The notes under the pieces were generated by a model. It did no database searches and was not told the origin of the DNA. It saw only the letters and a list, made by a program, of their open reading frames with translations. DNA of 64,000 nt from Candidatus Latescibacterota bacterium (lineage in GTDB: Bacteria > Latescibacterota > UBA2968): the NCBI GenBank assembly GCA_965205975.1, contig OZ242195.1, positions 3,136,001-3,200,000 on the forward strand, given 5' to 3'. Numbering within the stretch: the stretch's first letter is position 1; every line of letters begins with the position of its first letter. The position numbers and the translations under genes are program-made. Shown here piece after piece: positions 1 through 64,000 of the stretch.

Positions 1-897
1 CTCCAAACGGCGGATTGGACAACATATAGTCAAACTGCTCATCGGGAAGGCCATCTTCTGTAAAACTATTGCCAGGATGAATATTCTTCGCATCTTGTCC
101 CTTGATCATCATATCTGATTTACAAGTCGCATAACTCTCATCATTCAACTCCTGCCCGTACACAATCAAACTGGCTTCTGGATTGAGTTCCCTGAGATAA
201 TCCTCCGCAATAGAAAGCATCCCGCCCGTGCCACACGCCGGATCGTACAACTTGCGAATTATACCCCGTTGGGTCAGCGCCGCCTCATCCTCTAAAAAAA
301 GAAGATTAACCATCAACCGGATAACTTCACGAGGCGTAAAATGCTCGCCAGCCGTCTCATTGCTCTGCTCGGAAAACCTGCGGATGAGTTCTTCAAAAAT
401 ATATCCCATTTGCAGATTGGAAACGCGATCCGGATGCAAATCCGCCTGTGCAAAACGGCTGACAATCAGATAGAGCAAATTATCCCGGTCGAGCCGCGCA
501 ATCTGCTCTGGCAGATTAAAACGGTCGATAAAAATATCACGCGCATCATACGAAAACCCGTTAATCATATTATTCAAATTCGCAGCAATATTGTCGGGAT
601 CGTCCAGCAACCTCTCAAAGGTAAACGGACTTGTATTGTGGAAATTGTTTCCACTCGCCATATTGAGCATAGTCTCGCGCATTGTATCGTCGATATTCTC
701 AGGCAGAGTTTCCAATTGCGCTGCACAGCGTCTTTCGTCGGCACCAACACGCAATCGAGCCGTCGCAAAACCGTGAACGGTAGCACCACCTTTCCATACT
801 CCGATTGCTTGTAATTACCCCGCAGAAGTTCCGCAATGGACCAGATAAAACCGATATGTTCACCAAAACTCGCACGGGTACTCGAACTGTTTGTCAT
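1..897 (-). pseudogene. hsdM: Type I restriction-modification methyltransferase subunit, 1-nt frameshift near 722; runs off the left edge
   Basis: ORF 574-897 has an HsdM N-terminus ([29 protein letters not shown]). A different frame continues with GEHFTPREVI, YDPACGTGG and DYMLSNPPFG. Confidence 0.85.
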
Positions 898-1094
898 GGA
901 TACCCCTTATATTTATTATAGACGACTCAAAACCACTGAATGGCGTTATGTTCATCTGCAACACACAGCCACAACAACAGTAATGACAAAAAACCCTCTG
1001 GATCGCGGCTCAACATCATGCCGCGATGACAACCAAAACCATCGGGTTTAAGTCAATAAACTTATTTGACAGACCCCTAACCCAAGGAGATCCC

Positions 1095-1985
1095 ATGTCC
1101 ACACACTTTGTCTTTGTCACAGACAGCCATCACCACGCCGCTGCCGCAGAAGATTTCGGCGCGCCCAAAATGCTGACGCGCAGCCATGAAATACACCGTG
1201 CAATGGTACCCGCCATCAACGCCTGCAAAGCGGACTTCATCGTACACGGTGGCGACGTGGTCTGCGGCGGTGGCGCATTTGAAATGCCCTTTGATATTTA
1301 TTTGCAAACCATAGACGAAGCCAAAAACGCGTTTGACGGCCTTCACGCGCCCACATACTACGTCCCGGGTAACCACGATTGCGATGCCCAGGAAGGGAGT
1401 TTTGAAGCTTTTGCCAGACAATTTCCAATCCCCGAAACCCTGGACATCATCGAAGCCGCGCCGCGCCTGCGCCTGGCACTCGCCAACGTATATCCCGTCA
1501 GCCCACTAAAAGACAGCCTGGGCACATGGACAGAAGCACACGACCGCATCTTGCGCGAAGCCGCCGCAAGAGCTTACGATGACCGTTGCGCCCTCATCCT
1601 GTTCATTCACCCCTGGGTCTTCCCCCAATACGAAGCACAGGGCGGCATTGTCACCAACGCCGAGCAACTCATGGAAGCCGTAAAAAACCTGCCCGCTGTC
1701 ATAGCCATCTTCACCGGACACAGACACATCAATCGCATCCGCATGTATCGCGACTTCCTCATCGTTGACACCGCCTGCCTGATTGGTTTCCCACTGGGCT
1801 TCCGCGAAGTCTGGCTCACAGAAGACGGCTACTTCAAAACGCGCTTCCGCACACTGGACCTGCCCGACCTGATGCAGGCTTCCTTTGACCGCTCACCCGT
1901 ACAAACAAATCAGATGTGGCAAGGAGAAATTCACGACCGCGACACAGAAATCTTAATCCCGCGGCTAAAAACCCTCTGGGAATAA
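1095..1985 (+). CDS. Calcineurin-like metallophosphoesterase
   Basis: DSH, GD, GNHD and GHRH motifs; AAGGAGA RBS before ATG 1095. Confidence 0.85.
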   Translation: MSTHFVFVTDSHHHAAAAEDFGAPKMLTRSHEIHRAMVPAINACKADFIVHGGDVVCGGGAFEMPFDIYLQTIDEAKNAFDGLHAPTYYVPGNHDCDAQEGSFEAFARQFPIPETLDIIEAAPRLRLALANVYPVSPLKDSLGTWTEAHDRILREAAARAYDDRCALILFIHPWVFPQYEAQGGIVTNAEQLMEAVKNLPAVIAIFTGHRHINRIRMYRDFLIVDTACLIGFPLGFREVWLTEDGYFKTRFRTLDLPDLMQASFDRSPVQTNQMWQGEIHDRDTEILIPRLKTLWE

Positions 1986-1986
1986 A

Positions 1987-2772
1987 CTATCGCCCCTGAA
2001 AATCCGGCTTGCGCTTCTCCATAAATGCTGCGCGGCCCTCTTTGTAATCCTCACTTCCAAAACAGGCATCGATAACCCGCTGGCACAAATCGAGATCGCG
2101 CTGATCTGCATCTTTGCCAATCTCTGCAATAATCTGCTTGGTCGCGCGAATCGTAAGCGGTGCATTGCCCGCAATAGTCTCCGCATAATCATCCACATAA
2201 GCGTCTAACGCATCCCGCGACAAAACCCGGTTAATCAGACCCATGTGATACGCCTCAGAAGCATTGAACCGACGCGCCGTGAACAAAATCTCGCACGCAT
2301 TGGCCGGACCCACCAGACCCACAAGCGGTTTGAGCGCACCGTACCCATACCCCAGGCCCAGCTTCGCAGCGGGAATGCCAAAAGACGAATCATCGGACGC
2401 AATCCGCAAATCGCAACACAGCGCAGTAGCAAGCCCCCCGCCAATACAATACCCCGCAATTTTGGCAATCGTGGGCTTGAGCACATGCGCGAGCTTCTCA
2501 TAAGCGCGTCCCATAGTCGCATTATACACCTCCACCGCATCTGCCGTCCCGCGTTGCGCTTCAAACTGCGAAATATCCGCCCCTGCAGAAAACGCCCTGC
2601 CACCCTCCCCCGAAAGCACAATAACGCGAACAGCATCGTCCGATTCAAAATCGTCAATCGCCCGCGCCATACCCTGCCACATCTCATAAGAAATGGCATT
2701 GTGTTTCTCTGGCTGATTCAGGCGAATATGCCCAACACCGCCGTCTTTCTGCACAATAATTTTATCCGTCAT
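1987..2772 (-). CDS. Enoyl-CoA hydratase/isomerase family protein
   Basis: AFSAGADI, GYCIGGG, CDLRIAS and EGRAAFMEKRKP crotonase motifs. Confidence 0.92.
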   Translation of the reverse strand: MTDKIIVQKDGGVGHIRLNQPEKHNAISYEMWQGMARAIDDFESDDAVRVIVLSGEGGRAFSAGADISQFEAQRGTADAVEVYNATMGRAYEKLAHVLKPTIAKIAGYCIGGGLATALCCDLRIASDDSSFGIPAAKLGLGYGYGALKPLVGLVGPANACEILFTARRFNASEAYHMGLINRVLSRDALDAYVDDYAETIAGNAPLTIRATKQIIAEIGKDADQRDLDLCQRVIDACFGSEDYKEGRAAFMEKRKPDFQGR

Positions 2773-2792
2773 TGAACTCCCCACAGAGAACA

Positions 2793-3980
2793 TCAAACGA
2801 CATTCTCCTCTTTCATAGTCGCAATTTCACCTTCCGAAAACCCAAACTCGCTCAAAATCTCATCCGTATGCTCACCCCGTTCGGGCGATGCCCTGTAAGG
2901 CAGATCTCGTGCATTACTCAAATTAGTCGCATTCCTCACCACATCGCAATCCCCCATAACACTGTGATTCACCGAACGCGACATCTTCAAATGCATAACC
3001 TGCGGATCGGACCACATCTCATCCATCTTATAAATCGGCCCACACGGCACACCCGCTTCATTCAGCGCATCAATCCAATGGGCACTATCTTGCCCTATAA
3101 AATACTTTTGCAAACTCTCATTCAGCGCATCCCGATTTGTCAACCGCACTCCGCCATTGGAAAACCTCTCATCCCTGTACAAATCCCCAGCACCCAGCAC
3201 ATCGCACAAACGCTGCCACATAAGCTCTCCACTACAGGCAATATTGATATACCCATCGCGGGTCTGAAACACACCCGTCGGAATACTCGTGGGATGATTA
3301 TTACCCGCCTGCTCGGGCACCTCATTTGCAATCAGCCATCGCGCCGCCTGAAAATCCAGCATCGCAATCTGAGCTTCCAGCAATGACGTATGCACCCACT
3401 GCCCCTCCCCGGTCTCCTCGCGCTGAAGCAAAGCCGTGAGAATACCAATAGCGGTGTACAAACCAGAAGCGAGATCAGCAATCGGCACCCCAACGCGCAC
3501 CGGCCCCTGCCCTGGCAAACCCGTAATCCACATCAACCCTCCCATACCCTGTGCAATCTGATCAAAACCCGGTCGCAATCTGTACGGACCCTCCTGCCCA
3601 AACCCCGAAATACTCGCGTACACAATACCCGGATTCTCTCTCTTACACCTCTCATACCCAATATCGAGGCGGTCTTTAACATCCGGCCGAAAATTCTCCA
3701 CAACCACATCCGCGCGCTTAACCATGCGGAAAAACGCCTTCCGTCCCACATCGGCTTTGAGATTCAAAGTCATCCCGCGTTTGTTCCGGTGCAAATTTTG
3801 AAAATCCGGCCCGTGACGCGGTCCCCCCATAGTCTTTGCCTCGTCGATATTTTCAGGCGGCTCAATTTTAATAATATTCGCCCCCCAATCCGCGAGCTGA
3901 CGCACAGCAGTGGGACCCGCACGCACGCGGGTCAAATCGAGCACAGTAAAACGGGCGAGAGGGGCATGTCCATTATTCAT
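2793..3980 (-). CDS. CaiB/BaiF family (class III) CoA-transferase
   Basis: VLDLTRVRAGP, HRNKR, DVVVENFRP, SISGFGQEGP, GFDQIAQ. Confidence 0.93.
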   Translation of the reverse strand: MNNGHAPLARFTVLDLTRVRAGPTAVRQLADWGANIIKIEPPENIDEAKTMGGPRHGPDFQNLHRNKRGMTLNLKADVGRKAFFRMVKRADVVVENFRPDVKDRLDIGYERCKRENPGIVYASISGFGQEGPYRLRPGFDQIAQGMGGLMWITGLPGQGPVRVGVPIADLASGLYTAIGILTALLQREETGEGQWVHTSLLEAQIAMLDFQAARWLIANEVPEQAGNNHPTSIPTGVFQTRDGYINIACSGELMWQRLCDVLGAGDLYRDERFSNGGVRLTNRDALNESLQKYFIGQDSAHWIDALNEAGVPCGPIYKMDEMWSDPQVMHLKMSRSVNHSVMGDCDVVRNATNLSNARDLPYRASPERGEHTDEILSEFGFSEGEIATMKEENVV

Positions 3981-4050
3981 AACACAAGTAACTCCTCAGA
4001 AGCTGTTTTAAAACTCATATTGCCCCTTCCTCGGCTATGACCTATTGCCC

Positions 4051-4171
4051 TGTCATTCTGAGCGGAGCGCAGCGGAGTCGAAGGAGCGGGGTACAACTGG
4101 CCGCTTCTCAGGCCAGTTCATCTGCTACTGACGCAGGTGGTAAAGATGCTTCGGCTACGCTCAGCATGACA
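4051..4171. repeat. Intergenic palindromic element (GTCAT...ATGAC REP/MITE type)
   Basis: Terminal inverted repeats tgtcattctgagcggagc / gctacgctcagcatgaca; a related half-element lies at about 998-1030. Confidence 0.7.
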
Positions 4172-4196
4172 AAACGCCGGACATCCGTAACATCAG

Positions 4197-4994
4197 TCAG
4201 TAACTTACACCCGGCGGCATCTTGGGCGGCAGAGGTTGAACAATCTTACGTCTTTCGGGCGTCAAGCGTGCAATCAACTCAGGCGAAGGCTGATAGCCAT
4301 ATCGGTCATTGCCCCAGTGCGGACCATAGCGAATAATAGCAACGCGACGCTCACCGGGACGCGTGCGCTCTGACGAACCGTGCGCCATACAATCCACAAA
4401 AAAAATCGCATCACCCGCATCGAGCTGAATCTGAACAGCAGCTTCAACGCGATCCAGCGAATGCCCACTACCCGTACCCCTGGGATCATTAAACGCAGGA
4501 TGAAGCAAATTGGACTTATGCGAACCGGGAATCGCCATCGTCGCCCCATCGCCATCTCCAATATCGTTCAAGGCCAGCAAAATATTGATCTGCCCACACC
4601 GAAACTGATTGTTGTGAAAGCGAAACTGCGTGCGGATGCGCCGCTTGTGCGCGCCCGAATGAATGCGCGTCGCACCGCCACGAGACCGAATATCAATAAA
4701 TGACTCATCGATAAAAAGACCATCATCCCCACCGACAAAGCGCCTCATGTGATGAACCCACGATGGATGATCAATCAAGCGTTCAAAAGATTCACCCATC
4801 TCAAAAATATTGTGCAAATGTCGTGCGCCCCCGCTCCGATGAACCCACCCCCGCCATCCATCGGGTTCGAGATCGTCATACTTATCGATAATCTCATTGA
4901 GTTCGACGAGATGCTCGGCATCCACGGCATTTTTCAGCACAATATACCCGCGCAAATCAAAAAGGTACTCTTCCATTTCAGTCGGTTGCATCAT
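4197..4994 (-). CDS. Phytanoyl-CoA dioxygenase (PhyH) family Fe/2OG oxygenase
   Basis: EYLFDLRGY, IPGSHK, AGDAIFF..HGS...R; start placed at ATG 4994. Confidence 0.85.
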   Translation of the reverse strand: MMQPTEMEEYLFDLRGYIVLKNAVDAEHLVELNEIIDKYDDLEPDGWRGWVHRSGGARHLHNIFEMGESFERLIDHPSWVHHMRRFVGGDDGLFIDESFIDIRSRGGATRIHSGAHKRRIRTQFRFHNNQFRCGQINILLALNDIGDGDGATMAIPGSHKSNLLHPAFNDPRGTGSGHSLDRVEAAVQIQLDAGDAIFFVDCMAHGSSERTRPGERRVAIIRYGPHWGNDRYGYQPSPELIARLTPERRKIVQPLPPKMPPGVSY

Positions 4995-5667
4995 TTCCCC
5001 CAAGAATATTGCACAACTCCGACAAACTGCTGATCTCATAATCAGGCTCCGGAATACCATCCCGCCGCACAGCCCCATCCCGGTTGAGCCATGCAATAGA
5101 GATACCAGCCCGCCTTGCACCCACAATATCGTCCTCCTGAGAATCGCCGACATACAGAGTCTGGTCGGGATCGGCGCTGAGAGCCTCAAAAGCACAAAAG
5201 AAAATATCGGGATTCGGCTTATAACACCGCGCGGACTCTGAACTAATCACAACCGGAAAACTCAACTCATTAGCACGCAAAGCAGACGTGAGATGCTCGT
5301 GATCCGCATTGGAAATCACACCGGTTTTCACATCGGGCAGTGCATCAACAGTCGGTTTCACATCGCAAAACAAGGGCACACGGCCAAAAGCGTCAAAAAG
5401 ACCTGCCGTATAAGACTCGGGATTCGCCCGCACATTCAAATCGGCAAACGTCTTCTCCAGACCGATAATATGCGCGTCCCAAAACGAGATAAAATCTCCC
5501 TCTCTCAACAGGGGAAAAAAATACCGGTCCCAGTGATCGAGAAACGCCTCCTTGCTCATATCGATCTGCAAATCATCCACAATAATCTGACACGTCTCGT
5601 ACAGCGCATCAAAAGCTGTGTCAAAAAGCGTCCCATACCCATCAAAAAAAATCGTGTTATAATTCAC
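4978..5667 (-). CDS. HAD-superfamily hydrolase
   Basis: FFDGYGTL, ISN, YKP, VGDSQEDDI. Confidence 0.9.
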   Translation of the reverse strand: MNYNTIFFDGYGTLFDTAFDALYETCQIIVDDLQIDMSKEAFLDHWDRYFFPLLREGDFISFWDAHIIGLEKTFADLNVRANPESYTAGLFDAFGRVPLFCDVKPTVDALPDVKTGVISNADHEHLTSALRANELSFPVVISSESARCYKPNPDIFFCAFEALSADPDQTLYVGDSQEDDIVGARRAGISIAWLNRDGAVRRDGIPEPDYEISSLSELCNILGGNDATD

Positions 5668-6410
5668 CGATAATCCTCCGCATCCCCCTCGGGTTCAAAA
5701 CCGAGCACATCGCGTGCATGCGTCATATCCCGATAGCTATACTTGTTATTCGAAACCACATAAAAAATATCAAACTTGAGATCATCGGACACCTCAATAC
5801 ACGACTCGACCATGCCAGCAATCGTACTTTGACTGCACCACACAGAATAACCGCGCGTCCCATTGGGCCGATCCTCGGCATTCACCGCACCAATACGCAG
5901 ACAAATAACAGACAGATCCGTACTATCGGCATAATGCCGCGCCAAAGCCTCGCCCCAGACCTTTGTACAACCGTAAATCCCACGCGGGCGCGTAGGCGTC
6001 CCGTGGGAAAACTTATCCCATGTCTCAGGCACCTCATCGTATCGCCCCGCCACAATTGCACCATAAGGTGAATCATTCTCCCAACCCGCTGTCACCGAAC
6101 CGCTACTGGCAAAAATAACGCGCTTGACCCCGGCGCTGAGCGCCGCTTCAAAAACATTATAAGTCCCCACGATATTGTGCGCGACAAACCCCTCAAAATC
6201 GCTTCTAATCGCAGCAGCCAGATGCACAACCGTATCAACCCCCTCAAACGCCGGACAAATCGCGTCAAAATCCGAAATATCAGCCCGACGACAATCCACG
6301 CCAGCCACATCGCGGCGATTGAGCGCACGAAGCTCATACTTGCCCTCAAGCTGCTCGCGAACAGCCCCGCCAATAAGCCCACTCATACCTGTAATGAGAA
6401 TTTTTTTCAT
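5664..6410 (-). CDS. NAD-dependent epimerase/dehydratase (uronate dehydrogenase-like)
   Basis: ITGMSGLIG, VVHLAA, YGCTK. Confidence 0.88.
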   Translation of the reverse strand: MKKILITGMSGLIGGAVREQLEGKYELRALNRRDVAGVDCRRADISDFDAICPAFEGVDTVVHLAAAIRSDFEGFVAHNIVGTYNVFEAALSAGVKRVIFASSGSVTAGWENDSPYGAIVAGRYDEVPETWDKFSHGTPTRPRGIYGCTKVWGEALARHYADSTDLSVICLRIGAVNAEDRPNGTRGYSVWCSQSTIAGMVESCIEVSDDLKFDIFYVVSNNKYSYRDMTHARDVLGFEPEGDAEDYR

Positions 6411-6455
6411 ATGTTATCTCCCTGAACGTTTCACCTCTCTGTAAAATCACATCAG

Positions 6456-6533
6456 CGGGCGACCACAGGGGGTCGCCCCTACAAACACCGGATTAACAAT
6501 ATTGTCGTAGGGGACGGCCCCTGTGCCGTCCCG
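6456..6533. repeat. Inverted pair of GTAG-type REP palindromes
   Basis: gggcgaccacagggggtcgcccctac and gtaggggacggcccctgtgccgtccc; a similar copy is at 11774. Confidence 0.75.
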
Positions 6534-6666
6534 TCAGTCAGCCCTTATCGCATCCTCAATCAGAATACATTGAGAATCGGAATTTATCAAGACTGATTTT
6601 GCTTGTGGTTCTCTCTTCTTATGCCCGAAGCCAAATCTACGGAAGCCATCAGTAAAGCCCCAATAG

Positions 6667-6708
6667 AAAAAGCCCAACGGTTTGAAAAGGCCGTTGGGCT
6701 TTAAAAAA
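6667..6708 (-). terminator. Intrinsic terminator closing the defence island
   Basis: aaaaagcccaacgg-loop-ccgttgggcttt hairpin with A/T tracts. Confidence 0.7.
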
Positions 6709-6738
6709 ATAAGATCCGATTGAACGGTTTGCTGGCTG

Positions 6739-7011
6739 TCAAACCGGGCTGTGATGCTCTGTTTGAGACACTACAGGAACAACCTCTCGAATGGCATCCC
6801 AATCAATCACAGCAACCCACAGATTTTCTTTTTGGGAGAATCTAACCACACCATCCACTTCTAAATCTTCGCTATAAAGGATCAGCGATTGTCCTTCTTT
6901 CAAAAAAATTTTCTGACATGCAAGGTCTTCTACAGTCCCAGCGCAGTTCAAACGCAACCTGCCTTGTGCATCCGCGTTATGAAAGTCTGCGAACACTCTT
7001 GGTTTTTTCAT
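6739..7011 (-). CDS. Small hypothetical protein, putative immunity/antitoxin
   Basis: 90 aa, starts 2 nt after the upstream ORF; FADFHNAD..GRLRL and WVAVIDW. Confidence 0.55.
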   Translation of the reverse strand: MKKPRVFADFHNADAQGRLRLNCAGTVEDLACQKIFLKEGQSLILYSEDLEVDGVVRFSQKENLWVAVIDWDAIREVVPVVSQTEHHSPV

Positions 7012-7013
7012 TT

Positions 7014-7346
7014 TTACTTCTCCCGTGCAGGATTTGGAATTGTTGGCACAAAAAGTTCACTAATTTGTTCGGACGTAAGTCCAGTCAATGTCGCATGATA
7101 AGGGCTTCGTCCAGAAGTTCGCACCACATCACCGCCAGCTTTTCGGATTTCACCAACGGTTGTCACGCCAACTTGCCCATGTGGAATCATCCTTGCCAAT
7201 TCAGAGATGGATACACCTTCACCACTTTCTACTGATACGCCTGCGATCCCATCTGGATGTGTTCCGCTTCCACGTCGAATGTCTTCTGGTCGGTTTTTAC
7301 CGCCACGAACAACAAGGGCATCGTCAGGAATTTTTGCAATTAACAT
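7014..7346 (-). CDS. Hypothetical protein, putative polymorphic-toxin-like (ART-fold?) domain
   Basis: 110 aa with VVRGG, GVSV, GVTTVGEIR..GG and HATL motifs; leaderless-type promoter directly upstream. Confidence 0.5.
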   Translation of the reverse strand: MLIAKIPDDALVVRGGKNRPEDIRRGSGTHPDGIAGVSVESGEGVSISELARMIPHGQVGVTTVGEIRKAGGDVVRTSGRSPYHATLTGLTSEQISELFVPTIPNPAREK

Positions 7347-7362
7347 ATAAAGAAATATAGCT

Positions 7363-7415
7363 CCTATCAGACATCTGTCAACACCTGACGCTCTAAAACT
7401 CGCACCTCTGCCTCC
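7363..7415 (-). repeat. Repeat copy A: higA-like 3' remnant carrying a sigma70 promoter
   Basis: About 80% identical by eye to 9929-9980; TTGACA-16-TATATT, then 7 nt to ATG 7346. Confidence 0.7.
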
Positions 7416-7516
7416 CGGAGATCCAGATCGCGTACATGGATCACATCAATACCAAAGGTATCATGAATCCAGGGCGCAAGTTGGGGTGAAATATGCGCGT
7501 CGAGCCAAAGGGTCAT
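7367..7516 (-). pseudogene. Truncated DUF5615 PIN-like toxin fused to repeat A
   Basis: MTLWLDAHISPQLAPWIHDTFGIDVIHVRDLDLREAE, then repeat-derived VRVLERQVLTDV*; only 49 aa; overlaps the DUF433 stop. Confidence 0.75.
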
Positions 7517-7737
7517 GCAGCGAGAACCGGATGGTTAAGCCGATCACTGGCAAATCGCAAACAGGCGCGAATGTCCTCAGGTTCAAGGTCTGGATGCTCT
7601 GATAGAATTTGTTCACGGGTCAAGTCGTGAGAGAGCAAATCCAGCACATCCGTGACGCGAATCCGCATACCCCGAATACAGGGTCGTCCCCCACACTGAT
7701 TGGGATTGACTGTGATACGATCTGTTAGAGTAGCCAT
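7513..7737 (-). CDS. DUF433 antitoxin
   Basis: RITVNP..CGGRPCIRGMRIRV.DVL..L...EQIL..HPDLE.EDI.ACL. Confidence 0.92.
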   Translation of the reverse strand: MATLTDRITVNPNQCGGRPCIRGMRIRVTDVLDLLSHDLTREQILSEHPDLEPEDIRACLRFASDRLNHPVLAA

Positions 7738-7845
7738 AGCTGTCCTTTCCTACACAAAATAGCTCCCTGTATGAAATGCTCTGATTATAGGACTATTTTT
7801 TAGCTGAGACCCTCAACTAACTCCCGCTGGCGATTTTCTCAGACA

Positions 7846-8067
7846 TTACGGCCCTGTTGGCTTGCCCAGTCGCCGTTGTTCCGCTTCCCATTGTAGCGCG
7901 GCTTCTCGGGTAGTGCGAAAACCGACCTGAAAAATGTGGCCTCTGCCCCAGCCGGGTTTTCGCTGATGCTCGGCCTCTCGGCGGTCAATATCCCTGGTGA
8001 TACCTGTGTGGACAATGCGATTGCCCAACTTAAAGTGGTATTTGTAAACGGTTCTGCTGGTCGCCAT
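7846..8067 (-). CDS. Minimal GIY-YIG-like protein (73 aa)
   Basis: VYKY..IVHTGIT.DIDRRE.EH...A.QWE pattern; GGAGG RBS. Confidence 0.6.
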   Translation of the reverse strand: MATSRTVYKYHFKLGNRIVHTGITRDIDRREAEHQRKPGWGRGHIFQVGFRTTREAALQWEAEQRRLGKPTGP

Positions 8068-8071
8068 GTTA

Positions 8072-8584
8072 TTAGACCTCCACAATAAATTCCTCGCTTA
8101 AAAGGATACAGTATTCCACGAATTTTTCACAGTCCAGCAATGCGCGAGTCGCTTGTTGTCCCCTTCTCCCTCTTCGTCTTCCTCGAATAGTGATTGTCCC
8201 TTTATAGTAATCGGCCTTCCATGTACCTTCAGGAGTGCTTTCTTCATCATCGGGATCGTAAGAAAGAATTTCTACAGCGTGGATGATAGCGTTACACGCA
8301 GTGCGAAAAGTCAGATCGTTATAGCCTGTATGTGGAAAATTATTGCAGTATTGTCCACATATCAGTGCTCCTATGGCGTGGTTTCTGATGTCAAGCAACT
8401 GGCGAGTCGCTATAGCTATCCATATCAATAACCTATTGACTTCATTGTCATGGTTATTTTCAGACAAATTTTTGAAATTCGCATTCATCGCAACTTTTTC
8501 ATCTGCCAACAACAAGGTAAGCAGTTGGTAAAGGTCACGGCGATAGGAAGGAATATTTATGATTGGGGATTCGTCTTGGGTCAT
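8072..8584 (-). CDS. Hypothetical protein, possible HEPN-like
   Basis: Helical 170 aa protein with LTFRTACNAIIHA (R..N..H) motif; AT-rich. Confidence 0.5.
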   Translation of the reverse strand: MTQDESPIINIPSYRRDLYQLLTLLLADEKVAMNANFKNLSENNHDNEVNRLLIWIAIATRQLLDIRNHAIGALICGQYCNNFPHTGYNDLTFRTACNAIIHAVEILSYDPDDEESTPEGTWKADYYKGTITIRGRRRGRRGQQATRALLDCEKFVEYCILLSEEFIVEV

Positions 8585-8705
8585 TCTTCACTTTCCATCC
8601 AACGAGTTGAAATCAGCTATAAACTTTTGGGCAAAGATACGAATGAAGATCAGAGAAATTTTGTCTGAGGATTACCCAACTACTGGAGTATTTTATTTTT
8701 TAAAC

Positions 8706-9863
8706 TTACTGGCTTAAATATTCTTTGCAGGCATCTCTGAGTGACCAGAAGGATTCCTCCTCCACAACAAGTTTTATCAATTCACTTGCTGCCTCATAGA
8801 ATCTTTCCTCTTGATCTTCGCCTGATTCCGTTCCACAAAAGACATCCAGCATGGGCTTCCGTATGTGAATTGGGTGATATTTATTTTTTCTTGGTGCTTC
8901 GAAATCTTTCAAGTGATCGTAAAACTGCCATCCATCGTTTAACTGTTCTACTTTTTTTGGCAGCAATTCTTCCACCAACTTTTTATAGCTCTTTTCTTCA
9001 GTATAAAAATCATGTAGTGATCCGGAAAAGTCAATAATCAAACAGAAATCAGGTCCCTTAACAGGGTCAATCGGCTCTGTTCTGTGATCTTTTCCATCTA
9101 CCAAAATACCTACAAATATACCTCCTGGACCAAGATCTGGAGAAGATAATAGTTCTAACCCTATTCTTCCCCAACTGGCCCTCTTGCGAATATCTAAATT
9201 TTTTTTTATCATTTTTTTCCATTCTTTATTTTGCTCCTCTCGGCCCTTTACTCTTTCTATGAGGTCGTTTATATTTTTTTTCAGATCCTTTGTCTCATAA
9301 TAATACCGTATTGATGTATGAGATATTGGTGCTGGAGGACCTAATCCCTCACTTTTTAGTAGCTGCTGAAAGTCTCTAAAAAGGAGTTCGCTATTATCAC
9401 TTTTCTCCCAATCAGATATTAAATTGTATATATCGCTCCAGCATAAAGAGAGGTCGGGGTCTTGTTCGTGTTGCTGTTGTGTCGCAGAAATTAGAACGAT
9501 GCGATATTCGTCGAAGTTCCGTTTGGCGTATTCTTTGTAATTCGCAAGCTGATTTTCGTGAAGACGACTCCATGTCTTGTGTTCAAAGATAATCGCTTTG
9601 TTCTCACCATTAAAATGACAAACCATATCAGGATATTTACCGTCAAAATTTTCCTGAGTGAGCCACTCACAGTCATAATTTCCAATGCTCCATTCCCTTC
9701 CTCTTTCCTTCAGTTTTTCTTTTATTTTTTGTAAAAAAAATTCTCCAAAATCGGGATAATTGTTCAGAATCCATGCAAACCCTTCGGTGATGAAGTTTTC
9801 CAAAGAATCTCGATTCTCTTTTAGAGAATATCTTCTGAGTGCTTCAAATAAGCCAGTCGCCAT
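8706..9863 (-). CDS. PD-(D/E)XK nuclease-domain protein
   Basis: ENFITEGFAWIL, YPDM...IIFEHK, QLANY; AT-rich. Confidence 0.75.
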   Translation of the reverse strand: MATGLFEALRRYSLKENRDSLENFITEGFAWILNNYPDFGEFFLQKIKEKLKERGREWSIGNYDCEWLTQENFDGKYPDMVCHFNGENKAIIFEHKTWSRLHENQLANYKEYAKRNFDEYRIVLISATQQQHEQDPDLSLCWSDIYNLISDWEKSDNSELLFRDFQQLLKSEGLGPPAPISHTSIRYYYETKDLKKNINDLIERVKGREEQNKEWKKMIKKNLDIRKRASWGRIGLELLSSPDLGPGGIFVGILVDGKDHRTEPIDPVKGPDFCLIIDFSGSLHDFYTEEKSYKKLVEELLPKKVEQLNDGWQFYDHLKDFEAPRKNKYHPIHIRKPMLDVFCGTESGEDQEERFYEAASELIKLVVEEESFWSLRDACKEYLSQ

Positions 9864-9928
9864 TTCCTCTACCTTTATATTTTTTTCGCAATTGAACAAT
9901 ACATCAACCAGTTATCAAAAAATCACAT

Positions 9929-10030
9929 CCTACCGGGCGTCTGTCAAGACCTGACACCCTAAAACTCGCTCCTCGGCTCCAATCGCTCACCGAGGCGATC
10001 TTTCTCCAAATTGTAGCGCGTCTGCTGGTA
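9929..10030 (-). repeat. Repeat copy B: longer higA-like 3' remnant with TTGACA
   Basis: Reads QQTRYNLEKDRLGERLE.., resembling a HigA/VapI C-terminus; shares its core with 7363-7415. Confidence 0.6.
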
Positions 10031-10065
10031 ATCGACGGTCTCCACGTTGGTCGCATGCCTCGCGT

Positions 10066-10278
10066 TTCCTGCCTGAGATGGTCTTCCATGCGCTTAAGCA
10101 CCTCAGTAGGGCTGTGATGTTTGCTTCTTAGGCACTTTACATGGACAACAGAATCCTGGTCATTGAAAATGGCGAAATACTGGGGTTCGGTCTTAACCCC
10201 CTCTGTCGCTATAACAAACAGCTTCCGATAACGTCGCTCGCCAGGTGGTCTGCGAAATCTACGCCTTCTCGACGGCAT
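10066..10278 (-). pseudogene. rloB: Truncated RloB-family protein
   Basis: RRYRKLFVIATEGVKTEPQYF..SPTEVL N-terminus; similarity is lost after about 70 aa, where the ORF runs into repeat B. Confidence 0.75.
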
Positions 10279-11620
10279 CAGTCCGTTCCTCTATTTCCTC
10301 CGTGGGATGAGGATTTGTGAATGACCATCCCGGCACGATGTGAGGGACTCCCCCCATCCGTCCTTGCAAATAGCTCTTCCGAATATCCTTGTCATAACGA
10401 ACATCTTTGTACTCGCTAAAAGAAAACAGACTCGACACACCAGCCTCATCCCTTTCCGTTGCCCACATTTCATCCCTACGCAACAACTTTTGATCCATCA
10501 GCATAACATTATGGGTCGTCAGCAACAATTGTGTTCGGGTTTCCGTAGAGCAATTGGACAGGTACTCCTCAAGCAGTTGGCGAATCAGCAAGGGATGCAG
10601 ACTGCGGTCAATCTCATCAATGACATAGACCTTCTGCGACACTTGTTCTGAAAGCTCGAGAAAGGCAGGCAAGAGATCAATAATCCGTTGTGTACCATCT
10701 GATTCCTGATGAATCTCAAACTTGGCGTCTGTACCATCCGATTTCAGATGGACAGTGACCAGTCGCTTTGAGATTAACTTTCCATCCCTGCGGGTAATCA
10801 CTAGGCTAGGATATTCTTCCCCCTCCAGATGAACACTCTGGCCTTCCTTCACTTCTTCCTGAAGTTTGGTCTTTAATCTCTCGGGAAGCGGTATATTTTC
10901 TAATGAAATTTCTTCACTCTCAAGACGAGTAATTCCGGTATCAAGCCGCGGCAACATTTCGTTCATGGCCGCGTATAGCGGGTGTCCTTCATCAAAAAAT
11001 AGCTCGAAGGGACCAAATCGCAGGTCGGGTGCTATCAGTATAAGCGTATACTTAAACCAGTCATAGACCGGCCTGAAATTGTCGATATTTTGGGATACGG
11101 AGTTGGTCAGGAAAAGCTGATTGTCCCGGGTTCCCCTGAAAACAAATGGAAAAAAATCGTCTTTGGAGAGCGATTTGTCAAAGCTGAGTTCGCCGTCACG
11201 GCGATTATAAAGCACTTTTTCACTCGTACTCGTGATCTTAACCAGTCTTTCTTCCAGCACCTCCTTTTGGGTCACTGCAAAGCTAAAATCGTAGATGGTC
11301 TCGTCAATCAGCAACTCAAAAGCAAAGCGCGAAGGCTGACTTTTCCCCTCAGCACCCAACCGAAATGTCTCAATTGGGATCAGGCTGTTGGGCCTGGTAC
11401 CTTTAATAACCAGCGTCTTGGCAAAATTTAGAGCCTTAAAAAAATTGGTCTTGCCCGATGCATTGCCGCCATAAATTGTCGCAATCGGAAGAACTCGCGT
11501 TTGGTACTTGCCGAGCTTTGGAACGCGTTCTCCATGCTGACGCTCTCGGCTGGCAACCATCGAAAAAGTTGTTGGATCGCGGAAAGACATCCAGTTTTCG
11601 GCTGAGAAACTGATTATCAT
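10259..11620 (-). CDS. rloA: AAA_21/ABC-type ATPase (RloA-like)
   Basis: [44 protein letters not shown]. Confidence 0.88.
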
Positions 11621-11632
11621 CTCACCACCTCC

Positions 11633-11663
11633 TAATATGATATTTTCGATTTATATCATATTA
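11633..11663. promoter_or_regulatory. 11-9-11 inverted repeat, candidate operator upstream of rloA
   Basis: TAATATGATAT-tttcgattt-ATATCATATTA. Confidence 0.55.
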
Positions 11664-11773
11664 AATTTAGAGAATTTTAGCTGAAAAACAAGTCAAAAAG
11701 AGAAAAAATCTCGTTAAATATCTTTTTTAATAATGATCATCGGGTTGTAACCATAGAAATAGGTATAAAAAAC

Positions 11774-11866
11774 AGGGCGACCACAAGGGTCGCCCCTACT
11801 GTCGCGGCAGGGATGCCGCTCCTACGATTTAATTTTCACACTTCTTACTTCCTACTTCACACTTCA
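11774..11866. repeat. Two REP-type palindromes followed by a heptamer run
   Basis: agggcgaccacaagggtcgcccctac, gcggcagggatgccgctcctac, then ttcttac ttcctac ttcacac. Confidence 0.65.
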
Positions 11867-11867
11867 A

Positions 11868-12782
11868 TCACAACCCAACCCCAAACGCCCTCTCAAACTC
11901 CCCCCACAGATCGAGATTGACATCGGCAGTGGCATCGGAGAGCACCTCGTCGAGTTCGCGGGGAGAAGCTGGCCCCACAAGAAGCATGCCATTGCCATTT
12001 AAGGGTGCTGCCAGACAAAATTGCAGAGCAAAGCGACGAATACTAATCCCCCGCGCATTGCACCACTCCCACATCGCAACAGCGCGCTCTGCCTGTCCCG
12101 GATACCGGCGATCAGACAACTCGACATCGGGCCTGGGACCTGCCAGAACACCCATACCCTGCACACTCGCCAGAATAACACCCACATCGTGCTCAAGCGC
12201 GAGAGGAATCGTCGTCTCCGCAGCCGTCTGACTCAGCAACGTATAATCGAGAAACGTAATCACAATATCGCAAACCCCTGTCTCAATCGCATAGCGGTGA
12301 AAATCGTGCGAACGACAGCCAATACCCGTATAGCCGATCAAACCCTCGTCTCTCATCTTCAAAAGCTCATCCGAAGCATAACCCGGTGAATACACCTCTT
12401 CTATATCCCTCGGATCGTGGATAAGCAACGCATCGATATAATCCGTCTTGAGCTGTCTCAGACTATTCTCAACTGTCCACCGAATCGACTTCGCCGAAAA
12501 ATCGTGCCGCCGATCTCGATGGGTACCCGCTTTAGTCTGCAAATAAACCTTCTCCCGGTATCCTCCTTGAAGCGCGAGACCCACGCGCCGCTCGCTCTCG
12601 CCCCCGCCATAAGCAGCAGACGTATCGATAAAATTAATCCCCCGATCAATCGCCTCCCGCACAGTCGCAATCCCCTCATCATCAGAAACCCGCTGCGGAC
12701 TGCCGAGAAAAGCACAGCCAAGACCAATCGCTTTGGGTTTAAGTTCCGTGCGACCAAGACGTCGCGTTTCGAGTTCAGGCAT
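11868..12782 (-). CDS. Aldo/keto reductase
   Basis: RRLGRT, GINFIDTS..YG..ESE, SLRQLKTDYID..LIH. Confidence 0.92.
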   Translation of the reverse strand: MPELETRRLGRTELKPKAIGLGCAFLGSPQRVSDDEGIATVREAIDRGINFIDTSAAYGGGESERRVGLALQGGYREKVYLQTKAGTHRDRRHDFSAKSIRWTVENSLRQLKTDYIDALLIHDPRDIEEVYSPGYASDELLKMRDEGLIGYTGIGCRSHDFHRYAIETGVCDIVITFLDYTLLSQTAAETTIPLALEHDVGVILASVQGMGVLAGPRPDVELSDRRYPGQAERAVAMWEWCNARGISIRRFALQFCLAAPLNGNGMLLVGPASPRELDEVLSDATADVNLDLWGEFERAFGVGL

Positions 12783-12812
12783 AGCATCTCCTCATTTATT
12801 TTCCGTTTACAA

Positions 12813-12842
12813 ATCTGCGTTCATCTGCGTTCATCTGCGGAT
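12813..12842. repeat. ATCTGCGTTC decamer tandem repeat
   Basis: atctgcgttc atctgcgttc atctgcggat; related copies at 17318, 44598 and 51602. Confidence 0.75.
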
Positions 12843-14269
12843 CTGCTTTTCACATAGCGCGCCAGCAAGCTCAGATTCCGAATAAACGTACGACACGAAA
12901 GAATCTCCGCATCAATGCGCTCGCGTCTATTCTCTGGATTTCTCAACGATCCCTGCTCGACCCAGCGCCCCCGGTCATCGAGCGCATCAATAACTTCCTG
13001 CACGCGATCGTCACCAGGGCTGGTAACGCGCCCGCGCTCAGACAAAATCTTCTCCCGCCCCTCTGCCCTGATGCGATTGTACAGAACCTCAACCCGCTCA
13101 ATCCGACTCCCACTCACCTTAAACGCATAATGCGTAGGCAAATCCGAATCGTCATACGTAAGCACATAATCGCGGGTAAAAAACAGCGGCCGATTGGTCT
13201 GAAGCTCGTAAAACCGCGCCAGGCGACCATCGGGCAGAAGCGAGCGTTTTGCCCAATCCAGCGCGCCGGGAACCGGATCCAAAAAACGCGCCTCTCCGGT
13301 CGCCAAATACAAATCCAAAAGCACTTGCAAAACCCCAAAACTCTCGCCACCCGTAACAGCAGGCGGCTCAAAACGGCGCGCCCAGGTCGGCTCCATATCC
13401 AAATTGTACTGCTGTGCCCACGCGGGTTGTGGCTCGGGCATCTGCGCCAAAATAATAAAATCGCCACCCCGTTTCGCCGCATCGAGATAGTGGTCATCGC
13501 CGTAAACACCGTACGCCTCGACCATCGTCTCGATCACATCGGCAATCGCATTATCATTAAACGTATAATAATCCAAATAGCGCGTATTGGGATAGGTCCG
13601 CGACCACGTTTCGGGATAACGCGCCCTCTTCACCGGAAACTTTTCCGGATCGGGAAAAACCTCAAACCGCTGCGGCCACGCGCCATTTGGATACTGCGCC
13701 TTGAGAAGCGCATCGAGACCAAATAGCACCGCCGCGTGAACCTCCTCATCCTCAAAACTTTGCACCTTATCGACCCGCATCAACAACTGCAACGCACTCT
13801 GCGTATTATTATCGTCGAGCGTCGTGCGATTGAGGCGGTCCCCCGTATCGACATCGCCCCGCTCGACATCGCGCCGAAAGTGCCAACGCTTGCTTCCCTC
13901 CGCATCAAAATCAATGCGATAATCCCAACCGCCAGAAGCGAGTTGCCCCCACACAAGCGCACGCGCCGCCTCAACAGCACCATTGAGAAACAGCGTATCG
14001 CCCGTAGCCTCATAAGCCTCCAAAAACGCCATACCCACAGCAGGCGTACCCGGCGGCTGCACCCAAATCGTCGAAGGCGACGCTGTACCTTCGCCCTCGC
14101 GCATAGAAAAATCGGTCTTATACCGCCACAAATAACCGCCATGAGTCGCAACATCGATGCGAAAATAGCGCGTCGCCATAACCATCGCATCAATCGCTGA
14201 TCTATGAAGACTCTCATCCGCATTGAGCGGTGCTGTAATCATCATGAGCAAAACAAAAAAGTTTTTCAT
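12821..14269 (-). CDS. Secreted pectate lyase, PL10-like
   Basis: Signal peptide; TLDDNNT, LLKAQYPNGAWPQ, TFNDNA, WAQQY, ARRFEP. Confidence 0.8.
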   Translation of the reverse strand: MKNFFVLLMMITAPLNADESLHRSAIDAMVMATRYFRIDVATHGGYLWRYKTDFSMREGEGTASPSTIWVQPPGTPAVGMAFLEAYEATGDTLFLNGAVEAARALVWGQLASGGWDYRIDFDAEGSKRWHFRRDVERGDVDTGDRLNRTTLDDNNTQSALQLLMRVDKVQSFEDEEVHAAVLFGLDALLKAQYPNGAWPQRFEVFPDPEKFPVKRARYPETWSRTYPNTRYLDYYTFNDNAIADVIETMVEAYGVYGDDHYLDAAKRGGDFIILAQMPEPQPAWAQQYNLDMEPTWARRFEPPAVTGGESFGVLQVLLDLYLATGEARFLDPVPGALDWAKRSLLPDGRLARFYELQTNRPLFFTRDYVLTYDDSDLPTHYAFKVSGSRIERVEVLYNRIRAEGREKILSERGRVTSPGDDRVQEVIDALDDRGRWVEQGSLRNPENRRERIDAEILSCRTFIRNLSLLARYVKSRSADERR

Positions 14270-14399
14270 CTAATCCCCGCAAGAAGCTAAACCACCATCC
14301 ACCAAACGCTGCAAGCTATCCCATTCACATCCTGCGGTCAACCGCAAAATGCCCACATCAGTTGCGCTTTTAATCTTTAACCTGTAAATTTCAGTCACA

Positions 14400-15047
14400 A
14401 TGGACATCCTCTACCTCGACAATCACCTGCTGGTCGTACACAAACCCGCGGGCATGCTCGTACAGGGCAACCACACTCGCGATGAAAACTTGTTGGACAT
14501 GGGCAAAGCCTATCTCAAAGTCAAATTCAACAAACCCGGCAACGTATTTCTCGGACTCGTACACCGATTGGACCGTCCCGTATCGGGCGTAGTCGTCTTT
14601 GCACGCACATCGACATCGGCGCGCCGCTTATCGCAACAATTTCGGGAGCGAACCGTTGAAAAACACTATATCGCTCTCGTCCACGGCAAAACCCCTGAAA
14701 ACGGCCATCTCGTAAACCACATCGCGCGGCGACAGACAAAAAGCCGCATCGTAAACGCCCCTCATGGACAACGCGCAGAACTCACTTACGAGCGACTGGC
14801 ATACCACAAAGGCATATCCTCAGTCCGCGTGGACCTCGCCACTGGACGCCATCATCAAATACGCGTACAATTCGCAAATATATGCCACCCCGTACTGGGC
14901 GATTACAAGTACGGATCGCGCAAACCATTTCCCAACCGCGCCATCGCCCTCCACGCACAGAGCCTGACCATAATACACCCGACAAAAAAGGAACGCATGA
15001 CCTTTGAAACCCGGCCAGAAACATTTTGGCCTAAGTCTTTTGTATAG
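14400..15047 (+). CDS. RluA-family pseudouridine synthase
   Basis: HKPAGM, VHRLDRPVSG, TGRHHQIRV, GDYKYG, LHA. Confidence 0.93.
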   Translation: MDILYLDNHLLVVHKPAGMLVQGNHTRDENLLDMGKAYLKVKFNKPGNVFLGLVHRLDRPVSGVVVFARTSTSARRLSQQFRERTVEKHYIALVHGKTPENGHLVNHIARRQTKSRIVNAPHGQRAELTYERLAYHKGISSVRVDLATGRHHQIRVQFANICHPVLGDYKYGSRKPFPNRAIALHAQSLTIIHPTKKERMTFETRPETFWPKSFV

Positions 15048-15056
15048 CTCCTGATC

Positions 15057-15962
15057 ATGACCAAACAAATAACCTATCGCAACCGCAAAACAGATGAAAT
15101 GATCTCCGAACCGCTCATATTGCCCCGCATTCAATATGCTGTCGCGCGATCTCGCGTGGCAATATTTATATACAACATATTCCTGAACACATACCCATTT
15201 TGCTGGCTACTCGGCAAATGGATGGACCTATCGGGATCGCGAAAGAAAATCCAGGCATTTATACAAAAATACGACATCAACCTGGACGAAATCGAATTGC
15301 CACTGGACCAATACGAGAACTTAAATGCCTTCTTCTCTCGCAAACTCAAACCCAACGCACGTCCCTTTATCGCCGATCCCCACATCTTCTGTTCACCCGC
15401 CGATGGAAAAGTACTCGCATATCCCAAACTGGATGCACAAACCCGCCTACCCGTCAAAGGTTCCCATGTCGATATTGCGCATCTCCTATCATCAAAAGAA
15501 TCCGCAATCCCCTACAGAAATGGTGCTGCGCTCGTCATTCGATTGGCCCCGGCAGACTACCACCGCTACCACTTTCCCGTAGCTGGCATCGCAACTGCAT
15601 CTGCTAAAATCTCTGGACGCTATTATCTCGTCAACCCCATTGCCCTCGACGTAAAACCCGACTTATTTGCCCACAACAAACGCGAAATAACATACCTCGA
15701 AACCGAACACTTTGGCCGCATCGTGATCCTGGAAGTAGCGGGCTGGGGCGTGGGGCGCATCGTCCAAACATACCAGCCGGGCACTGTAGAACGTGGGCAG
15801 GAAAAGGGCTATTTTCAATTTGGAGGATCTACCCTGGTACTCCTGTTTGAGCCTGGACGCATTATATTTGATAATGACCTCATCCGCGACACACAAGCAG
15901 GCATCGAAGTCCAGGTCCTCACAGGATCACAACTCGGCGTACAGGCCATATCCAAAAATTAA
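15057..15962 (+). CDS. psd: Phosphatidylserine decarboxylase
   Basis: FFSRKLK, SPADG, RLAPADYHRYHFP, GYFQFGGST. Confidence 0.92.
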   Translation: MTKQITYRNRKTDEMISEPLILPRIQYAVARSRVAIFIYNIFLNTYPFCWLLGKWMDLSGSRKKIQAFIQKYDINLDEIELPLDQYENLNAFFSRKLKPNARPFIADPHIFCSPADGKVLAYPKLDAQTRLPVKGSHVDIAHLLSSKESAIPYRNGAALVIRLAPADYHRYHFPVAGIATASAKISGRYYLVNPIALDVKPDLFAHNKREITYLETEHFGRIVILEVAGWGVGRIVQTYQPGTVERGQEKGYFQFGGSTLVLLFEPGRIIFDNDLIRDTQAGIEVQVLTGSQLGVQAISKN

Positions 15963-15982
15963 ACCCAAACCAAAAATACACT

Positions 15983-17317
15983 ATGCCAACAATCAATCTC
16001 ATCACCCTGGGCTGCCCCAAAAACACCGTTGATTCCGAGCGCATGCACCACCTCCTCAAACTCAACGGCTACGACCTCTCGGACCACGCTGAAAACGCCG
16101 ACATCATCGTCGTCAACACCTGCGGATTCATCGAACCAGCCAAAGAAGAATCAATAGCAACAGTAATGGACGCCGCAGAATACAAAAAAAACGGACGCTG
16201 TCGCGGCGTCATCGTCACGGGCTGCCTGGCCGAGCGGTACCGAACAGAATTAGAAACCGAACTCGTCGAAGCAGACATGATCGTGGGCCTTGCTGGCGAA
16301 CGCGAAATCGTCGCACACTGCGATAACCTGTTGGGCACATCGCGCATACACACCATCCGAGACGCAGAGGCGCGCCATCTCCTCACCCCAAAACACTGGG
16401 CGTACTTGCGAATCTCGGACGGATGCGACAGAACATGTGCATTTTGCGCCATCCCGAGCTTTCGCGGAAAAAACAAAAGTACAAACCTGGACCGCCTCAT
16501 CGCCGAAGCCTATCGTATGATCGGCAACGGCGTCCGCGAAATCGCCCTTATCGCCCAGGACACCATGCGATATGGCGCAGACCTGTACGGCAAACCCCGG
16601 CTGATAGACTTACTAAAAGAACTCATCCAAATCGAGAAACTCGACTGGGTGCGAATGTTATACGCCTATCCAACCGGTTGGCGCAATGAACTAATCAACC
16701 TCCTCGCGACCGAAGAAAAATTGTGCGCCTACATCGACCTGCCCATCCAGCACGCATCAGACCCCATACTAAAAGCCATGAACCGGGGCACCACAAAAGC
16801 GGGCATTCGCAAACTCATCTACACCTTGCGCGAACGCATACCCAATTTGACCATCCGATCATCAATCATCACCGGATTTCCCGGCGAACGCGATGAACAC
16901 TTCGCAGAACTCATGGACTTTGTCGATGAAATGCAATTCAGCCGCCTCGTCGGATTCACCTATTCGCACGAAGAAGGCACGCAGGCGGGCGCATTGAAAG
17001 ACGACGTACCCGAAGACATCAAGCGCGAACGGTTGAACGACCTCATGGCATTGCAGGCGCAAATATCGGGCGAATTAAACGCTACGCACATAGGACGCAC
17101 CTTCAAAGTACTCGTAGATGAAGCCTCAGACGACCCGGCATATCACTACATCGGCCGCACGCGAATGGACGCCCCGGAAATCGACGGCGCCGTATTCTTC
17201 ACGGGTCCCGCAAACATCGGCGACTTTGTCGAAGTAGAAATCACCGATGCAACCGAACACGACCTAATCGGACATGTCGTAAAAACTGACGCCCTATTGG
17301 AAATTGAGGCTGTATAA
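15983..17317 (+). CDS. rimO: Ribosomal protein S12 methylthiotransferase
   Basis: LGCPKNTVDSE, NTCGFI, CDRTCAFC, DAPEIDG (TRAM domain). Confidence 0.95.
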   Translation: MPTINLITLGCPKNTVDSERMHHLLKLNGYDLSDHAENADIIVVNTCGFIEPAKEESIATVMDAAEYKKNGRCRGVIVTGCLAERYRTELETELVEADMIVGLAGEREIVAHCDNLLGTSRIHTIRDAEARHLLTPKHWAYLRISDGCDRTCAFCAIPSFRGKNKSTNLDRLIAEAYRMIGNGVREIALIAQDTMRYGADLYGKPRLIDLLKELIQIEKLDWVRMLYAYPTGWRNELINLLATEEKLCAYIDLPIQHASDPILKAMNRGTTKAGIRKLIYTLRERIPNLTIRSSIITGFPGERDEHFAELMDFVDEMQFSRLVGFTYSHEEGTQAGALKDDVPEDIKRERLNDLMALQAQISGELNATHIGRTFKVLVDEASDDPAYHYIGRTRMDAPEIDGAVFFTGPANIGDFVEVEITDATEHDLIGHVVKTDALLEIEAV

Positions 17318-17390
17318 TCCGCAGATGGACGCAGATGAAAGGCGGATGAAAGGCAAAAGAGGGGCTGGAGGCTGGGGCTAACCGCTAACA
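17318..17390. repeat. Decamer-family repeat followed by a heptamer run
   Basis: ccgcagatggacgcagatgaaaggcggatgaa; ggggctg gaggctg gggcta. Confidence 0.55.
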
Positions 17391-17399
17391 GGAGAAATC

Positions 17400-17864
17400 A
17401 TGACCATCATCGCTGCAATGGACAAAAACCGCGTCATTGGTCGGGACAACAAAATGCCCTGGCACATCTCTGAAGAATCGAAGCACTTTCGGCGCACAAC
17501 AACCGGACATACCTTATTGGTAGGGCGCAAAACATATCAATCCTGGGGTGGCAAACCCCTGCCGGACCGCCTGCATGTCATTGTAAGCCGAACCATGCCC
17601 GACACAAAAGGCGTAGATGTATGCAGATCGCTCGAAGAAGCCATTGAAAAGGCTAAATCCTATGGCCGCAAAGTATTCATCTGCGGCGGCGGCCAAATTT
17701 ATCGCGCCACGCTATCAAAAGCAGATCGGATGATCCTATCATATATCGACGCAGAATACCCAGGCGATGAATACTTCCCCGAATTTGACGAAGATGAATG
17801 GATCATTTTAAAAAAAAAGGTGTATGATCAATTCACAGTCGTATATTATGAACGCGGAGAATAA
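17400..17864 (+). CDS. folA: Dihydrofolate reductase
   Basis: IG..NKMPW, GRKTY, PLPDR, ICGGGQIY, GDEYFP. Confidence 0.95.
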   Translation: MTIIAAMDKNRVIGRDNKMPWHISEESKHFRRTTTGHTLLVGRKTYQSWGGKPLPDRLHVIVSRTMPDTKGVDVCRSLEEAIEKAKSYGRKVFICGGGQIYRATLSKADRMILSYIDAEYPGDEYFPEFDEDEWIILKKKVYDQFTVVYYERGE

Positions 17865-17928
17865 GGTCTTCTTTGGGTTTCTGTAGGCGTTTGAGCAGAG
17901 GACAAGCATATTTATCTGGAGAATTGAT

Positions 17929-19173
17929 ATGCTCAGCGAACGAGAAATTCTGGAAAAAATTGAATCGGGAGAAAGCTCCGGCGTTGAGTTCAAAGAAGTC
18001 AAACTTGTTGGCGGACAATTTAGACCACATCGGAATGGGCTGTCCGATGAGTTCGCTGCATTTGCGAATCAGCAAGGGGGAGTCGTGATTTTCGGCGTTT
18101 CCGATAATCGGGAAATCCTCGGTATCGATATCGAAAATGTCCCGAGACTGATTCATTTTATTACGGAGATATGCCACGACCTGATAGAACCTCCTCTCGT
18201 AGATTATTTCGTAGATAGTATCCGGGTTCCCGATGAGGCGGGGGAACAAAAAACACTGGTTTATATCAATATTGCGCGGAGTTTGTGGGCACACCAGAGC
18301 AGCAACGGATTCTTTTTGCGACAAGGGGATACCAGACGCAAAATGACGACAGAGCAATTGGGCAGATTGCTACAAGCTCGCTCACAAGCGCGTATTATCT
18401 CTTTTGACGAACAGTTTGTGCCGAATACGAATAAAGACACACTAAGGCGAGAACTCTATCAGCGATTTATCCCCAAAGGCTTCCCCGATCAGGAAGTCGA
18501 AGATCTGCTTAAAAGGCGTTTGCTCGTGAAAGAAGGGGGAGAATACCGCGCATCAGTCGCCGGTGTGTTAATGTGCCATGATAATCCCGATGAGTATCTC
18601 TACAACAGTTTCATCCAAGCTGTTTTTTATCGGGGAATGAAAAAAGATGCGAACTACCAGATTGATGCCAAAGATTTTACGGGGCCTTTGGACCAACAGA
18701 TCATAGACGCCTTCAAATTTGTCGAAAAATTCAATGAGGTATCGGCGCGCAAAGACATTGGCAGAATTGAACGACCACAATACAACATGCGAGCCGTTTT
18801 TGAAGCCCTGGTGAACGCCGTTGTACACAGAGATTATTCAAAAACCGGCTCGAAAATTCGTTTGTTCATGTTTTCAGACAGGCTCGAACTCTATTCGCCT
18901 GGCGCGTTGGCAAACACCGTAACCGTGGAAAATTTGCGCTATGCACAAGCCACCCGCAATGAATTGCTCGCCCGCTTGCTCTCGGAAATCACCTTGCATG
19001 ACACAATGAGCAGACAAGTAATCCGACGACACTTTTTAGAGCGACGAGGCGAAGGCGTAGGCATCATCTTAAACGAAAGCGAGACCCTCAGCGGTCAAAC
19101 GCCTGTTTATGAATTGTTCGGCGAAGAATTGCGCTTGACGATCTTTGCCGCTAAATCTCTACAAGAAGTGTAG
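17929..19173 (+). CDS. AlbA_2/Schlafen domain plus RecG-C/HATPase_c_4 protein
   Basis: GESSGVEFKE, AFANQQGG..IFGVSD, EALVNAVVHRDY, RNELLA, ERRGEG. Confidence 0.85.
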   Translation: MLSEREILEKIESGESSGVEFKEVKLVGGQFRPHRNGLSDEFAAFANQQGGVVIFGVSDNREILGIDIENVPRLIHFITEICHDLIEPPLVDYFVDSIRVPDEAGEQKTLVYINIARSLWAHQSSNGFFLRQGDTRRKMTTEQLGRLLQARSQARIISFDEQFVPNTNKDTLRRELYQRFIPKGFPDQEVEDLLKRRLLVKEGGEYRASVAGVLMCHDNPDEYLYNSFIQAVFYRGMKKDANYQIDAKDFTGPLDQQIIDAFKFVEKFNEVSARKDIGRIERPQYNMRAVFEALVNAVVHRDYSKTGSKIRLFMFSDRLELYSPGALANTVTVENLRYAQATRNELLARLLSEITLHDTMSRQVIRRHFLERRGEGVGIILNESETLSGQTPVYELFGEELRLTIFAAKSLQEV

Positions 19174-19281
19174 GCATTGTCATTTCGGAAAAATTTAAGA
19201 TCGGCAACTCCCTTCTTCCCACTATTCCAATCTCTTACTTCTCCCCCTTTTATTATTATATTTTTTCCACTGGGGGTCTTC

Positions 19282-20121
19282 ATGCACACATATCTCGACC
19301 AACTGCAACACGTATTGGACCACGGCGTAAAAAAGGGTGACCGCACGGGAGTGGGCACAATCTCGTGTTTTGGCCTGCATGCGCGCTATGCAATGGCAGA
19401 CGGATTTCCCGCAGTAACAACCAAGCGACTGGTGTGGAAATCGTTGCTATCGGAACTCCTGTGGTTTATATCCGGATCCGACAACATCTACGACTTAAAA
19501 ACCTATTTGAAAAGCAATCGGCTGTGGGATGGCAATTACGAAGATTATTTGAACCGCCTGGGGATAGATAAAAACGACGGCAGCATGGGACGTATTTACG
19601 GTGTACAGTGGCGGCGATGGAAAGGCGCCAACGGGAAAGTAGTAGATCAGCTTCAAAATGCGATTGATTTAATCCGAGAAAACCCCGAATCCCGGCGCAT
19701 CATGGTCAATGCCTGGAACGCAGCGGAAATAGGCACTCGGGACGTGGCCCTACCCCCGTGTCACAGCTTCTTCCAATTCTACGTCGCAGAAGGTAAATTA
19801 TCTCTACAAATGTACCAACGATCGTGCGACATGTTCCTGGGCGTACCCCTCAACATCGCATCCTATTCCGTATTATTGCACCTGGTCGCAAAAATTACGG
19901 GCCTCGTACCCCATGAATTTATCCACGTCCTGGGCGACGCGCACATCTACTTAAACCACCTCGACGCAGTAAAAGAACAACTATCTCGGGAGCCATATTC
20001 CCTGCCTAAATTGCGGATAAAAGATCGCGGACAAACCGAAATCGACCATTTTGCAATGGACGACTTTGAACTCATCAATTACCAGCACCACGACACCATC
20101 CGCGCGGAAATGGCTGTTTAA
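19282..20121 (+). CDS. thyA: Thymidylate synthase
   Basis: DRTGVGT, ELLWF, ALPPCH, YQRSCD..LGVPLN, HIYLNH. Confidence 0.97.
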   Translation: MHTYLDQLQHVLDHGVKKGDRTGVGTISCFGLHARYAMADGFPAVTTKRLVWKSLLSELLWFISGSDNIYDLKTYLKSNRLWDGNYEDYLNRLGIDKNDGSMGRIYGVQWRRWKGANGKVVDQLQNAIDLIRENPESRRIMVNAWNAAEIGTRDVALPPCHSFFQFYVAEGKLSLQMYQRSCDMFLGVPLNIASYSVLLHLVAKITGLVPHEFIHVLGDAHIYLNHLDAVKEQLSREPYSLPKLRIKDRGQTEIDHFAMDDFELINYQHHDTIRAEMAV

Positions 20122-20133
20122 GATGGCCATCCA

Positions 20134-20271
20134 TCATTCTCTTTTATCGCGTATTGCGCGGATCATCTGCCACAAAATACATCCAATGCCGACCAAAATA
20201 AAAACGGACGTGAGAACCAGGAAAATCTGGAAGCCTAAAGGCAGGTTTTCAAATGGAATGATCGGATGCAT
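20134..20271 (-). CDS. Putative 45-aa single-pass membrane protein (below the ORF-track cutoff)
   Basis: MHPIIPFENLPLGFQIFLVLTSVFILVGIGCILWQMIRAIRDKRE*: one hydrophobic helix and a basic tail, filling the intergenic gap. Confidence 0.5.
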   Translation of the reverse strand: MHPIIPFENLPLGFQIFLVLTSVFILVGIGCILWQMIRAIRDKRE

Positions 20272-20331
20272 GATAGGTAAACCAGTTATTATCACTTTTG
20301 CCGAGTGTTGCCTGAATAGGACGCGAATATC

Positions 20332-21045
20332 GTGAACACATTACTCTTAATTTGTGCTGAAAGTAAAATACAAGTTTCTCGCCAGTTTATCAACGCGGCA
20401 ACCGACGCCAAAATCGCCGATCAGGTAGTAGCCACTTCCTTTGATAAACTGGAAGAAAGCGTGCGTACCGCTGAAGAAAACGATCAAATTCTCATCTTCC
20501 CCGCACTGATCGCCCTGCCCGATGCAATGCGCGAAAACTTATTGCAACGCATCGCATCTCTCCAAAATGAAAACCCGCAAATACGCATCCTCCTCACCAA
20601 CCCATTGGGCGGTGATCCCCGCTTATTCGACATGATCCGGGACCGCATGGCAGCCGCGCTGAAAAGCACCCAAAACACACCCATATTGACAATAGAAACA
20701 CCGAATGCCTCTCGAACTCTCGACTTTGAAAATTTCGCCACACTACCAAATCAGATCGCAGATATAAGTACACTCGTCCCCGACCGTCAGGGACAGGGCG
20801 TTTGGGTACGCGAAGTACTGGACCAAACACCCAATGCCGACGCAATCTTTTACGCAGACGCCGACCGTTTCTCAGCCACCGTTGATCTCGCCCTCGTCCG
20901 GGAGCAAGGATTGTTAATCTACGGACTGGAAGGACAACCCCTGCCCGCCAGCTATGGCGGACCCCTACGACTGATCATACCCGGACACGACGACCGCTGT
21001 GCAAATGTAAAAGGCGTAGCGCGGGTCGAAATCGTTTTGCGATAA
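20332..21045 (+). CDS. CbiX-like domain fused to a molybdopterin-oxidoreductase-like domain
   Basis: N-half IRILLTNPLGGDPRL..I.DR (CbiX-like); C-half LLIY..EGQPLP..YGGPLRLIIPG...NVK.V. Confidence 0.6.
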   Translation: MNTLLLICAESKIQVSRQFINAATDAKIADQVVATSFDKLEESVRTAEENDQILIFPALIALPDAMRENLLQRIASLQNENPQIRILLTNPLGGDPRLFDMIRDRMAAALKSTQNTPILTIETPNASRTLDFENFATLPNQIADISTLVPDRQGQGVWVREVLDQTPNADAIFYADADRFSATVDLALVREQGLLIYGLEGQPLPASYGGPLRLIIPGHDDRCANVKGVARVEIVLR

Positions 21046-21091
21046 AAAAAACAGGCGTCAACCCGCCATTTTCACCAGGAGAAAACACACC

Positions 21092-21982
21092 ATGTCATTG
21101 ACACAAAATCAAATTGACCAGTATCGCGATCGGGGATTTTTGATTGCGGAAAATGTATTGGATGATTCAGCCTTTGAACCGATTGAACACGCTTATGACG
21201 TATTGATCAATCAAAAGGCACAAGAACTATTGGAAGAAGGGGCGATCTCATCCGTACATGCAGACAAGTCCTTCAGCCATCGCTTAGCCGCGATTGCACG
21301 GGAATTAGACGATGAAGGATATGACGCACTGCGCAGTTTTGCGGGTGGATTCGACATCATGCGCGCGCGTGTGAAACCGATGTTCGACATCTTCTTCAAC
21401 GAACAATTATTATCCGCCGTTGAAAGCCTCATAGGACCAGAAATAACCCTGAGCCCCATTCAGCATTTTCGCCCCTACTTGCCCGCGCGCGAAACACAAC
21501 CCGGACAGGTACCCTGGCATCAGGACCAGGGCGTAACAAAAGAAGAAGCGGACATCTCGGAAATCATAACCTGCTGGATACCACTCGTAGATGTCACCCC
21601 AGAACGCGGATGCTTACAAGTATTGCCGGGCGTAGTACCCATGGGACTGCTCGAACACCAGCGCGAAGGCGGCACCATGATCAAACCCATGTACATGCCG
21701 GAAATTGAACCTGTAAACTGCATCATGAAACGCGGCGACGTACTCATGATGAGTGCGTACACCCCGCACAGAGGCCAGCCAAACCGCACAAATATCGTGC
21801 GCTGGAGCATGGACCTGCGATTCCAAAAAACGGGCACACCTACAGGACGCCCATTCTGGCCCGAATTTATCGTCCAGAGCAAAGAAAACCCCGCATCTGT
21901 ACAAAACAGCTTTGACGAATGGTGTACGCGGTGGATAACAGACATGCGAGAGAGCAAGGGAACCCATCTACACCGGGTGTGA
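21092..21982 (+). CDS. PhyH-family dioxygenase
   Basis: VPWHQD, CWIPLVD...GCL, GDV...TPH, RWSMDLRF. Confidence 0.9.
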   Translation: MSLTQNQIDQYRDRGFLIAENVLDDSAFEPIEHAYDVLINQKAQELLEEGAISSVHADKSFSHRLAAIARELDDEGYDALRSFAGGFDIMRARVKPMFDIFFNEQLLSAVESLIGPEITLSPIQHFRPYLPARETQPGQVPWHQDQGVTKEEADISEIITCWIPLVDVTPERGCLQVLPGVVPMGLLEHQREGGTMIKPMYMPEIEPVNCIMKRGDVLMMSAYTPHRGQPNRTNIVRWSMDLRFQKTGTPTGRPFWPEFIVQSKENPASVQNSFDEWCTRWITDMRESKGTHLHRV

Positions 21983-21990
21983 CGCCCCCC

Positions 21991-22794
21991 TCATTCAAAC
22001 GGGATATCATCCGCATTAAAAACCTGCGTGCGTTTCATCATGCGGCGTTCCGATGGAGAAAAGGGTTCGCGGCGATGCATCGTGGGGCGATTGTCCCACA
22101 TCACAAGATCGCCAACCTGCCAGATGTGAGTCCATAAAAACTCGGGACGGGCGGCGTGCTCAAAAAGCGCCTTGAGAAGCGCGTCGCTCTCATCGGTGGG
22201 TATATCGAGAACATATTTGGTCAGATGGGGACCGGCATAAAGCGACTTGCGCCCGGTTTCTGGATGGGTGCGCACGACCGGATGGTCAACGCGCTCGGGT
22301 GGGTTTTGTTCCTCAACATAATGGCGATGTACGGCTCGCAATCCCGTGAGCCGTTTTTTCATATCATCATCTAACGCTTGATATGCGGCATAACAATTGC
22401 ACCACTGGGTATTGCCCCCTGCACTGGGAATCTCAAGCGCATAAAGAACGGAAATCGTGCCCGGGCGCTTGAGATACGACAAATCGGAGTGAAAGCTAAC
22501 CTCCCCATCGCCCAAAGCACCGATGGGCTGGCCGTTCTCCTCGATATTGGAAACAATAAAAATCTCTTTGTGTTCGCGGTCGAGCTGTTTGCGAACGTGT
22601 TCGACTGCGCGACCAAAATAATTGGTAAAACGAATCTGATCTTCCTCACTCAAATCCTGATCGCGAAAATACACCACACAGTAATCGAGCAATGCCTGAC
22701 GAATAGCCTGGACAATATCATCATCGAGTCCCTGCGAAAGATCAAGCCCCCGAATTTCAGCGCCCAGTGCGCCGCCAGAAGGTATAACTTGCAT
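21991..22794 (-). CDS. TauD/TfdA family dioxygenase
   Basis: LGAEIRGLDL, FHSDLSY, HPVVRTHPETGRKSLY, WDNRPTMH. Confidence 0.92.
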   Translation of the reverse strand: MQVIPSGGALGAEIRGLDLSQGLDDDIVQAIRQALLDYCVVYFRDQDLSEEDQIRFTNYFGRAVEHVRKQLDREHKEIFIVSNIEENGQPIGALGDGEVSFHSDLSYLKRPGTISVLYALEIPSAGGNTQWCNCYAAYQALDDDMKKRLTGLRAVHRHYVEEQNPPERVDHPVVRTHPETGRKSLYAGPHLTKYVLDIPTDESDALLKALFEHAARPEFLWTHIWQVGDLVMWDNRPTMHRREPFSPSERRMMKRTQVFNADDIPFE

Positions 22795-22807
22795 AGTTTG
22801 TACCACC

Positions 22808-23638
22808 TCATCTATCCGGCCATTTATATGCGACCTTTGCATTCTTCCAAAAATACTTCTCCAATACTGCATCACCCTTCTGAGAAAAATAATCATACAC
22901 AAGGCGTTGCGCCTCAGCCGGGGTGCGCTTGCTGCGTTCGAGAACAGGCCAATCACTCCCGTAAATCACGCGATCTTCACCAAAAAGCTGCCAGAGCGCG
23001 TCGAGTAAATACACATAAAAATCGGGATCTGTGGGCGCCGGAATAACCTGACAGCGCAAATCCATCAGACCCGACACCTTACAAAAAATATTGGGCTGTT
23101 CGGCGGCTTTTTGCATAAGCTCCAAACGCTCGGGTGCGATGGGCTTGCCATCTGCCGGAACATTGCCGCAGTGATTGATCACAATGCGGAGATCGGGCAG
23201 CCGACGCGCGATTTCGATAACCGCCTCATTGACCCCCGAATCGAGTTCGAGATCGCGTTCGACGAGCTTCTCAAAAGCACCTGCCATCTCGCCCAAATCT
23301 TCGCGCTCCCAGGGATGAGTGCGCGGGCGAATCCCCAAAAAGAGCGGATTGGGAGATAGGCGATTGAGATGATCGCCAAAATCCTCAGCGCGCGGATCGA
23401 GATTGCCAACCAGCCCCACGATAAACGGATCATCCTCAATCACATCGAGCACCCATTGGTTGTCTTCGACCCATGTACTCGCCTCGACAATAATAGCCCC
23501 CGTAACCCCTTCAGACGCGACCAGCGCTCTGTAGTCTTCGGGCATAACGCGGCGATAAATCTCGTCATCCGGCTCGGGAAAAGGCACACCCTCTGGACGA
23601 GTGGGATCGTAAATATGGATATGCGTATCAATAATCAT
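22808..23638 (-). CDS. Amidohydrolase_2 family (lactonase-like)
   Basis: IIDTHIH, VINHCG, CKVSG, YGSDWPV. Confidence 0.9.
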   Translation of the reverse strand: MIIDTHIHIYDPTRPEGVPFPEPDDEIYRRVMPEDYRALVASEGVTGAIIVEASTWVEDNQWVLDVIEDDPFIVGLVGNLDPRAEDFGDHLNRLSPNPLFLGIRPRTHPWEREDLGEMAGAFEKLVERDLELDSGVNEAVIEIARRLPDLRIVINHCGNVPADGKPIAPERLELMQKAAEQPNIFCKVSGLMDLRCQVIPAPTDPDFYVYLLDALWQLFGEDRVIYGSDWPVLERSKRTPAEAQRLVYDYFSQKGDAVLEKYFWKNAKVAYKWPDR

Positions 23639-23649
23639 TCATCACTCCT

Positions 23650-24531
23650 CTATAATGCTACTTCATCTATGTCCATATGCTCGCGCAACCGCCCGAGCGC
23701 GCGGTCTTTGAGCTGGCGCACGCGCTCGCGGCTAATGTGAAAACGCTTGCCCACTTGCTCCAGCGATTCCGCGTTGTCAACATCCAGGCCAAAATAGCGG
23801 TTGATAATCTCGGCTTCGCGCTCGGGCAAATCGGCCAGACCCTTGTGCAAAAGATCGCGCAATCGGCTGGCATGCACATCCTCATCTGGCAGGGGCGCAT
23901 CGTCGGGAACAACATCGGCAAACTGACGGTCACCATCTTCATATACTGGCCTGTCGAGTGAGACAGACGCCAGGCTCGTTTGAAGTGCCTTGCGCACCCG
24001 TCGAGTTGAAAAATCGGTTTCCGAAGCCAACTCGTCAATCGTGGGAACGCGACCATATGTTTGTGAAAGTGCGGCAGACACTTTGTTGAGCACATCGCGA
24101 TCATCTATTTGATTGACCGGAAACGCAATCGGATGCGTCTGCCGATTGAGAGCAGAGAGCATGGCCTGGCGAATCCACCACACTGCATAAGTGATAAACT
24201 TGTACCCGCGCTCGGGATCATAGGTTTGGGTAGCGCGTATAAGACCCATATTGCCCTCGGCAATAAGATCGGAAAGAGGCAACCCACGCCCCGTGTATTC
24301 ACCAGCCACGCGCACAACAAAACGCAAATTGGCTGTAATGAGATGATTCAGCGCCTTTTGGTCGCCCTTGCGCGCGGCATTTATGGCTTTGACCTCATCT
24401 TCGCGGGAAAGAGGTGTGTATTTGCGAATATCGCGCAAATAAAGATCTGTAAGCTGTGCTTGCGAAGAATCATCCAAAGGGGAATCGCTTCCCGTTAAGG
24501 AATCTACTGATTTTTTTTGTTCTTTTTTCAT
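23650..24531 (-). CDS. RpoD/RpoS-type alternative sigma-70 factor
   Basis: YLRDI, ANLRFVV, DLIAEGNMGL, KFITYAVWWIRQ, SRERVRQ; ATGA overlap with the merR stop. Confidence 0.93.
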   Translation of the reverse strand: MKKEQKKSVDSLTGSDSPLDDSSQAQLTDLYLRDIRKYTPLSREDEVKAINAARKGDQKALNHLITANLRFVVRVAGEYTGRGLPLSDLIAEGNMGLIRATQTYDPERGYKFITYAVWWIRQAMLSALNRQTHPIAFPVNQIDDRDVLNKVSAALSQTYGRVPTIDELASETDFSTRRVRKALQTSLASVSLDRPVYEDGDRQFADVVPDDAPLPDEDVHASRLRDLLHKGLADLPEREAEIINRYFGLDVDNAESLEQVGKRFHISRERVRQLKDRALGRLREHMDIDEVAL

Positions 24532-25010
24532 AGCTTTAATTCCAGTGTCTCGGCAGTTGATGGGGAATGAAAAAATGGTACGGACTGACACGTCGGTTGG
24601 TTGAGCGTTTGACACGCTGGACAGAGACGCTCTTCAACTCTGAGATCACAGGGCAAACACGCGCAGATACTGGCTATGGTTTGGGTCAGCGTTTTGCGTA
24701 TATGCTTGTAGTGTTCAATCTGTTCTTCGACTTCTTTAAGCCTGTCATTGAGATCTTCGAGAATATCATGCGCGAGTTCACCTGCAGTTTTATTTTGCTC
24801 GCGTTTGTCAATAATGACCTTGATATGTTCGAGATCAAATTCCATCTCTTTCAGACTCAAAATCATGCGCAACCGCGCAAGTTGCTCGTGGGAATAACAT
24901 CGAAAACCACCGCTACTTCGACATTCGGGATATATCAGACCCATCTCTTCGTAATAGCGCACTGTGCGGGTGGTCGTACCGGCTTCTTTCGCCAATTTCC
25001 CAATATGCAT
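24528..25010 (-). CDS. MerR-family regulator with Cys-rich C-terminus
   Basis: IGKLAKEAGTTTRTVRYYEEMGLI..RSSGGFR.Y; C-terminal CACLPC-x8-CPAC. Confidence 0.9.
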   Translation of the reverse strand: MHIGKLAKEAGTTTRTVRYYEEMGLIYPECRSSGGFRCYSHEQLARLRMILSLKEMEFDLEHIKVIIDKREQNKTAGELAHDILEDLNDRLKEVEEQIEHYKHIRKTLTQTIASICACLPCDLRVEERLCPACQTLNQPTCQSVPFFHSPSTAETLELKL

Positions 25011-25069
25011 CAAACCATCATTGCATTTTGACACGACAAAACACCTCGTTTTTATGAGCGAAACAGACA

Positions 25070-25158
25070 AACTTTTACGTAACGTTAAAGTTGGGCGAAA
25101 AAATATACCTCAACACAACATCAATGTCAACGAAAAACTTTGACGTTACGTTAAGGTT
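25070..25158 (-). promoter_or_regulatory. Sigma70 promoter flanked by two 23-bp palindromic operators
   Basis: TTGACA(25130-25125)-17-TATATT; operators aacttttacgtaacgttaaagtt and aactttgacgttacgttaaggtt. Confidence 0.8.
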
Positions 25159-25201
25159 TGGCAATCATCCATCAGCCCGTCCTGCTTCCGCCCCTTAATT
25201 C

Positions 25202-26377
25202 TCAATGGTGGAACAAACGCACCCCGGTCATAACCAGAAGCATACCGTATTCATCGCAGGCTGCGATAACATCGTCGTCGCGCACCGAACCTCCGGTCTC
25301 AACCACGTATTTGACACCTGTGCGAGCGGCGCGATCAATATTATCTCGAAAAGGGATAAACGCATCGGAACTGAGCACAATATTGTCCATCTGTCCAATC
25401 CACTCTCGTCGCACGCCCTCCTCCAAAGGAGAAGGCACAGTATCGAAACAGGCTTCCCAAACCCGACATTCCTCATCGGTCATATTGCCGCGCAAATAAG
25501 CTTCAATAGCATTGATCTTTTCAGGGCGTCTCAGACCTCTTCTAAATTTGAAATTGAGAATATCCGGATGCTGGCGCAAATACCACGCTTCGGCCTTACC
25601 CGCGGCAATATCCGTACATGCCAGACGATTTTGCTGCCCGGCACCATTGCCGATAACCTGTCCATCAAAGGCAAAACACATCGAATTGGATTGCGTGTAC
25701 TTCAGAGCAATAGTCGCCAGGAGCATATCGCGCTGTGCTTCGGGCGAAATCTCTTTATTCTTTGTCACAATATTCGTTAAAATGTCTGTGTTAATAGCTT
25801 TGGTATTGCGCGTCTGTTCCAGAACAACACCGAAAACATCGCGAGACTCCGGACCGGCAGGCGCGTACGATTCATCCATCTGGAGAATGACATAACTACC
25901 GCCCTTTTTCTTTTTTAAAATATCGAACGCCTCTGGTTGATACCCCGGCGCAATAATGCCATCGGACACTTCGCGGCTGAGCAAACGCGCAGTCGATTGA
26001 TCCACCTCATCACTCAAAGCCACCCAATCGCCAAAAGAAGAGAGCCTATCCGCACCCCGAGCGCGGGCATAAGCCGTAGCCAGAGGCGAAAGATCGAGAT
26101 CATCGACAAAATACGCCCTTTGCAAAGCGTCAGACATGGGAACCGCAACAGCCGCACCAGCGGGGCTTAAGTGCTTAAAAGAGGCAGCTACTGGCAGACT
26201 GAGCGCCTCTTTAAGCTCGCGCACGAGTTGCCAGGAATTGAGCGCATCGAGCAGATTGATATAACCCGGCGCGCCATTGAGCACTGTGAAGGGCAATTTG
26301 CCGCTGGGAGAATACGCACGCGCATCAGATTGATGCGGGTTGCAACCATAACGAAGAATCAGTCCATCTTGAGACAT
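25202..26377 (-). CDS. purH: AICAR formyltransferase (short PurH, lacking the IMP cyclohydrolase domain)
   Basis: LRYGCNPHQ, SFKHLSPAG, KYTQSNS, SDAFIPFRD, RLFHH. Confidence 0.9.
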   Translation of the reverse strand: MSQDGLILRYGCNPHQSDARAYSPSGKLPFTVLNGAPGYINLLDALNSWQLVRELKEALSLPVAASFKHLSPAGAAVAVPMSDALQRAYFVDDLDLSPLATAYARARGADRLSSFGDWVALSDEVDQSTARLLSREVSDGIIAPGYQPEAFDILKKKKGGSYVILQMDESYAPAGPESRDVFGVVLEQTRNTKAINTDILTNIVTKNKEISPEAQRDMLLATIALKYTQSNSMCFAFDGQVIGNGAGQQNRLACTDIAAGKAEAWYLRQHPDILNFKFRRGLRRPEKINAIEAYLRGNMTDEECRVWEACFDTVPSPLEEGVRREWIGQMDNIVLSSDAFIPFRDNIDRAARTGVKYVVETGGSVRDDDVIAACDEYGMLLVMTGVRLFHH

Positions 26378-26393
26378 AAGACAATCCTTTTAA

Positions 26394-26508
26394 AAATAAA
26401 AAAAGCCCAATCCTCTAATGGATTGAGCCCAGGCGATCGACCCTTTGAATATTTGTTCTAACGCTCCCCTCCGGTCATTTCCGGATATTCGCCAGTTGCG
26501 TCAGATAC
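26394..26508 (-). ncRNA. ZMP/ZTP (pfl) riboswitch with terminator
   Basis: Minus strand gcaactggcgaa..ccgga..ccggaggggagcg..gatcgcctgggc, then hairpin and U-tract, upstream of purH. Confidence 0.88.
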
Positions 26509-26702
26509 TATTGGTAAAACCAATATAACGGGGAGCAACATATATGTCAACAGTCATCAACTCTGTCCTCTGTCAGCACCCGATACAATTTCCGTTTCAA
26601 TATGACGCAAACACTGATAGGTTTCAAGACGCTGGATCATGTGGGACTCCTGTATTAAGTTAGGAGCATATTACATGACAGAAAGAGAGGCGTCAAGAGC
26701 AA

Positions 26703-27434
26703 ATGCAATGTAAAAAAACAGTCCTGATCACCGGCGCAACAGATGGGATTGGCCGGGCACTTGCGAAAACCTATCGGACGCGCGGAGACAGGTTAGTACT
26801 GGTGGGCAGACGCACACTGGACACACTCAATGATGCGTTGTACACCAAAGACACATATTGTCGCGCAGATCTATCGCAGAATGATTGTACAAAGCGGGTA
26901 TGCGCATTTCTAAACGCGCAAAAAATCGACGCCATAGATCTGGTAATTCAAAATGCTGGCACCGGATATTTTGGAACCATCGCAGAACAAAGCGCGGAAA
27001 ACATTCGAGAGATCGTAGCAGTCAACCTGATGGCACCCTTGCGCTTGACACACGCCCTGATGCCATACCTGCAAGCCAATGGAAAACTCGTACTGATCGG
27101 CTCAATCACACATGCCTTTCCCTGTCCGGATTACGCCGTGTACGCAGCCAGCAAAGAAGCCCTCAACACCCTGGGACGCAATTTGCAAATCGAGGGCGAC
27201 GTAAATGTACAGATCATTCACCCGGGAGCGACGCGCACGGGATTGCATCGAAAAATTGGCATGGACAGCGAAAAGACAAAGGGATTTCCGTCTGCAGAAA
27301 AGGTCGCTCAAAAAATCACACAAGCGATAGATGGACGGCGATTTATTGTGACAATTGGATGGAGAAATGCATGGGCGCGATTTTTGGGACGCTATTGCGA
27401 AGGCATAGTCAATGCCATGGTGCGAGCAACGTGA
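26703..27434 (+). CDS. SDR oxidoreductase
   Basis: TGATDGIG, NAG, YAASK. Confidence 0.9.
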   Translation: MQCKKTVLITGATDGIGRALAKTYRTRGDRLVLVGRRTLDTLNDALYTKDTYCRADLSQNDCTKRVCAFLNAQKIDAIDLVIQNAGTGYFGTIAEQSAENIREIVAVNLMAPLRLTHALMPYLQANGKLVLIGSITHAFPCPDYAVYAASKEALNTLGRNLQIEGDVNVQIIHPGATRTGLHRKIGMDSEKTKGFPSAEKVAQKITQAIDGRRFIVTIGWRNAWARFLGRYCEGIVNAMVRAT

Positions 27435-28177
27435 AACACGCGGTCATTACAGGCGCGGCGCATGGAATCGGCAAAGCACTTGCCCATCGCTTTGCACAGG
27501 CGGGATATGCCATAACGGGCGTGGATATAGATGCCGCGGGCGCGGCGATAGTCGAGCGGGAATTGGATGCGCGATTTGTCATTGCAGACCTGCGCTCAGA
27601 AGCAGGCATCGCCCGTGCTCTCACCAAACTAACCCAGGAAAAACCGATTGACGTATTGATACACAACGCGGGCATCAACGCCGTCGGACGATTCCCCGAC
27701 ATAAGCATAGAAAATCACGAACGCGTAATCGCCGTGAACTTCTACGCACCTATGCTACTCACAACCGCATTGCTAAAAGCTGACCAGATCACAAAAGGCG
27801 CGTCCATAGCCTTCATCTCTTCCCTTTCCCACTACACGAGCTATCCGGGTGCTGCAACTTATGCCGCGACCAAAAGCGGCCTGGCCTCCTACGCACGCAG
27901 TTTATCCATCGCTCTCGCGCCGCAGAATATTCACGTCACAACAGTTTTTCCCGGCCCAACGCGCACAGCCCATGCGCGGCGTCACAGCCCGCACAACACA
28001 CGCGAAGAAAAACGCATGCCACCCGAAACATTGGCGCACCACATCTTTCGAGGCATAAAAAAGAAAAAACACCTCATCGTACCAGGCGCAGCCAATCGAA
28101 CACTCGCCCTCCTGGGCAAATGGTGCCCGCCCCTGATGGCATATACGATGCGTAAGATGATTTTGGAAAAGTTGTAA
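27431..28177 (+). CDS. SDR oxidoreductase
   Basis: GTG start overlaps the upstream stop; TGAAHGIG, HNAG, YAATK. Confidence 0.9.
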   Translation: MKHAVITGAAHGIGKALAHRFAQAGYAITGVDIDAAGAAIVERELDARFVIADLRSEAGIARALTKLTQEKPIDVLIHNAGINAVGRFPDISIENHERVIAVNFYAPMLLTTALLKADQITKGASIAFISSLSHYTSYPGAATYAATKSGLASYARSLSIALAPQNIHVTTVFPGPTRTAHARRHSPHNTREEKRMPPETLAHHIFRGIKKKKHLIVPGAANRTLALLGKWCPPLMAYTMRKMILEKL

Positions 28178-28185
28178 GATGATTT

Positions 28186-29241
28186 TTATCTCTCCTCAGC
28201 CCAAAACTGCCGCACGTATTCGCCTTTGGGCGTCAGCAGAGTGGTCACATCAATCACATTGGGCACTTGATCCATAATATTCTCACGGACTTGTTTCACG
28301 ATAGCGTATCCTTCTGTTATCGTGATATCCGGATCGGTCTCCGCTGTTAATTCAACATACAGAGCACCCCCCATGGTCCGTATGCGAATATTGTGCGTAA
28401 AGGTGACGCCTTCTACCTTCTCCGCCATCTCTTCAATCAGGGCTATCACCTTTAACGAAGGGGCGTAATCTATCAGCTCTTTAACCGCGGTACTCCCGAC
28501 CTCCCAGGCACTGTGTAAAATCAGGCTCGCGATCACGACAGTGGTAATCTGATCGATCAGCCTGAGGGAAGGAAAATAAGACGAGATGATAATACTCAGC
28601 AGAACAGCCAGCGCACTGGTAGCATCGGCCCGATGATGCCATGCTTTCGCAATCAGCATGGGGCTGTTCAGGCGTATGCCCTTTCTTCGAGTAATGCGAA
28701 AAAGTATTTCCTTGACAGTTATTGAAATGAGGATAATTGCAATGATGAGGATCACATAGCTTAAGCCACCTTCATCGCGGTCTATCGGGTGTTCCTGACC
28801 ATGGTCGTCTTCGTGATCATCGCCGTCTTCTGTCCCATGCGTTTCCGCTTTTTCTTCAAGGACTGTGGACATCCCCTGCTCATGGCCGTGACCGTGACTG
28901 TGATAGCCAAAAGCATCCATGATTAGTTCCACACTCACGAACGCGAGAAGAAAAGCTGCAAAAAGCGACAGAAGAGTTTCGATACGACGGCGACCGTAAT
29001 GGAACCTTAAACCCTCACAGTGTTCCTCAGATCGCGATCCCATCAGCACGGCGAACCAGGCTATAACATCGGATACAATATCCGATAGCGAGTGGACCCC
29101 TGAAGCAATCAGCGGAAGGTAGCCGGTAAAATTGCCAAGACCAATTTTTGCGACACCCAGTATGGCGTTTGAGACCCCACCTGCCGTGATAATGGTTGTC
29201 GCTTCCCTGAGCCTGGTCTTTTCATTGTATTCTGCCTGCAT
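28186..29241 (-). CDS. Cation diffusion facilitator with His/acidic loop
   Basis: HSLSD, HYG..R.E, HHRAD; loop HSHGHGHE..DDHEDDHGQEH. Confidence 0.9.
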   Translation of the reverse strand: MQAEYNEKTRLREATTIITAGGVSNAILGVAKIGLGNFTGYLPLIASGVHSLSDIVSDVIAWFAVLMGSRSEEHCEGLRFHYGRRRIETLLSLFAAFLLAFVSVELIMDAFGYHSHGHGHEQGMSTVLEEKAETHGTEDGDDHEDDHGQEHPIDRDEGGLSYVILIIAIILISITVKEILFRITRRKGIRLNSPMLIAKAWHHRADATSALAVLLSIIISSYFPSLRLIDQITTVVIASLILHSAWEVGSTAVKELIDYAPSLKVIALIEEMAEKVEGVTFTHNIRIRTMGGALYVELTAETDPDITITEGYAIVKQVRENIMDQVPNVIDVTTLLTPKGEYVRQFWAEER

Positions 29242-29259
29242 AACACTTGCACCTCTCAG

Positions 29260-29970
29260 CTATCGTTTTTTCCCCACAAAAAAAGGACCCAGCGATTCGA
29301 CATAAAGTGCAGTTTGCTGGGTTTTTCTCATATCCTGCACAACGCGAGAAAGCGGATAGAGTTCTGCACCGATCAAACCAATGACAAAATCATTATCATC
29401 GGCATCGAGACCATAGCTGGCCAGGCGAACATCGTGCGCATAATCTTCGCGTCCATAAGCACGTCCGATAGAAGCGTGCTCCATCAAAATTTTGCGCTGT
29501 TCCCTGTGGTCCAGGCGGGCAAAAGCTCCATTGCGACGCAGCGGGTACCAGATCGCCCAGGGCCATTCGGGATTGAGCACATTATCGCGCGGTCGGGTGA
29601 CAAGGGCGTATTCGAGATCTGGCTCGTAACCCGTGGCATACGTGCGCCCGAGCATCGTAAGTTCAGGGCGACGTGTAAAGGCAGAGAATGGATCGCTATT
29701 GAGCAGCGCGCGAATATCAGTAACAAACAAATCCGGCGATTCAGCCAAAAAAACAATACCAATACCGCAGGGATCGTGTGCATCGAAATAGAGCGCGGCA
29801 TCGAGACCGCTTGGATCAAGTGCCTCAGATACGGCATCGACATCCTTGACATCCGTAAAAACCTGCAACTGCATGTAAAGCCGTTGATCGCTCGTTTGCG
29901 GCACTCCATCAACAGGCGCGCCGTGTTCGAGGATATCGAGTTTTTCTTTTGATTCAGTAGAATGATGCAC
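29260..29970 (-). CDS. Chlorite dismutase family, probable coproheme decarboxylase
   Basis: WYPLRR, MEHASIGRAY, GLD..DNDFVIG, MR, GPFFVG. Confidence 0.75.
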   Translation of the reverse strand: MHHSTESKEKLDILEHGAPVDGVPQTSDQRLYMQLQVFTDVKDVDAVSEALDPSGLDAALYFDAHDPCGIGIVFLAESPDLFVTDIRALLNSDPFSAFTRRPELTMLGRTYATGYEPDLEYALVTRPRDNVLNPEWPWAIWYPLRRNGAFARLDHREQRKILMEHASIGRAYGREDYAHDVRLASYGLDADDNDFVIGLIGAELYPLSRVVQDMRKTQQTALYVESLGPFFVGKKR

Positions 29971-30110
29971 GTCTTCCTGCCTCCCGTTGTGTGTTTCACT
30001 GTAAAATTCTTTTCATTTTCAACGCGGAAAGATAGGGCTTGACCTCAAAAAGAGCAAGCCCCGGATCAGTCTGCTGAACTGGGGCTTGGTGAAGTATAAT
30101 AACCGCTAAA

Positions 30111-32312
30111 TTAAAAAAAAGACATCTTATAGTGCACTTTAATACTCCGCCCTATTTCGGGCATCACGGATCGAATGCGCGAGAGATGGTTGCGGTATTC
30201 CGTATCCAAAAGATTGTCCAAAGAGAGAATAATACTATGGCGGGTATGATTGGTGTTAATATCGCGTTGGGCATACACACCGAAAACAGCATAGCCATCC
30301 GTAGGATCTTCAAATATATCCACGCGCTCCTGTCCCGCGACAAATTCCGCAGTCCCGCCAACAGTAAAATAGGGATGATGATAGGTCGTACTGCCGACAA
30401 ACTTGAGCGGCGGAATCTCGGGCAGAGGCAAATGCTCATCCCGGTTCTCGCCACGCACATAACTGCCGTTTAATTCCAGATTCAAACGCGTATTTAAACG
30501 CCACCCCAGATGCATCTCCAGACCCAAAAATCGCGCGGCAACACCATCGGCAGCGTAAATCGGCAAAAGTTGGGCAAAATTGATCTCTCCGGTATTGCGC
30601 GGGGCAATATAGGTATCAAACTCGTTCCAATATCCGCTCAAAACAAAATCGACGCCCGGTTGCAAATAATGAAAAAAGACCTCGAAGCCCAGGCTCGTCT
30701 CGGCCTCGAGATCGACATTGCCCACCTCAAAAGTGTAAGCAGCCAGATGCGGCCCATCGTTATAAAGCTCTTCAATCGTGGGCACGCGCTGAGATCGGCT
30801 TAAGTTTAAACCGCCGGTTAGCCGGTCAGTAATAGTCACGAGCGGACTAATCGCCGCTGACCAGGCGTGAAAGGTGCGATCTACATCGAGATCTGCAATG
30901 CTCTTTGTTCTTGGGCGCGGATCAAAGTCGGCATACGTATAACGCGCAGAAGCCTGAAATTCGATGTCGCGATAGGTGCATTCGTGGTAGAGACCTAAGG
31001 AAGCATTTAGCTCTCGCGTGGGCGGTGTAAAAACAAACGCGCCCAATTTGAGGTTATGATGGCCAAAGCCCAGAGCGAGAACGGTATTTCGCATCTGGCC
31101 CTGTGTGTTCATAAGCAATTTGAGATCACCGCGGTAGTCGTGGAACAAAAACTCAGACCCAATATTGCCGCTGGACTCGTACTCAAAGTGGTGATAGAAG
31201 GTCCTGGTAAAATCCATCTCCACACTACTGAACACCTGGCGATCAAAATGAAAGGCCGCCTTGCCATCAAACACGCGGCGATCAATATCCAGATCTACGC
31301 CATTGGGATGTCCGCCAATAAATCCGCCGGGAATGCCGTATTGGGTATCGAACTGATCAAAAGAAGCACCGATATATCCCCGATCAGTGGGATATGACAG
31401 ACCGAGCGTATGCGTGCGCGTATCAATAGGTGTATTGGCAAGTCTGCCAATGGGGGTTTGCACATCCCGGGTATTGCGGTACGTCGTCTCGGCATACAGC
31501 GCGAGCGGACCCACGGGCACTGTGATTCCAGCGGCTGAGAGATACCCTCGATTGACCGTCTCGCCATAAGCACCAACACTGCCAAAAACGCGCTGCGGAT
31601 GGTCTTCGGGTATCTTCTGTTTTACAACATTGATAACCCCGCCAATGGCCGATGCCGTGTGAAGCAACGTGCGCGGACCCCGAATAATTTCGAGACGCTC
31701 GGAATTAAAAGGCTCAAGCGTAACAGCGTGATCGGCAGAAGTAGCGGATAAATCCCGAGTCTCGATACCATCTATATTGATCTGTACGCGGTCACCACTC
31801 AGGCCGCGTATAACCGGGCGAGCGGGTGCAGGCCCCATGCTGCGGATAGCGACGCCGATTTCGTTTTTCATCGTCTCGGCAAGCGTGAGACTATACTTCT
31901 TCTGAAGTTCATCCCCCGAAAGCACGCCAGTCGCTTCGTACAATTCTTCAAAACGGGTTTCGACATTTTTGGCGACCACATCAATGGTATCCAAAAGAAT
32001 TTCCTGAGCGACCATTTCCACGTACAGCATGGAAAGCTTCGCGCTTGAGACCCCGACTTCCCGATGCGCTGTCCCATAGCCGATACGGTAAAAAGACAGG
32101 CGATGAACGCCCTCCGACAGACGCAAGACAAAACGGCCCCGTTCATCGGTTATTGTACCCACTGCGCCATCATCGAGTTTGATATCGACATTGCCCATTG
32201 CGCGTTGGGTCTTGTGATCAAAAACATATCCCTCGAGCAAACGCGTCTCTTGCGATGCGCTGATCGCGAAAAAAAAGAACACAACAATAAAAAAAGAAGC
32301 CGTGAATCTCAA
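30111..32312 (-). CDS. TonB-dependent receptor (ZnuD-like), copy 1
   Basis: N-terminal carboxypeptidase-like domain, RPVIRGL, DHAV plug, EIIRGP, NDGPHLA, C-terminal Phe. Confidence 0.9.
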   Translation of the reverse strand: MRFTASFFIVVFFFFAISASQETRLLEGYVFDHKTQRAMGNVDIKLDDGAVGTITDERGRFVLRLSEGVHRLSFYRIGYGTAHREVGVSSAKLSMLYVEMVAQEILLDTIDVVAKNVETRFEELYEATGVLSGDELQKKYSLTLAETMKNEIGVAIRSMGPAPARPVIRGLSGDRVQINIDGIETRDLSATSADHAVTLEPFNSERLEIIRGPRTLLHTASAIGGVINVVKQKIPEDHPQRVFGSVGAYGETVNRGYLSAAGITVPVGPLALYAETTYRNTRDVQTPIGRLANTPIDTRTHTLGLSYPTDRGYIGASFDQFDTQYGIPGGFIGGHPNGVDLDIDRRVFDGKAAFHFDRQVFSSVEMDFTRTFYHHFEYESSGNIGSEFLFHDYRGDLKLLMNTQGQMRNTVLALGFGHHNLKLGAFVFTPPTRELNASLGLYHECTYRDIEFQASARYTYADFDPRPRTKSIADLDVDRTFHAWSAAISPLVTITDRLTGGLNLSRSQRVPTIEELYNDGPHLAAYTFEVGNVDLEAETSLGFEVFFHYLQPGVDFVLSGYWNEFDTYIAPRNTGEINFAQLLPIYAADGVAARFLGLEMHLGWRLNTRLNLELNGSYVRGENRDEHLPLPEIPPLKFVGSTTYHHPYFTVGGTAEFVAGQERVDIFEDPTDGYAVFGVYAQRDINTNHTRHSIILSLDNLLDTEYRNHLSRIRSVMPEIGRSIKVHYKMSFF

Positions 32313-32377
32313 AACGAATCTCCAACAGAGAAAAAGCCCTCACTCTATCCTGAGAAAACCGAGTGAGGGCAAGGGAA

Positions 32378-32869
32378 CTACTGATCTACGACACGCACGG
32401 GAATGGGAATCGTGCGAAAATCTACATGATCGTCATGGGTGACCTGGAGCTCAATCGTAGTTTCGCCTACCTTGAGGCCGCGCAGTTGGAATTCAAACTT
32501 TCCTACATCTGCAGGCTCCTGATGAACTTCCACAACTGTGTTATCGGCAATCGCCCATGTAAAGCTGTCATCTGGATCATCTGGCGGGTCAATTTCGTCG
32601 CCATCGTGGTCCAGGAACATAATACTCCATTTAGCAGTAAGTCCACCATTGGGAACTTCGAGATGACCTGCCCGACCACCGCTGGCATCGATCGCCCCTT
32701 CAAAATAGCGGAAGAATCGATTGCCCGAATCTATGATAACCAGACCCTCAGGTTCGAAATGCTCTTCGTGTTCAGACATGGGATCATCACTACCACAACC
32801 AATCACAAACAGAGTCAGAACTGCCACAGCGGCAAAAGTGCGTTGAAGCGATTTTCTTCTAAAAAACAT
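32378..32869 (-). CDS. His/acid-rich lipoprotein, copy 1
   Basis: Lipobox VIGC; EHEEH and HDDHVDF. Confidence 0.8.
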   Translation of the reverse strand: MFFRRKSLQRTFAAVAVLTLFVIGCGSDDPMSEHEEHFEPEGLVIIDSGNRFFRYFEGAIDASGGRAGHLEVPNGGLTAKWSIMFLDHDGDEIDPPDDPDDSFTWAIADNTVVEVHQEPADVGKFEFQLRGLKVGETTIELQVTHDDHVDFRTIPIPVRVVDQ

Positions 32870-32993
32870 GATAGTCTCCTGAATGGTAAAACCTGTACAG
32901 GGCACACGGGCTCACAGAGAGAGACCCTCTTATTCAGGCCCGCACAAAAAGGCACAAAAATAAAGCAACCTTCAGTATTAAGATATTCAGTAT

Positions 32994-33272
32994 TCAGGAG
33001 ACTACTGGAGGGGATCGGCCCTGCGGCAAAAGAAAAAACTGGTGGGATAAAAATGTGGCGTTCGACAGAAGATAAAACCAACAGACATATAACGCGCGAA
33101 AAATAACTATGGCACTGATAAGACCACAAAAGCTGTAAACCCAATGGCAAACAAGACAATGGATATCATGCTCTACATGGTCAAATGCATGCCCAAAGGC
33201 AAGGGCAAATGCGCCGATGAACAACACGACGACCAGTGTTTTAACGAATGGATATTTGGTGTGTAGATTCAT
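32994..33272 (-). CDS. DUF2946/CruR-like leader protein (His, CxxC, RSPP), copy 1
   Basis: Hydrophobic N-terminus, HAFDHVEHDIHCLVCH, C-terminal GRSPPVVS; upstream of a TonB-receptor operon. Confidence 0.75.
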   Translation of the reverse strand: MNLHTKYPFVKTLVVVLFIGAFALAFGHAFDHVEHDIHCLVCHWVYSFCGLISAIVIFRALYVCWFYLLSNATFLSHQFFLLPQGRSPPVVS

Positions 33273-33319
33273 CTCAATAGTGTGTCTTTAACAATCAAAC
33301 CCGGCCCTGGTTCCCAATA

Positions 33320-33349
33320 AATATGCAATACATCATATCTTATTGCAAG
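33320..33349 (-). promoter_or_regulatory. Promoter overlapped by an inverted repeat
   Basis: TTGCAA-17-CATATT with TGCAATA-N10-TATTGCA. Confidence 0.55.
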
Positions 33350-33397
33350 TCTTGAGTGATTTGCGGTTTCCAAAGACTCCTGATATTCAATAGATAC

Positions 33398-33799
33398 TTA
33401 CCAGATTGTTGCCACTTGTGATTGCTGAATTTTTTCATCTTTACTGATCAGCGGCAATTCCATATACAGCGCAGTACCCGCAATGATGCGGTCAGGCATA
33501 TCAGGCACTATTGTTCGGGGTATCTCAGCTATTTTGTGAACAATATCCTGGGTTAGATCTACCAAAACCAAATTGCTGTCACCTGTTTTTAGATTATCGT
33601 GAAGCAGTTGCTGATTTTCAAGTGGAATACGACCTTTCTCTTGTAAATAAAGAATTTCAACCAAACAGATCGTGGGTATGTAAATGAAAGCGTCGTCTTG
33701 TTCACAGGCATCAAAAATTTGGCTGGCCTTAGCTCCTAGAAGAACGCTACCCTCCAAATACCAGATCAAACCATGTGTATCAGTGACTGCACGAGTCAT
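33398..33799 (-). CDS. VapC/PIN toxin
   Basis: VTDTHGLIW, ICLVEI, DMPDRIIAGTA, LISKD. Confidence 0.88.
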   Translation of the reverse strand: MTRAVTDTHGLIWYLEGSVLLGAKASQIFDACEQDDAFIYIPTICLVEILYLQEKGRIPLENQQLLHDNLKTGDSNLVLVDLTQDIVHKIAEIPRTIVPDMPDRIIAGTALYMELPLISKDEKIQQSQVATIW

Positions 33800-34035
33800 T
33801 GGGAAACCTCTCGAGGGAAATTGTCCCACATTTCCTTACGGTTTTCACGTATTTCTTTATCCGTGATGTTTAGTCCTTTCCAGATACCTCGTAGAGATCT
33901 GTTTGGGGCCTTCTTTATCCCTTTAAGATCATGTTCTACTTGATCGGTCATACCGCGAATCAATTGAATCTTCTCCTCAACTGACAGCGAACGCGTTGTA
34001 TTCAAAATTTCTGCCACCATGGGATCAGTTGCCAT
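33796..34035 (-). CDS. Cognate antitoxin
   Basis: 79 aa, RSLRGIW...EI...RKEMW.NFPRE; overlaps the toxin start. Confidence 0.75.
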   Translation of the reverse strand: MATDPMVAEILNTTRSLSVEEKIQLIRGMTDQVEHDLKGIKKAPNRSLRGIWKGLNITDKEIRENRKEMWDNFPREVSQ

Positions 34036-34186
34036 TTCAGACCTCCATTTATGTGCTCTGCCACAAAATTTGCTTTCTTTCATTATTTCCAAAATGAAAG
34101 ATATGACTTGACCTCAAAAAGAGCAAGCCCCAGATCAGCAGACTGAACTGGGGCGTAGTGAAGTGTCAGCATATCTGACCGCTAAA

Positions 34187-36388
34187 TTAAAAGAAAAACA
34201 TCTTGTAATGCACTTTAATGCTCCGCCCTGTCTCGGGCATCACGGATCGAATGCGCGAAAGATGGTTGCGGTATTCCGTATCCAAAAGGTTGTCCAAAGA
34301 GAGAATAATACTATGGCGAGTATGATCGGTATTAATATCGCGCTGGGCATAGACACCGAAAACAGCATAGCCATCCGTAGGATCTTCAAATATATCCACG
34401 CGCTCCTGTCCCGCGACAAATTCCGCAGTCCCGCCAACAGTAAAATAGGGATGATGATAGGTCGTACTGCCGACAAACTTGAGCGGCGGAATCTCGGGCA
34501 GGGGCAACTGCTCATCCCGGTTCTCGCCACGCACATAACTGCCGTTTAATTCCAGATTCAAACGCGTATTTAAACGCCACCCCAGATGCATCTCCAGACC
34601 CAAAAATCGCGCGGCAACACCATCGGCAGCGTAAATCGGCAAAAGTTGGGCAAAATTGATCTCTCCGGTATTGCGCGGGGCAATATAGGTATCAAACTCG
34701 TTCCAATATCCGCTCAAAACAAAATCGACGCCCGGTTGCAAATAATGAAAAAAGACCTCGAAGCCCAGGCTCGTTTCGGCCTCGAGATCGACATTGCCCA
34801 CCTCAAAAGTGTAAGCAGCCAGATGCGGCCCATCGTTATAAAGCTCTTCAATAGTAGGCTCCCGCTGGGATCGGCTTAAGTTTAAACCGCCGGTTAGCCG
34901 GTCAGTAATAGTCACAAGCGGACTAATCGCTGCAGACCATGCGTGAAAGGTGCGACCTACACGGAGAGCCGCCAGACTCCTTGTCGTCGGACGCGGATCA
35001 AAGTCGGCATACGTATAACGCGCAGAAGCCTGAAATTCGATATCGCGATAAATAAATTCGTGGTAGAGACCTAATGAAGCGCATTGCTCTCGCGTGGGCG
35101 GTGTAAAAACAAATCCCCCCAATTTGAGGTTATGATGGCCAAAGCCCAGGGACAGAACGGTATTTCGCGTCTGGCCCTGTGTGTTCATAAGCAATTTGAG
35201 ATCACCGCGGTAGTCGTGGAACAAAAACTCGGACCCAATACTGCCACTGGACTCGTACTCGAAGTGGTGATAGAAGGTCCTGGTAAAATCCACCTCTACG
35301 CTACTGAACACCTGGTGATCAAAATGGAAGGCCGCCCTGCCATCAAATATCCGGCGATCAATATCCAGATCTACGCCATTGGGATGTCCGCCAATAAACC
35401 CTCCGGGAATGCCGTATTGGGTATCGAACTGATCAAAAGAAGCACCGATATATCCCCGGTCAGTGGGATACGACAGACCGAGCGTATGTGTGCGCGTATC
35501 AATAGGTGTGTTGACAAGCCTGCCAATGGGGGTTTGCACATCCCGGGTATTGCGGTACGTGGTCTCGGCATACAGCGCAAGCGGACCCACGGGCACTGTA
35601 ATCCCAGCGGCTGAGAGATACCCTCGATTGACCGTCTCGCCATAAGCACCAACACTGCCAGAAACGCGCTGCGGATGGTATTCGGGAATTTTTTCTTTCA
35701 CGACATTGATAACCCCACCAATGGCCGATGCCGTGTGAAGCAGTATGCGCGGTCCCCGAATAATTTCGAGGCGTTCTGAATTAAAAGGCTCAAGCGTAAC
35801 AGCGTGATCGGCAGAAGTAGCGGATAAATCTCGAGTCTCCATACCATCTATATTGATCTGTATGCGGTCGCCACTGAGGCCGCGTATAACTGGTCGAGCA
35901 GGTGCAGGACCCATGCTGCGGATGGCGACACCGATTTCGTTTTTCATCGTCTCGGCAAGCGTGAGACTGTACTTCTTCTGAAGTTCATCTCCCGAAAGCA
36001 CGCCAGTCGCTTCGTACAATTCTTCAAAGCGCGTCTCAGCACTTTGGGCGACCACCTCAATGGTATCCGCAACAATTTCCCGGGCAACCATTTCGATGTA
36101 CAGAATGGGCAATTTCTCATCCGAAACCCTTATTTCCCGACTCACCAATCCATACCCAACACGAAAAAAAGACAGGCGATAAACACCCTCCGACAGACGC
36201 AAGATAAAACGGCCTCGTTCATCGGTTGTCGTGCCCTCTGCGCCATCATCGAGTATGATATCGACATTGTCAATTGTGCGTTGGGTCTTGCGATCAAAAA
36301 CATATCCCTCGAGCAAACGCATTTCACCCGCTGCGTTGATCGCGGAAAAGCAGACCACAAAAACGAGAATGAAGGCTGTAAATCTCAA
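34187..36388 (-). CDS. TonB-dependent receptor (ZnuD-like), copy 2
   Basis: 733 aa paralog of 30111-32312. Confidence 0.9.
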   Translation of the reverse strand: MRFTAFILVFVVCFSAINAAGEMRLLEGYVFDRKTQRTIDNVDIILDDGAEGTTTDERGRFILRLSEGVYRLSFFRVGYGLVSREIRVSDEKLPILYIEMVAREIVADTIEVVAQSAETRFEELYEATGVLSGDELQKKYSLTLAETMKNEIGVAIRSMGPAPARPVIRGLSGDRIQINIDGMETRDLSATSADHAVTLEPFNSERLEIIRGPRILLHTASAIGGVINVVKEKIPEYHPQRVSGSVGAYGETVNRGYLSAAGITVPVGPLALYAETTYRNTRDVQTPIGRLVNTPIDTRTHTLGLSYPTDRGYIGASFDQFDTQYGIPGGFIGGHPNGVDLDIDRRIFDGRAAFHFDHQVFSSVEVDFTRTFYHHFEYESSGSIGSEFLFHDYRGDLKLLMNTQGQTRNTVLSLGFGHHNLKLGGFVFTPPTREQCASLGLYHEFIYRDIEFQASARYTYADFDPRPTTRSLAALRVGRTFHAWSAAISPLVTITDRLTGGLNLSRSQREPTIEELYNDGPHLAAYTFEVGNVDLEAETSLGFEVFFHYLQPGVDFVLSGYWNEFDTYIAPRNTGEINFAQLLPIYAADGVAARFLGLEMHLGWRLNTRLNLELNGSYVRGENRDEQLPLPEIPPLKFVGSTTYHHPYFTVGGTAEFVAGQERVDIFEDPTDGYAVFGVYAQRDINTDHTRHSIILSLDNLLDTEYRNHLSRIRSVMPETGRSIKVHYKMFFF

Positions 36389-36451
36389 AACATACCTCCT
36401 ATAAAAACCCTCACCCGGTCTTTCAAAAACCGGATGAGGGCAAAGCAGTTA

Positions 36452-36940
36452 CTACTCTCCGACATGCACCGGAATGGGCAGCGTGCGAAAATCCACATGA
36501 TCGTCGTGTGTGACCTGGAGTTCAATCGTAGTCTCGCCTACCTTGAGACCCCGCAGGTGAAAATCAAACTTGCCGACATCGTCGGCATCCTGAACAACTT
36601 CCAAAACCGTGGGATCGGCAATCGCCCATGTAAATTTGAAATCCGGATCATCTGGCGGGGCAATCTCGTCGCCATGGTCATCCAGAAAACGGATGCTCCA
36701 GTGCGGCGTTTCCTCATTGAGGGGGGCGTCAAGATGATCTGCCCGACCACCGCTGGCATCAATCTGCCCTTGAAAATAGCGGAAAAAACGATTGCCCGAA
36801 TCTATAATAACCAGACCCTCGGGTTCGAAATGCTCTTCCTGGTGAGACATGGGATCGTCACTACCACAACCGATCACAAAGAAAGCCAGAACTGCCACAG
36901 CGACAAAGGTGCGTTGAAAAGATTTTCTTCTAAAAAACAT
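36452..36940 (-). CDS. His/acid-rich lipoprotein, copy 2
   Basis: Lipobox VIGC; paralog of 32378-32869. Confidence 0.8.
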   Translation of the reverse strand: MFFRRKSFQRTFVAVAVLAFFVIGCGSDDPMSHQEEHFEPEGLVIIDSGNRFFRYFQGQIDASGGRADHLDAPLNEETPHWSIRFLDDHGDEIAPPDDPDFKFTWAIADPTVLEVVQDADDVGKFDFHLRGLKVGETTIELQVTHDDHVDFRTLPIPVHVGE

Positions 36941-37066
36941 GATATAGTCTCCTGAATAAGCCCGCACGGGCAGAGAACACGCAGAGGGGTCCCCTCTTAT
37001 GCCCGCACAAAAAGGCACAAAAATACAGAAAAATAATGCAAACTTTAGTATGGAGATATTCAGTAT

Positions 37067-37363
37067 TCAGAAGACTACTGGAGGGGCTCGGCTCTGAGGT
37101 GAAAGGAAAAACTGGTGGGATAAAAATGTGGGGTGCGGCAGAGTGAAAAAACAACAGGCGTATAATGCACCAAAAACGACTATGGCACTGATAAGACCAC
37201 TAAAGCTATAAACCCAATGGCAAACGAAGCAATGGGTGTCATGTTGACCATGGTCACCATGGTCACCATGGTCAACCGCATGCCCAAAGGCAAGGGCAAA
37301 CGCGCCGACGAGCAATATGACGATCAGCGTTTTAACGAGCGGGTGTCTGGTGTAGAAATTCAT
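37067..37363 (-). CDS. DUF2946/CruR-like leader protein (His, CxxC, RAPP), copy 2
   Basis: HAVDHGDHGDHGQHDTHCFVCH; C-terminal SRAPPVVF. Confidence 0.78.
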   Translation of the reverse strand: MNFYTRHPLVKTLIVILLVGAFALAFGHAVDHGDHGDHGQHDTHCFVCHWVYSFSGLISAIVVFGALYACCFFTLPHPTFLSHQFFLSPQSRAPPVVF

Positions 37364-37416
37364 TCTTAATACTATATGGGGCTACCTCGAGCAAAAATAG
37401 TTGTCTATCAATGCGC

Positions 37417-37869
37417 CTATTTGTCCCCCGCGGAATGCGCTCGCAATTGTCTAATCGATTGCAATCGCAAAAGCAATTTTTCGAGATTTGATTTTAGCTC
37501 TTTCTGGATCTCGACCATTTGCTCGGGAGTCACCTGTAGATTTTCTTTTTCGCCATGGTGTCCATGACCGTGATCATGGGCTTCTTCCGAGTCATCTCCC
37601 GGCACTTCAACCACATTTTTTTCCCACAATTCAAAGTCTTTTTCGATAACCTGAAGACTATCGCGTATTTCCACAGCATGATGTGAAAATGACTTTAGAC
37701 TATCCAGTTGGTTCTCAAATTGCTCTTCAATTTCCATCATCGCCTTGTGAATATCCGCCGCCTGTTGCAAGTGGTGTGCATCTTCTTTATTTTCTCCATG
37801 GCAAGAAACAAAGAACGCAAACACTACAACACTTATCACTTTGAGTCGCATTGGATTTTGTCTCTCCAT
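37417..37869 (-). CDS. His-rich helical lipoprotein
   Basis: Lipobox FVSC; VEVPG..HDHGHGHH. Confidence 0.7.
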   Translation of the reverse strand: MERQNPMRLKVISVVVFAFFVSCHGENKEDAHHLQQAADIHKAMMEIEEQFENQLDSLKSFSHHAVEIRDSLQVIEKDFELWEKNVVEVPGDDSEEAHDHGHGHHGEKENLQVTPEQMVEIQKELKSNLEKLLLRLQSIRQLRAHSAGDK

Positions 37870-37897
37870 ATTTTACGTCTCCTTTCGCGTGTTTATC

Positions 37898-38296
37898 CTA
37901 TTTTTCACAATCATCTTTGCGACATAAATGATGATTCCGAATATGGCCTGAGATCAAAAATCCCGACCCTAAAACGGTCCCCATCCGCTCCCCTATTTCC
38001 CCAAAAAGATCATGGCCAACCATAACCATTACGACGAGAAGGGACAGCCCAAGGATACCGAGACCAATGACAAATTGATCTTTATGACGGCGACACCCCA
38101 ACCCAAGGGCAAGAATGCTGGTGGGCAGAATCAGCCACATCAAAAGCCCATGAAAATGTTCATCGCCAACAAATGTAGTTGCCAATAACGGAAACGCAAT
38201 AAGTGCAACAGGCAATGTCAAACAATGGACCGCACACATTGTTGAAAGAACAATGGCGATTTTGTCACCTGCGGTTTGATAGCTCAAACGCGCCAT
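37898..38296 (-). CDS. MerC-domain membrane protein
   Basis: DKIAI.LS.MCAVHCL.LP, G.RRH, GHIRN. Confidence 0.85.
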   Translation of the reverse strand: MARLSYQTAGDKIAIVLSTMCAVHCLTLPVALIAFPLLATTFVGDEHFHGLLMWLILPTSILALGLGCRRHKDQFVIGLGILGLSLLVVMVMVGHDLFGEIGERMGTVLGSGFLISGHIRNHHLCRKDDCEK

Positions 38297-38331
38297 TTAT
38301 TATCTCCTTTTTATTGATAATAACGACACAC

Positions 38332-38865
38332 TTAATATGTATCACCAGGATTGTTTTTCATATCACGCGTCTCCACCACCTCGGCTTTACTGATGCGAAA
38401 AAAGAGTTCGGAAGGATCTTTTTGCAACAGTTCCAGGCGACCTGTAATGGTAATAGGATCATAAGTAAAATCAATCGGTTTGCTCGGACGAATATCTACC
38501 AGAGACTCAGGCCCACCCCCGCCTACACAAAACGAACATCCCCCAAGTGAATACGGCGTCAAGACAAAACGCGTTTGTTTTTTTTGAGCCGATAGCGGAA
38601 TCATAAATCCGACAAGCTCAACGTACTTGCCATTCATTTTTTTTAATGTATCGGAAAAAATGGGCACAAAGTTCGGCGCATAAGGATCATAACTCACAGT
38701 CGCAAGGGTTTCCCAAAGCGAACCCTTCATCATCTGGGGCAGTGGAGACGCCTGAAGCTCTGGGCGATGGTCTGTTGACGAGGGCGGTGCTTCACTGCCA
38801 GTATCTATTCTCAAAACCACAGCAAATAACAAAATAAACATTACCGTGCGTTGTATATTCATCAC
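38332..38865 (-). CDS. DUF3299 (ZrgD-like) protein
   Basis: NGKYV.L.GFMIPL, F.L.P, CSFC, I.I.GRL. Confidence 0.75.
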   Translation of the reverse strand: MMNIQRTVMFILLFAVVLRIDTGSEAPPSSTDHRPELQASPLPQMMKGSLWETLATVSYDPYAPNFVPIFSDTLKKMNGKYVELVGFMIPLSAQKKQTRFVLTPYSLGGCSFCVGGGGPESLVDIRPSKPIDFTYDPITITGRLELLQKDPSELFFRISKAEVVETRDMKNNPGDTY

Positions 38866-40136
38866 GACACCTCCACCAGTGTTTGTGCAACATCTGTTCG
38901 ATAGACCTGAAGCGCGGGTATAAGAGCCGATACACTACCCAACACAAGCGCCAGACCAATGAGCCAGAATTCATCGGACAAAATAATCCATCCCGTCAAA
39001 TTTATATGCTGTGCCTCGCGCACCCACGCGCCAATCACCTCAGTGCTTGCATGCCCAATCACAAAACCCAACCCCGTACCCATCAATGTAAGCAAGACCC
39101 CCTCCAAAAGCACCTGAACAAAAAGTTTACCGCGACTTGCCCCCAGAGCACGCATCATAGCCAGATCGTATCGCCGATCTTTCATCGCATTATAAAGTGC
39201 CACAAAAATGCTCAACGCCGCTGCAAACACCAGAACCCCACCAAAAACCCGCACCACCTCCAACCCAACACCGAGCAATGCAAAAAGGCGCGTTGTCTCA
39301 AATGCGGGGGACGCAGCCTGAAATTTGGTCTCTTTGTTCACATACCTTGGAAATGACACGGCTGCAATGGGTGAACGATAGCGAATCAACAAACTCGTGA
39401 CTTCGCGCTCGGCATCGGCTTCACTGTCCATCGGCAAACCGAGAACATCGCGTGCGCGATCCTCATCGGCCTGGCTCTCCATGTGGTGATCCTGTTCATC
39501 GCCCTCTTCTTCATGCGGTTCGTGAACCAGCCAGACCGTCTCCACAGAAGTCAATAACAGACGATCGATAATCGAACCCGTTGGTTGCAAAACACCCACC
39601 ACGCGAAACGGTTGCGATTCGTGTTGATCAGAAGCAGTTTCTGCGGTCAAACCGTGCGAGCTAATAATCTCGTCACCCAGCGCAAGACCTGTCACGCCGG
39701 CAACCTGCGCGCCTATGACCACCTGATATGGTACATCCCAAAAGGTACCGTCAACCAATTCCGCCCGGTAGTGTTTGGCGTATGCGGATGTCGTTCCCAC
39801 AATGCGATATCCCCGATAATTATCCCCCAACGCCAGAGGTATCACCTGTGCAACCGCCCTGTTTTTTGCCAGTTCACGCGCCTCTAAAAGCGGTATGTTA
39901 CCCGTTGGCACGTCAACGTGAAAAACACTGGACAAAATCAATTGCAGGGGACTGCCCTTAGCACCCACAACAACATCAATATTTTCAACATTACGGTGCA
40001 AATTCTCTTCAAATTGTTCGCCAAAAAGCAACAAAACAACGACAATACCCGTTCCAAGTCCCAACAATATCATATTGAGCAATGTATTCAACTTGCGCCG
40101 ATAAATATAGGCCAGACTAATTTTGAAGAGATTCAT
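38862..40136 (-). CDS. MacB/FtsX-type ABC permease (ZrgC-like)
   Basis: DVVVGAKGSPLQLILSSVFH, ALGDNYRGYRIVGT, RALGAS. Confidence 0.88.
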   Translation of the reverse strand: MNLFKISLAYIYRRKLNTLLNMILLGLGTGIVVVLLLFGEQFEENLHRNVENIDVVVGAKGSPLQLILSSVFHVDVPTGNIPLLEARELAKNRAVAQVIPLALGDNYRGYRIVGTTSAYAKHYRAELVDGTFWDVPYQVVIGAQVAGVTGLALGDEIISSHGLTAETASDQHESQPFRVVGVLQPTGSIIDRLLLTSVETVWLVHEPHEEEGDEQDHHMESQADEDRARDVLGLPMDSEADAEREVTSLLIRYRSPIAAVSFPRYVNKETKFQAASPAFETTRLFALLGVGLEVVRVFGGVLVFAAALSIFVALYNAMKDRRYDLAMMRALGASRGKLFVQVLLEGVLLTLMGTGLGFVIGHASTEVIGAWVREAQHINLTGWIILSDEFWLIGLALVLGSVSALIPALQVYRTDVAQTLVEVS

Positions 40137-40786
40137 GCGGGCAATTCCACCTGTTCATCAAGCGCAATACAATGGTCAAAACTATCGGTAATACGATGAT
40201 CATGTGAGGCTACCACCAGAGTTGCCTCAACCTCTCGCGCCGATGACGTGAGCAAATCCAACACCTGCTTGCTGCGCGCGTCATCCAATCCAGATGTCGG
40301 TTCATCGGCCAATAATAATTGGGGGCGATTAACAACAGATCGGGCAATTGCCACGCGCTGTTGTTGACCAAAACTCAGTTCCGATGGATAAGCGTGTTCG
40401 CGACCTGCCAGACCGAGAGCCGCAAGCACCTGTTCGGCACGCGCTTTATCCTGCGGAACACCGGCCATATAATGCGCCATAAGCAAATTTTCCAGCACCG
40501 TAAAAACCGGGAACAGGTGAAATTGTTGAAAAACAATGCCAATGCGTTGCCCGCGAAATCGATCGCGAGCGGTCTCTGTCAGTGCATAAATATCCTGTTT
40601 GGCAATATGCACACTGCCCTGTGAGGGCTTTAACAAACCAGCTATAATATGCAAAAGCGTCGTCTTCCCGCTTCCCGATGGCCCGTGCAACAGCCATTTT
40701 TCATCGGGCTGGGCCTCAATATAATCTGGCAAGTCCAATACAAGACGACCACCATAAACATGCCCAACGTGTTTAAGTGCAAACAT
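40133..40786 (-). CDS. ABC ATPase (ZrgB-like)
   Basis: GPSGSGKT, LSFGQQQR, LADEPT, SHD. Confidence 0.92.
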   Translation of the reverse strand: MFALKHVGHVYGGRLVLDLPDYIEAQPDEKWLLHGPSGSGKTTLLHIIAGLLKPSQGSVHIAKQDIYALTETARDRFRGQRIGIVFQQFHLFPVFTVLENLLMAHYMAGVPQDKARAEQVLAALGLAGREHAYPSELSFGQQQRVAIARSVVNRPQLLLADEPTSGLDDARSKQVLDLLTSSAREVEATLVVASHDHRITDSFDHCIALDEQVELPA

Positions 40787-40860
40787 GAAATAGTATCCAA
40801 AAAATGCGATGTGTGACTTCAAAATGTGCCGTCAAAATCGAACGGATGAGGCAATTTCGG

Positions 40861-42099
40861 TCATGCTGACTCTTCGACCATGCGAAGCTCCGGAAACGGG
40901 TTCCGGAACCCTGCCCAGGTCTTGCTGTTAGCGGAGGCGAGGCGCTCGTCGAGCAGACACGCGTCGAGGCGAGCGCGCATCGACGCCTCGTGCATCTGCT
41001 GACCGATGAAGACGAGTTGCTGCGCGCGATCGCCGAAGCGAGGATGCCAGTCCGGATGCTGGTCAGGGCGCTGACCCTCGGGGTGACCCCAGTGTTCGCG
41101 AGGCACGGCCGCCCACCACATCCCAACGGGGTTCACATTGATGACGCCGCCGGCTTGAGACCACTCGTAGAGGACCCGATGGTCAGCGGCGACCCAGAAG
41201 AAGCCCTTCGAGCGGAGCACGCCGCTCCAGTTCTCGGCGTCGTGCAGGAGATCCCACAGTTTCTCGGCGTCGAAAGGCTGCGACGTCCGATAGGTGAAGC
41301 TCGAGATCCCGTACTCCTCGGTCTCAGGCGTGTGCTCACCCTGAAGCTCTCGAATCCAGCCGGCGGAGTGCGCCGCCTTCTCGTAGTCGAACAGGCCCGT
41401 GTCGAGCACGCATTCGAGCGGAACCTGTCCGCGCGTCGCCATGAGGACCTCCGCGCCGGGGTTGAACGCTTTCACGATGGCCTCGACCTCGAGAGCCTGA
41501 TCGTCGCTCACGAGATCGAGCTTGTTCAGCACGATGACGTCGGCGAACTCGATCTGGTCGATGAGCAAGTCGGTCACTGTCCGGTGATCTTCTTCGCCCA
41601 GCGACTCACCGCGGTCCTGGAGCGCCTCGGAGGCGGCGTAGTCCCGCAGGAAACTCGCAGCGTCCACGACTGTGACCATCGTGTCGAGGCGCGAAACCTG
41701 ACCCAGGCTCACACCGTTCTCGTCCTCGAAGGTGAAGGTCTGCGCGACGGGAATGGGCTCCGAGATCCCCGTGGACTCGATGAGCAGGTAGTCGAAGCGT
41801 CCCTCCTGCGCGAGCCGTGAGACCTCGGCGAGCAGGTCGTCTCGCAGCGTGCAGCAGATGCAGCCGTTCGACATCTCGACCAGCTTCTCCTCGGTCCGCG
41901 AGAGTTCCGCACCGCCGCGCTCAACGAGCGTCGCGTCGATGTTGACCTCGCTCATATCGTTGACGATGACCGCGACGCGCATGCCCTCGCGGTTGTTGAG
42001 CACGTTGTTGAGTAGAGTGGTCTTGCCTGCGCCGAGAAAGCCGGACAGGACAGTAACGGGAAGTCTCTCTGATAGGGGCACTTTAGTTTCCTTACTCAT
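40861..42099 (-). CDS. COG0523/CobW-family Zn metallochaperone GTPase (ZigA/YciC-like)
   Basis: [34 protein letters not shown]. Confidence 0.95.
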
Positions 42100-42488
42100 A
42101 CCGCATTGCCACACGCATCACAGGTTCCGAGCAATACCACCTCATGTCCCGTCATCTGAAACCCGTCTGGAACCAGGGAATCGAGGCCCTCGACGCAACC
42201 GAAGAGGTCAAACGCATGGTCGCAGGTCGAACAAAGAAAGTGATGGTGATGCTCGCGGTCCTTGGGCTCGTACCGAACGCCGCGGCCCAACACCTCAACT
42301 GCCTCCAGCGTGCCTTCCTCAACACCCCGTTGGAGCGCGCGATATACCGTGGCGAGACCGATACGCTCTCCCCTTCCGCTCAGGCGACTCCACAATTCCC
42401 TGGCGGATAGGGGGCCGTCCGCTTCGCCAAGGGCTCGCAAGACGGTCAGCTGCTGTTTCGCTCTCTGCTGTTGATTAGCTCTTTGCAT
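42096..42488 (-). CDS. Fur-family regulator, probable Zur
   Basis: [20 protein letters not shown]-terminal CDAC; heads the metal operon. Confidence 0.88.
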
Positions 42489-42494
42489 GAAGAA

Positions 42495-42523
42495 ATGATA
42501 ATCAATTCTCACATTATTGTCAA
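42495..42523 (-). promoter_or_regulatory. Leaderless sigma70 promoter with a Fur/Zur-like box
   Basis: TTGACA-17-TATCAT, then 6 nt to ATG; TGAGAATTGATTATCA palindrome over the -10. Confidence 0.75.
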
Positions 42524-42704
42524 GACTTAACAGATCGGTAAGGGTAGCGTATCTATGCTGTGCGTGTTCGCACGCAGACAGGTCGGAGGTTCCTTTACAA
42601 ATATTTACAGGGAACCCGACCGCCCTTCACGATGTTTAATTTAGACAAAAGCCGTAAACGGTTATATTTTGACGTATCTCGGATAGCAAAAAAGGAGCGA
42701 TCCA

Positions 42705-43484
42705 ATGCACACCAGATGGTTTTTCCTCTTCGCACTGTTCCTTACTGCCTGTATAGGTCCGTTGGATCCGAACAACTCCGAATACATTGAAATACGGGAA
42801 GTAACCGTCGGTCCTGCCCTGGCCAGATGCTATGGCGTGGGTGAACAGACCTGCATGATCGTTGACGGCTCATTATTCTACGACGGCATTGAAGGCTTCA
42901 ACTTCGAAGCGGGCTACAACTATCGCCTGCGGATCGGCATATACGACCCCTATAATGGGGGAGAACCCCCGCAGGATGCCGGCCAGTACAATTATCGCCT
43001 GCTGGAACAAATAGAAAAAGCCCCTGCGCCATCCACCCCTGCAACCATATCTGTGGGACCAACGCGAATAAAATGCGTGCAAAACGACGACTTTTGCCTG
43101 CTGATTAACGGTACGCCATACGACGACATCATCACCAGCTTTGAGTACGAAGCCGGGTATCACTATACCCTCAATGCAAACCAGTACAGCGATGGCCGAT
43201 ACGTATTGACTGAAATAGCCTCAAAAACCGAAGTGACGGGCACAGAAGAAGAAATAACCGTAGGACCCCACAGAACCCCATGCGGCGCCGTGTACTGCAA
43301 CGTCGTCAATGGCGAAGCCTTCCTTAGTGAAATCGTGAACTTCCAGCCCCGGCACAACTACAGCTACCGCCTGCGAGTCGAACGATTCGACCTGTTTACC
43401 AATAACACAACCCCGCCGTCATCCAACATCCCAACCTACGGCTATCGCTGGCTGGAAACCCTCGATCAGAGCGCCAACAATTGA
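42705..43484 (+). CDS. Lipoprotein with three DUF4377-like repeats
   Basis: Lipobox LTAC; three units V.P.R..C....C..V.G..F...I..F....GY.Y.L. Confidence 0.75.
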   Translation: MHTRWFFLFALFLTACIGPLDPNNSEYIEIREVTVGPALARCYGVGEQTCMIVDGSLFYDGIEGFNFEAGYNYRLRIGIYDPYNGGEPPQDAGQYNYRLLEQIEKAPAPSTPATISVGPTRIKCVQNDDFCLLINGTPYDDIITSFEYEAGYHYTLNANQYSDGRYVLTEIASKTEVTGTEEEITVGPHRTPCGAVYCNVVNGEAFLSEIVNFQPRHNYSYRLRVERFDLFTNNTTPPSSNIPTYGYRWLETLDQSANN

Positions 43485-43489
43485 AGCCC

Positions 43490-44569
43490 CTACGAAAACG
43501 CCTGACTCATATTTTTCCGATGCAAAATAAACCAGACCACAATCGGCGCGCCAATCAGGGACGTCACCGCATTCAGCGGCAAAACAAATTGACTACCCGG
43601 CAAATGGGCGATCAGATCGGATAGCAGCGCCAGCGTCGCCCCCAGGCAAGTAACCGCAGGCATAAGCACGCGATGATCCGACGTATGCAACAGACTGCGG
43701 CAAAGATGCGGCACAGCCAAACCCAAAAACGCAATCGGACCGCAAAAAGCAGTGGTTGCGCCCGCCAGAATCGACGCACTGACCAAAATCCACAAGCGAA
43801 TGCGTTTGACATTCAAGCCCATACTACGCGCATAATTTTCCCCCAGCAACAGCGCATTGAGCGGCTTAATACACAAAAACGCCAGCAACAGACCCACCAA
43901 AATAGCAGAAATGAGCACAGGCATTTGTCGCCATGTCACACTCCCAAAACTGCCAAAAGTCCACAAAATGTACGACTGTATCTGTTCGGGAACGCTAAAA
44001 TAAATCAGAATACTGACAAAAGCCCCCGTCGCGTACCCAAACATCAACCCCAAAATCAGCAACGTCATCACACTCTGCACACTGCGAGACACCAGCAACA
44101 CGCACCCCAACACAGCGGCTGCACCCATAATAGCCGCAACCGCCAAACCCAAATCGCCCAGAAAGCCCAACCCCGCGATAAGCACACTACCGACCGAACC
44201 CACCGTCAGCACCACAATAGCAACGCCGAGACTCGCGCCGGCACTGATACCCAGCACAAAAGGATCAGCCAGCGGATTGCGAAAAAGCGTTTGCATCTGC
44301 AACCCACTCACGGAAAGCGCCGCACCTGCCAGCACAGCGGTAATCGCCTTCGGCAGTCGAATCGTATGAACAATAATCGCCCACGCCGGAGAAAACACTT
44401 CTCCGCCCGTAAGAATGCCGAACAAGCCCGCCAATGGAATATGAACTGACCCCAGCGACAAACTCAAGCCGAACGCGACCAGGAGCATTAAAAATAACCC
44501 CAGCATAATAACCGCGTGCCGCGACCTCCCCTGCGGTTCATCTTTACTTTGATTCTCTATCCCGACCAT
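43490..44569 (-). CDS. btuC: FecCD/BtuC-type ABC permease
   Basis: IRLPKA, FRNPLADP..LG.SAGA, LGENYARSMG, CGPIAFLG. Confidence 0.85.
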   Translation of the reverse strand: MVGIENQSKDEPQGRSRHAVIMLGLFLMLLVAFGLSLSLGSVHIPLAGLFGILTGGEVFSPAWAIIVHTIRLPKAITAVLAGAALSVSGLQMQTLFRNPLADPFVLGISAGASLGVAIVVLTVGSVGSVLIAGLGFLGDLGLAVAAIMGAAAVLGCVLLVSRSVQSVMTLLILGLMFGYATGAFVSILIYFSVPEQIQSYILWTFGSFGSVTWRQMPVLISAILVGLLLAFLCIKPLNALLLGENYARSMGLNVKRIRLWILVSASILAGATTAFCGPIAFLGLAVPHLCRSLLHTSDHRVLMPAVTCLGATLALLSDLIAHLPGSQFVLPLNAVTSLIGAPIVVWFILHRKNMSQAFS

Positions 44570-44597
44570 CCTCTCATCCTATTTTAGACAGGAATTT

Positions 44598-44658
44598 TCA
44601 TCCGCATCCATCTGTTCATCGGTGTTCATCTGCGTTCATCTGCGTTCATCTGCGGATA
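44598..44658. repeat. ATCTGCGTTC decamer tandem repeat (longest copy)
   Basis: catctgttcatcggtgttcatctgcgttcatctgcgttcatctgcggat. Confidence 0.8.
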
Positions 44659-44718
44659 CCTTTCAGTGCCGCAATCAAATCGGCAATCGAATCGCATTCC
44701 CGAACCACGCCAGCGCGC

Positions 44719-45645
44719 TCAACACACCAGGCCCCCTTCCCGAATATTGACGCACCACTCAGCCCCCGCATCTCCCACTTGAAACCCCGCCCTCTCCAGC
44801 GCGCGCCTGGTCCAATACGCACGGCGTCCTTCCCCAGACACAGCAACTGAGGCGTGACCGCGTTGGGCATTGAGCTTAAACGCACCCGTATCCGCGTCAA
44901 AACGCACACCATCACTCTGAAACGCGCCTTCAAAAGCACCATTGAGAATTAAATCCTCAGGCGCGCCAGTCTGCAACCCGCCCTCAAAAGGCAAAAGATA
45001 GATGCGATCTGCACAGCGCAGTGCCAGATCCAAATCGTGCGTCGAAAGCAGAATCGCCTTACCGGTAGAATGTGCCAGATCCTGCAACAAAGCCATAATC
45101 TCAGCGCGGCGGGGCAGATCGAGAAAAGCCGTAGGTTCATCCAGAATCATAAGACCGGGCTGCTGCGCCAGCGCGCGTGCAATCATAACCTTTTGACGCT
45201 CGCCATCGCTGAGTTCGGTCACATTGCGATATGTTAAATCCTCAGCGCGAGCTGCCCGAATAGCCCAGGAAACAACCCGTTCATCTTCATCTGTAAAGCG
45301 TCCGATCCAATCCGTATGGGGATATCGTCCCAGACCGACCAGATCGCGCACAGCCATAATACCAACACCAATGCGGTCCGTAAGCACCACGCTAATCACC
45401 TGGGCAACTTCTGTAGCAGACATATCCGCGATATCCCGCCCCATAAGACAAACATGCCCATCGAGCGGCGGCTGCATTCCCACAAGCGTGCGAATAAGCG
45501 TGGACTTCCCCGCACCATTGGGACCGAGCAAACACACAAACTCACCGCGATGGAGCGACACATCTATATCGCGTGCCACAACGCGAGGCGGACGACGACC
45601 GTATTTGTAACCCACAGCGAGATTTTGTGTTTTGAGAATCGCCAT
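44719..45645 (-). CDS. btuD: Cobalamin/Fe-chelate ABC ATPase (possible late frameshift)
   Basis: GPNGAGKST, LSDGERQK, LDEPTAFLD, STHD. Confidence 0.85.
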   Translation of the reverse strand: MAILKTQNLAVGYKYGRRPPRVVARDIDVSLHRGEFVCLLGPNGAGKSTLIRTLVGMQPPLDGHVCLMGRDIADMSATEVAQVISVVLTDRIGVGIMAVRDLVGLGRYPHTDWIGRFTDEDERVVSWAIRAARAEDLTYRNVTELSDGERQKVMIARALAQQPGLMILDEPTAFLDLPRRAEIMALLQDLAHSTGKAILLSTHDLDLALRCADRIYLLPFEGGLQTGAPEDLILNGAFEGAFQSDGVRFDADTGAFKLNAQRGHASVAVSGEGRRAYWTRRALERAGFQVGDAGAEWCVNIREGGLVC

Positions 45646-45742
45646 TTTCCATCCGAGTGAACAAAAAAACGGGTCGCGCCTTTTCTTCTGTATTCACGAA
45701 ACCCGTCTCTTGTAATTGCTCGTATCAATCTGCGTGCTGTCA
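45646..45742 (-). pseudogene. hicA: HicA toxin fragment
   Basis: Reads (L)TARRLIRAITRDGFREYRRKGATRFFVHSDG; no start codon, cut by the IS right end and by the btuD start. Confidence 0.6.
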
Positions 45743-45900
45743 GTCAACCACCCACGGTTAAAGCCTGTGGGCTTGTCCCTGCCGCGTCACATCCCCGGGC
45801 AGTTGCCCACCATTGGGGCACGGCGAGACTTTAGGCTTGTTGACACAAAGCCCTTGCTCGGATGTTCCGAGCAGCGTTGCGGTCGGCGTGGTCTTGATGG
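45743..45900 (-). ncRNA. Predicted TnpB omegaRNA/reRNA scaffold (5' boundary approximate)
   Basis: Hairpin-rich stretch between the tnpB 3' end and the right end, the established omegaRNA location. Confidence 0.6.
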
Positions 45901-46922
45901 CCACACGCTTTGCAAAGGAAGGATGTTTGGTCTTGTCTATTGGCTTTCTCACAGTGTCCACACTCGGCACACGTTTGGCTGGTGTATTTCGGATCCACAG
46001 GGATCACGGAAATGCCAGCACGTCTTGCTTTGTATTCAACGAATGTGCGAAGCTGGAAGAAAGACCACCCAGACATTTTAGCACGCTGAGGCTTGCGAAA
46101 CCGTTTCTGGCTCTTGCGGATGCCTTCGAGGTCTTCAAGAGCAATCGCTTTGCCAGTGTCTTTAGCCTTCTCAACCATGCGTTTGGAGATGATGTGGTTG
46201 GTATTTCTACGAAACCTGCTCTCTCTGCCGGAGAGTAGGGAGAGTTTTCTGCGAACATTCTTGGGTCTCTTGCCTTGCTTGACAAGGGCAGACGCTTTCT
46301 GCTGGAGCGACTTTTTCAGATCGTGCATCTTCTGTCGGACATTTTCAACCGTGTCGCCAGAAAATGTTTCACCATCGTCTGTAACAGCAAGGTTGGTGGT
46401 GCCGAGATCAACGCCAATGAAGTCTGTCGTCAGTATCGGCGTGCCGTCGGGTACATCGACAGAGACAAGCAGAAACCACTTGCCGTCTTTGCGGAGCACA
46501 AGGTCTGCCTGTCCTTTGGCATAGCCAAACTGCTCACGCTGATAGTTGCCCATCAACATTGGCACAAGAACACGCCCTTCAAGCGTCAGCAAAGAAACAC
46601 GGTCTATGCCCTTGAAACTATACAGGCGTTGATCATACGGTATGCTTGCATGCTTACGGAACGATGGTTGCACTGACTTATCGCGCTTATACGCCTCTAC
46701 AACTTGAGCAATACAGCGAATAGCCATTTGTGCAGAGAGACCAAACAAGCGGCGTAAGTCTGAGTAGCATAGCTTTTGTAGTGCAAACTTATTCGCCAGC
46801 TTGCGCTCATAAGCCTTCAGAGCAAGCCAATTGGCGGCTTCGTTGAACCGCTCAATAGTGGCTTTTAGCTTCTGTGCTGTAGCAACATCTGGCAACAGTT
46901 GTATTTGAAGTGTCAGTTTCAT
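45831..46922 (-). CDS. tnpB: RNA-guided nuclease TnpB
   Basis: RuvC GVDLG, ALEDL, HADRNAARNI; zinc finger CAEC..CKAC; YTSQ. Confidence 0.95.
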   Translation of the reverse strand: MKLTLQIQLLPDVATAQKLKATIERFNEAANWLALKAYERKLANKFALQKLCYSDLRRLFGLSAQMAIRCIAQVVEAYKRDKSVQPSFRKHASIPYDQRLYSFKGIDRVSLLTLEGRVLVPMLMGNYQREQFGYAKGQADLVLRKDGKWFLLVSVDVPDGTPILTTDFIGVDLGTTNLAVTDDGETFSGDTVENVRQKMHDLKKSLQQKASALVKQGKRPKNVRRKLSLLSGRESRFRRNTNHIISKRMVEKAKDTGKAIALEDLEGIRKSQKRFRKPQRAKMSGWSFFQLRTFVEYKARRAGISVIPVDPKYTSQTCAECGHCEKANRQDQTSFLCKACGHQDHADRNAARNIRARALCQQA

Positions 46923-47037
46923 ATTGAGAAATATAGTCAATAAGGATGAGGCCTTCAAGGGGCAAATTGCTAAAGCACACCAAAACCGTAAGCCCTCCGC
47001 CATGCGACCCAACGCTAAAGCTCTCTGCGAGTGGGCT

Positions 47038-47277
47038 TCACGGGCTATTGGGTGAAGAAGGCTCAGAAGGAATCTCTTCGCCATTCTCCAGCAGATACGC
47101 AACAAGAAGATCAACAGCGTTTTCTAAATTCTCTAACGCCTCTTTCTCGGTATATCCCCAACTCGCAGCCCCTCTATGTTCCAACGCGGGAATATAAGCT
47201 CTCCAGACCGCTTTCCCATCCGGCTCATCGGGCCACTTGTCTTTCTCCAAGACAGCCTTAAATAAATATGTTTTCAT
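47038..47277 (-). CDS. hicB: HicB-family antitoxin, 3' end replaced by the IS left end
   Basis: WRAYIPAL..GAASWG.T.KEAL.N...A..L......GEEIP. Confidence 0.8.
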   Translation of the reverse strand: MKTYLFKAVLEKDKWPDEPDGKAVWRAYIPALEHRGAASWGYTEKEALENLENAVDLLVAYLLENGEEIPSEPSSPNSP

Positions 47278-47306
47278 ATATTTTCCTCAGAATGACTACT
47301 CCACTA

Positions 47307-48896
47307 CTATTTTGTCAGCAACATCTTGCGCGTGACCACATCTGTCCCGGCTTGTAAGCGATACACATACAAGCCCGTACTCACCTGACGCCCAGCAGCA
47401 TCACGCCCATCCCACACGACCGTATAATTTCCCGTGGACTGGAACTGCTGAACCAGCAACCGAATTTCCTGCCCCAGTACATTGTAGATCGTCAATCGTA
47501 CATTCACTGCATCGCCCAAAGAATAGCGAATAGTCGTCGCTGGATTAAACGGATTCGGATGATTCTGATCCAATGAAGCTACAAAAGGATTGATAAAACG
47601 CACATCACCGTTCAAATTGACCTCATAAGTCACGCGGCTTCCGGGCACTATTGGAATACTGGACCACCTCGCAATGGTCGCACCATCTGCCGAACGCACG
47701 CGCGCCTGATACATGCCATTCACACGCCTCTGGTCATCCGCCATCACCCTCACCACAGCACGCCCCATCTCATCTGTCGTATTATGCCACGCATAATTGG
47801 GCACGCGACCGGCAATCGAGCGAGAAACCTCCACCGCCAAACCGCTCACATTGCCATCGCCTACAACCTGCACATCCACCAGACCAGCACCTTCGAACGC
47901 CGTATCGGACTCCAGGTAAATACCAGCACCCACAATAAAAACCCGACCGAAGATGTTAAGCGGGATCACATAGCTCTGCTTGGGCGATTGGGTGTCTTCA
48001 TCTCCTTCTATCGCCGGATTGTCCCAATAATACTTAACAAAACCGCCGCCCGCTGTCGCCGTCGCGATAATCTCCTGCACAATTTTGACCCCATTAACAT
48101 CTTCGACATCAATCATATTTTGCCCATAAGAACTCGGATCAGCGGTCCCGTGAAAGATCAATACACCGCTGGTATCTATCACAAAAATGTAGATCGAACC
48201 ATACTTGAAATCCTCTCCCTCGGTCCTGATTGCAGCCTGGACGGTTGCCAGATAGGGATAACCCTTTTCCTCAATAATGGGAACGAGAACTCTCAACCCC
48301 TCTACAAAAGCTTTCAGCGTTTCCTTATCCTTCACATCACGGGCTGTTACCTCCAGGATATCAAAGATATTTGGCTCCGCGTCAACGCCGGACAGATCCA
48401 TATAAAAGCCAGCAGCTACGATCAACTCGAGACCGCGTATAGTAACCGGAGCAGCGTAAGTCAGCTTGGGCGAATCGGCATCTCCTTCCACCGCTGGATC
48501 ATCCCAATAATACTCGACAAAACCGCCGCCGCCAGCGGCTGCGGCGAGCATATCCTGGACAACCTTAACGCCTCTGGCATCTTCGAGATCAAGTACATTT
48601 TTATCCTCAAACGTCACGTCGTCCCCGTGAAATTGCACGAGACCTTCGGAAGTCAATACCACGAGATACATCGAACCGGCCTTCCAATCTCCCTCGCTCC
48701 TGAACACCTCCACTAATCTCGAGACCTCAGCAAAGTTAGCGGCGCTCTCTAAGGAATCCTTTGCCCCTTCTACAAAAGCTTTCAGAGTCTCTCGGTCCAC
48801 CACCTCACTCGCCGTTACCTCCTGACCCTGTACAACGGCAGGATGCACGACAAAAAAGAGACTGGCCAGCCCCAAAATAATTATCAAATATTTCAC
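47307..48896 (-). CDS. Secreted protein with two Cache domains and a FlgD/T9SS-type C-terminal domain
   Basis: Two repeats (EVTA..V.D.ETLKAFVEG..GGGFV.YYWD.PA.EGD); tail QNHPNPFNPATTIRY..IYNVLGQ..WDGRD..G.Y.Y. Confidence 0.8.
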   Translation of the reverse strand: MKYLIIILGLASLFFVVHPAVVQGQEVTASEVVDRETLKAFVEGAKDSLESAANFAEVSRLVEVFRSEGDWKAGSMYLVVLTSEGLVQFHGDDVTFEDKNVLDLEDARGVKVVQDMLAAAAGGGGFVEYYWDDPAVEGDADSPKLTYAAPVTIRGLELIVAAGFYMDLSGVDAEPNIFDILEVTARDVKDKETLKAFVEGLRVLVPIIEEKGYPYLATVQAAIRTEGEDFKYGSIYIFVIDTSGVLIFHGTADPSSYGQNMIDVEDVNGVKIVQEIIATATAGGGFVKYYWDNPAIEGDEDTQSPKQSYVIPLNIFGRVFIVGAGIYLESDTAFEGAGLVDVQVVGDGNVSGLAVEVSRSIAGRVPNYAWHNTTDEMGRAVVRVMADDQRRVNGMYQARVRSADGATIARWSSIPIVPGSRVTYEVNLNGDVRFINPFVASLDQNHPNPFNPATTIRYSLGDAVNVRLTIYNVLGQEIRLLVQQFQSTGNYTVVWDGRDAAGRQVSTGLYVYRLQAGTDVVTRKMLLTK

Positions 48897-49911
48897 GATA
48901 GCCCCTCTCTGTAATCAGTTCGCTGGATTGCTGCAAAAGAAAAATAGGGGTGTGACCATAGAAAGTCAATAAAACCGCCAGCCCTGTCGCGAGCAAACAG
49001 GTAACAATCACAAAAACACACATACGGCGCATATCCCCGGTTTGGCCGCCCTCTGGATCATCCGCATCGCCCAACCACACATCTGTAACCCGCATTCCCC
49101 CCTGCCAAACAGGACCGACCAATCGCCTCTGCAAAGCGCCTGCAGCCGCAGCTTCGCTCCACCCGGAATTTGGCCCCGGAACAAGCGCGTGTTGCCGCCA
49201 CCCGATAAGCAGTGCCTTGCGGGCGGAACACCCGGGCATAAAAAACGCCACCAGCACCATCCCCAAATACGTCAAACGCGCCGGAATAAAATTGAGCACA
49301 TCGTCCAGCCGCGCCCCACACCAGCCAAAATAGCGATATTGCGGCGTCTTAAACCCCACCATAGAATCCATCGTACTGACCACCTTAAAAAGCACAACAC
49401 CCGGCAACCCCAGTATCGCGTACCAAAAAATGGGCGACACAAAACCATCCACAGCATTCTCGCTCAAACTCTCCATACCCGCACGTCGGCAAGCCGCAAA
49501 ATCCATCACATCGGTATCGCGTCCCACAAGCATAGACGCCGCCTCTCTCGCACGCTCCAGATCAGTAGCGCGATCAATCGCCAACCCGTGCTTGCACAAA
49601 TCTTTGAGCGCAAGCATAGAGTACAAAACAAAAACCTGGAAAATCCAACCCACCCCAGATTGGACATCATGCAACACAAAAACCAATGCACAGACAACCC
49701 CCACCCAAAACGCAGACAGCAAAAAAAACAGCAAACACCCACCTGCATAACCATCCAAACGCAAACCGCGAAGCAACCGCTCAAAAAAAGACAGCGTTGC
49801 CCCCATCAAACGAATGGGATGCAACGCATAAACCGGATCGCCAAAAAGACCATCCAAAACAACCGCACAAAGGAGCAAAACCGGATCCGGCCTAAGAATT
49901 GTTATGTCCAT
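48805..49911 (-). CDS. cbiB: Adenosylcobinamide-phosphate synthase
   Basis: GDP...HPIRLMG, VGRDT, ESLSEN.VDG, TMDSMVG, ARLDD..NFIPARL, PNSGW.EAA. Confidence 0.92.
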   Translation of the reverse strand: MDITILRPDPVLLLCAVVLDGLFGDPVYALHPIRLMGATLSFFERLLRGLRLDGYAGGCLLFFLLSAFWVGVVCALVFVLHDVQSGVGWIFQVFVLYSMLALKDLCKHGLAIDRATDLERAREAASMLVGRDTDVMDFAACRRAGMESLSENAVDGFVSPIFWYAILGLPGVVLFKVVSTMDSMVGFKTPQYRYFGWCGARLDDVLNFIPARLTYLGMVLVAFFMPGCSARKALLIGWRQHALVPGPNSGWSEAAAAGALQRRLVGPVWQGGMRVTDVWLGDADDPEGGQTGDMRRMCVFVIVTCLLATGLAVLLTFYGHTPIFLLQQSSELITERGYREIFDNYFGAGQSLFCRASCRCTGSGGNGE

Positions 49912-51020
49912 TTCAAATGCCATCCAAGCGCGAATGCATCGTAAACGACCTCCAAAAATGCGTTCTCATCCACACGCAACTGCTCGTAACACAACAACCA
50001 GACATCTGGTCTCGCCGCCAGCGAAGTCGCCAATATCGCTGCCTGTTGCCGCAACACCGGATCTGCCAGTTCCAGTGAAAGCGTCCCATACCGCACCCGG
50101 TCCCAAACCGCTGCAAACCCATACGCCGCCGCCGAAACGCGCGGTTCGTAAACAACAGACTTGAGATTCTTCTTCAACAACGCAAAATCACCCGCTTTTA
50201 GCCGTCTCTCCATCGCCGACAAAAAACGGTCCTCTCTAAACCCAAACCGCTGCAACGCATGAAAAACACTACGCGTATAAGACCCTTCCAAACCGTTTTG
50301 CCATCGCAGTGCCTCCAGCGTGGCCCTGCGCACAGACTTGCCGATCAACTCGCCCAATTTTGCGTGATGCCCCGCATTGGTCTTGGGCACCCGTGTCTTG
50401 TCCAAAGGCGCGGCAATACAGTACTGATCAGTACCCGTACCCGTTGCGAGATCCTGAGAATACCGACTCGAAATAGCGAGATCTCGAAGCGCGGCAGACT
50501 TCCCCTCGGTCATCGTCACCACTGCCCGCGCCATCGCCCCTGGCGTAAGCGGCCAATTGATCAACACCATCGCATTGATCGTACCCTCATAGAGATGGCG
50601 CCACCCCGCATCCTCCTCGTGCCAACTCGCCCCATCGCCCGCACACCCCGCATTGCCCTCAACACCTGCGGTAACAACCGCACACACGCGCAACTCGGCA
50701 TGCGTATCCACAACGCATGCCGCATAATTCATATTCGCAGCCGTACCCATCAGCGCAACCACGTCCGACGACAAACCACGTTCTGCACACACATGGCGAT
50801 GATACCCCACCTCGCCGAGTTGCTTAATCAACGCAAAACGCGCATCGTGCCCATTGCCCTCACAACTCTGGTGATTCACCAGATATCGGACACCCTCACA
50901 CAAACCACCGCGATATGCCGACGTACTCAGCACCTGATGCGGCACCAGCAATTCCGCGATCAAAAAACGGCCATCGCGCTTCAAATCGTAATATTCATGC
51001 CGATCGATAAACTCACCCAT
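49902..51020 (-). CDS. cbiZ: Adenosylcobinamide amidohydrolase
   Basis: MGTAANM, TAGVEGNA, GTIN, TEGKS, ATGTGTD. Confidence 0.88.
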   Translation of the reverse strand: MGEFIDRHEYYDLKRDGRFLIAELLVPHQVLSTSAYRGGLCEGVRYLVNHQSCEGNGHDARFALIKQLGEVGYHRHVCAERGLSSDVVALMGTAANMNYAACVVDTHAELRVCAVVTAGVEGNAGCAGDGASWHEEDAGWRHLYEGTINAMVLINWPLTPGAMARAVVTMTEGKSAALRDLAISSRYSQDLATGTGTDQYCIAAPLDKTRVPKTNAGHHAKLGELIGKSVRRATLEALRWQNGLEGSYTRSVFHALQRFGFREDRFLSAMERRLKAGDFALLKKNLKSVVYEPRVSAAAYGFAAVWDRVRYGTLSLELADPVLRQQAAILATSLAARPDVWLLCYEQLRVDENAFLEVVYDAFALGWHLKWT

Positions 51021-51021
51021 C

Positions 51022-51582
51022 TCAAAAATCAATCCCGGGTTGCGCAACAATACCCTGATCACTAAACGGATGCTTAATCTCCCGCATCTCGGTCACCATA
51101 TCGGCAAAATCAACCAGCTCATCGGGCGCATCCCGCCCCGTAATAATCACATGCAACATCTCGGGCTTGTGCTCCCGCAGCCAATCCACCACCTCTGTTG
51201 CATCCAACCATCCAAAAGCCATCAAATACGTAAACTCGTCCAGAATAAACAGATCGTAATTCCCGCTAACAATCCGCTCCTGCGCCACTTCCCAACCGCG
51301 CAATGCCCGAGCCTGTGTCTCATCGATATCCTTACTCGTCCACGTCCACCCATCACCCGTACCAATCCAATCAATCTCCATGCGCCTGGCCGCGCGAATC
51401 TCGCCAAAATTGGCATTCTCGTGCTTCAAAAACTGAATTACGCCCACGTGCATCTTGCGCCCCCATGCGCGGGTCATCACCCCCAGCGCCGCAGTGGTCT
51501 TGCCCTTGCCATCTCCGGTATTGACCATCACCAGACCCTTTTTCACATGCCGCTTGCGCTCTGTCTCTTTTTTGGCACTCAT
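51022..51582 (-). CDS. cobO: Corrinoid adenosyltransferase (CobO/BtuR)
   Basis: [34 protein letters not shown]. Confidence 0.95.
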
Positions 51583-51601
51583 AAAAACCTCTCTTTTGGA
51601 T

Positions 51602-51638
51602 CGCGGATTACGCGGATGAACGGATGAACGCGGATGAA
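51602..51638. repeat. Decamer-family repeat
   Basis: cgcggattacgcggatgaacggatgaacgcggatgaa. Confidence 0.6.
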
Positions 51639-51644
51639 GGCTTT

Positions 51645-52877
51645 TTATTCACCTTCAAATTCCGAAACAAAAATCAGAAAATCGAGAAAATCGACCGAAC
51701 CATTGCCATTCAAATCGAACATGGCATCACTCGCTGATTTCCCAAACGCGGAAGCAAAAGCCAAAAAATCGCTAAAATCAACCACACAATCGCCATTAAA
51801 ATCAGCCACACTGCCCACAAATGCAATACTCACGGGCAACAGCCCTGTACTGATCGGACCGGCCACAAGCTCATCCGTCTTCACATCATAAACCCTCACG
51901 CCAACGGCTGCCGGATCCACAAAACTCCCTTGATCCAAAACGTACAACCGTCCCCCAAATATCCCCAGACTCGGAACAAAACCCCCGGTCAAACCATCCA
52001 GAGGTGACGACACAGACTGCATCGCCAAATCAAATCGTTTGACCGCATTGACAAAACTCGCATTCAGAACAACGACATACCCTTCACCATCCGAAACCAT
52101 CGCCAGAGAACTCAGATTACCACCAAAAGTCCCCTCGCCAATAACAACGCCTTCGCTCCTCAAATTTGCCAGATCAATCACCTCAATCCCGCCATCCGTC
52201 AAATCATCAAATGTATTGACCGCGCTCAAAAACCACTTATTTCCTCGCTGCATAGCGCCCGCGGGATTCTTACCCGCCATCACAATCCCCTGCACACCCG
52301 CTGTATTTGCATCCACATCCACCACCTGATCCGTCATCACATCGACAACCGCAATCACCGAAACATCCGTCGGCACCCACCCATTATCTCGATCCAGCCG
52401 CTGACACGCCGCAAACAAATAATTGCCGTACAACGCGAACTGAGATACTTCGGGCAAACCATCTGCATCCGCAAAACCCGATAAATCCACCGCACCCAAT
52501 GAATCGCCCGTAACGGGATTTACAATCAGCAAATGCGTGCGCTCATACCGCGAAATATACGCTTTCTCCTCGCTGACAAAAGCCATATCGTGCGGATTTG
52601 AACCATTGCCCGTCGAATACTGCGTCAATGGCGTCTTCAGATCACTGCGATTCAAAACAATCACATTATCCTGTCCCAGCCGATTGATAATATACACCTT
52701 ATCCCGATACGTCCTCACCGTCGCATCCGAGTGAATAGTCAAATGATCATTTGTTGCCGTATTTGTACTCAGATCCAGACTCGAAAAACTGCCACTGCTA
52801 TAATCCGTCGTCGTAATAACTGCTTGATTTGCCAGCGCATCTGTTGCAAAAAACAGAACAACTAAAAACCACCTCAT
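51645..52877 (-). CDS. Secreted beta-propeller protein (BtuG-like) with dockerin/EF-hand tail
   Basis: [18 protein letters not shown] propeller blades; tail [28 protein letters not shown]. Confidence 0.7.
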
Positions 52878-52913
52878 TACATCCTCCTGTAATAAAAAGA
52901 ACCTTTCATCCAC

Positions 52914-55109
52914 CTAATCTGCATTCACACTCACAAAAAACGCACGCCCTGGCAGCGGATAACCCCAGGTATCGGCTATTTGTGCCCCCGTTAAATTTTT
53001 AACCTCCAATCCAATGTGAAATCGCAGCCCCGTATCCACTTTCACACCCGCATTGTGAACATGCCGCGATAATAGCGGGCGTCGATTCGCCTGATCGAGA
53101 AAATTGCCATCTTCAAATGCATAATCGTAAAACGCAGTACAGCGTCCCAGACGCATTGTCGCGCGAACAAACAGCGCGTGTGGCGGGCGATTGGGCAAAA
53201 TATTGCCAGCCAAATGGGGAATATTGGATTTATCGGTAGCTTTCTGATACGTGTAATTACCCGACAAATCGCCCCGAGAACCAAAGCGTCTCTGCGCGGT
53301 CAATTCAAACCCATACACACGCGCTTTGCCAATATTCACCGGACGCGACGTAGCCTGTGACGTATGCACAAATTGAATCAAATCCTCATAGCGATGGTCA
53401 AAAAACGCGCCCTCCAAAGTGGTCATCCCATCTGCATAACGCAAACCCGCATCCCACGTAAGCCCATACTCCGGTCGGAGATTGACATTGCCGACCACAC
53501 CGCCGCGATCCCCAAAAAGCTCGTAAAAAGAAGGCACTCGAAATATTCGCCCCGCATTGGCCTTAAACATCAGATGAGATGCCAGATCCAACCGCACCCC
53601 CGAACGCAAACTGGTCAGATCGCGCGTATTGGCCGAATCGGGCGCGAGCGGCGAAAAATTAAAAGGATTGGCACCCGTAAACGAACTGTATATCCGCCGC
53701 TGCTCCGCGCCAAAAGACCAGATCCCAATCTCGCCCGGCAGCGAAATATCGAGACCCGTGCGCGCGACAAAAACCCACCGCTGACTATCGAACAAATTGG
53801 AAATAGACCGAAGACGCGCCGTCGGCAAATAAGTCTCCCGGTGCAACCCAATCGCAGCCGCAATATCACAGCGCGAAAACAAAACCGTTTGCAAACGCCC
53901 CTGCCATCCATAAGTGCGCGTACGATAATCGTTATCCTGGCGACCAATCCCAACTTCGCCATCCAGATCGCGGAACCCCTCTTTGACATGCGTGACATAA
54001 AGCGATTGTCGCATATTCACGCCCCGCAACAGAACGCGATCTTCATAAGCGACTTCCGTCATCGTTTGGAAAGCATCCAGATGTGCATTCTGCGACTGAT
54101 TATTGCTAATACCGGGCATACCCTGATATTTCCAGTACGCGGACTCGTGGATGGATAAAATTCTATCCTCCCCAAAATCGCGACGCCATTTGCCCAACAG
54201 ATTGAAAGACCGGTGATCGTTATTCTGACGCCTGCTCCAAACATCGTCATCGGCATTGTATTCCGTGCCATTATCATCGAGAAAACCAAAATCGTTATCG
54301 CTATGTGCATAATCAGCCACCACGAGAAACTCCGACTGACCAAACCCGCCCGCGAACACGCCACTCAACAACCGCGTATCAAAAGCACCCCACGACCCGC
54401 GAATCCCGTGAAACCATCGCCTCTGCATCCGCCGCGTCCGCACATGCACCGTGCCCCCCAGACCATTGCCGCCAGCACCTGCACCGCGATACACCTCAAT
54501 CTGCCCGACATGAGCCAAAGGCAAATTGCTGAGATCTACCCCCCCGCCAAAAGCTGTATTGAGCAAAATGCCATCGAGATAGACCTCAACCTGATCGGCT
54601 GATGAACCCCGCAACGAAAGCGTGCTAAAAGTACCCAATCCACCCAAGCGTTTGACATGCACACCCGTAGCTTCGGCCAACACATCGGGCAAAGACGTCT
54701 CCCGACCCTCAAAACTCTCGCGCGTAATAACCGTCGCATACGCCGGATTCCTGTGAATATCACTGGCCCCGATCGGATCGGCAATCACCGAAAACTCATC
54801 GAGCGGAAGCGTCCTATGAGACAGCGCAATAAACACCTCCGTCGTCTCCACCACGCGAACCGTGCGTCGCCCTACCTCATAAGCCACATGTGTCATGACG
54901 ACCGTATAAGAACCGGGCATCAGATCGGCAAAAGCAAAGTGCCCATCCCCATCCGTCTGCGTCACAAAATCCGTATTGAGAATACTAACACGCACACTTG
55001 CGATGGGCATTCGGCTCTCCACATCAATAACGCGACCCGTAATCTCCGCGCCCCAAAGCGGCGCATTCGCGCAGAAAATCAAAAAAACTAAAAAACGCAT
55101 CGTTTTCAT
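52914..55109 (-). CDS. btuB: TonB-dependent cobalamin receptor
   Basis: SLRGS...V.V.LDG plug, IEVYRG, R.PSFYEL, YPLPGR; under a B12 riboswitch. Confidence 0.8.
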   Translation of the reverse strand: MKTMRFLVFLIFCANAPLWGAEITGRVIDVESRMPIASVRVSILNTDFVTQTDGDGHFAFADLMPGSYTVVMTHVAYEVGRRTVRVVETTEVFIALSHRTLPLDEFSVIADPIGASDIHRNPAYATVITRESFEGRETSLPDVLAEATGVHVKRLGGLGTFSTLSLRGSSADQVEVYLDGILLNTAFGGGVDLSNLPLAHVGQIEVYRGAGAGGNGLGGTVHVRTRRMQRRWFHGIRGSWGAFDTRLLSGVFAGGFGQSEFLVVADYAHSDNDFGFLDDNGTEYNADDDVWSRRQNNDHRSFNLLGKWRRDFGEDRILSIHESAYWKYQGMPGISNNQSQNAHLDAFQTMTEVAYEDRVLLRGVNMRQSLYVTHVKEGFRDLDGEVGIGRQDNDYRTRTYGWQGRLQTVLFSRCDIAAAIGLHRETYLPTARLRSISNLFDSQRWVFVARTGLDISLPGEIGIWSFGAEQRRIYSSFTGANPFNFSPLAPDSANTRDLTSLRSGVRLDLASHLMFKANAGRIFRVPSFYELFGDRGGVVGNVNLRPEYGLTWDAGLRYADGMTTLEGAFFDHRYEDLIQFVHTSQATSRPVNIGKARVYGFELTAQRRFGSRGDLSGNYTYQKATDKSNIPHLAGNILPNRPPHALFVRATMRLGRCTAFYDYAFEDGNFLDQANRRPLLSRHVHNAGVKVDTGLRFHIGLEVKNLTGAQIADTWGYPLPGRAFFVSVNAD

Positions 55110-55112
55110 AAG

Positions 55113-56222
55113 CTATGGATCCAGCTTTCGATAGTACTTGAGTTGATGATCTGGCAACAAGTGAGGATGTAAAATTTTAATAATATCCGCCAACACAACA
55201 TCCGGCTCAATCAGCCCTGTCTCCCAATAATCATTGCCCCCATGTGCATTCAGACGCGCATTGGCATTGAAAACATTCCCGTTCTCGAACGCCGTGAATT
55301 TTTTGTACCGCTCGTCCTCGGCGACAACATCGCCCCGAGAGTACCACTCATTTCTCATCGTAATCCAGCAATTCGCATCGTGTGCCTTTTCGTAAACCGT
55401 TTCAAAATCGAGCGCCAAACCCTGTTGTGAATCATCATCTCCCCACAGATAATTTGCCCCCGCGTCCCTCAGCAACTGCGCGGCATAAGTCTTGCCCCCC
55501 GACATAAACCAGGTCCCCCGCCAGAGAGACCCTACAAAAACAGCGGGACGCTTATCCACCGGCAAACTCTGCGTCAGTGCTCTATGCACCTCATACCTCA
55601 CAACAATGCTATCAAATTGAGCCGATGCCTGTTCTTCTTTATGAAAAAAAGCACCCACAAATTTGATCCACTCCACGCGCCCCAGCAAAGAGGGTTCTGC
55701 ATAAGCAGCATTCACCACAACAGGTACACCCGCTTCTTGAAGCGCGAGAAGGGAATTATCTTGCGCTTGCGAATCTGTCATAACGAGATCGGGTTGGAGC
55801 ACCAGAACTTTTTCCAAATCAATAGACCTATCTCTTCCAACCTCGACCAGCTCACCCGCTGCAAAGCGCCGGTTGACAGCTTCTGAACTGACGTATTTGA
55901 TATTATCAATTCCAACCAGACTATGCACCTCACCGAGCTTTTCGAGATGCGGCAAATGCGTCGTGGATGTCGCAATCACAGTTCGCACGGGAATTTCTAT
56001 TCTCGGAACGCCTTCATAGCCATCGGGCGACTCGTGCCCGCGCTGCACCAGGACATACTGAACCTTTTCCCGCTCTCCACCCCCGGGCGCGAGCACTGTT
56101 ACAACCCTGTAATCATCGAAATAATCAACGCGAAAACCCTGCGCATATTGCAGAGACAATTGCGCCTGAGCAGGTATAGCCCAAACCCCGATACAACATA
56201 TCATCCATATTTTCAGATTCAC
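55113..56222 (-). CDS. ABC substrate-binding protein (BtuF-like)
   Basis: STTH, E..L.LQPDLV, LGRVEWIKF, DAGANYLW, PD.VL.D; GAGG plus GTG start downstream of a terminator. Confidence 0.85.
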   Translation of the reverse strand: MNLKIWMICCIGVWAIPAQAQLSLQYAQGFRVDYFDDYRVVTVLAPGGGEREKVQYVLVQRGHESPDGYEGVPRIEIPVRTVIATSTTHLPHLEKLGEVHSLVGIDNIKYVSSEAVNRRFAAGELVEVGRDRSIDLEKVLVLQPDLVMTDSQAQDNSLLALQEAGVPVVVNAAYAEPSLLGRVEWIKFVGAFFHKEEQASAQFDSIVVRYEVHRALTQSLPVDKRPAVFVGSLWRGTWFMSGGKTYAAQLLRDAGANYLWGDDDSQQGLALDFETVYEKAHDANCWITMRNEWYSRGDVVAEDERYKKFTAFENGNVFNANARLNAHGGNDYWETGLIEPDVVLADIIKILHPHLLPDHQLKYYRKLDP

Positions 56223-56234
56223 ACACACCTCGCA

Positions 56235-56272
56235 CAAAAAAATCCCCGATTTCCTTGTAGAAATCAGGGACA
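56235..56272 (-). terminator. Riboswitch expression-platform terminator
   Basis: tccctgatttc-tacaag-gaaatcgggga, then a U-tract. Confidence 0.7.
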
Positions 56273-56356
56273 TAGCTAAACGCGACAAAACCATATACAA
56301 AGCGCACGCATTATCTCACCTTTTTCCCAATCCACGAGGAAATCAATAAGGTCTTA

Positions 56357-56503
56357 GATTCAGGCAGGTCTTCTGGCTTCTGGGTCTCGTGCTTCTCGCG
56401 CCTTCCCGGTTTTTACCAGTGACGTAATGTGAGAAACATCCCCAGTTACAGCGGCGGGACCGCAACGGAATTTCACCGTTTTCCCTATACTGCAACCTGA
56501 ATT
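56357..56503 (-). ncRNA. Cobalamin riboswitch
   Basis: agggaaaacggtgaaattccg..gcggtcccgccgctgta..cactgg..gggaagg..agccagaagacctgcc (B12 box). Confidence 0.95.
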
Positions 56504-56527
56504 CGAGAGTACAAATTTAATTTTTTA

Positions 56528-56770
56528 CTATAATACAACTTCCTCCACTGAAAGACCGCGATCTTTGAGATACGGTAAAAGACCTTTTTTATTCACCGTT
56601 CGCAGTGCGCGGGCAGAAAGTTTAATACGCACAAAGCGACCCAGTTCGGGAACGTAAATGCGCTTGCTCTTCAAATTGGGTTTCTGCACCCGCTTGACTC
56701 TTCGTTTGGAGTGGGACACATGATTGCCACTCAGCGGTCCCCTACCCGTAATACTACAACGTCTGGCCAT
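56528..56770 (-). CDS. rpmB: 50S ribosomal protein L28
   Basis: MARRCSITG....GNHVSHS..R.KR...PNL. Confidence 0.95.
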   Translation of the reverse strand: MARRCSITGRGPLSGNHVSHSKRRVKRVQKPNLKSKRIYVPELGRFVRIKLSARALRTVNKKGLLPYLKDRGLSVEEVVL

Positions 56771-56794
56771 GGGAAAATCCTCTTATATTTTTCG

Positions 56795-56959
56795 CTATCT
56801 ATCTTCCCGATAAAGCACATGCTTCCGCAGTATGGGATCGAACTTCTTCAATTCCAGACGATCGGGATGATTCTGTCGATTTTTTTCAGTATGATAATGG
56901 TGCGAACTCTCTGTACTTTTCATTTTAATGAGTACGCGGCTGCCCTGTCGCTTAGCCAT
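56795..56959 (-). CDS. rpmG: 50S ribosomal protein L33, Cys-free form (not in the ORF track)
   Basis: [62 protein letters not shown]. Confidence 0.93.
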
Positions 56960-57153
56960 ATCTACCTCCAGTATCTTTATTCGTTAAACCGCCAACACGC
57001 GGCGGGGCAAGAAATTGGAATATACAGTGTTACCACTATAACATCAAGGAATTTGTATTATTTTTAGTCACAGTCAAAATCCAGTTGGCAAAAACAGATC
57101 CTATTCGCTATCATACAGTTTGCGTTTCCAAACACTTAATATAGGAGAGAACA

Positions 57154-57504
57154 ATGGCCGAAGAAACGATCTTTAGCAAAATTATTCGACGCGAAATCAA
57201 CGCAGACATCGTCTATCAAGACGACCTGGTAACCGCATTTCGAGACATCAATCCCCAGGCACCCACCCACGTATTAATTGTTCCGAATAAATTGATCCCA
57301 ACAATCAATGACGTAACAAAAGAAGACGAACCCGCACTCGGGCGCATGATAACTGTAGCGGCAAAAATCGCAGCAGATGAGAGCATCTCAGAAGACGGGT
57401 ATCGCCTCATTATCAACTGCAATCGCGACGGAGGCCAGGAAGTGTATCACATCCACATGCATCTGCTCGGCGGACGACCTCTGGGCAGGATGTTGGCGAG
57501 GTAA
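57154..57504 (+). CDS. hinT: HIT-family nucleotide phosphoramidase
   Basis: [25 protein letters not shown]. Confidence 0.93.
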
Positions 57505-57508
57505 AAAA

Positions 57509-57784
57509 TCATTGATCAGAAGGCGGAGGAACCGGATCGTACCCACCTTTGGCAAACGGACGACAGCGCAAAATACGTCGTATCGCAAGAGAAAGAGCAT
57601 ACGGGAAGGGATGCTGGCGAAAAGCCTCAAGGGCATAATGCGAACATGTGGGTTGATATCGGCATGGACTGGGCGCAATAGCAAAAAAGCGCATCAGAGG
57701 CGACAGCACGTATTGATAGCCCTTGATAAGCACACACGCGGTGGTGGAAAACACTCTATCGACAATTTTTATAGGATTGACCAT
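57509..57784 (-). CDS. yidD: Membrane protein insertion efficiency factor
   Basis: YQ...[25 protein letters not shown]. Confidence 0.92.
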
Positions 57785-57836
57785 TTTGCATTTTGAGGTA
57801 TATTAGGCGGAACTTTTTCATACGACGGAGAACAGA

Positions 57837-58682
57837 ATGGAACTACCCGACATACAGAACTCACCTGACAAACGCGGCATTGAAATCGACCAGGTCGGTG
57901 TATCCAATGTGCGCTATCCCCTGACCTTGCCGCTGCGCGATAATGGCGAATTTCACACAGTGGCCAATCTATCCATGACCGTGAGCTTACCCCACCATCA
58001 AAAGGGAACCCACATGTCGCGGTTTATGATTGCACTGAATGAACAACACAAACACTTTACACCTGACAGCGTACACATAGTACTCGAAGAAATGCTCGAA
58101 TTATTGGAAGCCGAAGAAGCGTTTCTCAGTATGGCATTTCCCATTTTTTTAACCCGCAAAGCACCTATCACGGGCATTGAAGGCATGCTGGACTACAACT
58201 GTGAATTTAAGGCAATGTTGACAAATGAAGGCCTGCAAGACAAGCTAATCGGCGTGCGTGCCAACGTGGCAAGCCTCTGCCCCTGCAGCAAAGAAATCAG
58301 CGACTACGGCGCGCACAATCAACGTTCCGAAATCACAATGGACGTGCGGCCTTATGAGGATGAATTTATCTGGTTTGAAGATTTGATCGACATTGGCGAA
58401 TACCATGCGTCGTGTCAACTCTATCCCATTTTGAAACGAACAGATGAAAAATACGTAACCGAGCGCGCATATAACAACCCCAAATTTGTCGAAGACATCG
58501 TGCGCGATGTGGCGACAGATTTGCTATCCATGATGGACGAAGAGCGCATCGCGTGGTTTTACGTATCGAGCAACAACTACGAAAGCATCCACAACCACGA
58601 TGCTTATGCCAAAATTGAGCGCGGCGTACGCGGTCCGTTATTGACGCACCGCAAAGAAGCGGAAAACGCGTTGATGGTCTAA
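57837..58682 (+). CDS. folE2: GTP cyclohydrolase IB
   Basis: KGTHMSRF, LCPCSK, AHNQRS, LKRTDEK, PKFVED, ESIHNHDA. Confidence 0.95.
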   Translation: MELPDIQNSPDKRGIEIDQVGVSNVRYPLTLPLRDNGEFHTVANLSMTVSLPHHQKGTHMSRFMIALNEQHKHFTPDSVHIVLEEMLELLEAEEAFLSMAFPIFLTRKAPITGIEGMLDYNCEFKAMLTNEGLQDKLIGVRANVASLCPCSKEISDYGAHNQRSEITMDVRPYEDEFIWFEDLIDIGEYHASCQLYPILKRTDEKYVTERAYNNPKFVEDIVRDVATDLLSMMDEERIAWFYVSSNNYESIHNHDAYAKIERGVRGPLLTHRKEAENALMV

Positions 58683-58698
58683 CAACATAAATTTTCTC

Positions 58699-58738
58699 AA
58701 AAAAAAGGGCCTATGAGGAAGACTCACAGGCCCTTTTT
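58699..58738. terminator. Bidirectional terminator
   Basis: aaaaagggcct..aggcccttttt between convergent genes. Confidence 0.75.
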
Positions 58739-58751
58739 ATTATTCATCACC

Positions 58752-59171
58752 CTATGCCGCTGTGGCAAGCGCGAGTTCGTGAATGCGCTTGACCATAGAG
58801 GCAAAGCCATTGGCGCGATTGATACTGAGGTGTTTGGCGAGATCGAGCTTTTGAAAAATGCTGCGAATATCAGCCGTGAGAATTTCCCGCGCGGTCTTGC
58901 CCGAATACAGCGACAACAAAATAGCGACCAGCCCCTTGACAATCTGCGCATCGCTATCTGCGCGAAATTCGATCACAGGGGGATCGCCATCTCGAACATC
59001 GGTCACGAGCCAAACCTGGCTCACACATCCCCGCACGAGATTGGTATCAATTTTGTATTCCTCATCAAAAGGCGGCAACTTGCGACCGAGTTCAATAATA
59101 TACCGGTAGCGATCTTCCCAATCTGTGAGAACATCAAAATTTTGCATAATGCGATCAATCGTAATATCCAT
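58752..59171 (-). CDS. sufE: SufE-family sulfur acceptor
   Basis: WEDRY..IIELG, V.GC.SQVW, SDA.IVKG, RANG. Confidence 0.92.
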   Translation of the reverse strand: MDITIDRIMQNFDVLTDWEDRYRYIIELGRKLPPFDEEYKIDTNLVRGCVSQVWLVTDVRDGDPPVIEFRADSDAQIVKGLVAILLSLYSGKTAREILTADIRSIFQKLDLAKHLSINRANGFASMVKRIHELALATAA

Positions 59172-59179
59172 AAAACCTC

Positions 59180-60151
59180 TCACCTCAACACCCGCGCAAT
59201 ATCGCGCGCAAAATAGGTCAGAATAAGATCTGCACCCGCGCGTTTAATACTCACCAGAACCTCGTCTCGCACCCGGTCTTCATCCAACCAACCATTTGCG
59301 AAAGCAGCTTTGAGCATCGCAAACTCGCCGCTGACATTGTAAGCGGCAACCGGCACGCCAAACTCTGTTTTCACCCGGTAAATAATATCCAGATAGGGCA
59401 ATGCGGGCTTGATCATAACGATATCCGCGCCCTCCTCAATATCCAGAGCCACCTCGCGCATGGCCTCGTCGCCATTTGCCGGATCCATCTGATAGGATCG
59501 GCGATCGCCAAATTGCGGCGCAGACTCTGCCGCTTCTCGAAATGGACCGTAAAAACCCGAGCAGTATTTAGCCGAATATGCCATGATGGGGATATGGTCA
59601 AACCCCTGGGCATCCAGAGCAGAGCGAATAGCCCCAACCCGACCATCCATCATATCCGAAGGCGCAACCATATCTACGCCCGCGCGAACATGGGAAAGGG
59701 ACTCCTCGACAAGGAGATCAACCGTTTCATCATTATCCACATCGTTATCCACAATCACACCGCAATGCCCGTGGTCCGTATATTCGCACAAACACACATC
59801 CGTAATCACATAGAGATCAGGCGTATGTTCTTTAATCTCAGCTATCGCACGCTGAATAATGCCATCATCGCAATAAGCCCCACTGCCCCGCGCATCCTTG
59901 TGATCGGGAATCCCAAAAAGAATCACCGCTGGAATACCCAGATCGGCAATTTCTCTACACGCCTCAACCGCGACATCTATCGACATCTGATGATTGCCCG
60001 GCATAGACCCGATTTCTTTCTTCACACTTCTGCCTGGACACACAAACAGGGGCATAATCAAATCGTCAACACGCACATGATTTTCGCGCACCATTCGGCG
60101 CGTGGTCTCGCTCCCGCGCAAACGGCGCATGCGGGTAATGGGAAAAGTCAT
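59180..60151 (-). CDS. hemB: Porphobilinogen synthase
   Basis: [36 protein letters not shown]. Confidence 0.97.
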
Positions 60152-60164
60152 AAAAGCCTTTCTC

Positions 60165-61661
60165 TCACGCCAACTGCTTCACAGCTATCGTCCCTTCCGG
60201 CGCAGTGCGAACCTCATAGCCCGCGTCAATGAGTTCCTGCCGCAGGCGATCGGCAGTATCGTAATCTCTGGATGAACGGGCCTCGTCAATCTGTTTGCAA
60301 ATCGCCTCGCTGGTATCTGTCTCATCCGATGATTCAGCCTTGACATCGGCAATCCCCAGCACGCTATTGATCTTATCAAACACATCCAGTGCTTCTGACG
60401 GGTCATCCACCTCTTGCCCCATCCAATTATGCACCACAGCAAGCGCTGCACTGATATTGAGATCGCTGGACAGCGCACTCAGAAAATCGGCAACAACGGG
60501 ATGATCATTGCCGACCTCCGTCGCACCGCCATTCGCCGCCTGGGCAAGCCCCTGACCAAACTCGTGAAATCTTCGCACGGCATTGGCCGAATCACGAACA
60601 CCCTTTTGCGTAAAATTCGTCTGCGTGCGATAATGCGTCTTGATGAGTTCGTAACGCAAAACCGAAGGATGAACGGGACGCCCCGTTACTTTGCCCTCGA
60701 GCACATCGCGCACCGTAAAAAAATTGCCCTTGCTCTTGGACATCTTCTCGCCTTCAACCATTAAATAGCGCGGGTGAATCCAGTACCTGGCAAAATGCGA
60801 ATGCCCCGTCGCACAACACGACTGGGCAATCTCGCATTCGTGGTGTGGAAAAATATTATCCTCGCCCCCCGTGTGAATATCGATAACCTCGCGCCGCAGC
60901 ATCTTCATCGCCATAGCCGAACACTCGATATGCCAGCCCGGATACCCTTCACCCCAGGGAGAGGGCCATTTCATAATATGAGATGGATCGGGTTTCCACA
61001 AAAAGAAATCGGCGGGATTGCGCTTAATCGCCTGGTGTTCTTCAAGCACGCGCCCACCCGAACCCGCGATAAGTTGATCGAGATCATTGCCCGACAGACG
61101 ACCGTATTCGGGAAAAGATTCAACACTAAAATAAACCACACCATCATCGGCAACATAAGCGTGGCCCTTGTCCAACAGCTTCTGGATCATCACCTGTATG
61201 GCATCGATATGTTCCGTGGGACGCGGCATATTGCGCGGATAGTCGTGCGCCACTTTAATCCCCAGCAAACGCGCATCCTCGACAAATGCATCCGTAAAAT
61301 ACTGCGCCACCGCAAACGGATCATCGGGATTGGAAATCGCATCATCGGGCAACTTACCCGATTTCTTTTCCTCCTTGAGCTTGCGCGCAGCTACCGCAAT
61401 TTTGTCCTCGCCCGTCGCATCGGCCACATCGTCGTCCGTCATATGCCCCACATCGGTAATATTCATCACATGGGTAACATTATAACCGGCCAAATCGAGA
61501 AAACGTCGGAGTACATCGGAAAACAAAAAAGACTTAAAATTGCCGATATGGGCAAAATCGTACACCGTTGGACCACAGGAATACATCGCCACATTTGGAG
61601 GATCGAGCGGCTCAAAAATCTCTTCGCGATTCGTCAGCGTATTGTAAAATCGAATATCCAT
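60165..61661 (-). CDS. cysS: Cysteinyl-tRNA synthetase
   Basis: [28 protein letters not shown]. Confidence 0.97.
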
Positions 61662-61697
61662 AATCGAGTTCAAAAATAAACCGAGGTCATAATTTTG

Positions 61698-62444
61698 TCA
61701 ATTCTGAAGTCTTTTTCGACGGAAATTAATGAGATAAATCCCCGTAACCGCGAGACCAATACTGACCCACTGATGCACTGTAAGCCCCATAAAAACCTCG
61801 GGCGTGAGACGCACAAACTCGACAAAAAAGCGGGCAACAGCCATCAAAACGAGATAAAGACCAAAAACCATACCGGGCCTGAGACGATCGCGCAGAGCCA
61901 ACAGAATCCCGAAAATACAAACCATCTGAATCATCTCGTAAATCGGCGTCGGATGCACAAAATCGAGCGTAGGCACAAGACCATTGGGATAAGCCATACC
62001 CCAGGGCAAATCCGTGGGAATACCATAGCATCCATCGCCCGAAAGCTCACATCCTCCCCGCCCAAAAAAGTACCCCACCACAAGGGCAGGCGCAATCGCA
62101 TCCAGAGCGGGCCAATTGAGCGCGTTATACCGACGAAGCCAAAGGAGCACAGTCGCAGCCCCGCCCAAAAACCCGCCATACCAGGCCCAACCCACAGAGG
62201 AAAAAATCGTACCAAAAGGATCGGCCACAAAAGCGTGGGGATACTCAAAAACGTGAAAAATTTTACTCCCCACAATACCGCCAATCACAGCGGCAAACGC
62301 AATGCGGTCTGACAACGTGGGGTCAAGCCCCCGACGCCGAAACTCGCGCTTGAGCACCCACGACGCACAAATCAAACCAACCGCGAGCATCACGCCATAA
62401 ACACCGATGCGAAACGGACCATATTCAAAGAGAATTGGAGACAT
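61698..62444 (-). CDS. lgt: Prolipoprotein diacylglyceryl transferase
   Basis: YGVM, WYGG, GR.GC...GD, HPTPIYE, RF.VEF.R. Confidence 0.9.
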   Translation of the reverse strand: MSPILFEYGPFRIGVYGVMLAVGLICASWVLKREFRRRGLDPTLSDRIAFAAVIGGIVGSKIFHVFEYPHAFVADPFGTIFSSVGWAWYGGFLGGAATVLLWLRRYNALNWPALDAIAPALVVGYFFGRGGCELSGDGCYGIPTDLPWGMAYPNGLVPTLDFVHPTPIYEMIQMVCIFGILLALRDRLRPGMVFGLYLVLMAVARFFVEFVRLTPEVFMGLTVHQWVSIGLAVTGIYLINFRRKRLQN

Positions 62445-62452
62445 CGTATGTA

Positions 62453-63568
62453 TCAGACCTTCTCGAGCAAAAACAAAAACTCCCGGTTTGGTTCCTCTGC
62501 ATCCCTCAACCATTCATTCGTCCACTTCATCCCCGCCATCACATTCTTCTTGTAATTGAGCGCAACCACATCTACTATCTCGCCATTGCGCCGCATCACA
62601 TCGTTCAACCCCTTGGCAGTCGCCCGCCCCCCAGAACTGTACGACAGAATAATCCACCGCGCGCGCGTCGCCGCAATCAAATTCTCAATCGCCTCAACAG
62701 CAATAAAGCGCCCCTCATCGTTCCGCCGAAACGCCTCAAAAACAGAAGCCGCCACAGTATCCGACGTATCCTTGCGGCGATTGGCCTTCCCGAAAAGGGC
62801 TGGTTTATCGGCGCAAATCACACTCGTCCACACATGGTAATACGAAGCGTATCGCACCCGCGATGGCGGCATCTTCTCGTTATTCGATCCATAAGGCGGA
62901 TCGAAATACGCCAGATCAACAGATATATCGGGAACGAGATCAAAAATATCCCTCTGAAATACCCGATGTTCCCCCGATGATCGAAAAATACTCGGCACCT
63001 TCAGCACAAGCTCCTTATAAGAGCGAGGCGACCAGTCCTTCAGATAAGAAACAAAATGCCCCAAACTGCTATCCACGCGATCCAGCGCCAAAATCAGACT
63101 CGTCAGCGCCACAGCCTCATCAACCGGATCCAGCTTCAGCGCGTCGATCTCTCCTCGAATCGCGTCTAATTTACGGGTATTGTGGATCTGCCACGGCTTC
63201 TTGTGCCCATCCCGCTGTATCGCACATCCGTCATTGGCATAGCCCCCATAGTGCTCTGTGAACCACCCATCCACGGCCGAAAGCGCATTGAGATGATCGA
63301 TAAGCGGTTGATAATCCTCCCGCTTCTTCTTATTCAGCAAATAGCACGTCCCAAAAATCTTCGACCACACCGCAACATCATTGCAAACAACCGTATAACC
63401 CAGCCTCGCAAGCGCCTGCGACACCCTCGTCGTCCCCGAAAACCCATCCAAAATCGTCTTTGCATCAACCTTCTCAACCAATTGCAAAATATGCGGAAGA
63501 AGTTTCAACTTTGACCCCGCATATTTGATCCCCTCTGTGAAGGGCACATCGCAAGCGACTCGCATCAT
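62453..63568 (-). CDS. Orphan DNA adenine methyltransferase (D12/FokI-like)
   Basis: YAGSK, DGFSGT, YFDPPY, ILSYS. Confidence 0.88.
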   Translation of the reverse strand: MMRVACDVPFTEGIKYAGSKLKLLPHILQLVEKVDAKTILDGFSGTTRVSQALARLGYTVVCNDVAVWSKIFGTCYLLNKKKREDYQPLIDHLNALSAVDGWFTEHYGGYANDGCAIQRDGHKKPWQIHNTRKLDAIRGEIDALKLDPVDEAVALTSLILALDRVDSSLGHFVSYLKDWSPRSYKELVLKVPSIFRSSGEHRVFQRDIFDLVPDISVDLAYFDPPYGSNNEKMPPSRVRYASYYHVWTSVICADKPALFGKANRRKDTSDTVAASVFEAFRRNDEGRFIAVEAIENLIAATRARWIILSYSSGGRATAKGLNDVMRRNGEIVDVVALNYKKNVMAGMKWTNEWLRDAEEPNREFLFLLEKV

Positions 63569-63586
63569 GCTTTATCCCCATAAAAT

Positions 63587-64000
63587 TCACCTGGACAATT
63601 GACGAACCACAGTCGCGATTTCTTCGGCGGTATGAGACGGGCGAAAAAAGAAGCGCAAATCGCCGTTCTGGTCAATGAGATAGGTATAGAGGGAATGGTC
63701 AATGAGATACCCCGCCGCAGAACCCTGCTCGCCGATCTCATAGTGAGCCGCATAGCGTTTAACCACCGCATCAATACTATCCTGCACCCCTGTAAGACCA
63801 ATAGCTGGCACATCAAAATGCGACAAATAGGTTTTGAGCATTTGCGGGGAATCGCGCCCGGGATCAACACTCACAAAAAGCGTCCCCAGATCGCGTGCAT
63901 CCTCGCCTAAAATCGTATAAGCACTCGCAAGCCGCGCCATCGTTTGGGGACACGCATCGGGACAACTCGCATAGCCAAAAAAGAGAAGAAATGGACGCTG
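63587..64000 (-). CDS. SCO1/SenC family protein (5' end outside the window)
   Basis: FFGYASCPDACP, SVDP.RD, IDHS..YLID..G. Confidence 0.9.
   Translation of the reverse strand, partial: QRPFLLFFGYASCPDACPQTMARLASAYTILGEDARDLGTLFVSVDPGRDSPQMLKTYLSHFDVPAIGLTGVQDSIDAVVKRYAAHYEIGEQGSAAGYLIDHSLYTYLIDQNGDLRFFFRPSHTAEEIATVVRQLSR

Follow-up and report, generated by a model that had tools for sequence, protein, structure and literature searches.

A candidate metal-sensing arrest leader with a long-range helix over the next Shine-Dalgarno sequence in a zinc-type island of Latescibacterota

Within the window (the whole 64,000-nt stretch of Latescibacterota DNA that was analyzed, in which the leaders, helix arms, and genes given with coordinates here lie on the minus strand), a 92-codon ORF (32994..33272) precedes the genes for a lipoprotein and a TonB-dependent receptor and is, on balance, best read as a CruR/CutF-type (DUF2946-like) regulatory leader. 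Its 3′ end is perfectly complementary to the Shine-Dalgarno (SD) region of the lipoprotein gene. We favor, with similarly modest confidence, a mechanism in which stalling of the leader ribosome at an R[SA]PP motif unmasks the SD of the lipoprotein and receptor genes, while metal bound to a His/CxxC segment of the nascent chain releases the stall and allows the helix to close.

The leader peptide

The leader is present in two paralogous copies. Copy 1 (92 aa) begins with a Lys-containing n-region and a hydrophobic stretch (T12-F26, with ..ALAFG-H), continues through a His/Cys segment (33144..33191) and a second hydrophobic segment (W44-L68), and ends GRSPPVVS-stop; copy 2 (37067..37363; 98 aa) ends SRAPPVVF-stop, its RAPP codons lying at 37079-37090. 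The His/Cys segment of copy 1 (H28...H38-C39-L-V-C42-H43), presumed to bind metal in the nascent chain, comprises a His cluster spanning H28 to H43 and a CxxC formed by C39 and C42. The hydrophobic N-terminus, His cluster, and CxxC named in a preliminary description of this DNA are all evident in the sequence and alignment. The RSPP that it called C-terminal is present too (CGA TCC CCT CCA; 33006..33017), but lies near the C-terminus rather than at it, being followed by the three codons GTA GTC TCC and then TGA (32996-32994). In vitro, CruR arrests with both Pro codons in the P and A sites (PMC12992588), and by analogy with that toeprint the presumed arrest site of copy 1 would have CCT and CCA in the P- and A-sites, respectively. 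The proposal of a RAPP-like stall core is supported by published work on RSPP: this variant is documented as competent for arrest, is partially permissive in ApdA/ApdP, and emerged from random arrest screens (PMC12992588). R[SA]PP belongs to the tetrapeptides that bacterial proteomes avoid most, save where they serve in arrest (PMC12992588).

The CxxC cysteines are invariant in 25/25 close and 23/23 distant relatives, and the alignment of the close set gives a CxxC-to-R spacer of 43 residues in every leader (25/25). The R and PP residues are likewise invariant in all 25 close leaders, with synonymous codon variation (R = CGA in 19, CGT in 6); the motif takes the form RSPP in 24 and RAPP in one, copy 1 having RSPP+VVS and copy 2 RAPP+VVF. 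The tail after R[SA]PP is three residues long in 23 of these leaders and two residues long in the other two. Among distant leaders R[SA]PP is retained in 22 of 23, at 24-33% identity. The whole peptide, including its two hydrophobic segments, is well conserved, with 61-86% identity within the genus (tblastn best segment). Matches are present in 69 genomes of the phylum. A metagenome scan for leader loci yielded only two further loci, one of them incomplete.

Against the Pfam DUF2946 profile (PF11162), the match of copy 2 reaches 23.3 bits (E 1.1e-4) over profile positions 47-117 of 117, vs a gathering threshold of 23.7, and copy 1 has no match at E<=0.01. Matches at E<=0.01 were found for 1/25 close and 5/23 wider relatives, the best of them, at 23.3 bits, below threshold, and the whole-genome scan gave 22.5 bits. 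The kinship with DUF2946 and CruR suggested earlier is therefore matched in architecture (CxxC, fixed spacer, R[SA]PP, and short tail) but sub-threshold in Pfam; judged by these scores and motifs, the leader is DUF2946-like and not a Pfam member.

Pairing between the leader and the Shine-Dalgarno sequence

The 5′ arm of the helix, UAGUCUCCUGAAU (32992..33004), constitutes the anti-SD and overlaps the last three leader codons, the TGA, and 2 nt beyond. A repeat search identified this arm, also written TAGTCTCCTGAAT (33004-32992), as the exact reverse complement of ATTCAGGAGACTA (32884-32872), the two being 13 nt long, 100% complementary, and 107 nt apart, with 13/13 Watson-Crick pairs in copy 1. 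The 3′ arm (32872..32884; also written AUUCAGGAGACUA) holds the SD core AGGAG (32880-32876) of the lipoprotein gene, 8 nt 5′ of its ATG (32869), and the 3′ end of the 16S rRNA carries CCUCCU. Dinucleotide shuffling of 33030-32860 gave perfect inverted repeats of at most 11 nt, and 13 nt was reached in 0/1000 shuffles; together with the repeat search, this confirms the perfect 13-nt complementarity reported in the preliminary description. The loop between the arms (32885..32991; 107 nt) contains nested G+C-rich hairpins and is variable or absent in divergent relatives.

Folding of 33030-32860 (minus strand), which had been proposed as a check, placed the helix in both the MFE and centroid structures and buried the SD (-49.6 kcal/mol, z -2.14; 3/200 shuffles fold as well). 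In copy 2 the anti-SD arm (37065-37077) pairs with an SD arm (36945..36957; again AUUCAGGAGACUA) that precedes lipoprotein 2 and receptor 2; one C>U change in the helix gives a G.U pair and the same fold as copy 1 is obtained, with the helix again in both MFE and centroid (z -1.99), while the MFE structure of copy 2 with 11 nt more of 5′ context does not use the helix. The SD core is predicted to be paired with the leader arm in the free state with probabilities of 1.00 and 0.99 in the two copies. The helix dominates the predicted fold of both tandem copies.

Conservation of the helix

The gene following the leader encodes the lipoprotein in 23/25 close loci, and at 22 of these 23 junctions the duplex has an energy of -14.6 to -24.3 kcal/mol, L020 standing at -8.6. 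The two remaining leaders, L012 and L018, retain the full peptide though the next gene encodes an ABC ATPase, without an SD and without complementarity (-3.0 kcal/mol). Over the 23 lipoprotein junctions, 97.6% of 253 core-pair cells are paired vs 31-51% with the partner column slid. The SD arm hardly varies among relatives; four helix pairs vary on one side only, all through wobble-compatible C>U or A>G changes. In L026 a TGA>TAA change is matched by ATTCAGG>ATTTAGG, in L055 an A-U pair is replaced by U-A, and in L013, L014, L021, and L026 the spacers are unalignable, yet pairing is still retained or extended; the metagenome locus L027 adds one A-C mismatch. Formal covariation of the helix was not significant, with one compensatory cell and an observed score reached by 46/500 shuffles. 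The look at homologs suggested in the preliminary description thus finds pairing conserved at most close loci (23/25) but a single compensatory change.

Cognate leader-end/SD duplexes average -17.55 vs -12.87 ± 0.86 for permuted pairs (0/20000 permutations as low), a difference possibly inflated by the G+C content common to neighboring segments; a within-locus control was therefore added. In this control, the windows at least as strong as the SD numbered 0/107 in W1, 0/107 in W2, 2/112 in L062, 4/104 in L026, 5/110 in L055, and 6/113 in L061, supporting the helix at 6/14 junctions, where no window, or few, can pair with the leader 3′ end as well as the SD does. Weak support was obtained at 2/14 (L014, 14/109; L056, 23/118), and SD-specific complementarity was absent by the same control at 6/14 (L054, L057, L058, L068, L072, and L060). 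The SD helix has been re-invented with other sequences in L055, L061, and L062. Among more distant relatives the genera differ, some showing and others lacking specific complementarity between the leader 3′ end and its own SD. As a separate observation, the anti-SD, which in the present locus would lie under a stalled ribosome, is found just beyond the stop in L072 and L074, ahead of a gene for an unnamed exported protein.

Genomic setting

The order leader, lipoprotein gene, TonB-dependent receptor gene occurs on one strand twice in tandem and is the same in relatives, the leader heading a same-strand operon of metal-homeostasis genes as expected of the CruR type. Lipoprotein gene 1 (32378..32869; 163 aa; lipobox ..VIGC and an EEHFEPEGL motif) is the first gene under presumed control and is followed by receptor 1 (30111..32312; 733 aa), whose closest named relative is ZnuD; leader copy 2 is followed by lipoprotein gene 2 (36940-36452) and receptor 2 (36388-34187). 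In the ESM Atlas the lipoprotein falls among unnamed lipoprotein clusters only, commonest in Ignavibacteriota and Balneolota. The receptor scores 227.2 bits against the ZnuD model NF038289, the best of 21 families and below the model cut-off of 950, and its best solved relative is ZnuD (4rdr, E 3.2e-38; next 2.9e-11), so that by homology it is ZnuD-like only.

At the head of the island (40861..42512) are a Fur-family regulator (42512 or 42488 to 42099) and a gene for the zinc-metallochaperone GTPase ZigA (42114-40861), which scores 625.5 bits vs the equivalog cut-off of 600 (NCBIfam NF038288) over positions 1-390 of 390. Among NCBIfam models of the Fur family the regulator matches PerR best (44.6 bits), with Zur at 23.5 and all far under their cut-offs, and a search for a shared Fur/Zur-type operator identified none: the fur-family promoter has a 17-nt spacer that matched only itself in the window at <=3 mismatches. 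With a ZigA equivalog, a Fur-family regulator, and ZnuD-like receptors, the island looks like a zinc island, and the receptor operon probably serves zinc uptake. The Zur-type island of the preliminary description is supported in its zinc setting, by ZigA and the ZnuD-like receptors, but not in its regulator, which is not assignable to Zur.

A scan of 32300-33500 returned 0 promoter-like and 0 terminator-like sites, and Rfam assigned no family to the leader-lipoprotein region, where two matches at E<=1 scored 18-22 bits vs gathering thresholds of 44-49; across the whole window Rfam recognized only a cobalamin and a ZTP riboswitch, both elsewhere than the leader region. Sequencing runs containing this stretch are mostly sponge metagenomes. 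A single RNA run (X20) provided 11 contigs of relatives, and the 8 pieces listed map to receptor 1 and to the lipoprotein gene at its 5′ end; depth is zero in bins 32875-33400 (spacer and leader), a result that weighs neither for nor against, since contigs cannot show transcript ends.

Proposed mechanism and alternatives

With the first P-site nucleotide of a PP-stalled ribosome taken as +1, the anti-SD spans +8..+20; since it starts 2 nt after the A-site codon, a stalled ribosome would be placed over it, covering the first half or more of its 13 nt. With the anti-SD so occupied, the SD of the lipoprotein and ZnuD-like receptor genes would be left without its strong partner and translation could proceed. 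Metal bound by the His/CxxC segment, 43 residues upstream of the motif, would release the arrest, and the metal sensed would most likely be Zn because of the ZigA, Fur-family, and ZnuD-like context. The released ribosome would terminate three codons on, the long-range helix would close over the SD, and uptake would be switched off, adding a fast translational check beneath the transcriptional control of the island. In silico, the helix survives melting that stops at +11 (leader-arm pairing 1.00 and 0.92), whereas most leader-arm pairing is lost once +1 through +13 to +17 is forced into single strands (W1 0.60, 0.14, and 0.27; W2 0.07-0.11). The unpaired probability of the SD core is just 0.14-0.24 at +13 to +17 because weaker partners in the spacer take over. 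The earlier proposal that a stalled ribosome covers the anti-SD and frees the SD therefore agrees with the position of the arm, but the predicted opening of the SD is partial.

A more ambitious and decidedly tentative version would make this a natural Zn-sensing nascent-chain switch, in which a Zn-folded His/CxxC knuckle releases the RSPP arrest and the helix shuts down ZnuD-type uptake within seconds, under Zur-type transcriptional control; the leader family might be wired to different genes across Latescibacterota, with the sign of the response possibly set by how the anti-SD is placed with respect to the arrest site.

Output through Rho, as in CruR, is an unlikely alternative: the stalled ribosome would mainly shield a Rho-utilization site in the final part of the leader, and metal release would lead to Rho termination in the 124-nt spacer, the helix being auxiliary (RNA polymerase pausing or mRNA stability) or acting in parallel. 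CruR, the closest characterized leader before a TonB receptor, works through Rho (PMC9426467). The genome here encodes Rho (116.9 bits), C is abundant and G scarce over the final ~100 nt of the leader (C 0.26-0.33, G 0.15-0.18), the scanned region has no intrinsic terminator, and the full peptide persists in L012 and L018, which have no helix. Such an output, however, leaves unexplained a 13-bp helix centered on the SD that is kept at 22/23 lipoprotein junctions and was arrived at anew in three further loci, and the stop region here is strongly structured whereas CruR needs unstructured mRNA. We infer that the helix rather than Rho provides the output.

The sign of the response would be reversed if metal on the nascent chain induced or prolonged the stall, as it does in CutF, the member with a proven SD-shielding stem-loop; the receptor would then be translated only with its substrate present, as substrate induction under Zur derepression. 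The two characterized members are opposite in polarity, so that sequence alone does not fix it. This reversal is nonetheless quite improbable, given that the targets are uptake genes in a starvation-type island and that RxPP, the three-residue tail, and the CxxC spacing match metal-relieved CruR and not the CxxxC + PPP of CutF. It is very improbable that the leader encodes a stable two-helix membrane protein working with the receptor or lipoprotein (e.g., in metal relay), with a helix that only couples translation and no programmed arrest: conservation of the whole peptide with both hydrophobic segments would suit such a protein, and the arrival of any ribosome at the stop codon would be enough to open the helix for a time, but R[SA]PP, avoided in proteomes unless for arrest (PMC12992588), stands at a fixed distance from CxxC in 25/25 leaders and outlasts divergence to 24-33% identity, and neither CruR nor CutF is stable or detectable as a protein (PMC9426467, PMC9973294).

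Comparison with known arrest systems

The leader is a relative of copper-sensing CruR and CutF and not a new kind of switch, and it is probably linked to zinc. In the literature searched no zinc link to CruR/CutF-family arrest leaders was found, the word "zinc" having 0 occurrences in the main text of PMC9973294 and of PMC12992588; what comes nearest in print is CzcI, together with DUF2946 genes of Caulobacter in the Zur data set.

CruR (Bp2923; DUF2946/PF11162) of Bordetella pertussis is a copper-responsive uORF before a TonB receptor with Rho-dependent output; it carries CXXC and a RAPP three residues from its end at a spacing of 45 ± 1-2, its arrest is relieved by metal, and its action needs an unstructured mRNA stretch (PMC9426467). 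RAPP/RGPP uORFs before TonB receptors are reported to be general in Gram-negatives (PMC12992588). The present leader shares with CruR its form as a small uORF at the head of a TonB-receptor operon, the hydrophobic N-terminus, CxxC, an R-x-P-P followed by three residues and the stop, a constant distance from CxxC to R (45 in CruR vs 43), and the expected logic, in which metal would relieve arrest and uptake would go off. It differs in that CruR combines copper, Rho termination, and an unstructured region, whereas here a 13-bp helix forms with the next SD; in its zinc-type locus (ZigA, ZnuD-like), RSPP in 24/25 leaders, added His cluster, and occurrence in Latescibacterota; and in the lipoprotein gene between leader and receptor and the sub-threshold Pfam score.

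In CutF of Rhodobacter capsulatus, stalling of a DUF2946 protein melts an SD-shielding stem-loop, mutation of the anti-SD makes the leader dispensable, and copper induces the stall, the target being a detoxifying multicopper oxidase; the same work also considers metals other than copper and CutF-like clusters with His/Cys or with His only (PMC9973294; bioRxiv 10.1101/2025.02.05.636593). The preliminary description, in regarding a His-rich, SD-sequestering version in a Zur-type island as undescribed, thus overstated its novelty, stall-dependent SD unmasking having been published for CutF. In both systems the SD of the following gene is paired within an mRNA helix, here of 13 bp over AGGAG. CutF differs in its CxxxC + PPP, dependent on EF-P and a signal peptide, as against CxxC + R[SA]PP, and in its local, intergenic stem-loop, whereas here the anti-SD overlaps the last codons and stop of the leader and the loop is 107 nt.

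ApdA/ApdP and SecM (PMC10951233, PMC10987492, PMC7897499) are likewise small exported or membrane proteins with an R-[AGS]-P-P core close to the C-terminus, and in the SecM-secA paradigm arrest exposes the initiation region of the downstream gene; these proteins monitor Sec/YidC and are released by translocation force, whereas here the presumed signal is metal on His/Cys. In ADR1a zinc-finger/SecM constructs, Zn-dependent folding of a nascent Cys2His2 segment abolishes C-terminal arrest (PMC4571824), indicating that metal bound to a nascent chain can release a stall; those constructs are artificial, and their effect peaks 24-26 residues from the arrest Pro vs a CxxC ~47 away here.

What is new in this locus is its zinc context, its phylum, the RSPP form, and the long-range helix. 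The general principle being already published, the gain would therefore be one of breadth and not a new mechanism. If the favored mechanism is correct, metal sensing by nascent arrest peptides covers zinc uptake as well as copper (CruR, CutF) and extends to an uncultured phylum associated with sponges, and a CruR-type sensor (CxxC-43-RxPP) can couple to a CutF-type output (SD unmasking). The authors of the CutF work thought SD control across long intergenic regions unlikely; contrary to that expectation, the long-range helix would make an SD controllable across a 124-nt spacer.

The leader peptide and its helix

We consider that the leader has a little better than an even chance of being a metal-sensing arrest leader of the CruR/CutF type (the copper-responsive DUF2946 leaders of Bordetella pertussis and Rhodobacter capsulatus), in which masking of the Shine-Dalgarno (SD) sequence governs how a lipoprotein and ZnuD-like receptor pair is translated. 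As read from the sequence, copy 1 of the leader ORF (33272-32994, minus strand) has an ATG start and encodes 92 aa, beginning with MNLHTKYPFVK and a hydrophobic stretch, continuing through the segment GHAFDHVEHDIHCLVCHW, with five His and a CxxC, to a second hydrophobic stretch, and terminating in FLSHQFFLLPQGRSPPVVS and the stop. The hydrophobic N-terminus, His cluster and CxxC of the preliminary description are all present in the translation; the RSPP that it placed at the C-terminus is near the end, with three codons still to come before the TGA. No SD-like motif was found upstream of either leader in the window, and both start in A+U-rich sequence.

The last two and a half codons of copy 1, the stop and two further bases constitute a 13-nt anti-SD arm, UAGUCUCCUGAAU (33004-32992, minus). 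An inverted-repeat search bore out the earlier statement that this arm is the exact reverse complement of the lipoprotein ribosome-binding region, the SD arm AUUCAGGAGACUA (32884-32872, minus). The AGGAG core of the SD arm lies 8 nt 5' of the lipoprotein ATG (32869, minus; 163 aa), and is a credible SD given the 16S rRNA 3' end of this genome (...GGAUCACCUCCUUUCU) and the SD-like motif carried by about 21 of the window's 49 rough gene calls. A TonB-dependent receptor gene (32312-30111, minus; 733 aa) follows. No perfect 13-nt inverted repeat arose in 1000 dinucleotide shuffles of the 171-nt stretch (maximum 11), and folding of the leader-SD region, which had been suggested as a check, returned the copy 1 helix in both the MFE and the centroid structure.

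A paralogous unit lies upstream on the same strand, comprising leader copy 2 (37363-37067), ending SRAPPVVF, a lipoprotein gene (36940-36452) and a receptor gene (36388-34187). The leaders of the two units are 70% identical, the lipoproteins 79% and the receptors 90%. In copy 2 the SD arm (36957-36945) is unchanged, and a single C>U in the anti-SD (37077-37065) gives a G.U pair with it; the helix is predicted here too, and the MFE is without it once extra 5' context is included.

Conservation of the peptide

The leader architecture is a close match to the CruR/CutF type, judged by sequence features, among them the CXXC motif that Roy et al. list as one of three defining features of the CruR family (PMC9426467). 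Pfam DUF2946 matched the copy 2 leader at 23.3 bits, under its gathering score of 23.7, over its C-terminal part (profile positions 47-117 of 117); it gave no match to copy 1 at E<=0.01, and at that threshold matched one of 25 close relatives and five of 23 wider relatives, all sub-threshold with 23.3 bits the best. In a close set of 25 loci (the two in the window and 23 relatives), the CxxC-to-R spacer is 43 residues throughout, and the tail after PP is three residues in 23. The arrest-motif R is invariant (CGA in 19, CGT in 6), as are both prolines (CCT 22, CCC 3; CCA 22, CCG 1, CCC 2), and these synonymous changes point to selection on the peptide, not on the RNA alone.

Searching 1.84 billion representatives with a profile yielded 21 proteins at E<=1e-3. 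When these were aligned together with both window copies, R[SA]PP was present in 22 of the 23, two to seven residues before the C-terminus; identity is 24-33% for the distant ones, and both Cys are invariant. A match is present in 69 of the 168 genomes of the phylum, among them every one of the 20 other members of the window's genus. MAGs of Latescibacterota are the source of the related loci, and sequencing runs with a matching stretch are mostly sponge metagenomes. RSPP is a non-canonical motif that the literature supports: in ApdA and ApdP an Ala>Ser change is reported to be partially permissive, random arrest screens recovered RSPP, and proteomes strongly avoid it (PMC12992588). Four loci from other genera of the phylum (L055, L063, L069, L081) have two tandem leader-type ORFs on one strand, each with CxxC...R[SA]PP, and in another (L068) a fragment like the N-terminus of P0025, a distant relative from the profile search, separates the lipoprotein gene from a GRAPPVC leader.

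Conservation of the helix

The helix is a conserved, real trait of lipoprotein-type junctions. A lipoprotein gene lies downstream of the leader in 23 of the 25 close loci, and in 22 of these the leader-end/SD duplex has an energy of -14.6 to -24.3 kcal/mol (L020, -8.6). When the 23 are aligned, 97.6% of the 253 cells in the 11 core pairs contain a standard pair; shifting the 3' partner by 1-3 columns lowers this to 31-51%. Six cells are unpaired, and one-sided variation in four core pairs consists entirely of wobble-compatible transitions. The covariation check proposed earlier found pairing kept among homologs, but covariation itself is thin, with only a single compensatory cell (L026, stop TGA>TAA paired with ATTCAGG>ATTTAGG) and a covariation score equalled in 46 of 500 shuffles. 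The pairing is kept in L013, L014, L021 and L026, where spacers are unalignable, and in L021 and L026 it is extended with different sequences. The tail of L055, a locus of another genus, is PVS, and the A-U pair there is swapped for U-A. The leader ends of L061 and L062, from a third genus, are quite different in sequence, and each pairs with the SD region of its own locus.

Over 13 junctions, the mean energy of cognate duplexes was -17.55 kcal/mol, against -12.87 +/- 0.86 for permuted pairings, and none of 20000 permutations was as low. Since neighbouring segments share base composition, each leader end of 14 junctions was also set against a further 102-134 windows of 28 nt from the same locus. 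Windows at least as strong as the SD window numbered 0/107 in each copy of the window, 2/112 in L062, 4/104 in L026, 5/110 in L055 and 6/113 in L061; the signal was weak in L014 (14/109) and L056 (23/118), and the SD window was unexceptional in L054, L057, L058, L060, L068 and L072. In L012 and L018, two of the close loci and from the window's genus, a third leader copy with a PPVV-stop end lies directly 5' of a MacB-type ABC ATPase gene, which in the window follows ZigA and has no leader. These junctions showed no SD and no helix (complementarity -3.0 kcal/mol), so the leader peptide may serve another output there. The helix is found in several genera, yet is not universal in the leader family.

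L072 and L074 belong to another family of the same class. Their leaders end ARAPPRR and ARAPPCR, the downstream gene encodes an exported protein (..ATGLSRAFNPAIS..), and GUUCUCC directly after the stop is complementary to that gene's SD (AGGAGGAC / AGGAGAAC), a pairing that the within-locus control did not single out in L072 (67/104). This anti-SD lies past the region that a ribosome stalled at PP would cover; a stall might there keep the SD closed and release open it, giving a switch of opposite sign.

Predicted opening of the switch

In CruR arrest in vitro, the two Pro codons occupy the P and A sites (PMC12992588). If CCT (33011-33009) occupies the P-site and CCA the A-site, then, counted from the first P-site nucleotide, the anti-SD runs from +8 to +20 and CUCCU, partner of the SD core, from +12 to +16. 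Left free, the SD core was predicted to pair with the leader arm with probabilities of 1.00 and 0.99 (copies 1 and 2, respectively) and to be unpaired with a probability of 0.00 in both. Holding the message single-stranded to +11 gave pairing of 1.00 and 0.92 (unpaired 0.00 and 0.02), to +13 0.60 and 0.11 (0.14 and 0.19), and to +15 0.14 and 0.08 (0.24 and 0.19), with 11 to 20 kcal/mol of fold stability lost under constraint. The core becomes fully unpaired with a probability of just 0.14-0.24 because weaker, pyrimidine-rich spacer partners replace the leader arm. These conserved stretches, GGGUCUCUCUCUG (32900-32950, minus) and CCCCUCUGCGUGUUCUCUG (36965-37000, minus), are the predicted substitutes once the leader arm is occupied, and may act as an additional, weaker anti-SD or belong to a three-state fold. 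As the constrained core is seldom fully unpaired, a stalled ribosome would plausibly exchange a very stable SD block for a weak one and not leave the SD naked. Co-transcriptional order should help opening, since the SD would be transcribed after the ribosome had already parked on its partner.

Three other accounts stand beside SD masking. Output could be Rho-dependent, as in CruR, a route for which a C>G stretch and the presence of Rho in the genome leave room. The polarity could be reversed, with the stall induced by metal as in CutF. The leader could also be a stable membrane protein, the helix serving translational coupling only.

Genomic setting

All genes of the island lie on the minus strand, in the order Fur-family regulator, ZigA zinc-metallochaperone GTPase (NCBIfam equivalog, scoring 625.5 bits where the cut-off is 600), ABC ATPase, MacB/FtsX-type permease, DUF3299 protein, MerC-like protein, His-rich lipoprotein, unit 2, PIN pair, unit 1, chlorite-dismutase-like protein and CDF transporter. 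The best NCBIfam family for the receptors is ZnuD, at 227 bits far below its 950 cut-off, and their top match among solved structures is ZnuD 4rdr (E 3.2e-38; next match 2.9e-11). From the ZigA equivalog, the ZnuD-nearest receptors and the neighbouring genes, the setting looks like a zinc-acquisition island. NCBIfam did not support assignment of the Fur-family regulator to Zur, and no shared operator of the island was found in the window. Between the units (33398-34092, minus) are a PIN-domain gene (33829-33398; Pfam PIN E 7.5e-9) and an overlapping upstream small ORF (34092-33796) with no Pfam match, which look like an inserted toxin-antitoxin pair; in relatives the units are directly adjacent, for example L004 and L010, about 3.3 kb apart on one contig.

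Upstream of the Fur-family gene (42486-42523, minus), TTGACA (42523-42518) and TATCAT (42500-42495) are separated by a 17-nt spacer, with an in-frame ATG (42488) 6 nt on; the GTG start of the longest ORF (42512) falls within this promoter-like site. The gene may be leaderless, judging solely by this consensus match. A TnpB/Cas12f-like IS605 OrfB gene (45834-47114, minus; Cas12f1-like_TNB E 5.1e-24) lies between the zinc island and a B12-type uptake cluster headed by a cobalamin riboswitch (56346-56515, minus; 111 bits), with genes for a periplasmic binding protein (56300-55116), TonB receptor (55109-52917) and CbiZ (51062-49905); FecCD and ABC ATPase genes (44569-43493, 45645-44722) lie farther along the cluster. 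A ZMP/ZTP riboswitch (26420-26509, minus; 57.3 bits, gathering score 39) directly precedes a purH-like AICARFT/IMPCHase gene (26377-25202).

Comparison with known systems

The preliminary description took a His-rich switch in a Zur-type island, acting by SD sequestration, to be new; every element of the mechanism is in print. CutF is a DUF2946 protein that an anti-SD mutation renders dispensable (PMC9973294; bioRxiv 10.1101/2025.02.05.636593), and RAPP/RGPP uORFs are reported 5' of TonB receptors throughout Gram-negative bacteria (PMC12992588). The CutF group catalogued 5,334 CutF-like proteins with Cys, His and mixed metal sites and TonB-type neighbours, suggested Ni or Co for His-only clusters beside HupE/UreJ, and noted that modes of action differ. 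No Latescibacterota member was found in print ("latescibacter" occurs 0 times in PMC9973294), nor any zinc-context member in the RAPP arrest-peptide literature ("zinc" is absent from the main text of both PMC9973294 and PMC12992588); the nearest items are CzcI, which has no proline motif, and DUF2946 genes in a Caulobacter Zur data set (PMC4176598). A long-range helix with the leader's own stop region as 5' arm was likewise not found in print, and differs from the expectation of the CutF authors that stall-driven unfolding applies to short intergenic regions only. The main interest is that the leader may sense zinc as a nascent chain; the sole precedent found for this is the engineered ADR1a/SecM system (PMC4571824).

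Follow-up and report, generated by a model that had tools for sequence, protein, structure and literature searches.

The stretch of DNA analysed here, referred to as the window, comprises 64,000 nucleotides from the genome of a Candidatus Latescibacterota bacterium (assembly GCA_965205975.1, contig OZ242195.1) and carries on its reverse strand a unit of leader peptide, lipoprotein and TonB-dependent receptor genes which is tandemly doubled, with copy 2 transcribed first and copy 1 second (Table 1). The copy 2 leader sits inside a longer co-oriented cluster, not as its first gene. Between the two units lies a PIN-domain toxin-antitoxin pair (33398-34038, -), and in relatives such a pair, or its remnants, follows the last receptor. 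A 69-nt repeat with an internal palindrome, REP-like or a terminator, stands directly after each receptor gene (30027-30095 and 34096-34164), and a 25-nt inverted repeat at 25068-25160, the arms of which are 43 nt apart and each palindromic, is a possible operator. A search of positions 28000-43000 against Rfam returned no match at the gathering score.

Table 1. Features of the tandem units and of the cluster upstream of them, in window coordinates
Feature	Positions	Strand	Remarks
Upstream co-oriented cluster	37417..42523	-	Promoter-like site, Fur-family regulator, ZigA, ABC ATPase and permease, DUF3299, MerC-domain protein, His-rich lipoprotein-like ORF
Leader ORF, copy 2	37067..37363	-	98 aa; ends SRAPPVVF, then stop
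Predicted metal site	37220..37282	-	H28, C45 and C48 invariant, H41 and W50 nearly so; flank the variable loop
Three 9-bp units GAC CAT GGT (DHG x3)	37247..37274	-	Near-palindromic unit; run forms a hairpin
C-rich, G-poor stretch	37097..37156	-	21 C, 5 G; largely unpaired in the RNA model; candidate Rho-loading site
RAPP arrest motif	37079..37090	-	Predicted P-site codon Pro94 at 37084-37082
Anti-SD arm UAGUCUUCUGAAUA	37064..37077	-	Last codons and stop; +8 to +21 from the predicted P-site
SD arm UAUUCAGGAGACUA	36945..36958	-	AGGAG (36953-36949) of the lipoprotein gene
His-containing lipoprotein, unnamed family	36452..36940	-	162 aa; predicted to be gated directly by the helix
Terminator-like hairpin and U tract	36400..36441	-	Between lipoprotein and receptor, ~10 nt after the lipoprotein stop
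ZnuD-like TonB-dependent receptor	34187..36388	-	733 aa; best NCBIfam and PDB match ZnuD
Leader ORF, copy 1	32994..33272	-	92 aa; RSPP; short loop; arms 33004-32991 and 32885-32872

The leader peptide and its relatives

In CruR (Bp2923) of Bordetella pertussis, a DUF2946 (PF11162) protein, copper is described as relieving a ribosomal stall, whereupon Rho terminates transcription (PMC9426467, PMC12992588); the peptide has an export signal, a CxxC motif and, near its C terminus, RAPP, and the distance between the two motifs, 45 residues give or take one or two, matters (PMC9426467). In CutF of Rhodobacter capsulatus, by its published description, the stall is brought about by copper and a stem-loop that covers the SD opens (PMC9973294; bioRxiv 10.1101/2025.02.05.636593). 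CruR and CutF are the two models of this kind to have been put to the test. The copy 2 leader consists of an N-terminal hydrophobic helix (hydropathy peak 2.4, residues 9-27), a His loop, CxxC (C45-C48), a second hydrophobic helix and RAPP (R92-A-P-P95), three residues ahead of the stop, within a length that falls under the family's 150 aa. The coordinates and the RAPP ending that an earlier note had given for this copy, from the DNA letters alone, all hold on re-reading. The spacing from CxxC to RxPP is 43 in copy 2 and in every leader of the genus having CxxC, as against 45 in CruR, and across the order both motifs are retained, with a spacing of 42-43 in 48 of the 49 leaders examined. With Pfam DUF2946 the copy 2 leader matches at E=1.1e-4 and 23.3 bits, 0.4 bit short of the gathering cut-off of 23.7, and a match at E<=0.05 is found in only three of 18 aligned leaders. 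Taken together, an export signal or membrane segment, CxxC, a C-terminal RAPP, the spacing and metal-homeostasis genes directly downstream make it likely, as far as sequence features can tell, that this is a CruR/CutF-like (DUF2946-like) arrest leader.

The dN/dS of the leader is 0.28-0.47 against six of the seven relatives tested (0.94 against the closest), and the leader is therefore coding. A structure model places helices at residues 8-31 and 46-74 (mean pLDDT 71), but with a pTM of 0.40 and low confidence in the loop it does not allow the metal ligands to be placed. Of 61 genomes searched, 44 have a leader, among them all 20 other genomes of the genus. A profile of 18 leaders retrieved 292 representatives at 50% clustering; among the 150 of these that were listed, 85 end in RAPP and 55 in RSPP, and CxxC stands 41-47 residues before RxPP in 147, a count which is partly circular as the profile holds both motifs. 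In the 37 nt ahead of the copy 2 leader (37364-37400, -), and in relatives, a well-spaced SD is missing and the ATG is often preceded, at a distance of 6-7 nt, by a -10-like hexamer, an arrangement compatible with leaderless transcripts. The idea of a promoter that serves the leaders separately, or gives leaderless transcripts, was rejected, as a sigma-70 scan gave no site there, with sites overall at chance level.

Within the genus RAPP is rare: copy 2 alone has it among 30 leaders, the others ending in RSPP, from which one base change produces it. For ApdA the Ser version of the motif, RSPP, is reported as only partly arrest-permissive, and the RAPP motif alone as not sufficient for arrest (PMC12992588). 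On this analogy, which compares different peptides, the stall of copy 2 may be stronger than that of copy 1. In CruR, ApdA and ApdP the first Pro of the motif is described as being in the P-site at the stall (PMC10951233, PMC12992588).

The helix over the lipoprotein start site and the proposed switch

In copy 2 the two arms given in Table 1 (37077-37064 with 36958-36945) pair at all 14 positions, through 13 Watson-Crick pairs and one U-G (37071:36951). The 161-nt region of the helix folds with z=-3.13, none of 200 shuffles being as good, and the RNA model gives the helix a probability of 0.96-0.99; the helix also persists in the full leader context. A stem-loop masking the SD, the type of output known from CutF, is thus found here as a predicted, conserved helix.

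Evidence that the helix matters comes from 29 non-redundant leaders that head a lipoprotein gene, 28 of them from the genus and one from a further genome (G032), with two leaders before an ABC ATPase, and the more distant leaders, treated apart. In an eight-pair core 231 of 232 cells are paired, the sole break being one core pair in a single leader (L016), across spacers that range from 91 to 288 nt and are partly unrelated in sequence. In the 26 leaders that could be aligned, 91.5% of cells are paired as against 37-45% for slid controls and four pairs have changed on both sides, with a covariation score that was reached by one of 500 shuffles and that kinship inflates. The trinucleotide TTC precedes AGGAG in 28 of the 29 leaders compared with 26 of 665 genes of the genome, and the lone leader lacking it is a compensatory UAA/UUA case. 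In one contig from an RNA run the whole spacer has been replaced exactly between the arms. With codons, stop and SD lying inside the arms, some of the conservation has other origins, nor are the relatives independent; from the replaced spacers, the compensatory changes and the rare TTC context before the SD it nevertheless follows, on comparative grounds, that the helix is under selection. The two leaders that head an ABC ATPase gene without GGAG (L010, L015) are both also without the anti-SD. Among the more distant leaders the duplex of leader end and SD varies in strength, some having a strong one and others one that does not exceed controls.

Several arrangements in relatives may be recorded alongside. 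In two genomes a leader copy (L035:10448-10720 and L037:10006-10278) heads a run of ABC ATPase, permease and DUF3299 genes, ends in RSPPVV followed by the stop and has no anti-SD, the ATPase start being without GGAG. In other families (L039, L045, L040-L044) leaders occur as a direct tandem pair, spacers extend to 300-700 nt, as many as five lipoprotein genes follow one another and the anti-SD has moved into the Pro-Pro-Val codons. In L032 and L034 the spacers of the two copies are 99% identical within a genome and the leaders belong to different clades, which points to gene conversion between copies.

The G-U pair of copy 2 had been put forward earlier as the single substitution within the helix, tolerated while the intervening sequence diverged, and so as support for selection on the structure. 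The 14-nt pairing with its wobble is indeed present, but the arms of the two copies differ at two of 28 positions, not one, the second being 36958, where U in copy 2 against C in copy 1 adds a pair; there is also a 2-nt insertion between SD and ATG. The spacers have diverged, with 17 substitutions at 95 aligned sites, though modestly, 82% identity (78/95) remaining. As proof of selection the wobble fails, both because the difference between arms and spacer is not significant (2/28 against 17/95, Fisher p=0.14) and because a C-to-U change at a C-G pair always gives G-U. The restriction of the wobble column to pyrimidines was likewise rejected as evidence, 18 of 33 fourfold-degenerate leader columns also being without a transversion. 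A U at one of two G-U-capable positions occurs in 18 of the 29 leaders, making G-U the commonest state, and in the model it weakens the copy 2 lock by 2.9 kcal/mol. The G-U pair of copy 2 is best read as a common allele, ordinary variation among relatives, that would loosen the lock.

The reading that we favour, with moderate confidence in the mechanism as a whole, is that of a metal-sensing arrest leader which turns on the lipoprotein and the ZnuD-like receptor at zinc scarcity. The ribosome would stall with Pro94 in the P-site and cover the anti-SD arm, the core of which lies at +12 to +19 from the P-site, a distance that we take to be the leading edge of a stalled ribosome; the SD would then open and the lipoprotein be translated. 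Zinc on H28, H41, C45 and C48 would fold or pull the nascent chain and relieve the stall, after which termination would allow the helix to re-form. The receptor gene, with a start of its own beyond the terminator-like hairpin, would follow indirectly, by polarity, Rho or read-through. In other words, given this hairpin and a Rho layer, the helix would act on the lipoprotein directly and reach the receptor only by an indirect route. The hairpin and U tract recur in copy 1 (about 32370-32330, -) and in close relatives, and may fix the proportion of lipoprotein to receptor or make transcription of the receptor depend on translation of the lipoprotein.

With the stalled state modelled by masking a footprint to +15, the median cost of opening the start site in the 29 leaders falls from 13.4 kcal/mol naked to 8.8 masked, ordinary genes standing at 8.7; the drop exceeds 2 kcal/mol in 21 leaders and is 2 kcal/mol or less in eight. 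For copy 1 the model gives 14-17 kcal/mol naked against 8.5 stalled. For copy 2 the corresponding values are 9.6-11.3 and 9.1 with 6-250 nt upstream of the P-site included (15.0 naked with no upstream nucleotides), a small range, as both the freed arm and the Pro codons pair elsewhere. Copy 2 is thus predicted to be the leakier lock, among the weakest of the leaders. Public RNA runs hold related sequence at a share of 0.12-0.18, in the form of contigs only, which are silent on level, strand and transcript ends.

It is possible to place the main output elsewhere, in Rho-dependent termination at the C-rich stretch, with the anti-SD helix secondary and serving to keep the lipoprotein mRNA untranslated. 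All 30 related leaders have, immediately ahead of RxPP, a stretch with C in excess of G (that of copy 2 ranks in about the top 1-2% of coding windows and is largely unpaired in the model), which has its like in cruR; the genome has a rho gene, and such an output would account for control of the receptor despite its own start. We hold this to be distinctly improbable as the main output: the C-rich codons may reflect a peptide rich in Pro, His, Phe and Ser, and Rho control alone has no need of a conserved SD helix with compensatory changes.

A plainer account dispenses with a metal-regulated stall altogether, in favour of translational coupling by the terminating ribosome or of a SecM-like secretion monitor. 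The position of the stop codon within the anti-SD arm is consistent with it, as is the downstream copy of one genome (G009), which keeps signal helix, RSPP and RNA helix and has lost the whole His/CxxC part, and as is the only partly arrest-permissive nature of RSPP reported for ApdA/ApdP. The proposed stall of copy 2 would resemble those of SecM, ApdA and ApdP, where RAP/P stalls at the peptidyl-transferase centre, and SecM opens a stem over the SD of secA (PMC10951233, PMC12992588). These peptides are, unlike copy 2, described as monitors of protein export that head sec genes (PMC10951233, PMC12992588), whereas here metal uptake and not Sec functions lie downstream, and every other leader examined retains CxxC, H28 and the spacing, which makes this account very improbable. 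The earlier reading of the element as an arrest leader combined with an anti-SD switch is well supported by motifs, geometry and relatives.

Downstream genes and the metal probably sensed

A DNA-pattern search was made with the lipoprotein, the alignment of 18 leaders having offered no conserved stretch, and gave 16 loci, 15 of them titled Latescibacterota/Latescibacteria. The lipoprotein has no Pfam match in copy 2 and a weak one to Big_2 in copy 1, and Atlas clusters named 'lipoprotein family' are matched at 0.96. In four further places in relatives (L062, L064-L066) its core domain occurs in frame behind other sequence, without leader or receptor.

The metal is better indicated by the receptor, whose NCBIfam match to ZnuD (E=4.5e-67) far exceeds that to the copper receptor OprC (9.8e-18), although its score against NF038289, the ZnuD family and its best match, is 227 bits against a cut-off of 950. 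The best PDB match is also a ZnuD (4rdr). With a 14-residue offset applied between the chain and the paper, D194, H195 and H522 align with three of the four zinc ligands of ZnuD (Asp99, His100, Glu340, His499), Glu340 falling outside the aligned stretches. Upstream, ZigA scores 625.6 bits, over its cut-off of 600, and DUF3299 is the zrgE of a Zur-repressed zrg operon described in Vibrio (PMC9817125). A zinc-type context also occurs in another genus (L063). DUF2946 genes themselves appear in Zur data from Caulobacter (PMC4176598). We infer from this setting that zinc is the metal sensed.

It is unlikely, in our estimation, that the same arrest switch instead senses copper, as CruR does, or another metal such as Co, Ni or Cd. 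The layout from CxxC to RAPP is that of CruR, which is copper-specific with a moderate Zn effect only and in which CxxC is a copper ligand; His-only CutF-like proteins stand before Ni/Co genes; and OprC is a weak match of the receptor. Against copper there stand the much closer relation of the receptor to ZnuD, with three of four ligands kept, its neighbours ZigA and DUF3299, and the finding of no copper chaperone or oxidase among the 18 proteins scanned.

The direction of the response may also be questioned, as in CutF-like polarity the metal would induce the stall and the genes would be on in metal excess, for example for buffering or sequestering. The SD-masking helix is the design of CutF, and a CDF efflux gene lies downstream. 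The cargo, however, is an uptake-type receptor in a starvation-type cluster, and the motifs are RxPP and CxxC, as in CruR, not PPP and CxxxC, so that such polarity is very unlikely, and relief of the stall by zinc is the reading retained here.

Assignment of the Fur-family gene to Zur was not obtained in a family search, and no Zur box was found before either leader in a scan that used consensus motifs. The only Fur-type site found lies over the promoter-like element at 42523-42495. Here (42523-42492, -) a strong sigma-70-like promoter (11/12), the -10 of which overlaps the Fur-type palindrome, precedes the Fur-family gene (likely start 42488), an arrangement that is a candidate for autoregulation of the whole cluster.

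The histidine tract, the allele series and known systems

In the alignment of 18 leaders H28, C45, C48, R92, P94 and P95 are invariant, and H41 and W50 nearly so; on this pattern H28, H41, C45 and C48 would be the residues that bind metal. The His tract falls between H28 and H41, and the distance from CxxC to RxPP stays at 43. As had been noted earlier, a 9-bp unit is present three times, CCATGGTCA starting at 37248, 37257 and 37266, read in frame as GAC CAT GGT x3 (37273-37247), that is, DHGDHGDHG, and makes the loop six residues longer than that of copy 1. Only seven perfect repeats of this kind (9x3) occur in the whole genome. An assembly slip is unlikely, since contigs of two public runs, which may be the source sample, match the three-unit repeat without difference. 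The repeat forms a hairpin of -12 to -13.5 kcal/mol as DNA (z=-2.78 as RNA), and its near-palindromic, hairpin-forming unit would favour slippage.

Repeat number does vary among relatives, as the earlier note had asked to be checked, related contigs carrying one, two or three units. In 29 leaders with a loop, 20 are short, one has +2 residues, four +3, two +6 and two +7; the pure DHG repeat is private to this genome, and in the closest +6 relative the units include the variants EHG and DHD. A downstream copy in another genome (G009; L038:6573-6728) has lost the His loop and CxxC by in-frame deletion and is thus a sensor-less allele. Six or more His before CxxC occur in four of 147 leaders, among the 150 of 292 representatives that were listed, and copy 2, with six, is at the high end. 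The suggestion that the tract retunes metal affinity or selectivity finds no support, as the tract is a length-variable linker between conserved residues, and the receptors of both copies share, at 90% identity, their ZnuD-type ligand residues, which makes a different metal unlikely. To judge by the leaders compared, the DHG repeat is probably a slippage expansion in a tolerant linker, with metal selectivity unchanged.

In all seven genomes with two units it is the upstream copy whose loop is longer; these copies belong to a single clade, and the longer loop may therefore be one inherited event. A more elaborate reading, which we consider rather unlikely, makes the tandem units zinc-sensing arrest switches with different thresholds, a graded, protein-free sensor with the repeat tract as tuning knob. 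The upstream copy, with its longer His loop, stronger RAPP stall and looser G-U lock, would on this doubtful footing open at mild zinc shortage, and the tighter RSPP copy, no less speculatively, only in deep starvation.

Set beside the known systems, copy 2 shares with CruR its peptide layout (CxxC, RAPP and spacing) and an import cargo. It departs from CruR in that the cargo is ZnuD-like with a lipoprotein first, in the His-rich loop before CxxC, in its length (98 aa against 145) and in having a 14-bp SD-masking helix where the output of CruR is Rho termination. With CutF it has in common a secreted DUF2946-like leader the stall of which would open a stem that covers the SD of the following gene, whereas CutF has CxxxC, PPP and a detoxifying multicopper oxidase in place of CxxC, RAPP and uptake-type genes, and the helix of copy 2, unlike that of CutF, is long-range and includes the stop codon. 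In other words, copy 2 combines the peptide layout and import cargo of CruR with the RNA output of CutF. Its closest counterparts are uORFs ending in RAPP that the supplement of PMC12992588 places before zinc-regulated receptors (nine of its 26 'zinc' rows): they too are of about 95-130 aa, with a signal-like start, His, mostly CxxC, a C-terminal RAPP and a zinc-type receptor downstream. One of them is annotated DUF2946; the leaders are given as a list only, the main text being without the word 'zinc', and they differ from the present case, where a lipoprotein gene separates leader and receptor and the unit is present as a tandem pair.

A paper testing zinc sensing by such a peptide was not found in the literature covered, which was mostly open access with supplements in part; PMC12914433, in its accessible portion, adds copper cases only, and no zinc riboswitch is known according to PMC9426467. 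Copper is the one metal for which the literature found shows sensing through nascent peptides of this class. The copy 2 element is, on its sequence, a zinc-linked variant of the known copper arrest-leader system, and the locus with its relatives amounts to a natural allele series, with RAPP and RSPP, loops of +0, +2, +3, +6 and +7, G-C and G-U locks and one sensor-less leader, within which the features singled out earlier, the G-U pair and the repeat, are mostly ordinary variation. If it is zinc-responsive, the arrest leader would be a post-transcriptional zinc sensor.
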